A stretch of DNA of 63,864 nucleotides, filler included, from Reticulomyxa filosa (taxonomy: Eukaryota > Protista > Foraminifera), in NCBI GenBank assembly GCA_000512085.1. It is 20 parts of 20 records of this genome, joined end to end, with 100 filler letters (N's around TTAATTAATTAA, not from the genome) between each part and the next. Parts side by side here need not be neighbours in the genome. Positions count along the whole stretch, not along the records: positions 27,846 to 36,558 come from ASPP01010456.1; 19 more parts are not named here. One strand, 5' to 3'. The stretch's first letter is position 1. Each line of letters begins with the position of its first letter. Below, one piece after another: positions 1 through 63,864 of the stretch. The notes under the pieces were generated by a model. It saw nothing but the letters and a program-made list of their open reading frames with translations. It did not search any database and had not been told where the DNA came from. Both the position numbers and the translations under genes were made by a program.

Positions 1-1474
1 AAAAAAAATGTACTAAAAAAATAAAAATATATGCATTCAATATTCGCATATACACACATTGGACAGACAGCATCTTTTACATGCTAACCAAAGGATACAA
101 TCGCAATCTGCGGTAACCATTGGAATTGTGCCAGCATGAGCAATACTATTATTGCAATAGTGACAATTGTGCAACTGTGCATGGAATTAACGAAATTAAA
201 AGGAAAAAAAATAGTTGTAGAAAAGTTTTATGAAGAAAGGTTTTTTGGTTATTTCATAAAATAAAACATAATAAACAATTTCATTTGATAATCTTTTTTT
301 TAAAAAAGGGAATCATTAATTGGAATATTTGACAGACAAATCTACAATAATATTTTACAAAAAATTACCATTTTCATTATGTGCTTCTTTTTTTAGATAG
401 TATTGGCCATCTTTCAATTTTTGAATAAAGACAGGTTGCACCACACTCCTGCTTTCTGCGCAATTCACACATGAAGAGCAAGCATATTTATGTTTGTTCG
501 TTGTGCAATGATATATCCGACAATACTTATTTTTTCAGTTGCAATTATGATTTATTTTGTGTGTTGCATTCGCATTCATAAATATTTTTAATCATACATG
601 ATTACCTCTAGCACAATCGTGACAGACAAAAGGCTAGAACAAAGATGAAATATTTGACAGTTTGTGAAAACAGGTAACAAAAATGTTTACGTGGCAAATT
701 AACACACTTTTCAATAATTCTTTTAGATTTTGTTATGTTTTAAAAGCAATTTGATTTATAATGCTGGTCAAACGTTTTCCCTTTTGTTAGCAATTTTTCC
801 GATTTATCAAATATATCAAGGATCTGTAGCTTGCAATTTTTTGGAAACAGTCTTAAAATGAAAAAGTAACTAATAAATGAAAAAAAGTACATTTCCTTTT
901 TGCTTTTTTTATGGCTTCTTTTGTTAAAGAAAGATTTAGATATATTTTCATTAAAAAATAGAGTTTGATTAGCAGGTACAATAACAAGCTCACGAACGTA
1001 CGCTCTATTGGGTAGTTTGCAAACATCAAAAAGAGTAAGTGATATCTTCAGGCAATACTTTTCGTCAATCTAGTAAATCCATTGTAAATATAATTATCCT
1101 ATGTACTCTTTCAAGTTTCTAAATCTACTTTTCCAGAGTAAGCTAATAAAAAAAAAAAGAAATAATCAACAAATTCATTTAATTGAAATTGAACAAACAA
1201 AAAAAAGAGGTGTAACATTAACGTGAAAACATATAACTGAACGTCTTTACAAATGATGACAAAAGCAGCTTTACTAACGCAACAAACAAAAGCAATGATA
1301 AAATGTTTCTTCAAAGAAAAGAATGCTATATTGATACCTGTTGAATGTGTACGTTATTCCAAGACTTTCAGCACACATTTTAAACGTATAATAGACAAAG
1401 AAAGCAAAAAAAGCTAAAAAAAAAAAACGAAAGAAAAAGTTTTATAAAAAAAGAAAAGGGTGCGAACAGTTTTT

Positions 1475-1587
1475 AAAAAAAAAGCAAAGGAAGGAAAAAG
1501 CGAAAAATAAAAAATCAAATCAGGCGGCGCCCTCAGGCGCCGCCGAACGACTTTTTCTTTTTGCTTTTGTCTTCCTTTGCTTTTTTT
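1475..1587. repeat. Long palindromic (hairpin) repeat element, copy 1
   Basis: Arms AAAAAAAGCAAAGGAAG...CTTCCTTTGCTTTTTTT enclose a perfect 9-bp GC hairpin GGCGGCGCC-ctca-GGCGCCGCC (1523-1544). A near-identical copy lies at 26319-26419. Confidence 0.85.
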
Positions 1588-4498
1588 GCCATTAGCTATA
1601 AAAGTTGATCGAAAGTATGTGTGACATATATAAAAAAAATATATACACTGGTAATATATTATGAAGTTTTATATCGATATATCGATATCCAATAAACTTT
1701 GAAATGTTGTTTTCAAAAGTAGAAATCGACAGAAATACGTCCGTGGAATCGCGGAGTTTGGTACTTTAGGCATGAGGTATTGGAAAGATAACATTGAAAA
1801 TGAATATAGGTAAAGTGAATATTTACGTGTAAACTTGTTTGTAAAAGAATATGGGTATAACCAAAAAAGTGATACTTTTTTTTTTTAATTTTATTAATTT
1901 TTTTCTGGAAAAAAATAAGCTGAGCTACTCAAAGTAAATAAAGAAAAGCATGAAATTTACAATGGATTTACTGCAGATTATCTTAAAAAGAGTCATATAA
2001 TGAAAATGGTAATATTTTTTTAAAAAACTTTAACTGAACAATGTAACGTCAAAACGGACTTGATTTTTGATCAAAATTTAATTTTTGTTTGCTTCACTTT
2101 GAGTCAACAAACATATTAACACAAATTAAGACAAGAAATTTAAATAAATACAACAAAACATTTTTCCTAATTTTGAATTATTTTCATTACTTTTTTGTTT
2201 TGTTAACACGTTTATTGTCAGTTGTGTCCCTTGAAGTGTTTTCGTAAGAATTTTATTTCAACACTCTTAACAATGGTCGCGCGACGTTTAAAAAAAAAGT
2301 ACAAACTTTTTTGATAAAGCCAGCATTAGTTATCATTTGTGCTTAGTTGCCTTTGTTTTATTATTTGGCTGAAATGAAAGAAGTTAAAATAGCAAAAGTC
2401 GAACAAGCGGGAATTAGAAATTATTTCTTTAAGAAATTATTTGCGACAATATTTAAAAACAAATTTTTATTTTCTGGTAATGAACGATGCAGTCAACATC
2501 TTTGCACGCGAATATAATAGTATTCTAAGATAAATGATTGACGCGTGAATGATATACTAAGAAAATTACTGGTACACGTGATGATATCATTGATTTATGA
2601 TAAATCATATTGTGAGAGGAGGAAACATTCAAAGCAAAGAGGCAAATCACACAGTTAAATGGATCAAAGAGAAAAAGAAAGTAATTTTGACTGACTTCAA
2701 AATTGCGTTAGCTGCAACCCTTCCACTTGCAGTTCAACTTTTACTTACGTCATTTTTTTTAAATAAAAATTCTAAGGACAGTAAATAATTGAAATTAACA
2801 TTAATGCAAGACCATAAACTTTCTTTGTGACTTTGTGTTCTTTACATAATTAACTTGTTTAAGATCAATGCATGATTCATAAATTTGCAATACAAGAACA
2901 GTATTTGTTATTCATTATCATACTCTTAAATATATTCATTGTTATCCAATTAAATTTATAAACAATGATAAAAAAAAAGATATTACTTTATCATCTTTTG
3001 GTGGTTATCGTAAACACACATTGATAATGAAATATATAAGGTTTGGAATGGTGATTATAATAATAGAAACATTGATTTAAATACTTTCCGATTTATCAAA
3101 AAGAAGTATTTTGCGCATCACCAGTGCTTGCCAACAGTAACAACAACGCCAAAACATAAAAGCGCAAAGAAATCATTTCAGTACCGATTAAACAAAAAGG
3201 AAAAAAGTGTGTATGTGTCCCACTATCATGTCACAATATATCGTCTTAAGGAAAGCAGAAAAGAAAAATACTTGGACAAATAGGAATCAACAATGAACAA
3301 CTCAAAACTCTAAATATTCAATAAATATTCTTAATTTTCAAAATATGCTGATAAGTACAATAGGAGCTCTTTTATGGTGTTATTTGAATATATAAGTTTA
3401 AGAAACGTCATTTGTTTTCTTTTTTGTATACGCAGTTAAAAAAAAAAGGGTCCAAATTAAGACTATTCATTTGAACTCTTTTTGTCAAGAACAATACAAG
3501 AAAACTTCTTGAAAGAAAAAAAATGTCAGTGAGTGAGCCCTTTTGTGGGTTGAAAGAAGGAAACAGTAGCAGAAGAATAGCAAAGAAAGCAGGTACTGTT
3601 TTTCTGTATGACGAATAGTGACGTGGAAAAATTTGATAACTTGAAAACCAAGGAATTGCTTAGTCCAGTGAGTATAGAAAGACGAAAACACTTTGAATAA
3701 TTCATCTTTGCTAATTCGTCCGTCATTTTATCTAAATCCTAAATTCAGAAAATATATTGAAGTTATTCAATCTGGTGATTCGCTCGTTACAAAAGTGCTT
3801 TGAAACGTGCTAATATTATATGCAATTCTAGCCAATTATTTCTATTTTACTCATCAAAAGAGGAGTATTTTTATCTTTAAAAGGCATGAATATTGCTTAT
3901 TCTGTTTGGCTGAGTTTTGGATGTGTATGCAGTTTTTGTTTATTTTATTTCTTCGATCTTATCACATGATCTCTTTTTTTTAACAAAATATAGGGAGCCT
4001 TTGTTGGAAAGGAGATTTTTGTTGGGACTTATTTGTTAAGATTTTCTTTTCCTGATTAGTCAAAACTCTTTCAAAATTCTGTCATTGACTTTCTTCTCAC
4101 CATTCGATTTTTAATTGCTTTTTTTCTCTCAGTGAGTATCCTTAGCCCCACTGACACTTCATTATCGACAGGACGTATCTTATATTCCTTTATTTCCGTC
4201 CATCTTACAAAACAATACCGCAAATTTTATTTTAAAAATTACGTGATTGAATTTTTATTTAAATTATGAAATAACTTGAATAGTTAATTCACAAAACCGC
4301 AAATGCAATTCAAAGATTTCACAGCGTGTACCTATTTGTTTTTATTATTGATTTTGTAATTGAAAAAAAATTACATCACACCGTCAAATTATGTAAATAT
4401 AACTTTTTTGATGGGAAAAATTGTCCTACGTAGCAGACTTTGAGTTGGTGCATTTGACATGTTGCCGTTGACAATGACAGCAAAGCCCATAACACACA

Positions 4499-4598
4499 NN
4501 NNNNNNNNNNNNNNNNNNNNNNNNNNNNNNNNNNNNNNNNNNTTAATTAATTAANNNNNNNNNNNNNNNNNNNNNNNNNNNNNNNNNNNNNNNNNNNN
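4499..4598. other. Artificial contig-joining spacer (first of 19)
   Basis: N44-TTAATTAATTAA-N44, with stops in all six frames. Others start at 10197, 11788, 15489, 18097, 20792, 23148, 26431, 27746, 36559, 38926, 40570, 41953, 48697, 49988, 51647, 53447, 55288 and 62746. Confidence 0.99.
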
Positions 4599-6344
4599 TT
4601 TGATGTTTTCTTCAACTCCCAGACTTTTCCTTGTGGCTTTTACTCATACATAGGGACGAGTCCTTCGTGAAATGGAGTGATCCTTTCACTCATTTTGAGA
4701 TGCTGCAGAAAGTGGTCAACGAATTGCACACGAAAAAATTGAAAAACTTTATCAACTTGAAAGAAGATCCCGAAATCAAGGAAATGAAAGATGCAAGTGA
4801 ATCTGATGATGACATTATGCGATTAACACCACAGGAGTGGTTGAAACGATGGCTGAACAATCGCTTGGGGAAATCAGTCAATACTCCGATTGAAGACTAT
4901 ACTGAAACTATATACGCTGTAATGAAAGTCATTGATCCCGCATTTGCGACCTCCGCACCTGTGGAGACCTTCAACACAGATCCGACCATAGCTTCACAGC
5001 ATATGGTATGCAATATACAACACACACTCCACGTATTCCTTTTACGAAAAAAATGAGTGCGAAAAGAGTCAATGCTCACACAGACACAATCACAGTGTTG
5101 ATCTTCATACAACAATATAGGTGAGATTTGCGCGCACGAAATGGGGAATAAATGTCCACTTGCAAGCCAATGACCTGGTCGCGCGTCACCAAAAGTTCTA
5201 TAGACAAACAACATTTACATTAATAGATAAATAACAAACAAAGAAAAATTGTGCGTGATGTGCATTTGGGGGAAATAAAGATTGCAAGAATTGTTCGTGG
5301 CACAAATGTTCGAAGTAAAAAGTGGCTTCGAGAAAAAATCAAAAAGCAAAAAAGCGCGCGGTAGCGCAAAGAATCCAGCTTCTGCAGATGATGGAATGAT
5401 TTCATTCATAAACTCGGTTTTGCCTCCTGAATTACAAATTAACGATTTGAGCAGAGATATGTCCGACGGGTAATATATTTTTAACTTTTTTCCCCCCCTT
5501 AATGATTGATTAATTGTCCTCTTTGAAATGGTTACCCTAAATAACAGCATAGTGTTGTGTCGTTTGCTCGACAAAATGAAACCTGGTTGTATCCACTGGA
5601 AGGCAGTGCAACTAAAACCTCGTCAAAAATTTGATAAGATTGGCAACTGCAGCTATGCAATGGGAGTGTGTGGCAAAGAATTTCCTTTTTCCCTTGTCGG
5701 AATTGGTGGTGAAGATGTCCACAATGGAAATCAGAAAATGATCCAGTCATTGTTGTGGCAAATGATGAGATATTGGAGTACTAAGAAATTGAGTGAACTG
5801 TCTTTTGGTGGTAAGGATGTGAAAGATGAAGATATATTGCAATGGGCCAATCTTACAATCAGTGGTTTGCGTGATCGACATTCATCAGAAATTCGATCAT
5901 TTAAAGACAAAAAATTGACCACAGGTTAGTTTTTTGTTTTATTTATCTTTTCTTTTTCTTCAAAGACCACACAAATATTTGCTGTGGTGGCGTGTGTTGT
6001 TTGCAGCGATTTTCTATTTGGAGCTGTTGAAAGTAGTGTTAGGAGAAGAACATGTTCGAGACGATTTGATCTACTTCAACATTCCAATCTTGTCAAATCC
6101 CAGAGCACCTGACGAGCATAGCAAAGAACGACTTGCAAATGCCCGCTATGCAATGACTATCATTCGAATGAACGGTGCTGATTTGTTTATATTACCAGAA
6201 GATTTAATTGCATTGGACAATAAGGCAGTTCTTTCGACTTTAGCTGCTATAATGACGATTGCATTCACTCAAGATAAAATCGATCATGATACCCATCACG
6301 ACGAGGTTTCGCTCATGATTTCCGAGCAACTTATCAACGGTTGA
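4599..6344 (+). CDS. PLS: Plastin/fimbrin-like actin-bundling protein (tandem CH domains), 5'-partial, 4 introns
   Basis: Spliced translation has fimbrin CH3/CH4 motifs: INSVL..DMSDGIVLCRLLDK, IGNCSYAM, FSLVGIGGEDVHNGNQKMIQSLLWQMMRY, DEDILQWAN, IRSFKDK, NARYAMTIIR..GADLFILPEDL. GT-AG introns keep the frame. Confidence 0.88.
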
Positions 6345-7989
6345 TCATACAGAAGAGACATAAGATAGGACAAGATTTGGTTCACTTGTATGAGAATTTT
6401 TTTGGGTGTATCTATTTGGTCAGTGGTGACCTCAAATATCAAAGTTGTAACACATTTGCTGGATGTTGAGGTTTTGCTTGTCGATTTTGTTCACTTTCGA
6501 TTGAAGACAATCCAAACAAAAAATTATCATTTCGCAACTTCTAATTCATTTGCAACATATGACATCGTGGCAAAATAAACTTGAAAATTATATACTAATG
6601 CATCAGTACAAAAAAACTAACTGTAATCACTGATGTGACACTAAATGCAATTTTTTTCATATATAAGACATTATTAGCATGTGAATGGAAATTATTTGTG
6701 GATTTCATTTTATATCAAAATATGGTACTGATTATAGTATTATTCGAATAATACTTAGTATATTTCACAAACATGTTGTACTAAATTTTTCATATCTTTT
6801 GACGAAAGCTGTAAAGGATACAAGTGATCGCAGTGTATATAGTTCAGTAGTGAACCAGATACTTGCGACAATGCAAATATTATTTTCACAAAGATGTAAA
6901 AAAAGATATAAATTGTTGATTAAAGAATTACGAAGAACCAAACAAGAATTATCTAAGTAGGCATAATGTGTATTGTGTAAGAAGAATCATACTGGCGATC
7001 AAGTAACTAGAAGATAGAATACATTCTTTCAAAAGAAAGAATCTTTGATATATTCAAATTAAACATAAGACTGACAACAAGAATAAATAAATCAAAACGT
7101 GCAAATTAAAGAAGAGATAAAGAATAAAAACAAAGTGGCAGAACATCAACCAGTTCAAGACAGCATATAATAATTTTTTTTAGATGATAAACTGCAAACT
7201 AAATTGGCAAGCCTTATCCAATAAAAAAATAGTGCGCTTTTTAAAAAAAAGATAAAAAGACTTTGTTAATACGACAAACTTACATCATAAATATTATAAT
7301 GTTGATAAAATAAAATAACAATTTTTATTTAACAAATCTTAAAAAAAATAAATTCAATATAGATAAGGACAAAGTGTAAGATGAATCATAGTTGTGAGTG
7401 CAACAATATGTGATATTATATGAAAGGCCTTTTTGTTAGTGTAGAAAGTTATCTATCTTTAAAAAAAAATCTTAAACTAATCTTTTCCAATTCACTTTAT
7501 CAAAAATAGTGGAACCATTGATAAAATTTGCACTCACATTGGAAGAAACGAGATTAGGCTCAAAACTTTTTGGACAAATTATGTATAGCAACATTCATAA
7601 TCGAACATTTACACGTCATGACAAGACGATTGGATCAATTTTAATTTTAATTTCTGCAAATCAATGTTGCATGTTTCGGCTATGGATAAAAAACGGTCGT
7701 TCGCAACATTACATCTTTCAACATTAACTCTTTTTGTTAAGCGCATAAAAATAAACTTAATACATTAACAAAAAGTAATTGAAAAAATGGAATTTGGTTT
7801 CCAAAGGACGAATACTTTATGTGTGTTAGTAACTTAGTCTACAACGACAAATCTTTGGGCTAAACTATTCACTTTTAATCATAAAAAAAGGTAGCCTGGC
7901 ATCTTCTGCACAGCATACAAAAAGCAAAACACATACAGTATTTCAAGGCAATAAAAAAAGTTAAAAAAAAAAGCTTAAACACAAAAAAT

Positions 7990-8100
7990 TAAAAAAACGA
8001 TGAAAAAACAAAACAAAAATAAAAATATATGCCAGGCGGCACTATGTGTCGCCTGATGTAAAGTTTTACTTTTTTTCGGTTTTTTTAATCGTTTTATTTT
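7990..8100. repeat. Diverged relative of the palindromic hairpin element
   Basis: Core CAGGCGGCAC-tat-GTGTCGCCTG (8033-8055) between an A-rich left arm (AAAACGAT) and a T-rich right arm (ATCGTTTT). The core begins CAGGCGGC, as in copy 1. Confidence 0.6.
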
Positions 8101-8305
8101 TTTTTGCTTCTCTTTAAAAACTACTAATAAAACCTTTGAAATTCACATGAACTACTTTGTTCATTATCAAAGTTTCTTCATTGACTGACAAAAGTGGTTG
8201 GACATAGACTTAGACTTAGATTTATTTATTTTTCCTGCACTAAGCAATGCTTTTGAACTTCATAAGTCATAAGTCTTTCTTTTATTTTTGTGTTTCTTTT
8301 TTGAG

Positions 8306-8599
8306 TACTGTGTTCTATTTCTTAGAACGAGGTGCTCTTTTAACTAGAAAGACCTGAGTTTGTGCAGGTAGAGAGGGCAAAAAGCAGTTCAAGTTGAGGA
8401 TGAAGCGAAAGAGTAGTCCAATACTTGACACGCCCACACTGCAACCCATCAAAAAAAAAAAAAAAAAGATGCTGCCAAAGGACAAGGGCTAAATGGAAAT
8501 GAAAGTAAAGATGGACCTCAAAGGCTTCTTTTTTTTTTTAGCAAGAATGAGACCTTATCTAAGTTAAAATGAGCACCTCGTCCCAAAAGGGACACAGTA
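8306..8599. mobile_element. Non-autonomous MITE (Tc1/mariner-type: TA target duplication, ~40-bp imperfect TIRs)
   Basis: Left end TA|CTGTGTTCTATTTCTTAGAACGAGGTGCTCTTTTAACTAGA and right end TCTAAGTTAAAATGAGCACCTCGTCCCAAAAGGGACACAG|TA are inverted repeats. The element is 290 bp and non-coding. A partial second copy lies at 9660-9790. Confidence 0.7.
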
Positions 8600-8712
8600 C
8601 TCTAATGAAAACAAACAAAAAAATGGAAAAGATCAACAAAACATATCAAAAATTCACACAATCAACAACAACAAGTGAAAAAAAAATTTTAAGTTTTAAT
8701 TTAAATAACAAT

Positions 8713-9609
8713 ATGCGGGCAGATTAATGAAACATTAAATGACAGTATGCAAGGTGGCATTGGAAATAATGGATATGGAGTTGGAAATGGAATTAATTAT
8801 GGTATTAATATGCCAGATTCCAGGAATAAACACCAGGAACAAACACCAGCAACAATCCAAGATAACGCCGAATGCTATGGACATTGACACAATGGCATAA
8901 GGCGGATTGCTATTAAGCGAAAACAACCAGATGTGGTTTGACGGATGATAATATGAAAAAAGCAAAGTATCAATCGTCGACACTTCAAGTTGCAGTACAG
9001 GTCTCAATTATGCAACAAAATGAAGAGAAAAAAAAAATATATATATATCTATCTGATCATCTGACAAGTACAAAAGCAAAAAACTTGAAACTAGTTTGGA
9101 AGTATCTTTTTTGGCAACATCTTCCAAGATTTGAAGATTTTGAAGATTAGATCTTGGTACCTGAAATCTCAGGAAATTTCTTGATCTAATTATGATCAAG
9201 TACCAAAAACTAAAAAATATGAAAATAATAGTAAAGTTATGGAAAAACTTCCAGCTCTAATTATTGATTTTACTCGAGATCACAAAGTAAATCCAAGTCA
9301 GGAAAACTTATGCTACGACTGAACCAGCAATATCGTCCAAATATGAAAGTGATTGTCGATCAAATAAATCAAGTAGCAGGAAAAAATTTAACATGTAATA
9401 TAGTAGACAGTGAATACAAAATGAAGGAAGTTGTAGTAAAGGATATTGGTCCAGATGAAGATATTAATGACATTCGATTAGAGTTGGAAAGTGATGGACA
9501 CAATCAGTTGTCCATATTCACTACAAAACAGCAGAGCGTTGAAGAAGGAAAAAATAATGAATTGGTCCTGTCAAAGGAAAAATCGGGAAAAAACCAAGCC
9601 ATAAAGTAA
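8713..9609 (+). pseudogene. Decayed gag/ORF1-like sequence of a non-LTR retrotransposon
   Basis: Broken coding-like sequence. The 3' piece KEVVVKDIGPDEDINDIRLELES resembles the RRM-like region of LINE ORF1 proteins, and it sits next to an endonuclease remnant. Confidence 0.4.
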
Positions 9610-9659
9610 CTCCATTCATAAAGAAAGAAAAAAGTGCAACGATTCAGCACAGATATCAA

Positions 9660-9790
9660 GTGCTCTTTTAACTAGAAAGCCTGAGTTTATGCAGGTAGAG
9701 AAGCAAAAAGCAGTGCGAGTTAACGATGAAGCAAGAGAGTAGTCCAACACTTGACACGCCCCACTGCAACACATCTAAAAAAAAAAAGAT
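9660..9790 (+). repeat. Partial direct copy of the MITE at 8332-8470
   Basis: GTGCTCTTTTAACTAGAAAG...GAGTAGTCCAA.ACTTGACACGCCC...A-run-GAT aligns over about 130 bp with scattered mismatches. Confidence 0.9.
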
Positions 9791-9849
9791 TGGGGGATGC
9801 ACATCCAATTCAACATCTATTCTCCAATTGCTAACAAATGGAAGAATAA

Positions 9850-10175
9850 ATGATAATGTGTTCAGTTATTTTCTGAGCTGATTTTAATTCTTGCTCGAAT
9901 GCTTGGATGTTAAATTGCTGCTTATACTGCAGATTTCAATAGAAGCTGCATAACAATAATGATTTCTTTTGATCAGGACAAGATATTTCCACCCAACACG
10001 ATTCATAACCAAATATATTAAATGTATCAGCCATGTTATTGAATGATCGTAATGTGGAATGCACATCTCTTCGACATAACACTCCAGTGGTATAATGCAA
10101 ATTTTGTTCTAGTATTTTGGCCTTGGAATAAAATCCGTTGATATTATTTTGGAATACTAATAGACTTCTGATCAT
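9850..10175 (-). pseudogene. Decayed APE-type endonuclease domain of a LINE ORF2
   Basis: LLVFQNNINGFYSK (APE motif I-like) and ESCWVEI..KKSLLLCSFY are typical of LINE endonucleases. The region has an internal deletion and stops. Confidence 0.55.
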
Positions 10176-10300
10176 AGATCCATTTCCTTATTGGTANNNN
10201 NNNNNNNNNNNNNNNNNNNNNNNNNNNNNNNNNNNNNNNNTTAATTAATTAANNNNNNNNNNNNNNNNNNNNNNNNNNNNNNNNNNNNNNNNNNNNAAGA

Positions 10301-10506
10301 AATTTTACCAAATCAAACGAAAGAATAAAATTTTTGAAAAAATTGGAAAGACTTAATAAAAAACCAAAATAATATTTAAAAACTACACGATTTGTAGATA
10401 TTTTTTTTTTAAAATTTTTGATTAAATGTTGTTTTTTCACGGAGAAACACAATCATCTCTATAATGTGGCATTTTAGGTATCAATTTTCTTTTTTATCTT
10501 AATGTA
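10301..10506 (+). repeat. Left arm of a 206-bp perfect inverted repeat
   Basis: Reverse complement of 11582-11787. The ORF track shows the same peptide MCFSVKKQHLIK... on opposite strands. Confidence 0.95.
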
Positions 10507-10965
10507 AGTTGGAACAGTTACACTAGCATTTGCAACCAGTGGAAGAATATATAAATAATATTCAACAGTGGCTGTCCAATTATCAACAGCAATTGAATGT
10601 TGCATTGGCACAATTGTATAATTGGTTCTACAAAGATTAATATTGTGGCCAGTGCATTGTGTAAAGAAAATAAGTAGTGATATTCGCAGATTGTAGCACC
10701 AAGCAATAGTCAGGATTAGTTGTTCAATTGATTGAGTTATAGTTCCCAATTAAATTGATAACAACAATAATTACAATCGAAATTAAATCAATTTGACAAG
10801 CATTGAATCATGTGCAATGACATTACAAAGACACAGATTTAAGTGTTGTTATTGTTTCTGATTACAAATTTGCTGCAGTTCACAACAAGTTAATTCACAA
10901 ATTATAATTTCACATCACATATTGCCAGATATTAATGAATAACATTGTAGAAAATTAAGAACGAA

Positions 10966-11570
10966 ATCTATTGGATTAATGGCATTCATGCATTCCAGGA
11001 AACAAACTATCAGATGATGCAATATTCAAAGCATAAATATAATAACATGAGTTATTCAGAAGGCAAGACAAGTAATCTCAGTTACTGCGTGTTCATATAC
11101 TGAATCTATTCTTCATATAATAATGGAACAAGCATTAGACAAATGACTTGAATGAAATATAGCAGCACAAGCATCCGCAACAATTTATTTTGATCGTGAT
11201 TGAAGCAAAATCACTTGAAAAGATTGCTCCACAAGTTGGAAGCTCACGAACGCAGATTTATTTGCAGAACCATTACTGGCAAATCGATACTGAATGGTTT
11301 ACTGTTCAAGATCAAACGATAGTACACACCAGATTGCAATTGATGCGAATGAGAAGAAACACTTCCTGATTGAATGCCCACTTATGAAGGACTTATAGAC
11401 GCATTGATAGCAGCAATCAATGCGTTGTTGCTGCATCTTCAATTCGGGACATCGAACATGCGGAGTTTGGTGGCTGACGACAATACATTGGACACCTCTA
11501 CAAGAATCAAAGCTGTCAATGAACTTACAAAGTTCATTGTGACGACTTAAAAAAGATTTAAATTCAACTT
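10966..11570 (+). pseudogene. Decayed 3' end of a LINE ORF2 (RNase H C-terminus and CCHC zinc knuckle)
   Basis: Across frameshifts it reads IYWI.G/HSCIPGNKLSD (RNase H W..GH.GI.GN..AD motif), then RRFICRTITGKSILNGLLFKIKR*YTPDCN*CE*EET/HFLIECP and KAVNELTKFIVTT*KRF. Confidence 0.72.
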
Positions 11571-11581
11571 AAAATTTATTC

Positions 11582-11787
11582 TACATTAAGATAAAAAAGA
11601 AAATTGATACCTAAAATGCCACATTATAGAGATGATTGTGTTTCTCCGTGAAAAAACAACATTTAATCAAAAATTTTAAAAAAAAAATATCTACAAATCG
11701 TGTAGTTTTTAAATATTATTTTGGTTTTTTATTAAGTCTTTCCAATTTTTTCAAAAATTTTATTCTTTCGTTTGATTTGGTAAAATT
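11582..11787 (-). repeat. Right arm of the 206-bp perfect inverted repeat
   Basis: Exact reverse complement of 10301-10506. It runs to the contig end. Confidence 0.95.
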
Positions 11788-11887
11788 NNNNNNNNNNNNN
11801 NNNNNNNNNNNNNNNNNNNNNNNNNNNNNNNTTAATTAATTAANNNNNNNNNNNNNNNNNNNNNNNNNNNNNNNNNNNNNNNNNNNN

Positions 11888-12755
11888 AAATAAAGGATAT
11901 TCGATAAAGCTGATGGACTACGCGCCTTAAATGAACACGTCGCGAAAGCCAAACGCGAATATCGCGCTCATTGCAGAGACTATGTGAAGTGGAGCGTTCG
12001 CTATCAGTGCGAAGGGCTGGTCGACTTTTGGGACAAAGTCTTGTCACACACCAGCGAAAACAAAAAACATAGCCAACAGGGAGATACCACCGTTGGACTG
12101 TCTTTGTATATGGCCTTGGCGGATGTCAAGAAAATCTTGCAAACACATTTGGGAGACAGTTTTGTTCTTGCTTTTTGCCTTTATACTTTTTTATGTGTGT
12201 GTGTGTGTGCATATATTGCATACTCATATGTTTAATACATATATTAATTGCCATACAGCGAAATTGGTGAAAAAAACCGTCGATGGACTATTCAAACGCA
12301 TGCAAAAACACTTAAAACACAACGAATTATTACAACAATCGATGTGGCGTAAAATCACAGACTACTTCATGAAACGCTTCAAAAAAGTGAAGCTGGAATT
12401 AGAACGGGCTTATCGCGTCAACGATCTTATGCCGGTGAAAGAAGAGGAAGTCTATGACTTGTTTGAAAAGAAGAACTTGGAGGCATTCAAAATCAACTTT
12501 GATGAAACTTCATCCGTTGGCTCCTCCAGCATTGGTGCTTCTTCTGTCGCTTCTTCTGCTATCACTGGAATCACTAGAACCACCACCAAAACTGGCAATA
12601 AATTTCTCGGAAAAGATTATAACAAAGAACAAGGCAGCCACGCCCATAGCTCTCTCGGCTATGGCAGCAGTGCTCATACGCGTGACAGTCCGTCTTTGTC
12701 TTCCAAAGAAAGTGGTCCTGCAGTACACACACCCACAAATCTAACTTTGAGATAA
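11888..12755 (+). CDS. SEC3: Exocyst component Sec3/EXOC1-like C-terminal region, 5'-partial, 1 intron
   Basis: KLVKKTVDGLFKRMQKHL..ELLQQSMWRKITDYFMKRF..LERAY matches my recollection of the Sec3 C-terminus pattern (VKKGL..LYKK..KHL..LLQVVW). A Ser-rich tail follows. Confidence 0.6.
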
Positions 12756-13613
12756 ATACAGTATAGATAAACACATATTTCTTTTGTGCATTCAAAAGGG
12801 CTCATTCAAATTGTGGATAAAATCCCTCTTGTATTTATCCCGTGTGCGTGTGAACTCTTTTATTTTATTTTTTTTTGTGATTCCATCCGTCAGTACATTG
12901 ATTACTTCTTTTTTGTGGGAGGAGAGAAGAAAAAAGACAGCCCCATAACCAAATCTCCAAATACTCAAATAATTTTTAATTTGTGTTGCCCAAAAGCTAA
13001 TAAACTATCATTTCTGGATCCATTGGGATATGCTGAATCATTTGAAGATTTTTAAAAGTTTTTTCGGTGAAAAAAAATGCCAAGATTTGTAGAATTCGTT
13101 AATTATGCCTCACCTGGTAACTCTCTTAAAAAATGGTTTGCTTATTTTAATAAGCAACAATTAGTTTTGTTTAAAAAAACAACAGCAAATGATTGTATAT
13201 TCATCTTCCACTGATTAACAAAGTTAGTTGTTCAAAGTCTTATTGTTCTTTTTTTAAACAAGTTCGTTAGGCATTTGAGAGTACTCCTTCAACTAAGAGT
13301 GAAATTCAAATGAAACAAAAACACACAGACAAAACTACACTCAAAATGCTTTCTTATCACCAGATGATGTTCTTTTAATTAAAAAAAAAGGCCTCGGTTT
13401 CAAAAAAAAAAATTTTTTTCTTGGTTTGTTCTCGACTTGTTTTAATTTTTAATTCAGTAATGTTTGCTTGAAAGGAAGGAGAAAGTATCCGAGGATTGTT
13501 GCGAAGGTGCGAAATAATAATTGCGCAACTTTTTTTTTTGGGTTTTGAATAAATTAATTGGTTGGACGATCAAACGTCCACCAATTCCCAGTCATTCATC
13601 AGTTTGGGGAGAA

Positions 13614-15418
13614 TCAATCATCAGTGCAATCGAAGAAATAGTTTCCGCTGAGTTTCTGTTCTTGATCTTTTTGAGAGGCGTGCTTGTTGATTCTTGGTCT
13701 AAAGTTGTTTGGATCTCTTCGAAAAGTGACATCCAAGTTTTTCAAAAACATGTTCATTCCTTTGGTCAAGGATTGCGGGCGCATAGCTCGGGTGTTTTTG
13801 GCCGGAGTTCCATCAAACACAATGACACGATCCGCCAAATACGTGGCCATGATAAAGTCATGCTCAACAATGAATGCAGCTTTTTTAACGTGATAAATGT
13901 ATCGTTTGATAACCTTTGAGGCCAAAATACGTTGTTCACTATCGAGATATGCCGAAGGCTCGTCAATCAAATACAGGTCGGCGGGCGTTCCTAAAGCCAA
14001 CACCAAAGCGACACGTTGCAATTCACCTCCTGATAATGTCAACACTTTTCGATCATACAGCTCTTCAATGTGCAATGGCTTGACGACATCGGTTTGGAAT
14101 TGAGGATGCATGTAATTGCCGCGAATGCGTTTGTGGAGTAACTCAACGACAGTACCTTCAAAGTTGGGACTGATCTTTTGGGGTTTGTAGCTGACCTTCA
14201 ATTCCGGAATTTTGCACTCTTTTTCATCGGGGAACTCGAGTCCAGCCAACATTTTGACAAACGTGGTTTTTCCCGTTCCATTTTCGCCCAACATGACAAT
14301 GATTTGAGAATCTCGGAATCTGCCACCTTCGACGGACAAATGGAAAGAATCCAATGTCTTGGTCATGGTAGGATACGCATAGCCACCACTTCGTGCGTCC
14401 TTGTCATTTTCCTCCTCCTCTTCCTCTTCGTCTCTCTTTCTCGTTTTGGTCTTTGTCTTTGGCTGCGTGCTCAAATTCTTGGCATTCTCTTGGCCCTCTT
14501 TCTCTCCACTTTCGGCAATGCCGTCATCATTTTCGTCTGCACTTTTGCCCTTTTTGCCTTTTTTGCCTTTGGCCTTGTCATTATTATCCTTATCCTTGTC
14601 TTTATCTTTGTCCTCTTTGCCTTTTTGCTTATCGGCGCCTTTGCCCTTGTCCGAGTCTTTGGTTTTTTCTTTATCCTTGTCTTTATTGTCTTTGTCTTTT
14701 TCCTTGTCCTTATTTGCTTCGGCTCCTTTTTGGCAGCAGCGGCATCTTCTTTATCGTCATCAGCGCTGGTATCGGTCATTTTGAAGATGAGTTCAGTTTC
14801 TCGGAAGCGCATGTTTTCCGTGGGAACGTGTCCAGCCAAGAACACGTTGATGCCTTCACGCACGCCAAAAGGCATGGTGACGACGCCAAAGGCGCCAGGT
14901 TGTCCATAGAGCACGCACACATAATCGGACAAGTAATCCAAAATGGCCAAGTCGTGTTCCACCACAATGACGTATGCGGCTTTGGGTTTGCCTTCTTTTT
15001 TCATCCTTCGTCGCTCTTCTTCCGGACTCACCAAAGACCGGATCAGTTTGCCCGCCTTTAGTCTTTGCTTCACATCCAAGTAACTCGATGGCTCATCAAA
15101 CATGTACACGTCCTGGTCTCGTAACACTGCCGCCGCAATGGCAAAGCGCTGCAACTCGCCACCTGACAGCTTCGGCACCGTGCGGTCCAACACGTCGTGC
15201 AAATCCAGCGCAGTTATCACCTCGTCGTACACACCTCGCTCGTCTTTCTTCTTCAGGATCTCCTGCACCGTGGGCGTCCCTTTGATCTTCTTTGGAATGT
15301 GGTCCACGTACTGAGGCTTCATCACCGCCTTCAAGTCGTCTTCCAAGATGCGAGTGAAATAGTTTTGCAGTTCACTTCCGCGGTAATACTTTAAAATTTC
15401 TTGCCAATCTGGCTCATC
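13614..15418 (-). CDS. ABCE1: ABCE1/RLI1 ribosome recycling ATPase, 5'-partial, with a 1-nt frameshift at about 14727-14731
   Basis: [20 protein letters not shown], two LSGGELQR signatures, [32 protein letters not shown], Walker [25 protein letters not shown] and [15 protein letters not shown]. Confidence 0.97.
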
Positions 15419-17857
15419 CTTTATTTTTATTTTTATGTTTTTTTAAAAAAAAAAAAAAAAAAAAGGGGGTATGTGTTTGTGTTTGTATNNNNNNNNNNNN
15501 NNNNNNNNNNNNNNNNNNNNNNNNNNNNNNNNTTAATTAATTAANNNNNNNNNNNNNNNNNNNNNNNNNNNNNNNNNNNNNNNNNNNNAAAGCATAACAA
15601 ATAAAAATTGTATCAAAATATGAAATAAATTTCAAAATATTTTAAATATATTTTTTTTTATCGCATTGAACACGATTGTCTTTGTAATGATTCATGACAT
15701 AAATTCTTTCTATTTCGAATCGGAATATCATTTAAAAACTTAAAAATATTGTTAGCAATAGATATAATAAAAAGGAAAAGATATTTTAAATTTGAAAGAC
15801 AGACAGTAAAGTAAGAACAGTTGTTTTAATTAATAAATGCCCTTTGAAATAAGTTAGATTAATCCTTATAAAAATCTTGCTCCAAGTATGTTTGCATTTT
15901 TAAAAAATTCTGCCTTTTTTTGCTCGTTTCTTTTTCATCAGTTGTTTCATTATTATTTGTTTGTTTAAGATTTTTAAATGTCCAAATGCTATCTTTTCTA
16001 ATTATAATATCAATTTCATCAATTCAACAATTATTCAATGTCTCTTTTCACAATATTATATTCTAATTCAAGCCTTACATTTTTATTTCTAATTATTTAA
16101 AAATCTTTCTGTTCCAAATAATAATAATTTTGACAAAGAAGTCCTTTAAATGTCAGTTTTTCCATTTTTATCAATTTTTTTCTTTTATTCACTTTCACAT
16201 ATGTCGTCAACTATTTTGTATTCTATTTTAAATTCAAGTGAAAAAGACAAAAGTAAAATAATACACAATTTATTAATTTCTTTTTTCTTGTGGGCTCATT
16301 TTAGTACTTGTTTTTAAATGTGGTTTTGATGTTATTTTGTCTCTCGAATTAAATCATTTTACTGATTTAAATTGCATTATGTATCAATTATGATCAACAT
16401 AATCTTTTTGCTTATTGAACGTCGTAGAGTAATTTGTCTAAATAACATTAAGTATTTAATTTCTTCGATCAATAACATAAAAATGAATTGAATTCAAAAA
16501 CAATTTGATTATATTACTTGTTTTCAAATCTAAAAAAGCTGTTAAAGTAATTTTTTTGTTCAGGTCTCATCAATATAAGCTTTTTTTTTCTCTCAATGTT
16601 GTATATTTTGCTTTATTTAACGTAAGAAAAATTGCATAGAGTAAAGTAAATACAATTCCATTTTATAATATTTTTTAAATTGTAATTATATTCTATCGTC
16701 ATTACAATTTGCATACATTTCATTTATTGCTTTGTTAACGCAAACACAAAAAAAAAAAGTACGATGATTGTCACTTCTTTTTCAGAATTCCTGTTTTTAG
16801 ATTATGTGATATGCACTCTTTCTTTGTCTTACAAGTCTATCATTCAACAACAACAAGTCTGTATTTTATCACAATTATATAGGATGAGATTAAACGTTTG
16901 AAATCAGAAACAAAACAAAATGAAAAAATTTCGAAAATGTCACCGAAAAAAGAAATCAAAAATAATCAAATCCATCAAATAAATATTAATTAAATTTTGA
17001 TTAACATTTTAACATTAATCATTAAATGAAGATAATGTAATGTCTATATGAAATATTCTCTTTTTATACATTATACTTGCATTAAATGTAATTATATCAG
17101 TAATCATCAAAATAATTTTTTTGTAAATCAAATGTATCCAATACAATGATTGTATTAGTGCACTTCAATTCTAAACATAGAAAGAGATACCTTAAGATGA
17201 ACTATTCCTGAAATATTTAAGGATCTCTTTATCTGATTGCATTTTTTTGAATTATTGCTCGTTCATATTTTGATACAGGAGGAGATATTGTTTTTGATAA
17301 TGCACCCCGTTACCATTTTAACAGTTTCCCATTTTGAGTATTTTGATGCTATTTATCCAATGCGGCTTGATATATTTTGTTGACAAAATTGTCTAATGAG
17401 AATATATTTTCTCTTCTTATTGTGTTTTAATTGATAATAATTACAACATTCTTACTTTCTTGATGGATCAATATAATTCATTTCAAGTACGTTTATTTAG
17501 TTTCAACAAATCTTTGGTTTTCATTTTTTTTTTTTTTTGTTTCGTTGAAAATAATTAGTTCATTGGATCATGATAAATTTTTTTCTGTTTCAATTTTATA
17601 ACAAAAAATTTGCATTTTCATTTTAACCATAAGCATTATATTATTATATAAACTGAATAAGTAAAAAAAGATAATTTATTGTTTTAATATAATTATAAAG
17701 TTATAATCAATTTTTTTTTTCGTTCATTAAAAAAAATACAGATATTGCAAAATTCTATTTTTGAAGTCCCTTCATCGAACTTGAAAAAAAAAAGTTAAAC
17801 TTTTCCATTTTACATCATTGAAGACTAGCCAAACAAAAAAACAAAAGCAGTTGCAAA

Positions 17858-18080
17858 ATGACAGCTCATATCAACCATGAACAAATTTTACCTCAACTAG
17901 TGGTGGTAAGTTTTATTCCAAAGTTGATTGTCTTCAAGTTTTTATTGCATTCATTATGTGGACTTGTGATGAATTAGCCAGAGAAAAACAAAATCCAAAT
18001 TATTATCCAGCATTGGATTCGAATATTACACATTAAATTTGGATGGATCAATGATTTTGATAAATTGGTTGTCAATTATG
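17858..18080 (+). CDS. N-terminus of an expanded WD40-repeat family gene (3'-partial)
   Basis: Spliced MTAHINHEQILPQLVV|PEKNKIQIIIQHWIRILHIKFGWINDFDKLVVNY. I recall the IIQHWIR..GWI.DFDK motif from the expanded foraminiferan WD40 family. Confidence 0.55.
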
Positions 18081-18196
18081 TTACGTTTTTTTTTTTNNNN
18101 NNNNNNNNNNNNNNNNNNNNNNNNNNNNNNNNNNNNNNNNTTAATTAATTAANNNNNNNNNNNNNNNNNNNNNNNNNNNNNNNNNNNNNNNNNNNN

Positions 18197-19186
18197 CCAA
18201 TGCCAATGCCAATGCCAATGCCAATATCGATGCTAGTATCAATGCCAATGCTACTATCAATGCCAATCTGTCCAAGGACGATGCGTCTGCGAACAAAGTC
18301 AACAACAGCTTTCGAAGTAACACAAGCAAAAAAAGTAATTTGAGCAAAAAAGGCAATATCCCTCCTCCTCCAAATTCGGCTCTGCCACCGCTGCCGCAGC
18401 AAACATCACCAACAGATACTATGAGCACTACTACCTACACGAACACAAACGTGAACACAAACTTCACCGGCAACATCACTACCACCACAACTACCGCCAC
18501 TAACCCACCGCCGACGTCGCCTTCTTTTGGAGCCAAACAAGCAGCCTCTCAAAAAACTGATAATCCTAACACTTCGGTCAATCCTTCTCCCAATTTGGCA
18601 CAAGCAAAGCCTATTGCAATTCATGGCACCAGTACACGTAGCATCGCCACAACAGGTATATTTGTGTATATATGTATGATTTTTTTTTTTTTTTTTTTTT
18701 TTGCATCATATTTATATACGAATAGACCCAAAAAATAAAATAAAATAAACAGGAAGTGGTCAAAGCTATGGCACCAATGCGAGCAAAAACAACAATGCGT
18801 TCAAAGACTTGGAAAAACAAATAGTGACTCAGAAATTGACACCAGAAGCTGCGTTAATGGATGGAAGTAACACTCGCAGGCCGGGTCTGACAGTCATCGC
18901 TCAAAAGTACGAAGAAAATATCTCAAAAGGCCCGATTGTGGAAGAACAGCCGGAATTAGAAAGAGCAGTCAGCGATGCGGGCACAGAGCAACTCGGCCAG
19001 TCTTCCAGAGATGTATTCCAACAAGTAGGAACAATGGACATGTCCCATTTTGAAAAAAATGGATTGCTTGCAAATCCACAAACCTATCAAAGCACCTTAC
19101 CTGAGTCCTATGAAGAAGACTTTCAAAGATTGGGAACTTATGATTTAGATAAATTTGACGCCTTGAACGAAGACTCAAATCAATAA
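18197..19186 (+). CDS. Hypothetical low-complexity (N/T/P-rich) protein, 5'-partial, 1 intron
   Basis: Open frames 18197-18655 and 18753-19186 are joined by a GT-AG intron. No recognisable domain. Confidence 0.55.
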
Positions 19187-19875
19187 TATCTCAATCTTTC
19201 ATTTGCTATTCACATACTTTTTTATTATTGCAACATTTGCATATATGTTGCTTTTGTTATTTCGCAATTCTTTTTTTCTTTCTGTTCTAATAAAATTCCA
19301 CTTGTCATTTTTTTTTGTTGTTGTTGAATAAAATACATATTTGTTTTTTTTTTGGCAAAAAAAAAAATGATAACAATAATTAACAATACACCAATGTACT
19401 TCACTACCAATGGTGAAATGTATATTTTGTTTTGTTAAAATTGGTTGTAAGCATTACCTTAAAAGAAATTTTTTGGTTTCACAATTGCGCTGTACTGGGT
19501 TGTTTTTCAAGATTTCCATGCTGAAACTAAAAAAAACTCTCTCAAGCTTTACTTTTATTAAAAAAAAAAAAAAAGGAAGGAAAATGACACAAAGAAATAG
19601 GGATTCATTTTAATTTAGTTCTTGATCGCTTGCAACATAATGCCACAAATATAATGTTGTATAAAAAGTATTCAAACGCACGTACAAGGAAAAAAAAGTG
19701 AGTATGAAATATACAAAGATTAAAAGCGAATGTGTGTACACGATGTTTAATATTGGTTATGATAATTTATTTTACGTTCAAAAAATGACGAAAATTTTTT
19801 GTATGCTATTATTAGAGTAGAATTAATTGATGTGAAATGTCACAAAACAAGAGTTGTTAGTTGTTGTCATCATAT

Positions 19876-20737
19876 TTACCACTTCCACAATCGGATAGTA
19901 CGATCGTCAGAACAAGAAGCAATAGCTTTTCCATTGGATGAGCAATGAATAGTTGTGATTCCAGCGGAGTGTCCTTCCAACACTTGTAGCAGCATCCCTT
20001 TTTCAACATCCCATATGTGAATGATAGTACTGGACGCGGACACGACAGTGAGCCCATCTGGCGAATACCCGATGTCGCCTACCCCTTCTTCTTTCATCCG
20101 CCGAATTTCTGTGCCTAATTCCACGTCCCATATACGAATAGTTGAATCTTCTGAACACGATACGATAAATTTGCCATCTCCAGAAAACCGTGCTTTCATG
20201 ATAGCACCGGCATGGCCTTTGAAGATCCTTGTATTTTTGCCAGAGTCTACGTCCCATGTTCGAATGGTCCTATCGGCCGAGCATGACAAAAGCGTCAATC
20301 CATCCGATGAAAATTCTACGCAATTCACAGTGTCGACATGTCCGGAAAGCACTTTTATTCTGCTTGCAGACTTGACATTCCACAATTGAATGGTTCTATC
20401 CTCTGAGTATGACGCAATTGTTTGTCCATCCGGTGAAAATTGCGCGATGGTGATACGGTCTGTATGTCCATGGAAGCGTTTGGACTTTTTTCGAAGGTTC
20501 ACATTCAACAATCGGAATGTCGAATGATCGGGACAGATCACTACCAAACTCTTATCAGGTAAGAACTTTGCATCCAAAATATATTGAACTCCATCGAACA
20601 CTCGGGCTATTTTTCCTCGCGACGTGTCCCACACCTGGATTTTTCTATCGTCTGAACAGGACACTAGCTTCGTCCCGTCTTTCGAAAATTTTATTATCGA
20701 CAGCATTTTGCAATCCCATAACAGCACGTTCGCTTGT
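19876..20737 (-). CDS. WD40-repeat protein, last exon
   Basis: Repeated GH...FS.DG..I.S.S.D.TI..WD units over 283 aa. Confidence 0.95.
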
Positions 20738-20749
20738 CTGAAAAATTTA

Positions 20750-20791
<42 letters not shown>

Positions 20792-21014
20792 NNNNNNNNN
20801 NNNNNNNNNNNNNNNNNNNNNNNNNNNNNNNNNNNTTAATTAATTAANNNNNNNNNNNNNNNNNNNNNNNNNNNNNNNNNNNNNNNNNNNNTTTTTTTTT
20901 TTTTTTTTTTTTATGTCCCCCTTTTTTTTTTGTTTTAAAAAATTGAAACTTTTTTTAATATTCAAACATTTTTTATATTAAATATGTATATACATACATA
21001 TATGTATATAAAAG

Positions 21015-22122
21015 ATGCTGGCTAAACTTGGCCGTGGATTTAGTGACGTCGTGGTCTATCGCGAACGCATTTATTCGAAAATCGATCATTTAATGAGATT
21101 GGCCAGTGTGCCGGTGCTGACGGATATCGAAGTGGGCTTCATTGCCAATGACATTGAAGTGTATCCGTTCCCTGTCCCCGACTTGTTTGTGCACTCGCCG
21201 GTGGTGATTGCCGCGCGCTACAACACTCAGAACAAACCGCCCAAAAATGTGATCATCAAAGGGTTTGAGCCGAGCGGCGAACAAAAGGAATTTGTGGCGC
21301 CTGTCCTCGAAACCCCTCACTTGCCTGTCGACAAGATCTTTGTCAAAGAGAAGATTGATTTATTGACCGCACAAGCTTGGTTCTCCGACGACAAAAAAAT
21401 CGAAAATCAGGTCATTCAAGAGTCGGTCACACATTCCATCCCCAGCCAATATACCTCGTTGATTGCCTTTGAGACGCGTCAAGAAGACTTGGAAAGAAGA
21501 GGCTTGCTCAGTGACCAAGACCAAGACCAAGAAAAAGAGGAGGAGGAAAAAACCGATACTATCGTCAAATCCAAGAAATGGGCTATCGTTTTGTTTTTTT
21601 TTTTTTTTTTTTTATTACTTTTCTAATCTTTTTGTTTGATTGAATTGATTGGTTTGATTTGATTTGATTTGATTGGTTGGCTTGGACTCGGGATGAGGTC
21701 AGTTAAGGAATAACAAAGCCACTGTTGGCGCTTTAGCCATTGGAGGTACTGCCATTGCAATTGCAGCTACTGCTGCCACTTTTGGTGACGTTCAGGCCAC
21801 TTTTGATAACATTCCTGTGCTAGACGGTGGATTTGGCCTAGATTTGTTATGTGTTGGAACATTTTTTTTTTTTTTTTTTTTTTTTAGGTAATATGTGTCC
21901 ATCTGTTTGTGCAAGACAAAAGGATGCAAGGGTGCAGCGGGGGTTTTACTTCATTTTATTGTTTGTCTCACGCACACAAAAAAAAAAAAAAAAAAATGTA
22001 ACCATGGATGTTGCGAAGCTTGCGGTTTAGATTGTGGAGGTGGGCATGGCTGTGACCTTGACCCAAAATGTGACTGTGATTGCCACTGTGATTGTCCTGA
22101 GCCGAATTGCTCGATTATGTGA
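21015..22122 (+). CDS. VIT-vWA (inter-alpha-trypsin inhibitor heavy chain-related) protein C-terminal half with Cys-rich CaaX tail, 5'-partial
   Basis: PVLTDIEV..EVYPFPVPDLF..SPVVIAARY, SIPSQYTSLIAFE and TFGDVQATFDNIP. The final exon is CDCDCHCDCPEPNCSIM*. The last acceptor site is ambiguous. Confidence 0.65.
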
Positions 22123-22704
22123 CAGAACGTGCGGCGAGTACAGGACGCAAAGAAGGGAAAGGGGAAGGGAGCGGAAAAAAAAACCTTGTGCACAAATTTT
22201 GGGTCAGCAAGTTGTTTGATTTGATTTTTGGATGTAGAATTTGGATAAATAATGGACAACGCAAACTTCGCAAGTTTTTACTGTTCATATAATCGCAAGG
22301 CTTAATAGCGCCATCTTTTTCCAAAAAAGTGAAACAAAAATAAGTTGTACATTTACAATATGAACATTCTCATTATTAGTTTTGAAGACTTTATTGTTGA
22401 TTCTAACACACAAGTCTCAGTTTTGTCAATTTAGAACATTTGATTTAAACAGAAGGATGGCCACATCTGTATTTTTTCTCTTTCAACAATAACAAAAAAT
22501 AAAACAAAAAAGTACAACGTTTGAACTTTTTTCAGTGGCTCTGTTATTGAACTTTTGTTTCTGAATTGTCGTTGCTATTATCGTTTTTTTTATTGCAATT
22601 GAAATAGTCCAGAAACAAAAGTAAGTAAAAAGGATGAGATTTTTGTATTTTGTCCCGCATTGCGTCAAAATTTCGTAATATATATATATATATAAAAGAA
22701 AGAC

Positions 22705-23116
22705 ATGAGAGTGAAAGTGATGTTGCGACAAAGCGGCCGCAAGTTGGTAATTCCTGTTCCAAATACCTACTCAGTGGCGATGTTGAAGCAACTAGTGCAG
22801 CAACGTCTACGGCCGCATTTTGTGATATTGGGCATGTATGTGCGCCTGAGCGGCGAGGATTACGAAATGTTTGAGCAAGACTTGGTGGAGCACGTGCTGA
22901 AGGAAGACGACGTGTTGATTGTGAACGACGGGACGCCTCCAGCGTCAGTGCCAACCGGTTCGCAAGGTCAGCATGTGACGATACCAATTCAGCAAGTATT
23001 GACAGCACCGGAATTTATCCCCGACGGGTTTTCAGGACATTGGAAGCCAGATGCAGCGACTGGCCGTTCAAGTGCTAGTGGCAGTGGTAATAATAACAAT
23101 GACAACAATAACAATA

Positions 23117-23147
<31 letters not shown>
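22705..23147 (+). CDS. Protein with an N-terminal ubiquitin-like (possibly coilin-N-like) domain, 3'-partial
   Basis: MRVKVML..RKLVIPV..SVAMLKQLVQQRL..VLKEDDVLIV has a beta-grasp pattern. It runs into poly-Asn at the contig end. Confidence 0.55.
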
Positions 23148-23247
23148 NNNNNNNNNNNNNNNNNNNNNNNNNNNNNNNNNNNNNNNNNNNNTTAATTAAT
23201 TAANNNNNNNNNNNNNNNNNNNNNNNNNNNNNNNNNNNNNNNNNNNN

Positions 23248-24980
23248 TATGTATATATGTATATATGTATATATGTATATATGTATGTATAATATGTCGA
23301 AACGTGGTGGCAACACTTCATTCCCATAAAAGATTTCATACATAAACAGCGTGAATTCATCTCGATTGACGCCAATGATCATCGGGATGTCCGTGATGAA
23401 TTCTCCTTTTTCCCAAAGCCATTGGGGTTGGTCGGAAAACAGTCCGTCGATGCCTTGCACGGTGGGACTCCATGGCTCCACATCGTGAATTGTGTATTGA
23501 ATCTTTACACCACCCGCTATGAGCAAGTCCAATATATATATGTATATATATACATATATACATGTATACATATATGTATATGTATATAGATTACAAACAA
23601 ATAAAAATTAAATTGTTTAAAAAAAAAAAAAAAATAAAACCATCTTCTGCAATTCCTTGCGCTTGTAACAATACCTCACTGTCAGCGCTGCGCAGACAAG
23701 CGAGCTGCTGCTGTGCGGTGCCATTCAAGTTGCAACCCACCGCCAGGACGAACGACGGAGGCATGAACCCCCACGACTGCGGGTTGCGATACGGCACCGA
23801 CACGGGATTGCTCTCCATGATGGCTGCTTTGATTATGCTCTGCAACTGCTCGTCCTTGTCCACCGTCAGCAAATGCACCGACTGCGCACCTGCAGACTCC
23901 CCCGCCACAATTATCCGATTGGGGTCTCCACCAAACGCCGCAATGTTCTCATACACCCAAAAGATGGCTTTACACATATACATATACGTATACGTATACG
24001 TATACATACATACATACATGTATATATATATGTATATATGTATGTGCATATATAAACATGCTAAAAAAAAAACAAACACAAGAATCACCTTCCCTCTCTC
24101 CCCCCGTCCCCCCGTCCCCCCCTCTAGTTGAGCATATGTAAATGCAATGTCACTTACCTTGCTTTTGATCCAAATAGCCATAGTTGCCTATATATGCATA
24201 TACAAACATATACACATATATGTATACGTATATGTATACATATATAATAATAAGTATGTACATATGTTGGAAATAAAGTATCGATTTTTGTTTGTTTTTA
24301 TAAATATATATACACATATACATATATATGTGTATATGTATGTACATATATATAAATTAATTTTTTTTTTTTTTTTTTTTTTTTAAGCCTGATAAGCCCA
24401 AGTCTTCGTTGTAATAATAACCAAAAGCACCGAGACGATAATTGATGACGACAAATACCGTGTTGGTTAGGTTTGCCACTCGTGTTGCGTTTCCGACGAT
24501 TGCGCCGGCGTAATACATGATGAAAGATCCGCCATGGATAAATATCAACACTGGCACCTTTTCGTCGTGTCCCTCCGTCGGGAGTGGTGTGAAAATGTTC
24601 AAATATAAACAGTCTTCCGACTTCACCGCCGGACATAGCCACCACGGACCTTTTTTTTTTTTTTTGATTGGGTGAAGAAGCTAAGGCCTTGCAAGACACA
24701 CAACAGTGGACTTATTTCGCACGTAACTTGAGCAAGATTGCATACAGCCTGGAAGCTGCGTTTGTGCCAAATATGTCCCGTTCCAAGGCTTCACTGGCTG
24801 CGGTGCAGCAAACCGCAGATCGTTAACTGGAGGCGTTGCGTAAGGCACTGCCAAAAATTCTCTTCCCATCGTTGTCACTATGCCTTTCAATGCACCATAT
24901 TGAGTTTGAACAATGCTTATATCATTTTGTCCTAGAGCACAAAGCCAAAATAAACAAAGAGACGACCACACAAATCGCAT
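23248..24980 (-). CDS. Secreted type-B carboxylesterase/cholinesterase-family hydrolase, 3'-partial, at least 4 introns
   Basis: Signal peptide, [57 protein letters not shown], catalytic GESAG and IGVNRDEF. Confidence 0.93.
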
Positions 24981-25142
24981 TTTTTAGAAGATTATCTACG
25001 CAGAACGTCGCAACGTAAAGTTGCTTGGGTTTAACTTTGAAGAAGAACAACTTACCAAACATCATTTTTTTCTCACAAATGTAATATTCATTCTTTTTTT
25101 TACACACTCCAATATATTCGCATTTCGACATTGTTTTTTTGA

Positions 25143-25568
25143 TTAAGTCTTAAAAAGAAAGGAATTCGGAAGTTTTTTGGAATCTTGTAGACAATTAGTG
25201 GTTACTATTTCATATATCTTTATGATATCATTCCAATATTTTTGTTTACCATCACTAGTTATGAAAGTACCTGTTTGATCATTTCCATAACCACACCAAA
25301 CAAAAATCAAACCATCATATTCTAAAGTGGCTTGGGACTCTGCATTTTGTATCTTTTGAGAAATATTATTGAGAGTTTCGTTTAGTCGTTCCAAAGTTAA
25401 TAATTTACTTTCATTATCATTTTCATCAAATGTTGATATCACAACGTATCAACATATCTTTGCAAATAATTGTTTCAATTGTATCATATCACATTTTACA
25501 CTAGCTAACTTTTTGCCACTTGTTTCATATCTTATTGCTCCTGCTAACAACACCAATGGATTCATCAT
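25143..25568 (-). pseudogene. Caspase-like (peptidase C14) family pseudogene fragment
   Basis: MNPLVLLAGAIRYE..VKCDMIQLKQLF..C*YVVIST...YDGLIFVWCGYG. There is an in-frame TGA at 25449-25451, the catalytic His position (CGHG) reads Tyr, and the fragment is truncated before the Cys motif. Confidence 0.55.
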
Positions 25569-26318
25569 TATATAATTTCATTAGATTAAATAAGTTGAAG
25601 TTAAAATTATGGAAATGATATTGCATATTGAAATATTTTTTAAAATAAGAATAAAAACAAAAAAATATGTATTTGTGTATATATAAGGCTGCAAAAAAAA
25701 ATACATTATTTATTTCAATAATTGTCACATTATGCGTGGGTAATGACAAAGTCAATTTATACTATTTATATTTGCTTGTTGTTATTTGCATAATTGATAG
25801 ATATAATTAACAAAAAAATTTAGAATAAAAGAACAGCAGCAATCAAAATATTCAATTTATTGTAGGGCAAGGCACTATAAATATCTGAACGTTGAAGGAA
25901 CCTGGGAGTTCCCAGTGGGCTAAAACTCCTCAACCAACTTCACTTACTCTTTTGTTTTGTTTTCTTCTTTTGTTGCGTCATTCATCTTTCTTTTGTTTTA
26001 CCGAACACTGGTTTCCTGAGTAAAACCCTTTTCGTATTACATTTAGTATAACCTCTTCCAGCTGACGTCCCACATTATATAAATTATCAAAATCTATATA
26101 CAATGAAATAAGACAGTTCTTCAATGATGAATTGGAAAAACTGTGATGCGTGCATTGAATAAAAGTAATTATTGATAGATGTCAACCAAATAAAATAAAA
26201 AACTAAATATAAAATTGAAATAACATAAAAAAAAAATTAAAATTTGCACGTGTTAATGAAATATCAAATAAAAAATTGTTCTTGCAAAAGCAACTAAAGA
26301 GCATTAAAACAAATTTTT

Positions 26319-26419
26319 AAAAAAAGCCAAGGAAGGAAAAAGCGAAAAAGAAAAAATTAAATCAGGCGCCGCTCGAACTAATATTTTCTTTTTGCTTTTG
26401 TCTTCCTTGGCTTTTTTTT
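26319..26419. repeat. Long palindromic (hairpin) repeat element, copy 2
   Basis: AAAAAAAGCCAAGGAAGG...CAGGCGCCGC...CTTCCTTGGCTTTTTTT aligns with 1475-1587. Confidence 0.85.
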
Positions 26420-26530
26420 AGCTTTCCGAGNNNNNNNNNNNNNNNNNNNNNNNNNNNNNNNNNNNNNNNNNNNNTTAATTAATTAANNNNNNNNNNNNNN
26501 NNNNNNNNNNNNNNNNNNNNNNNNNNNNNN

Positions 26531-26825
26531 AATAGGTGATGGCGAAGGCGGAGAGGATCGAGACCGAGATCTGCCGACCGTGACGCCCACCGAAACGATC
26601 AGCGAATTGACGAGCTGGCGGCCGAGGTCGCCGCGTGCGATCGCCACCTTCAGGTTGACGAGCAGCTCGTTGCCCGGCGTCAGCGGCATCGGAACCTGAA
26701 GCACGTCGGACAGGGGTGTGGGTGGCGGCGATCAGCGCGTAATAGAGCGGCAGGCACACGGCCACGACGCCCACGATCAGCAGCAGGTGGCAGAAGAGGT
26801 CGAGCTTGGGGGTCCGCTCGATCAT
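26531..26825 (-). CDS. ugpE: Bacterial sn-glycerol-3-phosphate ABC transporter permease UgpE, 3'-partial, two homopolymer frameshifts
   Basis: MIERTPKLDLFCHLLLIVGV...LYYALIAATH, VPMPLTPGNELLVNL and LVNSLIV..G.ISVSILSAFAI.Y. The ATG overlaps the ugpA stop (ATGA). Confidence 0.88.
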
Positions 26826-27715
26826 TGGGCGTACTTCACGCGCCGCTCGAGATAGCGGAACTGCACCGCCGTCAGCCCGATTACCAGGATCATCAGGATG
26901 ACCGACTGGGCCGAGGACAGGCCGAGGTCGAGGCCGAGGAAACCGTCGGCATAGACCTTGTAGACCAGGATGTCGGTGGCGCCGCCGGGACCGCCCTGGG
27001 TCAAGGCATGGATGATGCCGAACGTGTCGAAGAAGGCGTAGACGACGTTGATCACCAGCAGGAAAAAGGTGGTGGGCGAGATCAGCGGGAAGACGATGCT
27101 GACGAAGCGCCGCACCGGTCCTGCGCCGTCGATCGCGGCTGCCTCGATGAGGGAGCGCGGGATCGCCTGCAGGGCGGCGAGGAAGAATACGAAATTGTAG
27201 CTCACCTGCTTCCACGCGGCGGCCACGATGACCAGCAGCATGGCGTCGTTGCCATCGAGCAGCGGGTTCCACGGGATCCCGAAGCCCTGCTTCAGCATCA
27301 GCGCGATGGCGCCGTAGATCGGATGGAAGAGAAAGAGCCAGAGGACACCCGCCAGCACCGGCGCCACGGCATAGGGCCAGATGATCATCAGCCGGTAGAC
27401 CGACTTGGCCCTCGCGACACGGTCCACCAGCACCGCGAAGCCAAGGCCCGCCAGCACGGCCGAGACCGTCGTGCCGGTGCTGAAGATCGCGGTCCGGTAG
27501 ATCGAATTGAAGTATTCCGGACTGGTGAGGATGTCGCGAAAATTGTCGAACCAGACGAAGGTCGAGTGCTGGCCGAACGGATCGCTGACGGTGAACGCCT
27601 GGTAGAGCGCCTGCGCCGCCGGCCAGAACACGAAGATGGCGAGCACGAGCATCTGCGGCGCGAGCAGCAGGAAGGCCAGCGGCTTGTGCCGCTGGAAATT
27701 CACCCGCTTGATCAT
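26822..27715 (-). CDS. ugpA: Bacterial sn-glycerol-3-phosphate ABC transporter permease UgpA
   Basis: Intronless, GC-rich, 297 aa. WPYAVAP..AGVLW.FLFHP, WKQVSYNF.FFLAALQAIP.SLIEAAAIDGA (EAA loop), YAFFDTFGII and GLDLG.SSAQSVILM. Confidence 0.95.
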   Translation of the reverse strand: MIKRVNFQRHKPLAFLLLAPQMLVLAIFVFWPAAQALYQAFTVSDPFGQHSTFVWFDNFRDILTSPEYFNSIYRTAIFSTGTTVSAVLAGLGFAVLVDRVARAKSVYRLMIIWPYAVAPVLAGVLWLFLFHPIYGAIALMLKQGFGIPWNPLLDGNDAMLLVIVAAAWKQVSYNFVFFLAALQAIPRSLIEAAAIDGAGPVRRFVSIVFPLISPTTFFLLVINVVYAFFDTFGIIHALTQGGPGGATDILVYKVYADGFLGLDLGLSSAQSVILMILVIGLTAVQFRYLERRVKYAQ

Positions 27716-27845
27716 GGCATCAGCCCGTCGCGCCGCCGTTGCTCANNNNNNNNNNNNNNNNNNNNNNNNNNNNNNNNNNNNNNNNNNNNTTAATTAATTA
27801 ANNNNNNNNNNNNNNNNNNNNNNNNNNNNNNNNNNNNNNNNNNNN

Positions 27846-29702
27846 TTATTGTTATTGTTATTGTTATTGTTATTGTCATTGTCATTGTCGTTGCTATTGG
27901 CATTGACATTGACATTAGCATTCGTATTTGCAAAGGAAGCAATAGTAGTGGTTGTGTGCTGAACAGGAGTACGTGAGTATTTCAGTTTGGAGTCATCTAC
28001 AACTTCCGTCTCAGTCGCATGTTTCTCGTCGTGTTTGTTTTCTTTTTGCTGTTGATTCTCCTCGTCCTTTCCTGGCAACCTTGTCATGGAGCACTCCTTG
28101 TCTTGCCAATTGCTTTTGTGTTTTGCATGCAAGTACGTGATAGGCACCAACATGTCATTGGAGATCGGTGGAGACGATGGCAAAGGAGTGCGTAGCGCAA
28201 AGGCGTGGTCACCAACACGGCTACGTCTTTGAGTCGTTCGTTCGTCGGCGTGTCTTTTGCATCAAACAAATGAGCGTGTTTGTTGTTGTATGTTTATATG
28301 TGTGTAAACATAGGGGACTCCAAACTGTGAAACACAGATAACGCAGTAGACTCGTTCGTGGCCTTGGCCCGCCTCAAGGGCAAAAAGGACTCACTTTTGG
28401 GCTGCGCGACACCTGGAATGTCTGCAATGAATAGCTCAATGGTAGGCTCTCGATTGCTCTCTTGGGTCATGGGTGTGAGTTTGTCGGAATACATGTCTGC
28501 ATTGGAACGGAGTTCTCGATTGCGTTCCTCTTCTGCTTCCTCTTTGTCGTTCTCATTGATATGGATGGACACAACAGCAGGGGGAGTCGACACCATCCCA
28601 ATGGTCTCGTTGTCACTTTGGTTTTGACGATATTGCAACAGGTCAATGATCTTCGGAGAGGGCTGGCTGTGCTGTCTCCTTTGTCGTCTCTTGTGTGCGT
28701 AAATACGCAAACCGACGCACAGCACGCACGTAAGCACCGCCATTCCACCCACGACACATCCCACTATCACTGCGTTCAAGTCCGCTCGTTCATTGTTCCC
28801 ATTCGATTGTTGTCCGTGTTTCGCAGTGTCTCCGTCACCACTTCAATGTGTCATTATTATGTTATATTTATATATATATATATGTATGTGTGTGTTGTGT
28901 ACATTTCAAATAAACTTTGATTTTTACATTAGCCAGTATTCTGGATGGGCGGTTAAACAAAGACAAGAGCAAACCTGTATATCAGAGCAGTCGTGTTTGG
29001 GTGCACTCCGAATCCAACGGCCGAGAATTGATTGGTTGACGTAAAAAATACTTTGCGGCTAGGACAGCTGTAGTGATACACTTGACTCATCCAAGATTGT
29101 CTGTGGACATCATACAAACCATACTCCAATGTGCAACGCTTCTCATCTACGTTTCTTATCACGTCTTTCCAACTCTTGTTCGATGACAACGGGATATTAA
29201 TCCAAAATGTAAAACATTTTGCATTGCCGTTTTTACAAATCCAAACACGTCTATCCAAATCAACAACAATAACAACAAAATTCATTTGTTTATTCACTTC
29301 CTCGTTTATGTACAATATATCGTGTTTGCTTTCACGATTTTGTGTTTTCAAACAAACTGTTGTGTTTTCGATACAATCACAATGTAAGCTGTCGATCGAT
29401 TGCTGTCACTATCTTCATCATTGGCGTTAATGTAACAGCTTGTTTCACCGACTGGCACTGGTTCTAATGGCAGAGAGTGGTTGCACAATCCAAGCAAAGA
29501 GTTAGGCCAATCATATTTTGTATTGTCCATTCTGCACAAAAGGTACATGTGTCCTATCAGTGTCATTGACCCATCCGTTGCTTTGGCTCCAACACACATT
29601 GAGTGCTGACCTCTTCCTTTTCAACCACTGTCCACTCAACGTCAGCTGAAAAAATGCCCAAAATAATGTTAACCATTTCATTTCTAGAAAAGTCAATGCC
29701 AT
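27846..29702 (-). CDS. Hypothetical type I membrane protein (signal peptide, Cys-containing ectodomain, one TM, disordered tail), 3'-partial
   Basis: Hydrophobic N-terminus, spliced exons and TM segment AVIVGCVVGGMAVLTCVLCVGL followed by KRRQRR. Apparent 1-nt homopolymer indel near 29517. Confidence 0.55.
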
Positions 29703-30247
29703 GGACGATATTCTTGTTCACAAGAAAAACGCATCACAATGGACACAGTCACCCAACAGTCTTTTTTCTCCAGCCTGTCCCTTTTTTATCGTCCAGTCCC
29801 GTCAGCGACTTTTTTTTGATCGTTACGGGCCGTTTTTGAATTTGTCATGAACAAGGAAATACATAACAATCGAATTGTCAAAAAGACTGCTTATCATACA
29901 TATTTTTTTTGACACAGTGAAAATTTCTAATGAAAATATCTTTCAATATCAGGTGATAGTTCCTAATTATAACCTAAAAAATACCCTAAAATAGTCAAAA
30001 TTCATTTGATGAAAGGCATAAATATTCTTGAATAATCCTTCGCTTTTATTCTCAAAATATTCGATGTTCATTTAAATGTTTATAGTACAATTACAAGACA
30101 AAAGAGCTGAAAAAGTGCTTAATTTGTTTTAAGTTTTTTACCTTCAATTTTTCAATAGCATCGAACGATTTCACGATTTTCTGAATTTTCAAAGAAAACG
30201 TGTGACCAAACAAATAAAAAATAGCACAAAAAAAGCTTAAATACATA

Positions 30248-31406
30248 ATGCAGAACATGCAAGAAAGCCAAAGAGCGCCCAAACCTAGACAAGGAAGAAA
30301 TTTGAATAGTCCAGTGAACAGTGATGATGAAACCACTGGCAATGGAGACAAAAGGAGATATCCAGGTGCACAGTCCGAAAACACAACAGTGAAACTGACA
30401 TCGAAGGATTTGACTCCATTTTTGGTGCCCAGAGAAGCCTGTAGAATGTCAAACTTATTGAAAAAGCAAATGCAAGGTGCTTATAGCTCTCCCACTTTTT
30501 TAATCGCCACGCATTAAATCCATAACAAACAAAAAAACAATAAATTGTTTCAAACTATATTCCGATATCTTTTTTTTGTATGACTTATCCTCACAGAAGA
30601 CCCAAAGCGGAGAGATTTTCCATTGCCTCAAATCAAAGGCAACATTTTGCAAGAGCTTGTGAAGTTTATGATCTACCATCAATCTTATCCGATGCAACCT
30701 ATTGAAAAACCTTTAAGATCTACAAATATGCATGAGGTTATTGGAACATTCATTAAAAAAAAAAATTAAAATAGACCCCCTTTTTTTTTAACGTCACATG
30801 GCAAAAAAAAAAAAGGTGGTATCCTCTTGGGATGCGGATTTCGTAGACATCCATTACGAATCACTGTTTGAAATGATGTCTGCAGCAGAAGTGATGGAAA
30901 TGGAAGATCTACTGGAACTGTGCAGTGCGAAAATGGCATCGATGATCAAAAACAAAACGAGTAAGCAATTGCGAGAAACATTTCATATTGAGCCTGACAT
31001 GGAACCGAGCGAAGAAGAGGCCATTCGACAATCACTGGAATGGATACTTTCAATAACAGCACAAGAACAAAAGTTTGAAGAAGAATGGAAAAGCAAAGAC
31101 GACAATAGTCGAAGTGACACCCCTTCTACGATGCGACAGAGCCAGCCAAAGAGTGTTCGAAAGAGCAGTGAGGACGAATGGTATGATGGTAAGATTAATA
31201 AACGCGCGTTTGGATATGAAATCCCGTTCAGTGAAGAGGAATCCAAACAAGATATCAACAGCTCCAGCAATCTCAGAAAAGAATCGTCTTTTAAGAGCAA
31301 TAGCAACAATCCTTTTGATTTGCTTGTCAATCAAGATAATGAAAGTGCTGCTGGAACCGTCAACTCTAGTCCAGGCAACGCCAATAATAGTGATGCAAGT
31401 AGATAA
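30248..31406 (+). CDS. SKP1: SKP1-family protein with N- and C-terminal extensions, 2 introns
   Basis: VKLTSKD..FLVPREACRMSNLLK, FPLPQIKGNILQELVKF..YH, IEKPLRS.NM, WDADFVD, LFEMMSAA.., LLELCSAKMASMIKNKT..LRETFHI..D..PSEEEAIR. Confidence 0.88.
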
Positions 31407-32340
31407 ATAAATTACATCAATTTCATTTATGTGAGCTTTATTGTTTGGTTTACATTTTTTTTGAAAAAAGAAAAAAGTAAGTAAATAACTATTATAAGAA
31501 GTAATGCATTTATCAAACTATTTGTTCTTCTTTTTCTATCTTTATAAATGATTCTTATGGGGCCACTGTCAATTTTATTTCTTCTAGTTTTTTGAGCCAA
31601 AATATAATCAGTTTTAAGTTAATCCAGATCAAAAATAACAATTTTTTTAATAATGCACAAAATAAAATCGTGCTGATGCATTCAAGAAAAAAACATCCCA
31701 CATATTAACCGATTGATTCTTCTAACATCTCGACTCTTGTTTAAAATAGTTTGCGCCAGGGATAACAGTCCACAGCAATTACAAATATACATATGACCTT
31801 ACCGAAAATGGAGGGTAGTTGATTCTTCACAAAAAATCAACTGTATGTAACATTTAAACTATAAAGGTATTGTTGAAGAAGAACTTTGTTATCTTAAAAA
31901 ATAGATTTTGTTGGTGGACAAAGATAGTTCAATTCTATGTTAAAACATTGTTCAAAACGTAAATTTTGACACATTAATACAAACATGTTTGTGATGGAGG
32001 AAATGATTTTGGAAAAGCTATTTATTTTTGGTAAGGGCACTCTACAATTTTATTGTCCCATGGATGAAAATCTTTGTTATTTTGACTAACAAAACATAGA
32101 AAATAAGTCTGGATTGCACAATAGTTCATTTTGCGATTTACTTGTAGTTGTTATTTATTGTTAACAGTAATGATTTTTATTGTGCTCATTATTTTTTAGT
32201 TTCAATTTAAGAAAAATCAGACTATATTTTATGTTTAAAAGCACGTTTGGAAAAAACACCGTAACAAAAGAGTAATTTTTATCTTGTACACCCGCTTTGC
32301 TCGGAAAATCATCTTTCGCTATCCAACCAATCGATACAAA

Positions 32341-33170
32341 ATGATGAAACTTTTGGCATTGTGCAGTTTGTTGGTAAGTCTTTGTTATGGTCACATGTGC
32401 ATGGTGAACCCCTACCAAAGAAACCCACCAGCGACTTCAATTAACACTCCAGCCACTCCTGCTTGCGGCTTAACAAGTTTGTTGCAACAATTTATAGTAA
32501 ATGTCTTTCTTTAAACATTACCCCCTTTCTCTCCTTCTTCCATCCTTTTTTTATAGCACCACCTTGCGGAGGAACAAGCCCAGACGATTACATTAAAGAA
32601 ATTGTTTCAGACAGCAACCAATGGTTGGTAACTTAATGCTTTCTTTGCACTGCATTACAAAGGAAAACGTCAATACACTGATATTTATACAATAGGGTAT
32701 TCGTGTTGCAAAAAAACAAGAACCATTACAACAGTGCCAGTTAAACTATGTTTTTAAAAAAAGTTATTGAGTTTGGTATACGTTGATTTTCTTTTTTTTG
32801 TAAACAGAACCAGGAAATTTCACGGTCAATGTGTTGGAGTTATGATCGATTTATTGTTGTGTGTACGTCTTTTTTTATCTTTTGTGAACTTTCCTTTTTA
32901 ATAAAAACTCAGTGCACAAATGAACTTTGTTGGTCGCATTGGAGGCATTCCAGACAACAGCTTAGGTGATTTGAGCTTTTACCAATTGTATGTTCCAATT
33001 CCTACCAATTTGGTAACTGGTGATCCTTACATTATTCAAGTTAAGACACAAAAAAACTTTTTTATGTCATCACATCACAAATTGAAATACAATAACAATA
33101 ACTCCAGGCCATTTACTTCACTAACTCCGGCAACAATTATTACCAATGCGCTGATGTTTTGGCACTTTGA
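32341..33170 (+). CDS. Secreted His-brace copper-binding protein (LPMO/X325-like fold), 6 exons, 155 aa
   Basis: Exons 32341-32476, 32557-32623, 32696-32739, 32808-32838, 32913-33039 and 33108-33170 join via GT-AG introns into a 468-nt ORF. It reads signal peptide | HMCMVNPYQR...PPCGG...LQKNKNH...PGNF...IIQAIY...YYQCADV. Confidence 0.75.
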
Positions 33171-33686
33171 GTTATTTGTTGCTTTTGGTGCTTTTTTTTT
33201 TGGTAACTTCATTAAATGAGAAAGGCAATGTCTTCTAAATAAACTTGATTAATCTTACAAGCTCAAAGCTTGCTTGTTAGATGTTGTAGTAAATGAAAAC
33301 TTTTCGAATGGCTGACCATTATGATTTTAGCAAAAAATTTCCTACGTAGAGTTTCTTTGCATCGCAGTTTTGAGTAGTGTCGGGTGAGAAATATGCCGGA
33401 AAACCGCAGTGGTGCAAATTGTTCCTATTACTATTTTTTCGCTCATAATTGTCTCACTAAAACTTAGCCAGCTTTGTTTGTTGATACTTTTCAAGGACTT
33501 TAAAAATTTTTGTAGGAAAAAAAAAGAAAATTGCTAGGCACTGCTAAGAAATAGTGGTGTTACCGGCTTTATTTATCAAAAAGGAAGTTTCAGGCACAAA
33601 AAAGCAGAAGTAAAAACAAATCAAGAATCAACTAATATATTATCAGTTTTTTGCTTTCCCAAGTTTTTTTGTGTGGGTCATAGTTG

Positions 33687-34919
33687 TCACGTACTTTGCG
33701 TTTGAATATCATCGGTAGCTGTTTCCTGTTGAATGGTAACACCATCAACAGAAGGCTTTGTAGTATCACTTGGAGTAGTAGTGGATACGACTTGATCGGC
33801 ATTAGCCGCTGCAGCCATAACGGCAGCCTGATTGGTACCCATTCGCTTGGGTGGTATCCATGAATAAACCAAGTTGACAGCACTAACGCACGACCATAAA
33901 GGAAGATAAATTCCGGCAATGGTGGTGATAGTTTCTTCGACATATTGATATTTGGTATCGGACACAAATGTAATCCATTCGTGAATACTTTGATAAAATA
34001 AGCAGACAACCAAAACAGATAAAACGAAGACCAAGCATAACAGTTTATACATTGATTTGTATAAATTTCGACTCATTTGCATTTTGTTTGTCAAAGAGTT
34101 TCGACGCATTAGCGTGTCATACTGTTGTTTCAATTTCAAAAACAACTTCATTAACAATGCTATCAATGATGACAACAACGCCACAGCAATTAGTTTCCAA
34201 AGTGCATATAACAGTGTTTGAGTCGCATAAAAACTATACACCGAACCTAATAAAAAATAATATGCGGTCACATGATCAAACAAAAAAATTATTGGTCCAT
34301 GTTTGTCTTAAGCAAAGCTCAGATAAGGATCTCACCTAAAATAGTGCCGGTCCAATCAAACACGGCGATAATCAGTACCATGGAGTGACCATAAATGAGT
34401 AGCTTTTCAAAGGTCGATCTTTCACTTATCGATGATTGATGCGAAAACATTCGCATTTTGTTAATATTGGAATATGTCTCGGTCATTCGAAGGGATAGCA
34501 CTGCCAGTGACAACACTGCCACTGGGATCCAGATACTCCATCCCACTTGCATCAATGCTTCTGATTCTTTGCATTTATGTTATGTATAATGTATTACTCT
34601 CCAAAAAGCCTCATTCTTTTTTTTTAAAACATGCTTTGCTGATAAAAATTTTTTCTGTTCTCATACCTAGAAAATAACCCAAAAATACGTCCAACTGAAA
34701 TATGGTCAAAACTAAAGTCATCCAGCGAATATACTCAAATTGTGTTACCTGCGCAAATTGAGATTTTTTCAAATGGTGCGATGTCCCCACTGCTTTTGAT
34801 AGGCCTTGTTTGGATATATGTTGCCTGTACAAGTTGTAACAAGCAGTGCATATCAGCAAAAAGCTGAAGAAAAAACAAAAGGTGAAGCCGACGACATCCT
34901 TAGAAGTAGTACGGACCAT
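33687..34919 (-). CDS. Seven-transmembrane (GPCR-like) protein, 2 introns
   Basis: The spliced product has seven hydrophobic segments, a basic TM5-TM6 loop and a polar C-terminal tail. Confidence 0.65.
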
Positions 34920-36658
34920 ATTTTACTGAAATACAACAAAATGCGAGTTATACACCAAGTGAAAAGTGGAAGGACAATTTCATTTGTTTCATTGTCCCCT
35001 CCAATAAATTCTTTTAGACGTACTAACAAGCACCAAAGGTGTCATGACCTGTACGATGAAATATTCTTGTATCCCGATTGGATAAGGTAAATCGCGCTAA
35101 ACGTATTTTCAATTATAAATTTGGAAAAAAATTGAATAAGTAATGGCCACGAACAAGTCTCACTTTGAAATAAACATTAAATAATTCCTGTAGCTTTTAA
35201 AGTAGAAAGCGTGGGACATCAGCTGCACTAAATGTAATACGAAGGTTTTCTACCCGAAGAAAACTGCTTTTGATAAAACAATAGTGAGTTTACGACTAAA
35301 AGATAATAACACAATAAAAGAAAGAAAAACAAAAACAAGAAGTGAAGAAAGTTGGTGAAGAAGTTTAGCCCACTGGGGGCTCCTCAAAGTTCAGTCATCT
35401 ACAGTATGGACTTGCCCTACAAAAGTGAATTAAGTAAAATCTTTTTGGTAACATTTCAATCTAATTTTTGGAGTGTAATACTGCAGAGAAATGGCTATTC
35501 AAAAAAGTATCTAGACGTGTGCAAGAATGAGGTTTTTGCTGAAGAAATAATTGTTAGTTTTATCTCTTGAATAGTGCATCATGTATTTCAATAATTATCC
35601 AAACTGCTTGTTGTAATCGAGTAAAAGGATGTTTTCAACAAAGTGAATAAAGTATTTTTTCTTTTTTCAAAGATGCCATTACATTGACATATACTGCAAA
35701 ATAATGTAATCACATAACTTGCAAACAGATCATTTTGGAAAATAAAAATAGTGAAAAAAACAATATATAACACTACATTTTTTCATTAAAACATCCTTTT
35801 TTTGAAATGAAAAAAGTTGAAACAAGTACAATCAAGAATACAATCTATTCAAACATGATAATGTCCAAATATGATTACTAACAAAAAAAAGTTAAAAGGC
35901 CGTCATTGCTTTTATATTTTTTTCATTCTGATCGATTCGTCCAATTTAATTTCTGTTGAAACAGCCAAAGAAATATAACTTCGTTTTCACTGACAACAGT
36001 TCACAAATCATTTAATGTCAATATGTCAAAGTGATCTTAGTCAAATATATATTAGTTCTTTTTATGTCCTTTGCAGCTTCAATTCTAAGTTACCAACCAA
36101 CTAACCACTAGCCTGCGCATTTTATCACTCAAAATAGATTTTCTTACTGATCAATGTTTTCCGTTGATATTCCCGTTTGTTTGACACGCTTTTTTCCAAT
36201 TTTGGACAACATTGAAGTGTTTCACCACTTTTCAATTTAAAAGCATTTGCAAAGTTTTTCCATTTGTAAACTTATCACATTACTTCAATATAATGCTTTC
36301 TACTTTCTTCTGTGCTTATTTTGCGTTAAACAGTCAGTATAATTAATTTAAAACTTTTTTTGTTTAGTAAGATAGTTTTTTAACATTGAATTTTCAAACT
36401 CCTGATGAAAAAAAAGGCGCAAAATTTTTCAAATAAATGCAAGAGATAACATATTAAACATAAAAAAAAGAAAGCATGCAATTTGTTCTACGTACTTACA
36501 AAAATATTTTATCTAAATGTAAAAAGTAAGCTTAATGAAAAAACGCGTTTTTATTGATNNNNNNNNNNNNNNNNNNNNNNNNNNNNNNNNNNNNNNNNNN
36601 NNTTAATTAATTAANNNNNNNNNNNNNNNNNNNNNNNNNNNNNNNNNNNNNNNNNNNN

Positions 36659-37605
36659 TTGATGACAAATGGAAGGAAGAGCTTGCCAAGTTGCAAAAAC
36701 AAGATAGACATTACCGGATTTCGACGTTGTCACGATGTACAGTTCTTTATGCAAGGCCATGTATTGTAATGGTAGATTGCGTGTGGCCGAGTTATAAGAG
36801 AATGAACAATAGCTTCATCAGACGCTCTTTATTTGTGACATTGAATATAGTGTGATTATTGACATGACTTTTCCTTGTAATCTTATGGACAGTATATGCA
36901 GTAATATTAAGTGTGATCAAGATTGCCTTTGGCATTGTATACAATCGCAAGTGCAAAGCAAAGTGTATTGTATTTGTCATTAGCAGTTGAGCAGTCGCCT
37001 TCTTGAAAGGAATAGTCAGTTTTATCGCCGTAATGTATCTAGTCTTTGGACGCGTACTCCAACAGCAGACAAATACCAACTGATGGGAAAAAACTGCGCA
37101 AGGCTTCAAGCAGCAGACTCCTTGCAGTTGTACATGCAATCTCTACTTGAGATTACAATACTTCAACTTATATTTAATTGTGGCACCGATCCTAGTGATC
37201 ACCAACTTGTCGTTTTTGGTTGAATGGATGGCGGATAGTGTGATTAGGAATCAATATTTGTATTTGATGAAATGTAACATTCATGTACGTATAATTACGC
37301 AACATAGGGACGACGACCCTGCTCCAAGTATCGCCAAACACATGGATTATGTGCATGGAAACAACTCGAATGCACAACTAAAATGCAAGGAACTTGATAC
37401 CACAATCGTCGATTATGTCTCTATCAGGACCACTTCGACTCCACATGTCATCATCTCGCAACCAATCGAGCCAATATCCGTCGCGGCGCGACAACATCAA
37501 GGCCAAGAACAGACCGATATCGTCAACCTCAGTAATTGGAATGATGTCACTCGAAGGACCCGTTTTGCTTTTGTCTTCTTTCTTTGTGGGATCACTCAAT
37601 TATGA
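36659..37605 (+). pseudogene. Decayed multi-pass membrane protein gene
   Basis: Successive hydrophobic TM-like stretches interrupted by stops and frameshifts. Confidence 0.3.
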
Positions 37606-40600
37606 TTGATTTTATTTTTTTTCAGTTTTATCTATAATTACAAACAGTCCTATATTTGGACTTTATTGTCCTCTGCTTTCTCCTTGCCACTTTTAGTCTA
37701 TACATGGAGTACAAAAATATGCCAATGCCAATGTCACTTTCATTTGTCATCACGTTGCTGCATATTTCTGTAATCTTTTTTTACTGTCATCGTTGCTTTC
37801 ATTTCAAAGTTTTTATAAGTATACGTTGCATATGTATGCAATACTACGATTTGCTTTTGTTTTTCTTCTATTCTTCTTCTGGCTTCACAATCTATAAAAG
37901 TAATCTTTTTGTTACTTTTTTTGCAACTAACGATCGCAATCATATGTGAATGCACATAAGAAGCGCTATCCATCTTGATATAGTCTAAATGTAAAAAGTG
38001 TTTCATCATATACAATGCCTCGAACCATTCTATCTTTACACATGACCAGGTACAACTCGATTCCTCATGAAGAGGTAGTGTATTTATGTAATAAGAAATT
38101 GGTTTATTTGATTGGCATTTGCTCATTAGGAAAGGCTGCAGTGTTGAATTCAATCCAACATTTTTACATGTTCTTCTTCTTTTCTTCATTTGTGGTTCTA
38201 TTGCCTGGTTCACTATCATCTCCACTTGCAGCCTTAGCATATTACCTGATAGAGAAAAAAACAAAGATAAATTAATTGAAATACTTTGAAAGAAAGACAA
38301 AAATAATAAGTGTTTTTTTTATATATATTGAGAAAACAAGACAATCACTAAACAAATTGCAATAATCCACAATTTGAATATTCTCCACCAAATTGACACC
38401 CAATACATACCCAATTTGCATCTCTGATGTGTGTGGCATTGGAAACCACATACAACATAGTTGCAAATACACGTAACAGGTAAATACTGGTACTTGAGAA
38501 AATTATACACGTTAATGACTTGGAGTGAATTGAATAATGTAGTGTGTCCAAGTTGAATGTTGTTTGTTGTGATTGCAGAACACACAGCACTCCATTGCCA
38601 CTTATGCTTCGTTTCCATACATGTCATCCAATCTCCCAGTGATGTATTGTGTCGATCCTCTTTCATCGTCTCTATGGACGTGGATACGCCTTGATTCTCA
38701 CGACAGATCTATACTTCTTGCGCTGGTACATTGTCATCGTCGTCGTACGTCTTAGATACGACCTATTGCTACTTGTCATATTGTTTGGAATAGTCGATAC
38801 GCTCCTAAAACTATTGGTCCACATTTTTGCATTTATTCTTTATTCTTTTTTTTTTTTTTCATATCCACACTGACCTTTAAATAGTGGCCACTATCCTTCA
38901 CGTCGATGTTCGTGTTTTTTTTTTTNNNNNNNNNNNNNNNNNNNNNNNNNNNNNNNNNNNNNNNNNNNNTTAATTAATTAANNNNNNNNNNNNNNNNNNN
39001 NNNNNNNNNNNNNNNNNNNNNNNNNGAGGCTGGAAGCTTTACGAAAAAAACGGACCGATGTATCGCAAATCAGAAGTACAACTGGACCACAAAAAAGCCT
39101 CTGCAAATGTGGATAAGACAAATTGCGACACGAGCAAAACAAATACATGGGAATCCATGCCTCTTACACACAGACATCGTCATCAACCATTTCATCTGTT
39201 TATGTCGAACATTTGCAACAGCTGTGTTGAATAGTTTGTCATTCCAATATTTGAAATTAAAAAATTTTTTTAAAAAAGCGTGTTTAACGTGACTAAAATG
39301 GATAATTACATTCCAACAAAAGCATATTAATTTTAGAAAAAGAAAGACTAAACATAAAATAATTGTGATTGTATTGTTCTTTGTTGTGCATAAAACCTTC
39401 ATTATCTCCAATTGCTTCATGTATTTAATAAATTGATTCCCAGTTACGTCAATTCCTTTGTATTAGTATTGAAATGACAACAAATAATATTTGTCCGTGT
39501 GAATAAATTTTTTTGGTCCTCAAACTATCAAAACTTTAACTAATTGTATCTCCTTCAGCAAATTGTGCTGTTGATTTCAAAACATAAATTCAACCTTGCA
39601 CTTGTCTTGATCTAAATGTATAAACATTTTTTCTATATCATCATCACCTCCAAAGATCTTTTATTATAATATAATTATGCATTTTGTAAGGTCATTTGTG
39701 GATAAAATTATTGAATATTTTGTCGTTGTTGATATTTCAAAAAAATTTGACTGACTTAGTTCTTTTGACCAATTATGTACAATTTTTTTGTTTCATTAAC
39801 CAAATAAAAAACGTTAAAGTAAAATATTTTTTTACTCTCTCAAAAAGGGTCATGTCAAAACCCCTTTTTTAAAAAATAAACTTAAAAAACTTCCTAAACA
39901 TTAACAATATGTGCAGTCGAACTACAACACAGAACTCTACTGAAAGAGAAACTAAACAAAGTCAACAGCTTAATATTTTTGCAATTTTGTTGAAAATAAC
40001 AGAAAAAGAAAAAAATATTTAAATCGTTTGTTTTTGAATGCTCTATTGTGATTGTGATCAATAAAAAATGATATTAAAGTATGATGCAAATATTTATCAT
40101 TTATCAAATCTGAATTTTTTCATTGTTTGAAAAAAAAATGTTGCAATTCAAATAGATCATTAGTAAATAATTTGAAGTTAATGATAGTTCTGTGATATAA
40201 TATGTTCTGGATCGTTGAATAATAAATTATCAAATATAATAAATATGGAAAATATTATCTAAAAAAACATCTGTCTCTAATTGCAAAAATAAATTTTATG
40301 TTTTGCACAGTCTTCAAAAGAAACAACAAAATGATGTAATGCTATTGCCAATGGATTATCAATTTTGTTTAACATATCCAAAAAATCATGTTTGCTTAGA
40401 TTATGCATAGTTTGATGAATTTCAAAGAAAAATAAACTTTGATAATGTCTATTTAATTCCAAAAAAATTTTGTAAAGTTAGACAAAAAATTTATCCCCAA
40501 ACACAAATTCGACCATCATGTGAGCCATACAGTAGATTGCAAAAAAAACTGCCATACCTAAATGGCACTNNNNNNNNNNNNNNNNNNNNNNNNNNNNNNN

Positions 40601-40831
40601 NNNNNNNNNNNNNTTAATTAATTAANNNNNNNNNNNNNNNNNNNNNNNNNNNNNNNNNNNNNNNNNNNNAAAAAAAAGGAATATTTTTATTAAGAAAAAA
40701 AGATTATAAAAGAAAATTAAGAAAGAAAAAATAAATAAAAATTTTTATTAAGGAAAAAAAGAAAAAAAAAGAATAAAGAGAAAAAAATAAAAAAAAGAAA
40801 AGATAAAAAAAATTAAAATTTTATTTATGTT

Positions 40832-40883
40832 GAGGCTATGCCTCCAAATACATTGTTACCCGCACGTGCGGACAACAACAAGT
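40832..40883 (+). mobile_element. Possible Helitron-like 3' terminus
   Basis: Hairpin GAGGC-tat-GCCTC, then a perfect palindrome CCGCACGTGCGG (40860-40871), followed 7 nt later by CAAG|T (one mismatch from CTRR|T). The flanks are almost pure A/T. Confidence 0.4.
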
Positions 40884-42052
40884 TAAATAATTTTATTTTT
40901 TTTTTATTTGTTTATTTTAAAACAACATAAATATAATAATATAGAAATGAAACCGCGAGGAAAATAAGAGAGTGGATTTCAAGACCTGCGAAGTGAAGAA
41001 GTGTGGATATGGCAATGACGTGGCGTTGGCAAATTTCAAGACTGGTGCACAAATTGTTAAAGCTTGGTCGATCATCCCAATGGTAACTATGTTCTATATT
41101 TGAAACAATGGTGTGTGTTATGATATTGCAATACAAATCACACAGTTTGTTTTTCTATCGACAGAACATAAGTAGCTTTAACATATGTGAAAAATCTGAT
41201 CCAAAATACATCCACGCTTATTGTATAGATATTCCTCACGTGGCCGTGACTATGGATTTCAAACAACAAGATATCAATAAAAGAAATATTTTATCAAGTG
41301 AAAGTTATCAACAGTTTATTTAAAGTAATATCAAATATTCCATTGTCTTGATCATTTGAATGGTGTGCCGGAAGCATTGAATAAATACATCCTTGACAAC
41401 AGATGATATTTGAAATATTTGCATTTGATTTGATTAGATTGTATCTTCTATAAATTGTGCTGCTACGAGTAATCCAATATAATATTTACATGTTATCATC
41501 ATCGATGAAGGCACTGTGGAAAATGAATATGAATACAATTGACAATGTGGCGAATGGTAACGTCCGCAGCAACAAATGGATTGTAATCTAGTTTTATCAG
41601 CTCGCTGAACAACTTGGACAATGAAATCTTGAGCGAGTTGATTTGTAACTGTAAATGATCCTCGTGTATCGCCAGCTACTTTATAAATGTATTACAAAGA
41701 TGAACATCAACGATCAAAGTGGTATGATATACGTATATGTACATATATTATAAATGTACATACATACATTTATGTATAATAGAAGTGGACATGATTGTAC
41801 GTTTGGAAGAACAAATCAAGCGAGAAAGGCAGTGTGTATCTGAAAATTGTCGTGGTTGTGGCTACTATTTTGATGTAGTGGATTACACTCGTTGTTCGAA
41901 TGCGACTGCGCCAGTGGAGGGAACACGCTCAATTCACAAACAAACAGGAAAANNNNNNNNNNNNNNNNNNNNNNNNNNNNNNNNNNNNNNNNNNNNTTAA
42001 TTAATTAANNNNNNNNNNNNNNNNNNNNNNNNNNNNNNNNNNNNNNNNNNNN

Positions 42053-42092
<40 letters not shown>

Positions 42093-42144
42093 TAAGTATA
42101 CGTATACATTACTTGTGTGGTTTTGATTGCTTTCACAAAATAGA

Positions 42145-43499
42145 TGCCACTGAAGATGCAAAGATCAGCGGCGATATGGTCGATGATCATGAGACACACA
42201 CGTTCGAGAAGACGGACAAAAACGAAGAAAAAAAAGACGACAAAGAAGAAGGAGAGGAGATGACGATGATGAGAACGAAGATGAAGAGGATGAAGACGAG
42301 AGCGGAAATGAGAATGAAGAGGATGCGGAACATGGGCCGGACGATCCTGACGAAGTAAATCTCATATTAAATGATGTCTTGAATACAACGTTGAAATGCC
42401 AATTCGATTTAGATGGCAATGAGCACAATCCGTTGCCATTGCCAAAAGAATTGGACATGGACGTGGAATATATGTCCGACAACAGGCAACCCGATGCAAA
42501 CGCAACCAAATTTGGCTCCCACAAAACGCATCGAAAAACAGATGAATTTGGAGATGAACGTGCCACCATTGCCGCATTAAATGCGCTGTGGGGAGAGACT
42601 TCAAATGAATCTCTTTATAAGGAACATCAAGGCAATGATGTTGATCAATGTGCTACAATTGGTGATACTCATCCACATGCCGTTGACAATAGTAATGCTA
42701 CTTGTCATATTGCTCACAACACGCTTGGTAACACTGACGAAAGGTTGCAACATTTGTTACCACAATCACTTTGGGACATGGTACGTTTCTTTTCTATTGT
42801 TTTTCACTTGGCATATATATACATATATTTTTTGAAGGGCTTAAACTAAATTAATCCAAAAAAAAATGTATGTATATGTATTATATTGCATGTAAATACA
42901 ATAATTAGATATCTGGTCATGGCACCAAAGAAAAAAGCCCTCCTGCACCTGCCGGAGTCGAAACATTTCTTCGAAACAACGAACACACATGTACTTCACT
43001 CCTCGGTGAGACAACGAAGCATGATGAATATGAAGAGATAGAAACAACAAAATTACCCACATCAATGTCACAAAATACTGCAACAGAAACCACAAATTCA
43101 CAACCTTTTTATCCCACCGTACACAAACGTAAAGCACCGCTTTCGCCCTGCTTTCCAACAAAACAAGATGACAACAAACGGAAAAATATTGTTCGACAAA
43201 AAAGTGATCCTACATTCCATGGTCATCAGCCCTCAAGTGTTCACGAGAACGGCAAGGAGAGCGATATACAAAGAGCATCAAGAGAGGGTCCCGGAAGGCC
43301 GTGGTTTCAGCATTATCAGCAGCATCCACGTTTTCAAGATAGCCCCGAGAATTGTACTACTCGTCTTTTGTACAATGGAATGTTTGAGCAGCATAATGCA
43401 AAGCAAAACGGGGCTCTATCGAATATCAATAATACTCACACAAACACCAAAAGCCGTAACGAACTTATACATCCAAAGAATACAAAAAGAAAGGAGTGA
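42145..43499 (+). CDS. Hypothetical acidic low-complexity protein, 5'-partial
   Basis: D/E-rich open frames, an apparent 1-nt indel near 42255 and an intron starting about 42781. No domain recognised. Confidence 0.45.
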
Positions 43500-44088
43500 A
43501 CTTGAAAATTTTTGTGGGTTATTTTTCTTTTGTTTGTTTCAAAAAATCAATACAATCATCTTGCGTTTTTTAGCGCGTGAAATGGTTGATGCTTTCCATA
43601 ACAAGTTGTTGGTTGTTTTTACCCAAAATCTTGCCAACATAAAATTGCTGCTCACAAGAAGACACAGTCTCGTACAAATGTTTCATTGACATCTCTTTTT
43701 TCTTCTGTTGTAGTTTAGGCACTTGTTGATTGTCTTGCGTCAGTCCTTACTTTATACTAACAAAATAGCCCACTGCACTTTTTTTGTTTATTTCGTTACT
43801 TGGAATTTTGGTCAATCAAAAAATGTAATTGAGCTTCTGAGCTTGAACTCTTTTTTTTTGAAAAATCGAAATTCATCAACACAACAGAACACTTTTTGTG
43901 ATCTTCATTTGTAAATTTTTGCAACGAACACAAAAGAAATGTAGATGGAATTGAGAAAGTGATGAAAAGTCTCACGGCTGAACTAAAACGATTTGTTTTT
44001 CGGGTTTCTCATGTTTTGTTTGTTTTATTTTGTTGGCATTATGATTGATTTTTAAAAAATTTCATTTGCAGAATTCACTCTCGAAATG

Positions 44089-45464
44089 TTAAAAAACCAA
44101 TGTGTCGACCATTGCCCCTAACATTTGCACAATATTGCCTTTCAATGCTTCATCAATTTTTCTTTCCAATCTTTTTCTTGGATCAACTTTTCCGACCTGT
44201 AGTATTTAAGCGTAAAAAACAACATTTTGGTGACGAGTATTTTTTAGCCAAAAAAATGAAACAATATAAAAACAAAAAAAAAAACGGACATGGGCCACTT
44301 CTTTTTGTTCTGGATTCAATTTCTTTTCATCTTCAAGGCGTTTGTTGAATTTAGTGGCCAAATCGAGCATTTCTTTTAAATTTTCCTCATTTGTTTTCGC
44401 ATGTTTTTCAAAATCTTCAGTTAATAGTCCATGACTCCAGCTATTATAAAACCCCCCCAAAAAATTGACTGGTCAAAAAAAAAAATTTTTTTGAAAGTTA
44501 AAGAAAAAAAAATAAAATACGTGAGTCCCCAAACTTTTTTTTTCTCAAATTCATCAACATTTTCATTTCTAAATCATTTTTGCGATACGCAGCAGCGATG
44601 CTGTAATAGTTGCGATTCAAGCCATGAATCAAGGCTTGGATGCTTGGTTTATTCAAATGTCCAATGTTGGAAGTTGTTTGTCGTGGCTCTTGGCCCATCA
44701 TCACCAATTGAGGGTTTATTAACCGAAAAGCATCCAACACAACTTTGCCTATCAAATTGTTTAAAGTTATTAAAAAATGGTTTCGAGATAATAATAGTAA
44801 TAAAAAAAAAAAACAACATCACACCTTTGACGGATTGGATGGGATCAACGACAACGGCCACAGCTCTTTGATTCAATTGCTCAAATGACTGTTGTGTGTT
44901 TACATCGGTTCCAGACAACCAACATCCAAATCCGGGGTGGCTGTGATACCAACCAACCACCATTTCCGGTCGCCCCGTTTGGCTCAACATATCCAACATT
45001 TGCGTTTGAAACACTTCATCAACTGACTCTACACTCACACTCGTACCGCTTTGGGGCATCGCAAATACATCCACTACTCGGACTGTGTAGTCGTCAATGA
45101 ACTCACCCAACATCAGACCCATTACTTCCATTGGCACACCCGCTCGCCCTTTTTTTTGTTGTTGTATGTTTTCTTGCCAAAAAAAAAGGGGGCATCGAAG
45201 GAGTCGCTGTTTAATTGCAAAATTTTATTTTCAAGTAATCAAACCATGCTTCAGCATTTTCAACAAAGACAGGGCCGAAATGTGAATCCTCTCAGCAGTA
45301 TCTTGGACTGGGGCATCGGTACCCGGAAGCTGTTTGGCATCCAGAAACAAAACAAACCCTTGTCAGACCAATTTTCCGTTCCTATTATAGGAAAGAACAA
45401 ATGTTCTAACCGCTGCTCCACCAGGAGCGCCTTGACCCAACATACTCCATAAACGATTGGCCAT
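44089..45464 (-). CDS. RPN11: 26S proteasome regulatory subunit RPN11/PSMD14 (JAMM deubiquitinase), 6 exons
   Basis: [40 protein letters not shown] motif [21 protein letters not shown] and [16 protein letters not shown]. Five GT-AG introns restore a full ORF. Confidence 0.98.
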
Positions 45465-45901
45465 GATCAAAGAGGCTTTAAGCTTATTATATTATGAAAG
45501 GTAAGTTCAAATTCAAAAATTCACTTTTTTTAAAAAAACATGTACAATTTAACAACAATTTTAATTTGATACCCAAATTGCTAATTTTTAATTTTATAAT
45601 TGTTATATTCTTAATTTGTGCATGTTCCTATTTTTTAAAAAGCGAAACAAGAATAGAAAGAAATGTGAAAAGTAGTAATTTTCTATATCAATATGTGTAA
45701 GAGATTACTATTTAGATAAGATTTTTAATAAATGAAGCTGACACCGGAAAGATTCTTTATATTGGGTTATAACTTTTGCGATTTTAAGGCTTGACAACAC
45801 AAAAACGGCATATTTCAAGTTCTTTAAACAAATGTCGAAAGAGTTGACAAACGTTCAACAGATATTTTATAAAAAATAATTTGAATATAATATTAGGTCT
45901 A

Positions 45902-47010
45902 ATGTCTCGACAGAATGAGGAAGCACTCTTGGTGAATAAGGACCAAGAGATAATGGAAGGGCGTGAGACACCAGAGAGTATCGGCTTAGAGCCAGGATCA
46001 GTAGTGCCGTGTAAGCGATCTTGTTCGAAAGCAACAATGAAAGATGTTTTTTGCAAAAGACCAAGATGCTGTAATGTCACATGTGCATTAATATGCGTAT
46101 CTTTATTTGCATTGATTATAAGTGCGATATCGTTGGTATTATATTTTGCCTTCCCTGAAAAGCCGAAATTTGAAGCAGTGTTTATCAGTGTCGACACAGT
46201 CCAAGTGTATTCCTGGCATGACATGTTTTTTGCCAATTTGACTGGAAGCGCTATTGTTCAAGCGTACTCCAGCAACCGAATGGAATGGTGGGCAAAGAGT
46301 GTCACCTTGGATGCTGTATTTCCAGATTGGAAAGATAACGATGTTAGTATGATTTCTCCTGGGACTCTATATGTCTTTTTGTCGCCGAATGAAGTCATTT
46401 GAGGAGTAAGAAGGAGAAGGGGAGAAAGGAGAAAGGGGAAAAGAAAGACTCAAAATTTATAAAATTGTCTAAATTTTTTTTTTTTTTTTTAGATTGATCA
46501 ATAAATATATGTACGATTGCAACGTCATCAAAAAAAAAAATTTAAAAAAAAATGGTGCTGATGGTATGCATCCAACATTATCCCCCCCCTTTTTTTTTTG
46601 TCCCTTTTGCAAAGGTTTACGTCGGTCAGATCCATTGTTGTGATGGAAGACACAACCTTCCTGCAAAGAAATCGAGCAATACAACATTTTCATTGTTGGC
46701 ATTGGCAGTGCCCGAAAGCGTGTATTCGGTGATTTTAGATGAGGAAATTCCCACACATCCTCATTTAATTGACTTTGGCTTGCGTGGTTATGGATACACT
46801 GCGGTGAAAACGCTTGGCATTGAAGCTTATGTATACACTGATTGCTGGTTCAGTTTGAATGGTTCTGTGTTTGTGGAAAATGACATTTACGTGAAAAACG
46901 ATAGTCATCACCATGCCATTGAAAAATTACTTAATCAGACCTGGAAATTGGACGTCGTTAATCAAACTTGTCAATATTCTGGTAGTGATTTTAAATTTTT
47001 CCAATTTTAA
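45902..47010 (+). CDS. Type II membrane protein, LEA_2/NHL-like, 1 intron
   Basis: Cys-rich juxtamembrane region, one TM (ALICVSLFALIISAISLVLYFAF), then P..PKF and a beta-rich domain. Confidence 0.5.
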
Positions 47011-47537
47011 AAAAAATAGCATATGAAATTTCACCAGTGTTAGGATTGGCAATGTTGGGCAATAGGCTTATTATTATTTTTTTTTTTTCCCCTTTTTCTG
47101 TTTTGTTTCTTCTCGCCTCTTGCCAAGGCTGAACTTTCATAATTATCAGACCCTTTTTTTTTTGTACCTCCTTTTATAAAGTTGAAAAATAATAATCTAA
47201 CATACACATTGTTTTGACATATATCCCTTTATCACTGGATGTCAAAATGTGTTAAATCACATTATGCTTACATCTTCTGATGGCTGAAGCAAAAGAGTTT
47301 TTCAAGTATTTTAAATCTTGGAAAGCTATAAATTAGATTCCAAAAAAAAAAACTCGTAACGAAAGCTGTGGACAGGAACCCTAAAACAAACAATGACTAT
47401 GATACCAATAAGAAAAATAAACTATGATACTTGTTGTAGAGTCTATGTACCATTTTATTTGGATTTAAAGGACGGGGATAGTTCGCTCCATCGTAAGTTT
47501 TGGTGTCATTATTTTAGATTCGATTGAATAAAAAAAA

Positions 47538-48509
47538 ATGAGTGCAAGCTATCTTGAAAAGCGGAAAAATAAAAAAATGAAACGAAATCCGACTTTAAGT
47601 GGTCATCTTTTCAATCAAAGGCAATTGAAGCAGTCGGGAGCACTGGAAGATTTGGAAAAGCGATTGAAGCTGAATTCCTTGGACAAAGTAGCAGTTTACA
47701 TTTCAAACAAATAAAACAAGCGAATAAAGCATATTCCTTTCCATCACAGCGAACATCTTAATCGAAAAGAGGTACAATGAGGGATTAGAAACAAAAACAC
47801 AAAAAAAATAAAAAAAAAAAAAAAGGAAAATGAAGGAAGAAGAAGAAGAAGAAGTTTGTTCGGATGCAAAAAACGCAACAAAAGAAGAGGAGAAGATATT
47901 AACACATCAAAACGAAAGCAATGACGAAAAGGAAAAAAGCCATTTCTTGAAGAATGCATAAAAAAAGAGGAATTAGTCAGTACATCATGTCAAGTTGATT
48001 AATTACAAAACGTACATGCATATATATATGTATATATATATATATACATATATATAATAAAAACATTGGTCAATATTTAATACCTTATATGTGTATGTAT
48101 GTAATGTGGATAAAATTAGAAAATTGAAAGTTTGATAAAAGAGTTGGTTGCACAAACTACACCTCCACGCCGTGCGATATGTGTATTGCGACGGTTGAAA
48201 AAAGTGACGGAGAATGTGGTGGACCCCGAGTTCCGTACATTGAATATCCGCAAAAACAAAGACAATTTTTTGGATGTGGGCAATGTGGAAGAGTACCTGC
48301 GCGAGCTCGGGTTTGACCATGCATCGGCAGGAGCGGGGAATATGGCGTATCTATGTTGCAAAGCACCCCCTTCGGAAGCTATCGTCCAACAGTGTACCAT
48401 TATAATCGATGGTTACATTGCAATATGTCAAGCGCAAGAGCAGCAAGAGAGCCAACCCACTGTGCTTTGTTCAAAGGCAGATATAAATGTTTATGCAAAT
48501 GACAATGGC

Positions 48510-48569
<60 letters not shown>

Positions 48570-48696
48570 CGATTACAAGTAATTGCAACGACGACGACAG
48601 ATATGACAAGTACCCCTTCGCCACCTCTTTGCATAACAGCGTCGCCCAGCCCGGAACCACTCTTGCCGATGACGAGTATTGGCAAACGACGTCGAG
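47538..48696 (+). CDS. PUB-domain protein, 3'-partial, 1 intron
   Basis: VLRRLKKVTENVVDPEFRTLNIRK..FLDVGNVEEYLRELGF resembles the PUB core. A poly-Asn (AAT)n tract follows. Confidence 0.6.
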
Positions 48697-48840
48697 NNNN
48701 NNNNNNNNNNNNNNNNNNNNNNNNNNNNNNNNNNNNNNNNTTAATTAATTAANNNNNNNNNNNNNNNNNNNNNNNNNNNNNNNNNNNNNNNNNNNNAAAA
48801 AAAAAAAAAACAAACAAAAAAAAAAAAAAAAAAATAAAAC

Positions 48841-49464
48841 CTGTGGCCCTCGATGCTTTGAAAATTCGCAATAAAATATCCATGCAACATTTCGATGGGA
48901 GACATCCGAGACAGCACGGTTGGAGTCAAATAATTTGGTAAGCAATTTTTTGTCTTGGATGTGCAAGGCTCCTTTGATATATCCTCCTTTGTACTCATAG
49001 TCGTAACGACAATCCACAATAATGAAATGGTCAAACATGTCGCCATACTCGCCGTGGAGCAACTTCAGTAATGTATCACTGCTGATCAATTTGCACCCGT
49101 CTTGGGTCATTTCTGCAATTGGAAATGTCGGGTTTGTTTGGCTCTTGACGGCGGACCCTAAAGTTCGAACGCACTCCGTTTTACTTTGGAGTGCCTGCTT
49201 TTTTACTATCTCACCCTCTGAAAACAGTCCCGTCAGCATATCTCTATCCACATACTCCACTGATCTTTCTTGCGTACTCTGCACCTTCGTCATCGATGAC
49301 TGCAACATTCTGTCCTTTTCAATGTGGACATTATCCAATATTCCAGAGCCTTTCAACATGTTCTGCAATGTATATACACAACGCGATACATGCATATATA
49401 ATATATGTGTAAAGTACTAGCTCGATGTATTGCCTTACAAAAACATAAAAAAAAAAAAAAAGAG

Positions 49465-49495
<31 letters not shown>

Positions 49496-49853
49496 CATAC
49501 TTGTATACAAGGGTCTACCACGGTTGTAAGCTGGAAGCTAGACACTAAAGATTATATATACATATATACATATATGTACATATATATGTGTATAAAATGA
49601 AAAACACATATACAAAATAAATCTAGTTTTCAATAGTTAACAGATAAACCGGTATGAATCACTTGGTATGTTGCGAAGGTCCTGTGAGTGCGAGTGCAAT
49701 GCTTCTTTTTCGGACCAAAATGACGCTGGATCTTTCAGTGGACTATAAAACAACACATTCCCCACAAATTGTTCTCACAAGTTTTGCTGACACTTACAAA
49801 AACATGTTTCCCTTTGCTTTTCGGACTTTTCGAGAAAGAACGAGGATTTCATC
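48841..49853 (-). CDS. CDC25: Cdc25-like dual-specificity phosphatase (rhodanese fold), partial
   Basis: ISSDTL.KLL.GEY, IIVDCRYDYEYKGGYIKGA and the catalytic loop IFYCEFSKHRGP (CX5R). Upstream exon limits are uncertain. Confidence 0.82.
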
Positions 49854-49947
49854 ACAAAAAAAAAAAAAAAAAGTATATATATTTATATACATATATATAC
49901 ATATGTACATATATGTATATATTTTATGAATGTAATAGAAATGACTG

Positions 49948-49987
<40 letters not shown>

Positions 49988-50573
49988 NNNNNNNNNNNNN
50001 NNNNNNNNNNNNNNNNNNNNNNNNNNNNNNNTTAATTAATTAANNNNNNNNNNNNNNNNNNNNNNNNNNNNNNNNNNNNNNNNNNNNGGAAAAGTTATCC
50101 TTATTTAATTCTTCCTGTTTGCAATTTTGCGTTTGTTCTTAAAAAGTGAACGTTTGTACGATATTTTCCAAAGACAAACCAACGCTACCCTTCTTTTTTG
50201 CTCTCATTCATATCCTCACATTAAATACCTTCTCGAGAATAAATGGATATTGAAGCAAAAAAATACTTATTAAATGAGGAGTTGCCACAGGCAGATGTAT
50301 GTTGATATTCATCCCCGTTTCCTTATCTTCCCTTTTTTTTCCGTTAAAAAAGCATTCTCTAAGAGCAACAGGAACAGTAAAGAAAAAGTTTCCTAGCAAG
50401 CGATTGATAAAACAGCGCCGGAAACATAATACGTTTCAAATATTGCAAAGAAAGATGAGAATTCCTCAACAACGACAACAAAAAATTATTGATTTTGCCA
50501 AATGTTGTTGCACCCAAGGTTCCTTCTCTTGTGAACACAACAATTTCAATAAAAAAGGGAGTGGGAACAAAAT

Positions 50574-51110
50574 TCACGGTGTAGTTTCATCTTTGATAGA
50601 CTTAGGAGCAGGGTTGTGAAATGGTGGCATTGATTCTTCTAAATATGCCTCCAACCCGTATTTTTCAATCAAAGAGCTTTCATGTGCAAACAATTGGTCC
50701 CACATTTCCACGCCAGTTGTCTTCAAAAGTGAGTAGCAAATGCCCATAGACCAAAACAAAGCATTTTTATTTTGAGACGACAGTTTCCACAATTCATCAC
50801 AATCTTTGAGTTCTTCTTTAAATGATCGGATGGTGATCAAATCCTTAAATGATATGAGCTCAATCCTTTCTTTGTTCGGTGTCACACTCTTATCAAACCA
50901 TGTCAGTTTGAAATGAATACCGTTGTATTCTTTAAATAAAGGCGCAACATCTGTCAAAATATACACATATATGTGCATATACATAAACATAAAAACAGAA
51001 ATCATATATGTTAATCGATCATCCTGATAGCAAAATACAACGGAATACACACCAAAGTTAGGATTACGAGCATTTAACGCAATTTCTTTTAACGAATAAT
51101 CATTATCGCT
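50574..51110 (-). CDS. Hypothetical protein
   Basis: Open frame with coding-like composition and a probable short intron at about 50953-51010. Confidence 0.35.
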   Translation of the reverse strand, partial: SDNDYSLKEIALNARNPNFGVYSVVFCYQDDRLTYMISVFMFMYMHIYVYILTDVAPLFKEYNGIHFKLTWFDKSVTPNKERIELISFKDLITIRSFKEELKDCDELWKLSSQNKNALFWSMGICYSLLKTTGVEMWDQLFAHESSLIEKYGLEAYLEESMPPFHNPAPKSIKDETTP

Positions 51111-51746
51111 GTTTACTGTTAATTTAGAATGTTTTTAATTCGATACAATTGATGAGATTGAAAATAAACTTCTATTCAAAAGGATCAACTTCATGCTGCA
51201 TGGCGTCAGGCATTGAATTTTAATAAATCTCACTTTTTGAAATTAATTTTATTCTTAGATTATTGTAGAATGTGACTGATGTTCCATTTTACGTTATCCA
51301 TTTATGAATTAACTGTTGTTATCTTTTCACATTTAAAAAAACAAAGACAATGATAAAAAGATTTCACAGTATATATTCAAACATCAATCGATTTTGGTCA
51401 TACAATTTAATTTTTTTTAATTTGGAGAAGGTAACTTTCTAACATGCATTTTTTTTAAGTACAAAAATGAGTCGATCAAAAGTTGGTTTTTTCACTTCAA
51501 TTTTTATTTCATGGTTTTACTTTCAAAACAAGACTGAGAAAAAAGTAAGATTAGAAGGAGTTTCCCTGCCAAAGCCGGATTGGACCCGATCTAGAGCCAT
51601 AACATAGCATGTTTGCGCAGTATTTCTCCCCAGTCTGTTTTTCTGANNNNNNNNNNNNNNNNNNNNNNNNNNNNNNNNNNNNNNNNNNNNTTAATTAATT
51701 AANNNNNNNNNNNNNNNNNNNNNNNNNNNNNNNNNNNNNNNNNNNN

Positions 51747-52618
51747 TGTCTTGGCATCGTGGTCTTGTTGTTGTTGTTGTTGTTGTTGTTCGCATTAAAT
51801 AGTCCCCGTATTGGAGGAGGGCTCTCTTTCACAGTATCACTGAGAGACCATCGAAAGGACAATGCCTTGCGTCTTCTCTCATTGTCATTATTGCCACTGC
51901 TACTGCTACTGCTATTGCTACTGCTACTGCTACTGCTACTGCTACTGCTGTTAATGGTGGAACCGGATGTTGTGGAAGATGAATGACAGTGGAATAGGTT
52001 TCACAAATGACCACCTTTTCTTCTCCTTGATGGAGGGTTTCTCGATCGTTGTTGCCTTGTGGCTCATCTCGGAGGATATCTTCATCGACGCTAATGGCAA
52101 TATCGCGACTGTCTTGCTTTTGTCGATCGCGATTGCGTATCATCTCTCTGCGACGCTCTGATTCAAAGTCGCGCTGGACTTCGTTAAGGGTTTCGTGGAA
52201 AAAGCCGGGATGGATGTCTTGCGAGTTCGTATCGTGAATTTTGCTTTCAATCGACTCGCCCAGTGACGATGGCGATGACGATGACGATGACAATGACGAT
52301 GTGGTGGACTCACCCCATTTGGGTACGAAATGAAACGACCCACGAATACATTGCTCGTTTCCCCAAATCAATATTGGCATCGGACTATTGCGTGAGCAGT
52401 CCACGACGTGTACGCAGTCGACAGATAACACCAAGCTACGATACGTGTGATCCCCACTCCATTCCATTTTCGTGCTCTTTGGCATCCATGGCACTAGTGC
52501 ATGACCCTCCACTTTCCCAACTCGCAATTCTGCAAAAGGGTAGCATGTTACTGCGTAACTTCGACTCCTTTCAATAAATAATATACTTATATATGTCGAT
52601 ATATTTATTTAGATATAC

Positions 52619-52652
<34 letters not shown>

Positions 52653-53446
52653 GTATATGCACGACACAAAAAACATAAAACGCTCAAAAATACCGAACGG
52701 CTGGGATTTGATACAAAGTGGCGCGCGAATGTGAAGATCTGTCATCTGCATTTATTTATTTATTTATTTAAAAAACGTATTTGTTTTTATAATATTATCG
52801 ATATAAAAAAGTGTGAATAGAACCTCGGAAGCTGTGACTGCGACTGTACGTGTAAGCGACGGAAGAGGCTGGACTGAGCGTGGTTTTGGACTTGCGTTTG
52901 TTTGAAAAGTGATGACTACGCAGGACGACGGGGTTGGAACTGGCGGTGTCTCGACTGTTGACCAGCGTGACCACAATGGATGGAATGGTCATTTTGATCA
53001 AGCACGTCCGAGTGGGACTCTCCATCAAAGACGATGACAACGTCGCTGTCTCTTCCTTCTCTTGTCCGCCAGAGTTGCTAGAATTGGATGTGATCCACGA
53101 CACCCACGAAAACCACCCACCACCCCCATCGGATGTTCCCGTTGTTGCTGTCGGTGTGTTCATTACAGACGTTCCTGTAGATGCTGTTGTTGAGACCGAC
53201 GCCGAAGAGGACGACGACGATGACGACGACGACGACGAGGATGCAGACGTCGTCGTGATCACATTTGTTGTCGTTGCAACTGCAGAGACTGCCGCAGTTG
53301 ATGCGGACGTGGCCGTAGCGGAAGATGGGATGATCATTGTGCCATTGTCAGGAGTCACACCAGAGCCTGTGTTGGACGTTGTTGCGATAGAGGCAATTGG
53401 ATTCGACGTGGTGGTTGATGTGATGAGTGTAGACGAGACTTTAGAC
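51747..53446 (-). CDS. Internal fragment of a large Ser/Thr-rich protein, possibly VPS13-like
   Basis: IKMTIPSIVVTLVNS and LVLSVDCVHVVDCSRNSPMPILI resemble VPS13 beta-groove strands. Long S/T low-complexity inserts are present. Confidence 0.35.
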
Positions 53447-53727
53447 NNNNNNNNNNNNNNNNNNNNNNNNNNNNNNNNNNNNNNNNNNNNTTAATTAATT
53501 AANNNNNNNNNNNNNNNNNNNNNNNNNNNNNNNNNNNNNNNNNNNNAATAAAAACAGGAGGAAATAAGAAAACACCGATAAAAAAAAAATGATTGAAAAA
53601 TCAAGTGGATGAATGTTTTATTCTGCGACGAGGTGGATCAAAAAACCAAGTCAAGTGATGGGAGTGAGGGGGCGAGTAATAACTATTTTGCCAACGTGCA
53701 CAACAAAGCAAGTAACATTCGTTGGGT

Positions 53728-55218
53728 TTATTTTGCGTAAGAGGCTTTTTTTCTGAGACTGCTGGAAGACGACAGAAAAGGCTGTTGGTTCCATATTTTC
53801 TTTAATGTGGAGTCTGAGTTGGAAAGCTGGTCATTTTGCACACGAAGCAAGACATGTTGTTCGTTGTCGTTGTCATTGCCATGATCCTTATGATTATGAT
53901 TCGCGGTAAAGATAAGAGGGGACGGTGGCGTTTTGCAAGTGTGACAGCAGCAACAACAGCAGCAGACACAACAGAGCCACAACAAAGGGTCGACTCCAAA
54001 CTTGCGAAACCAATAAAAGCGGAAGATCATGGAGCAAGCCTTGCATCCGTAGTAGCACACAAACAGCAGTGTGTGGCAGAATACCAATGAGATAGCCACA
54101 CAAATGAGCCAATAATATTCCACATGCTCAATCTTGGATGCAAACGATCTGCCCAGCACCGAGTTTTCGAATAACACACTCGTCAGCTCACTTTTCGTTT
54201 CGTTCCTTTGGCGTGTCAATGCCATTTCTGTCGACACTGTTTCAAAGCAAGCAAAGCCAAACAAAATAGAGCCAAACAAAATAGAGCCAAATATCAAATG
54301 GACTTTTAAAAACAAACAAACAAATAAACAAACAATAATTAAAATAAATATGTTCTGGGATCGCATTTGCATGGCAGTACTGTTGGACGACAGACTCATA
54401 TCCATTTGTGGCATGATTGGCTTGGTAATGAGATGCAACGGATAGCATCTCGGGAAATGATGGACTTGCCACATCAATAGCAGGCCCATGAACAGGATCC
54501 ACGCAAAGAGCAGTAAGTCGACCCACAGGCGACACAAACGAGGCAAATGGTAGTGCATTTTCATCACGTACTGTCTCGTCAGCAAGTCATTTCGAATCAC
54601 GCTTTTATCCGCCGCGAACGCGGTATTCAGATGTTTTGCATACTCTGGAGTCACCACTTCGGTGTTTGGTCCATATCCGAAAGACGACACTTGTTGATTT
54701 CCGCCCTCTCCTACTCCTGTTCCTGTTCCTATTCCTGTTCCTGTTCCTGTTCCTATTCCACTTCCTCCTCCACTTCCTCCCACTCCTCCGAAACTGCTAC
54801 GGAAAATGGAGGCCAGCCGAAGATGCGGCTGTGTCCGCGTCTGTTCCGACGCCTCCGCAAATGTGTTTGCACTGGTGGTCCGTCGACGACTCATCCACGT
54901 GGTTGAGGAATTACGATTACCATTGCCGCTGATGCCGACGTTGATGTTGAGATTGCTGGGTCCCCATTCGCCGTCCAACTCGGACGTTTGGTGGGGGAGA
55001 CACGACACGATTCCGCTTGACACAGGCAAAGGGGCGGACGACGACACAGGCGCATGCGTGGATAGCTGGCGATTGAGCAGCGCGTGATGCTCCAATGACA
55101 TCACGTTGCTCAGTCCCACTCGGATATTTGCATTCGAAATGCAATAGCGATCCAAACGAGCGTTCGGCAATAGTTGAACAATCAACAGCCCTTCGGCACT
55201 GATCGACTTTAGTCGTAC
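53728..55218 (-). CDS. Hypothetical multi-pass membrane protein, 5'-partial
   Basis: 485-codon frame with (GT)n peptide repeats, TM segments and a poly-Cys juxtamembrane stretch. It probably contains an in-frame intron at about 54230-54440. Confidence 0.55.
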   Translation of the reverse strand, partial: VRLKSISAEGLLIVQLLPNARLDRYCISNANIRVGLSNVMSLEHHALLNRQLSTHAPVSSSAPLPVSSGIVSCLPHQTSELDGEWGPSNLNINVGISGNGNRNSSTTWMSRRRTTSANTFAEASEQTRTQPHLRLASIFRSSFGGVGGSGGGSGIGTGTGTGIGTGTGVGEGGNQQVSSFGYGPNTEVVTPEYAKHLNTAFAADKSVIRNDLLTRQYVMKMHYHLPRLCRLWVDLLLFAWILFMGLLLMWQVHHFPRCYPLHLITKPIMPQMDMSLSSNSTAMQMRSQNIFILIIVCLFVCLFLKVHLIFGSILFGSILFGFACFETVSTEMALTRQRNETKSELTSVLFENSVLGRSFASKIEHVEYYWLICVAISLVFCHTLLFVCYYGCKACSMIFRFYWFRKFGVDPLLWLCCVCCCCCCCHTCKTPPSPLIFTANHNHKDHGNDNDNEQHVLLRVQNDQLSNSDSTLKKIWNQQPFLSSSSSLRKKASYAK

Positions 55219-55387
55219 CTAAGCAATGCGAATAGATTAAATAAATAAATATATACATATATATATATATATATATTATAATATATANNNNNNNNNNNNN
55301 NNNNNNNNNNNNNNNNNNNNNNNNNNNNNNNTTAATTAATTAANNNNNNNNNNNNNNNNNNNNNNNNNNNNNNNNNNNNNNNNNNNN

Positions 55388-56513
55388 ATTTCGTCCCCTT
55401 TTTTTTTTTTTGCGTTCATTCGTCCTATTATCATCTCCCATTCAAGATTAGGAAAATAAAAGCAAGAGAACAAACCTGGAAACGGTGCATCAATATGGGT
55501 TTGCAAAATAGCAGTGAGCGTTGCATCCAAATAGTTGAGCTCAGATTTGGCCAGATACAAGTTGTTGACAGGAAACATTTTTCCACGCAGTGTGAATGTC
55601 TTGGCATCGTTGAAGTAACCGACAAACTTTTCGACTTCTAATGTCGCACTCATCGCAATCACTTTCAACGGGTTGTCCGACCATCTCTTTTCTTGGATTT
55701 GTTTGATCAATCCAAACAACACATCTGTGTGTAATGTTCTATTTGTTTTGGTTCGCATTTTTTTTTTTTGGGTCTAGCTTTGTCCATCATGTCTCAACCT
55801 TGACACATGTGCACAAACATTCACTTCAATACAAATAAAATTTTTTTTTAACATGCCGTTCATGTGCTTCATCTAAAATTACAATGTCATACTTCTTAAG
55901 TAATGGATCAGCCATACATTCTCGAACTAACATTACTTTTTTTTTTTTTAATATAACACATACATATGCTATATTTGTATAAACATTAAAAAAAAACAAA
56001 AAACATATCTCCTCGTGTTACATCTTACCCATCTGTTAAATAAGTAATCTTGGTACTTGGTGTCGTGGTATTATCAAAGCGTACGTGATAACCTATTAAT
56101 GTTCCCACATTGACGCCCATTTCGAGAGACACTCTTTGTGCGATGCTCGTTGCTGCCACTCTTCTTGGCTGAGTAATTGCGATTCGATTTCGTTCGAACC
56201 CCCAATGAGAATGCAAAAACTGTGGCAATTGGGTTGACTTTCCTGAACCAGTCGGACCAATGATTATCACATTGTTGTTATGCTTTACTAGCTCTCCCAA
56301 CGGTTTTTTTACTTTGGCTATTGGCAAACTTTCTCTCACCGGATCGAGTTTTTGTTTTTGTTTTAGTAGCTCGTTTTTGCTCAGTTTTGTAAACCCATGT
56401 CCCTCTGTACTTCGTGTTAGCACTATGGGGGTTGACTTTGCTTCAGTTGGATCATCTGTGAATGATATTATTGGCTTTTTACTTTCTAAATTCTTTTGCG
56501 ATTCAGCAGACAT
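55388..56513 (-). CDS. DHX33: DEAH-box RNA helicase, DHX33/Dhr2-like, 3'-partial
   Basis: GPTGSGKSTQLPQ, TQPRRVAA, GYHVRF, TDG, DEAHER|TLHTDVLFG and PLKVIAMSATL. Confidence 0.85.
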
Positions 56514-56819
56514 TGATTCTTTAACTTTTGTGAACTACTCCATTCTCTTTTTTTTCGATAGGTTACAAAAATACGTCATACAAATTTTAAAAACAATCTT
56601 TATTTGAAGTGATTTTATACAAAAAAATTAACTTTAATTAATAATTTTAGTACAACATGTTTCTTCGCAGTACAATTACACAACAGTTATGACCACAGTC
56701 AAGTTGATTAATGAATACGAGTAATTTGAAAAGGACAATGTGCAACGCAAGCAACACTTTTGAAGTTTTGGGAAACGTTACTTTGAAAGACGCAAAAGGA
56801 AGAAAAATAATTTGCAAAT

Positions 56820-58971
56820 ATGAGCAGCTCAGAGAAAGAAAAACCAATTGTTGTGTGTGGAGGTGGACTGACAGGTTGCTGCGTTGCTCTTGTTCTAGCA
56901 AAGCGCTTCCCTAAAGGTAATTTGGAGATATTTTGTGTAAAAAAGGCAAAAAAAAACGAAAAAACCTGATTTTTTTGTGTCATGAAAAATATTGTAAATA
57001 AAAATGGTAGACAAAATAATTGTACTGGAATTTAGAGAAGATTATCGCCAAGAGCTGTCCAAAATTGCGAAAGTTGAATTATATAACCCAAAAAAAAAAA
57101 AGTGAAATGAAGAAAAGTTTGTGACGAACAGGTGACAGATGGAGAGTTTGGACAATTGACTGATGTCATCCGACGTTCCATCAATTTGGCACTATCTTAT
57201 CGAGGAATTTGTGGTTTGAAAATGGCTGGACTGTTAAGTGGCGACAAGAGTACGTGTGTGACAAAAAGGAAAAGATTTGGGAACATTTGTTATAGTACAG
57301 CACTTTTTTCCCCCGTTCTAAAATTGTTCCCTTCTTCAAAAAAAAAAAAAAGGTACGATGATCTCGTTAAACAAGGCCAATTGATTTTGATGCAAGGGCG
57401 ATATATTCATGATGCAGATGGGTCTGTTAATGCACAGCCTTACGGACAAGAACACGAGGTATTGTTTGTTTGTATTGGTAGGTTTGATGATGATTAAGAG
57501 TTTGATACCGTATGAATGCAATAGGGGATCTATTCAGTGTCTCGACTCACGTTGAATTGCCTGTTCTTGGACAAGGTTAGAAGTTGTGTTTGTGTTTGGT
57601 TTGTGTGGGTTGAAAGTAAAGTACGTTGCGTAACAGATCGAGTCCTTTGAGAACGTAACAATTCGATTTAATTGCAAAATCCGTCGTGTTACAGATGAAC
57701 CTGCAGTTGTATTTACCAAGTTGAAAAGTGGTGCAGAGGCAGAGGGTCAAACAGAGACCATCCAAGCGAAATTTGTTGTCGGTGCTGATGGAGGTATGCC
57801 GAACAAAACAACAAACAAACAAGAATTACAGAATGTATAACACATAATTAAACCACCAAATAACAATTTGTAACCTATTTAGCATTTTCGACAGTTCGTG
57901 AGTCATTGTCACGAATGCATCGATTTGACAATGCGATTAAATATATCGCTCATGGATACAAAGAATTGACATTATACCCTCGCAATGTTATTGCACTGTG
58001 TTTCTATTTATAGAAAAAAAAAAAACATGCAGTAAATAAGATATATTAGTTTCATTTCATTGAATTGAAAGAGTGATACATGACACATAATATATGATAA
58101 ATATAGGGCAAGTTTGCTATGCCGGAAAATTATTTGCACATATGGCCGAGACATCAGTTTATGCTGATCGGACTTCCAAATCCCGACAAGTCTTTCACAT
58201 GCACGTTGTTTGCCCCTTTTGAAAGTGATTGCAAGGAAGGATTGGACGATTTGACCACAAAAGAGGCCATTGTTCGTTATTTCGAAAAGCACTTCCCCGA
58301 CTTTGTGAAATTGTGCCCCGACTATGTCGAACAGTGCCTGGAGAATCCTTCCAGTCCTTTGGCTCATGTCCACTTAAATCCCTGGCATTTCAAAGACAAA
58401 GTCGTTGTCATGGGAGATGCTGCTCACGCTGTCGTCCCGTTTTACGGCCAAGGGATGAACTGCTGTTTGGAAGACTGTGTCATTTTTGATGAATTGCTAG
58501 AAAAACATAACAATGACATCAAAACGGTCTTCCACGAATTTTCTCGACTTCGACAGCCTTCTACTGAAGGATTGGCGCATCTGTCGTTGGAAAATTATGT
58601 GGAAATGAGGTCTCTCACTGCACAACGTTGGTTTGTGTACAAGAAGAAATTGGAACAAGTTAACTTTTGCATTTTTTGCTTCTTTTTCATGTTTTTGTAG
58701 CCATATTTGTGATATTTTTGTTGTGGAACAGTTTTTGAATTGGGTTGCACCGAAAACTTGGATCCCTCTTTATTCAATGGTTGCCTTTACGCGTATTCCC
58801 TATCATCACGCTATTGAGAGGGCCAACAAACAAGATCATTATCTCAATATTTTTGTGGGTTTGACTGGAGCTGTGGCTGTCACTGGAGCGGCTTATCTTT
58901 TAAATCGACGCTTTCATGCTTTGGATTACGTTAAAAAATCATGGATCCCAGCAAACTTACCTGGAAAATAA
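56820..58971 (+). CDS. KMO: Kynurenine 3-monooxygenase, 9 exons
   Basis: GGGLTG (FAD binding), RSINLALSYRG, M.GR.IH, QPYG, VGADGAFS.VR, HGYKEL, LHIWPR..FMLIGLPNPDKSFTCTLF, GDAAHAVVPFYGQGMN and WIPLYSMVAFTRIPY. Confidence 0.96.
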
Positions 58972-59488
58972 TACAACAAATGAAAATTGGTGTTTTTTTT
59001 TCTTTAGTGACTTTTCCTTTTGACCGTCCTTTTTCGCAAGATGTGATTTCGAAGTTTTTGAAAGAATGTAGGGCATAATGCCAACAAAACCACTGACATT
59101 TTCACTACAATTTGCTATCTCATTGCAAATGTCTTGTTCGTAAAATGTAATACTAAAAAATATCAACAGTCAAGTTTGATTAAGACGTACAAAATTCAAC
59201 AAGAAAGTGGAAAACTGTAGATAAAGATTATAAGTTTTATTGGTTTGTTTTTAGAGGGGACAGGGAAGAAGAAAAGACAGAATAATAAACCTTTCAAAAG
59301 ATCAAACATTTACTAATTCAAATTTTTCAGGTTGAGTATTTATTCTCCTTTGCTTCCTTGGTAACGTCTTTACTCAAGGACAGCACAAAAACCCTGACCT
59401 GCACCATCATGTGAAACGAGTTGAAGTTGTGATTTGAAAAATAGTCAGTGTATTCGTCTCCAACGTGAATTAACGTTACTCGATAGCA

Positions 59489-60356
59489 ATGTCCGAAGAG
59501 GTGTGTAAGTCGGTTTGTTTTTTATTGTTTGCGTTTTGCAGAAATATTGCGACAAGATATTGCATGTGGACTATATCAGAAAGCGGACGAGCCAAAAAAA
59601 ACGCCAATAACCCTCCCAAAAAATGTGGAAGTGCTGAAATCACGAGCGGTCAACAGTTTATTCACAGTGATTCGTAACAAGAACACACAGAATGAAGAGT
59701 ACGTACATTATGCAGATCGACTATGTCACATATTGGCCGAAGAAGGATTAGCGCGATTATGCGATGAGAGCGATGTGTCTACAATCGAAACTCCTTGTGG
59801 AAAATGGGTAGGTCCAACAATCATCAACCCATCGAGCGTTGCAATAATTAGTGTAATGCGAAGCGGCGACATTTTGTTGGAAGCGGTGCGAAAGATATGT
59901 CGGGGTGCGCATATCGGCAAAATACTGATTCAAAGAAATGAAGCGTCTTCTGACAAATCGGCTGTCCATTACTACACAAAACTGCCAAAAAACCTCAATA
60001 ATTACAAGGTGATTTTGGTTGACCCCATGTTGGCAACTGGTGGGAGTGCAAAAAGCGCTGTTTCCATTTTGAAAAAAGTTGTGTGTCTGTCCATTGTGTA
60101 TGTGCACTCAATACTTTTAGATAAGTCGTTTTTTAACAAAGAGACCTTGTTTGATGTTAAACTCTAGCATGGTGTTCAAGAGGAACAAATTTTGTTCTTG
60201 AATTGCATTAGTGCTCCAGAGGGCTTAGAGGCCATGTACCAAGCCTATCCAAGTGTCCGAATACTCACGTGCGCGGTGGATGAAAAACTCAATGACGAAA
60301 AATTTATTGTGCCAGGACTGGGAGATTTTGGAGATCGTTATTATAGAACCCATTGA
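59489..60356 (+). CDS. UPRT: Uracil phosphoribosyltransferase, 3 exons
   Basis: LFTVIRNK, YADRL..ILAEEGL, SVMRSG, IGKILIQR, PRPP motif LVDPMLATGGSA and FIVPGLGDFGDRYY. Confidence 0.96.
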
Positions 60357-60701
60357 AAGAAGAGAGAAAAAGGATAATCCTAACTTTCACTTTTAGTGGA
60401 GAGATAAAAAATTCTTGAAAAATAATCGAATTAAATTGCATATATAATTATCATCAAAAAAATAATTTTGATGCTCTTTTTTTCATTTTCTTGACAACTG
60501 CAAAACTCTACAATTATTAAAATACAACGTCTAGTTGATAGTAAAGCCTTTGCAAGGGAGGATACGTTGCCCGGCTTTTTTTGAACTTTTTAGTTTGTAA
60601 AGGGTCAAATAAGAAACAAAAAACCTATACGATAACTAATATGACGCAATGTCCTGGTAATTTAGATTTTATCTTATCTATAATTTTTAAATTTTTTCAA
60701 T

Positions 60702-61883
60702 ATGGAAACTGTTGGTTTTGATCTTGAGACAGTCGGAAAAGAAAATGTTTCGTTAGTAGTGTACGACTTTGATCAAACTATAACTTGTGATCATTTGTAC
60801 CGTCGATTGGACGGAGGTAGCACTTCGATTTTTACAAGTTCTTTTTCGTGCTTGAGAGGAGGTTAAAATAGAGCTTGAAAAAGGAAAAAAAAATGAAAAA
60901 AAGGTCAATTGGATGAGTTGTCGAAGATGTCAAATGAAACATTGTTGGAAGTGTTCGGAGGTGAGAATCGTTTGAGACGCTTGCACTTGCACTTTGAACG
61001 AGTGAAATCCCGAGCAATCATAGCAATAGTTTCATATGGATATACATGTGTCATAAGAAAAGCATTGGAGAGAGCCGGACTGAGTGAGCATTGGAACAAT
61101 TGCACAATTGTTGGTTGCGATTCCAAGGAATTGACACGAGCAGGTGGTCAAAAAGCAAAGATCATTGAGCAATTAAAACGAAGATATCATTTGACATCGG
61201 ACAAAGTAAAGCGAACAAATAGTGTGTATATACGAGAGACACTCTCATACGCATACATAAATGAGGAGACTATATAAGTAGTTTTTTTTCTCAGCCATGA
61301 AAACAAAAAAAAAACAAAGGCCTTATTCGTTGATGATGATCCGATCAATATCCATCAAGCCAACACGATAAATTGCAGCCATACATTAGGAATCATACCC
61401 CGTCGTGGGATGACAGAAAAGCATATGATCGACATCGAGCAACGGACAGGAGTGTGGCAAGACTGTGAGGATAACGTGTCCCATAGCAATCCACAAGTTC
61501 TCGTAATACCGTCTCTATCACCAACTGATATGACATTGCCTTCTTCTTCTATTGCCATGGATCGAGGTCAAGGAAATTGCACCATTGGTCGGTTCAAAGA
61601 TACCAATAAAATTGAGACATGTGGAGATTTTTCTTGTCATGATGGTCGCAATTCTAAGGCAAACAATACCACCCCTCGATCTCGAACGGATTGGTCCAGG
61701 TTTGCTGTCACCGTTCCAAAGTACTTAGAGAAAATATGGGATGCTTCATATCAAGAACACTTGTTGTGCAGTTTTCAGCACAGCCCTGTTGTTCTTATTA
61801 ATTCCGATACTATTGATAGTGATAACGATGATATTCCGACGCTTAAGTTACCACCGGAAATGTCATCCTTGAATCACATTTAA
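60702..61883 (+). CDS. HAD-superfamily phosphatase-like protein with a long polar C-terminal tail, 3 exons
   Basis: Motif I VVYDFDQT, motif II AIVSYG, motif III Lys (QKAKII) and motif IV LFVDDD..NI. Confidence 0.8.
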
Positions 61884-63864
61884 AATCAAACAAACGAAAT
61901 AAATGTATTCATGCATGTATGTGTACACATTTTTTTGATTAAGAAGAAGGCCAACCAGAAATAAGTGAGAGTTTTTTTGTATTTACTTGTTTCTTGGTTG
62001 GTATGTTTTTTGGTTGCTTTCTTTCCTGTCTCTTCGATGGGCTGTGGTTCAATCTTTTTTTTTTGGGTTGATTTCATTAAATATTATTCTTCATTTTACG
62101 AAAATATCGAGACTGACATCTATTTGTTTTACTTATTCCAAGGAATCTTTTCTACTTCTTTTAGAAAATCACAAATAGACGTCCGTTATACTTGTAGCTT
62201 TGGGATGCCAAATCCTTTTGGTTATGGGACGGTTATTTTAAATTAAAAATTGAAGCCCAAAAAGAACGGAAAAATAACATATATCATTAATAGAATAAAC
62301 ATTTTCACGTTGCTATCCTTTTCGTGAATTATAAATTAATTTTTAGGCAAAAAATCAGATATTTTTAAAATTTTTATTGTGAATTGGTCACAAATGGTTA
62401 TTCTGTCACAATTACAAAATCCAAAAAATTTAATCACAAACATAATAAAGACTAATAAAGTTTGCAATACTCTTTCATATCAACAATATTTGTTTATTAA
62501 CCAAAACAAAAAAAAAGATTGTTCACTAAATTCTTTCAGTTTTTTTAAAATTACAAATTTGTCGATTTTTTAACCATTTAAAAAAGTGCGAAATTCTGAA
62601 TTTTTTTGCACTTTGACGAAATTTTCATTCCGATTCGTTACACTCGGATTTGCGCCTATTGAAAAAAAAAACAAAGTGTTTGACAGTAAAAAAGAAAGAC
62701 AAAAAAAGAAGAAAAAATAGGTCAGACAAAAATTTGATATCCCCANNNNNNNNNNNNNNNNNNNNNNNNNNNNNNNNNNNNNNNNNNNNTTAATTAATTA
62801 ANNNNNNNNNNNNNNNNNNNNNNNNNNNNNNNNNNNNNNNNNNNNAAAACAACAATAAATTAATTTTAAATTGCTTATAAAAAAAGACACTAATAAATGT
62901 TTAACTTCAATGGCTTTGAGAAAGTTTTGCTCTTCATCGATTTTGATAACTACGCATACATAATCTTGGTAAAAGGCGTGTGCGTGTCGCACTCCAAGAG
63001 ATCCATTGTATTGATTCTTTTCATCCACGTTGTCTCTATTGACTGGACAAATCTTGCTCCTCACGATAAGGTTCATACTTTTTTGATCAATACGTTGTTA
63101 TCGTCGTTATCTCCTTTTCATTATGATTCATTGTTGTTTATCGCATTGCTACTATTGATCACACGTTTTTTTCCCTCTGATCTTTCGTTTCTCTTTTTCT
63201 ATCCATCCCATTTAAACCTAAAGTAAAGCATTTCACAATGAAAGAGTCTATGTTCACATTGTTTTGTGGATATATATATATGACACAAGCAACATACATT
63301 CTTATCAATCTTCATTCTTCATTTCTCAATTGGCTTTCTATCTTCTTTTTGTTTTCTATGCCTCTTTTTCTCCATTGTCTTGATGTTGTGATTGCACAAT
63401 GTGTATAATTGCAAGAAATATTTTCTGTGGATTATGCATCCACTTGAATACTTCCCACATTTTCTAAAAATACAATCACATTTTACATCATCACAACTCC
63501 GGGTAAGTCCATCTTTTTGTTCTTATCTTAAGTTATATCGATTGTATGGATTGATTTATAAGTTTACCACGAAGCAATCCGCTTTTGAGATGTACTTGCG
63601 ATATTTATGAAGAGAGAGAGACGACTGCGTTCTGTCGATAGACATGGATTCACATTGTCCCACTCCATCTTCTAATGTGATCGACGATGATAACTGTGGC
63701 TTATCTCTCGAGATATCAATGGGCCAATTTGTTAAGCAGTTCCCAAAATTGCTTAGCATAATTCAATTCATTTGTTTGTTAGACGTTCCCACATGCAGTT
63801 GTATTTAAATCGTTTTCCAAACATATGCCTTTATCCAATGGAAGCAGTGTTATAATAAATTGGT

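What the first reader, a model, noticed from the sequence alone, without database searches (positions are those of the whole stretch)
32341..33170. Hidden secreted His-brace protein: candidate uncharacterised LPMO/X325-like copper family
Seen: six small exons, separated by introns of 68-80 bp, splice into MMKLLALCSLLVSLCYG|HMCMVNPYQRNPPATSINTPATPACGLTTPPCGGTSPDDYIKEIVSDSNQWVFVLQKNKNHYNSAKPGNFTVNVLDAQMNFVGRIGGIPDNSLGDLSFYQLYVPIPTNLVTGDPYIIQAIYFTNSGNNYYQCADVLAL. The predicted 138-aa mature chain starts with His and has only one other His (H61). It has four Cys (3, 25, 32, 132) and ends YYQCADV. Established: signal cleavage exposing His1, an H-x5-P-x2-R start, a PCG motif, a second His and a terminal (F/Y)YQCAD(V/I) strand are shared by LPMOs (AA10/AA11/AA15/AA16) and fungal X325/Bim1 copper proteins. 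Inference: it lacks the GDG Asp ligand and GPI tail of X325 and has Tyr129/Tyr130 near the LPMO axial position, yet it is smaller than typical LPMOs. It may be a minimal LPMO or a secreted copper carrier used in prey-wall digestion or cyst/test remodelling.
Basis: partly seen in the sequence, partly recalled or inferred. Interest (0 to 1): 0.82.

Follow-up and report, generated by a model that had tools for sequence, protein, structure and literature searches.

The report
Unannotated secreted LPMO-like foraminiferal protein
A small six-exon gene that the public annotation of the foraminifer Reticulomyxa filosa misses is real and transcribed, and its secreted 138-residue product has the sequence marks of the copper-binding "histidine-brace" proteins (LPMO/X325 kind), but copper binding and fold could not be tested here.

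Summary
Intron-less contigs in four public runs from four studies carry exactly these five junctions; one is a soil metatranscriptome and one contig spans the whole CDS. The contig is Reticulomyxa filosa ASPP01010456.1, where only a wrong 99-aa single-exon ORF is annotated.

His follows a rule-conforming signal-peptide cleavage site. The only PDB hit of exon 6 at E<=10 is LaX325 (6IBH), at the equivalent C-terminal strand, though E is only 0.67. The X325 Asp ligand aligns to Gly, and there is no GPI tail. His1/His61/Tyr129-130 match the spacing predicted for a rhizarian AA11-like LPMO.

Against it, exon-wise Pfam, PDB, word, exhaustive and metagenome searches found no relative.

Verdict: a real hidden gene, and a probable (about 0.55) new variant of LPMO-like copper protein.

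The parts
32341..32476 (+). Exon 1 (136 nt): start codons ATGATG, signal peptide, and mature residues 1-28 plus the first base of codon 46
   Evidence: Translation. The junction 32476>32557 is seen in contigs of X2, X4 and X8.
32341..32391 (+). Predicted signal peptide (17 aa, MMKLLALCSLLVSLCYG)
   Evidence: Sequence and hydrophobicity. The (-3,-1) rule is met by Cys15 and Gly17. This is inference; SignalP was not run.
32392..32421 (+). Predicted mature N-terminus HMCMVNPYQR; the His1 codon CAC is at 32392-32394
   Evidence: No difference is listed here in the X2, X4 or X8 contigs. The nearest listed change is N11D at 32422 in X4.
32557..32623 (+). Exon 2 (67 nt); holds the PCGG motif (32562-32573; Cys32)
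   Evidence: The junction 32622/3>32695/6 is seen in X1, X2, X4 and X8.
32696..32739 (+). Exon 3 (44 nt); holds His61, the only other His (codon CAT, 32724-32726)
   Evidence: The junction 32739>32808 is seen in X1 and X2.
32808..32838 (+). Exon 4 (31 nt); holds the single N-glycosylation sequon NFT (mature 69-71)
   Evidence: The junction 32838>32913 is seen in X1 and X2.
32913..33039 (+). Exon 5 (127 nt), the core beta-strand region ending VPIPTNLVTGDPYIIQ
   Evidence: The junction 33039>33108 is seen in X1 (two contigs) and X2.
32944..32966 (+). Variable loop (mature 87-94, GIPDNSLG) that differs between transcript variants
   Evidence: The X2 contig has 9 clustered substitutions here, giving SVPDTNLT. 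An X1 contig replaces 32913-32966 altogether.
33108..33170 (+). Exon 6 (63 nt including the TGA stop): AIYFTNSGNNYYQCADVLAL
   Evidence: Its only PDB hit at E<=10 is LaX325 6ibh_A residues 117-131.
33138..33158 (+). YYQCADV motif (Tyr129, Tyr130, Cys132)
   Evidence: It is identical to LaX325 over YQCADV.
33238..33243 (+). AATAAA, a possible polyadenylation signal 68 nt after the stop
   Evidence: Contigs reach 33200. This is inference only.

Best explanation
This is a real, transcribed six-exon gene of Reticulomyxa filosa that the public annotation replaces with a wrong 99-aa ORF.

Its 155-aa precursor enters the secretory pathway, and signal peptidase cuts after Gly17, so the 138-aa mature protein begins with His. 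This step is inferred. The mature protein is acidic (pI about 5) and about 15 kDa.

The protein is most likely a single-domain beta-sandwich copper protein of the LPMO-like kind, closest to fungal X325/Bim1 and to AA11. Cu would be held by the N-terminal amine and the His1 side chain together with His61 (a histidine brace). Tyr129 or Tyr130, just before the QC of the last strand, would lie under the metal. Cys32-Cys132 and Cys3-Cys25 would tie the N-terminal loop to the last strand. All of this is inferred.

It lacks the X325 Asp ligand (Gly126 in its place) and has no GPI tail, linker or CBM. The fourth equatorial copper site would therefore be open, as in catalytic LPMOs, and the protein would be released rather than wall-anchored.

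Within this reading I lean about 55:45 to a redox-active LPMO-type enzyme acting on a chitin-like or prey or cyst-wall polysaccharide, over a soluble copper scavenger.
For: Gene and splicing. Annotation gap. Organism.

N-terminal His after a rule-conforming cleavage site.

Exon 6 alone, searched against 177,635 PDB sequences, returns a single hit, LaX325 (6IBH/6IBI/6IBJ). It aligns at the equivalent place, 121-135 of 138 against 117-131 of 155, so the distance from the N-terminus to the motif differs by only 4 residues. [Y]QCAD[VI] is expected only about 0.4 times in the whole PDB by chance. Combined with position at the C-terminal end and His at +1, chance is about 1e-9 per protein (rough calculation).

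X325 binds Cu with a His brace plus an Asp on a Gly-rich loop, whereas LPMOs leave that site free and often have an axial Tyr. Here the loop is TNSGNN, with no Asp, followed by YY.

A rhizarian (Orciraptor) AA11-like LPMO is predicted to bind Cu through His1/His63/Tyr135, close to His1/His61/Tyr129-130 here.

In the diverged transcript variants, the listed changes are synonymous or fall in one surface loop. The N-terminal motif is unchanged.
Against: The LaX325 match is 13 bits with E 0.67, and it rests on the same motif that prompted the finding.

No other exon matches any LPMO, X325 or CopC chain or any Pfam family at E<=10.

No relative was found by word search, by exhaustive phmmer with exon 5, in JGI metagenome or viral contigs, or in the ESM Atlas. 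Conservation of His1, His61 and Tyr is therefore unknown beyond about 94%-identical variants.

The fold, the His-His distance, the cleavage site and metal binding were not tested. Position 61 for the second His matches AA11-like spacing only by comparison of numbers, not by alignment.
Confidence: 0.55

Rival explanations
1. A lineage-specific small secreted, disulfide-stabilised beta-protein with no metal site, for example an adhesive, matrix, cyst-envelope or lectin-like protein. The N-terminal His and the YQCADV end would resemble LPMO-like proteins by coincidence or convergence.
For: No significant similarity to any family in any exon-wise search. The one LPMO-like hit has E 0.67. One loop (mature 87-94) varies between variants, as surface-recognition proteins often do.
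Against: Four features coincide: His at +1 of the signal peptide, an exact YQCADV on the last strand, the same N-terminus-to-motif spacing as LaX325, and a single second His at about 60. This is very unlikely by chance.
Confidence: 0.33
2. Same fold and His brace, but a purely non-catalytic soluble copper scavenger or chaperone. It would be the functional analogue of Bim1/X325 or CopC, handing Cu to a Ctr-type importer. The HMCM start (Met2, Cys3, Met4) would add a soft Cu(I) site. This is a sub-case of the best explanation, and its probability is already counted inside it.
For: The closest structure by sequence is X325, whose members show no polysaccharide activity and act in Cu uptake. The domain is small, with no CBM. 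Met and Cys flank His1.
Against: It lacks the Asp ligand and the GPI anchor that characterise X325. Tyr-Tyr sits at the LPMO axial position. An open equatorial site is the LPMO hallmark.
Confidence: 0.25
3. Not a functional gene: chance GT..AG spacing or a decaying pseudogene.
For: The NCBI annotation does not contain this model.
Against: Exactly spliced contigs occur in four studies, including a metatranscriptome and a full-length variant with an intact frame. Exon and intron GC contents contrast. The spliced mRNA has a single long frame.
Confidence: 0.02

Closest known systems
X325 / Bim1 LPMO-like copper proteins of fungi (LaX325, PDB 6IBH/6IBI/6IBJ; Pfam DUF6595/BIM1-like)
   Same: Both are secreted, begin the mature chain with His, and have a core of about 140 aa. 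They share an identical YQCADV last strand at the same distance from the N-terminus. A Gly-containing loop precedes that strand in both.
   Different: The Asp copper ligand of the Gly-rich loop (GGDGN in LaX325) is absent; the loop here is NSGNN, with Gly126 at the Asp position. There is no Ser/Thr linker and no GPI anchor, which all X325 members have. The host is a foraminifer, not a fungus. No detectable similarity was found outside the last strand in exon-wise searches.
AA11 LPMOs, including the AA11-like LPMOs of the rhizarian Orciraptor agilis
   Same: An N-terminal His, a second His near residue 60 and a Tyr near residue 130-140 form the predicted Cu trio (His1/His63/Tyr135 in Orciraptor against His1/His61/Tyr129-130 here). 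Both are from Rhizaria. The fourth equatorial site is open, with no Asp.
   Different: The Orciraptor protein is 375 aa with a C-terminal transmembrane anchor, while this one is a bare 138-aa domain. No AA11 chain in the PDB is hit by any exon. The residue correspondence is by number, not by alignment.
Bacterial His-brace copper chaperones CopC / PCuAC-like PmoF / YcnI
   Same: These are small (about 100-130 aa) secreted or periplasmic beta-proteins whose processed N-terminal His binds Cu, and they are non-catalytic.
   Different: They have a different fold family and different motifs, and no sequence match was found here. In CopC the Asp and His positions are swapped relative to X325.

Membership tests
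X325 / Bim1-like (Pfam DUF6595) | Signal peptide cleaved to leave His as residue 1 | tested here: inconclusive
   His18 follows a site that meets the (-3,-1) rule (C-Y-G|H) after an 11-residue hydrophobic core. No SignalP run and no protein data.
X325 / Bim1-like (Pfam DUF6595) | Asp on a Gly-rich loop as an additional equatorial Cu ligand | tested here: not met
   In the only alignment obtained, LaX325 TGGDGNLYQCADV aligns to TNSGNNYYQCADV, with Asp opposite Gly126. The ligand is described in PMC7529816. That the GDG Asp is the ligand is my inference from 'Gly-rich loop'.
X325 / Bim1-like (Pfam DUF6595) | C-terminal linker and GPI anchor (all members) | tested here: not met
   The protein ends 3 residues after the motif, with no hydrophobic tail. 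The family feature is taken from PMC8615602.
X325 / Bim1-like (Pfam DUF6595) | Match to the family profile | tested here: inconclusive
   Exons 1, 2, 5 and 6 scanned separately against Pfam gave no family at E<=10.
X325 / Bim1-like (Pfam DUF6595) | Sequence similarity to a solved member | tested here: inconclusive
   Exon 6 gives LaX325 as its only hit, but with E 0.67. The other exons give no hit.
LPMO (AA9-AA17, especially AA11) | His brace: His1 plus a second His brought next to it by the fold | not testable with these tools
   His1 and His61 exist in the sequence. The geometry needs a model of the joined chain, which had to be left out.
LPMO (AA9-AA17, especially AA11) | Axial Tyr/Phe near the end of the domain, and an open equatorial site | tested here: inconclusive
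   Tyr129 and Tyr130 directly precede QCADV, and there is no Asp in the preceding loop. The spacing resembles the Orciraptor AA11-like trio. Position in space is untested.
LPMO (AA9-AA17, especially AA11) | Sequence or profile similarity to a CAZy AA family | tested here: not met
   No AA9-AA17 chain and no LPMO Pfam family is hit by any exon. This is an exon-wise test only.
LPMO (AA9-AA17, especially AA11) | Copper-dependent oxidative cleavage of a polysaccharide | not testable with these tools
   Needs biochemistry.

The most novel reading that the evidence does not exclude
A previously unrecognised foraminiferal family of minimal (138 aa), unanchored, single-domain histidine-brace copper proteins. 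They would be related to X325/AA11 but have an open, LPMO-type copper site. This would be the smallest catalytic LPMO scaffold known, secreted by a naked foraminifer for prey-wall or cyst-envelope chemistry, with a fast-evolving surface loop (mature 87-94) that tunes the substrate or target.
Probability: 0.25. Interest if true: 0.7.

Novelty: new variant of a known kind. Interest (0 to 1): 0.5.

Why it matters
X325/Bim1 proteins are so far described from fungi only, and always with the Asp ligand and a GPI anchor. Catalytic LPMOs are usually larger.

A free 138-aa X325-like domain without the Asp, from Rhizaria, would sit between the two. It could show which features turn a copper carrier into an oxidase. 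It would also extend His-brace proteins to Foraminifera and give a very small scaffold for LPMO engineering.

Practically, it also shows that small multi-exon secreted genes are missed or mis-called in the only annotated foraminiferal genome.

Tried and rejected
Searches that found nothing:
- Pfam on exons 1, 2, 5 and 6.
- PDB phmmer on exon 1, mature exon 1, the first 20 mature residues, exon 2, exon 5 and the second half of exon 5. This gave only noise: ArtB signal peptide, FLS2 LRR and RSC8 low complexity.
- Word search with the stop-free frames that hold exon 5 and exon 1. This found only the window's own 99-aa ORF, or no candidate.
- JGI metagenome contigs with exon 1 and exon 5 (one search was a size slip) and viral contigs.
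- ESM Atlas on exon 1, which gave no named cluster.
- Paralogues inside the 8.7-kb piece.
- Pfam on ORFs of the neighbouring genes, apart from the Skp1 domain found.

Hits rejected as spurious:
- Exhaustive phmmer with exon 5 gave the query itself plus five long repeat proteins. These are Flg_new/List-Bact or TPR repeat proteins. Their scores are sums of roughly 19-aa matches (IPxNSxGDxSFY) repeated 6 times or more.

Not available:
- The Labourel and Garcia-Santamarina papers are not held.

Left out by rule:
- The joined 155/138-aa protein has no reference, so it was not sent to any search, family scan, structure prediction or fold search.
- It was spliced only inside run_python, to verify the translation, to compute its properties and to scan this piece for paralogues.

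Full report
**Where it is**

The piece (window 27846-36558) is the whole 8,713-bp contig ASPP01010456.1 of assembly GCA_000512085.1. A paper names this as the genome of the freshwater naked foraminifer Reticulomyxa filosa.

The record carries four gene calls:
- a 460-aa gene on the minus strand;
- a Skp1-domain gene (window 30798-31406);
- a 278-aa gene on the minus strand;
- a 99-aa single-exon ORF at window 32920-33219.

**The observation**

I read 32100-33400 and spliced the six stretches in a script. The exons are 32341-32476, 32557-32623, 32696-32739, 32808-32838, 32913-33039 and 33108-33170.
- They give 468 nt with no internal stop.
- The introns are 80, 72, 68, 74 and 68 bp, all GT..AG. 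Their GC content is 0.22-0.32, against 0.39-0.45 in the exons.
- The unspliced stretch has 6-20 stops per frame. The spliced mRNA has one long frame.

The decisive check was laying public contigs on 32100-33400.
- Runs X1, X2, X4 and X8 come from four studies. X8 is on record as a soil metatranscriptome; the other three are only guessed to be RNA.
- These runs contain contigs that skip exactly 32477-32556, 32624-32695 (2-base ambiguity), 32740-32807, 32839-32912 and 33040-33107.
- No contig covers any intron.
- One 522-nt contig (X2) spans 32340-33188, the complete CDS, with about 30 differences. A diverged allele or close relative is therefore transcribed with an intact frame.
- The listed differences are synonymous, or they cluster in one loop (mature 87-94, GIPDNSLG to SVPDTNLT). 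There are also N11D and L138I.
- The His1 codon and the following motif show no listed change. Differences within about 30 nt of a piece's end are not listed, so His61, which lies in the 44-nt exon 3, could not be checked.

**The protein**
- The first 17 residues are a short n-region, an 11-residue hydrophobic core and C-Y-G. The (-3,-1) rule favours cleavage before His18. This is inference, because no predictor was available.
- The mature chain is 138 aa, about 15.1 kDa, pI about 5, with one NFT sequon.
- It has His only at positions 1 and 61, and Cys at 3, 25, 32 and 132.
- It starts H-M-C-M-V-N-P-Y-Q-R, carries PCGG at 31-34, and ends YYQCADVLAL.
- It has no hydrophobic or Ser/Thr-rich tail.

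The joined protein was therefore not given to any search, family scan, structure prediction or fold search. It was spliced only inside scripts, to verify the translation, to compute its properties and to scan this piece for paralogues.

**Exon-wise searches**
- Pfam on exons 1, 2, 5 and 6: nothing at E<=10.
- Word search with the stop-free frames that contain exon 5 (99 aa) and exon 1 (91 aa), scoring only the exon part: only the window's own ORF, or no candidate.
- Exhaustive phmmer of exon 5 against 1.84 billion representatives: the query itself plus five long proteins.
  - These five are Flg_new/List-Bact or TPR repeat proteins.
  - Their scores are sums of a repeated match of about 19 aa, so I reject them.
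- JGI metagenome contigs and viral contigs with exon 1 and exon 5: none.
- ESM Atlas on exon 1: no named cluster.
- PDB phmmer on exon 1, mature exon 1, its first 20 residues, exon 2, exon 5 and the second half of exon 5: only noise.

These blanks have little weight for distant relatives, because the queries are only 20-45 aa. They do show that no close relative is present in the protein collections.

**The one positive lead**

Exon 6 (20 aa), searched against the PDB, returns a single sequence at E<=10. It is 6ibh_A (also 6IBI and 6IBJ), "Auxiliary activity CAZyme", 155 aa. A review identifies 6IBJ as LaX325, the founding structure of the LPMO-like X325 family.
- The alignment puts YFTNSGNNYYQCADV (mature 121-135) against VYTGGDGNLYQCADV (chain 117-131).
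- The score is weak (13 bits, E 0.67), and it rests on the motif that prompted the finding.
- Three things make it more than noise:
  - It is the only hit in 177,635 sequences.
  - It lies on the equivalent last strand.
  - The distance from the start of the chain to the motif differs by only four residues over about 130.
- [Y]QCAD[VI] is expected only about 0.4 times in the whole PDB by chance. Combined with the C-terminal position and His at +1, the chance is about 1e-9 per protein. This is a rough calculation from general amino-acid frequencies.

**What the comparison says**

According to PMC7529816:
- X325/Bim1 hold Cu with the His brace plus an Asp on a Gly-rich, flexible loop.
- LPMOs leave that position free for an exogenous ligand and often have an axial Tyr.

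In the alignment, the Asp of GGDGN faces Gly126 of NSGNN. No acidic residue is nearby, and the foraminiferal protein has Tyr-Tyr where LaX325 has Leu-Tyr.

All X325 members are reported to be GPI-anchored (PMC8615602). This protein stops three residues after the motif. Two defining X325 features were therefore tested and not met, so I do not file it as an X325 member.

On the LPMO side, a preprint on the rhizarian Orciraptor agilis reports expressed AA11-like LPMOs. Their predicted Cu ligands are His1, His63 and Tyr135, close to His1, His61 and Tyr129/130 here. This is a comparison of residue numbers, not an alignment. No AA11 chain was hit by any exon.

**Most likely mechanism**

Shown:
- The gene is real, spliced as proposed and transcribed.
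- The product has a signal-peptide-like start.

Inferred:
- Cleavage exposes His1.
- The mature domain is an LPMO-like beta-sandwich.
- Cu is bound by the N-terminal amine and imidazole together with His61.
- Tyr129 or Tyr130 sits beneath the metal.
- Cys32-Cys132 and Cys3-Cys25 form disulfides.
- The fourth equatorial site is open.
- The protein is released, not tethered.

I put about 0.55 on the His-brace copper protein reading. Inside it I lean slightly (55:45) to a redox-active LPMO-type function over a soluble Bim1/CopC-like copper scavenger. The HMCM start, with Met and Cys around His1, would suit a scavenger.

The main rival (about 0.33) is an unrelated lineage-specific secreted beta-protein whose ends resemble LPMO-like proteins by chance or convergence. 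An artefact is essentially excluded.

**Novelty and score**

I found no paper linking Reticulomyxa with LPMOs. X325 is tabulated as fungal. Rhizarian LPMO reports concern larger, membrane-anchored AA11-like proteins.

If the reading holds, this is a new variant of a known kind: a minimal, unanchored, Asp-less X325/AA11-like domain. The interest is moderate (0.5), because the idea is testable and plausible but the key properties (fold, conservation, copper) remain untested.

Noticed in passing
window 32920-33219 (+): The public annotation's 99-aa product (P0001) is a mis-call. It is exon 5, read through intron 5 (phase 0, no in-frame stop) into exon 6 in the wrong frame. The true six-exon gene is not annotated.
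   Followed up: yes
window 32913-32966 (+): The first part of exon 5 varies sharply between transcript variants. The X2 contig has nine clustered substitutions (six of eight codons changed non-synonymously). An X1 contig joins 32838 directly to 32967, with about 54 nt replaced by sequence too different to lay. This may be a fast-evolving surface loop or a paralogue.
   Followed up: partly
window 32340 upstream (5' UTR): The loose 5' ends of the X2, X4 and X8 contigs resemble the genomic sequence upstream of the ATG but are more diverged than the CDS. This suggests the runs hold related strains or species, with purifying selection on the coding part. The organisms are coded, so the habitats are unknown, apart from one soil metatranscriptome.
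   Followed up: no
window 30798-31406 (+): A 202-aa ORF has only the Skp1 dimerisation domain (residues 37-83, E 3e-16). It is followed by a long acidic, Ser/Asn-rich tail. The N-terminal POZ part may lie in an upstream exon.
   Followed up: no
window 32938-32994 (exon 5, residues 9-27): The stretch IGGIPDNSLGDLSFYQLYV resembles the end of the bacterial Listeria-Bacteroides (Flg_new) repeat, IPxNSxGDxSFYxxW. It also weakly resembles plant LRR units (FLS2). This produced repeat-amplified false hits with E as low as 7e-9 in the exhaustive search.
   Followed up: yes
window 33687-34552 (-) and 27908-29530 (-): The two flanking annotated genes (278 aa and 460 aa) have no Pfam family on record or in my scan of their larger ORFs. 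The 198-aa ORF at 33687-34283 looks like a multi-pass membrane protein.
   Followed up: partly
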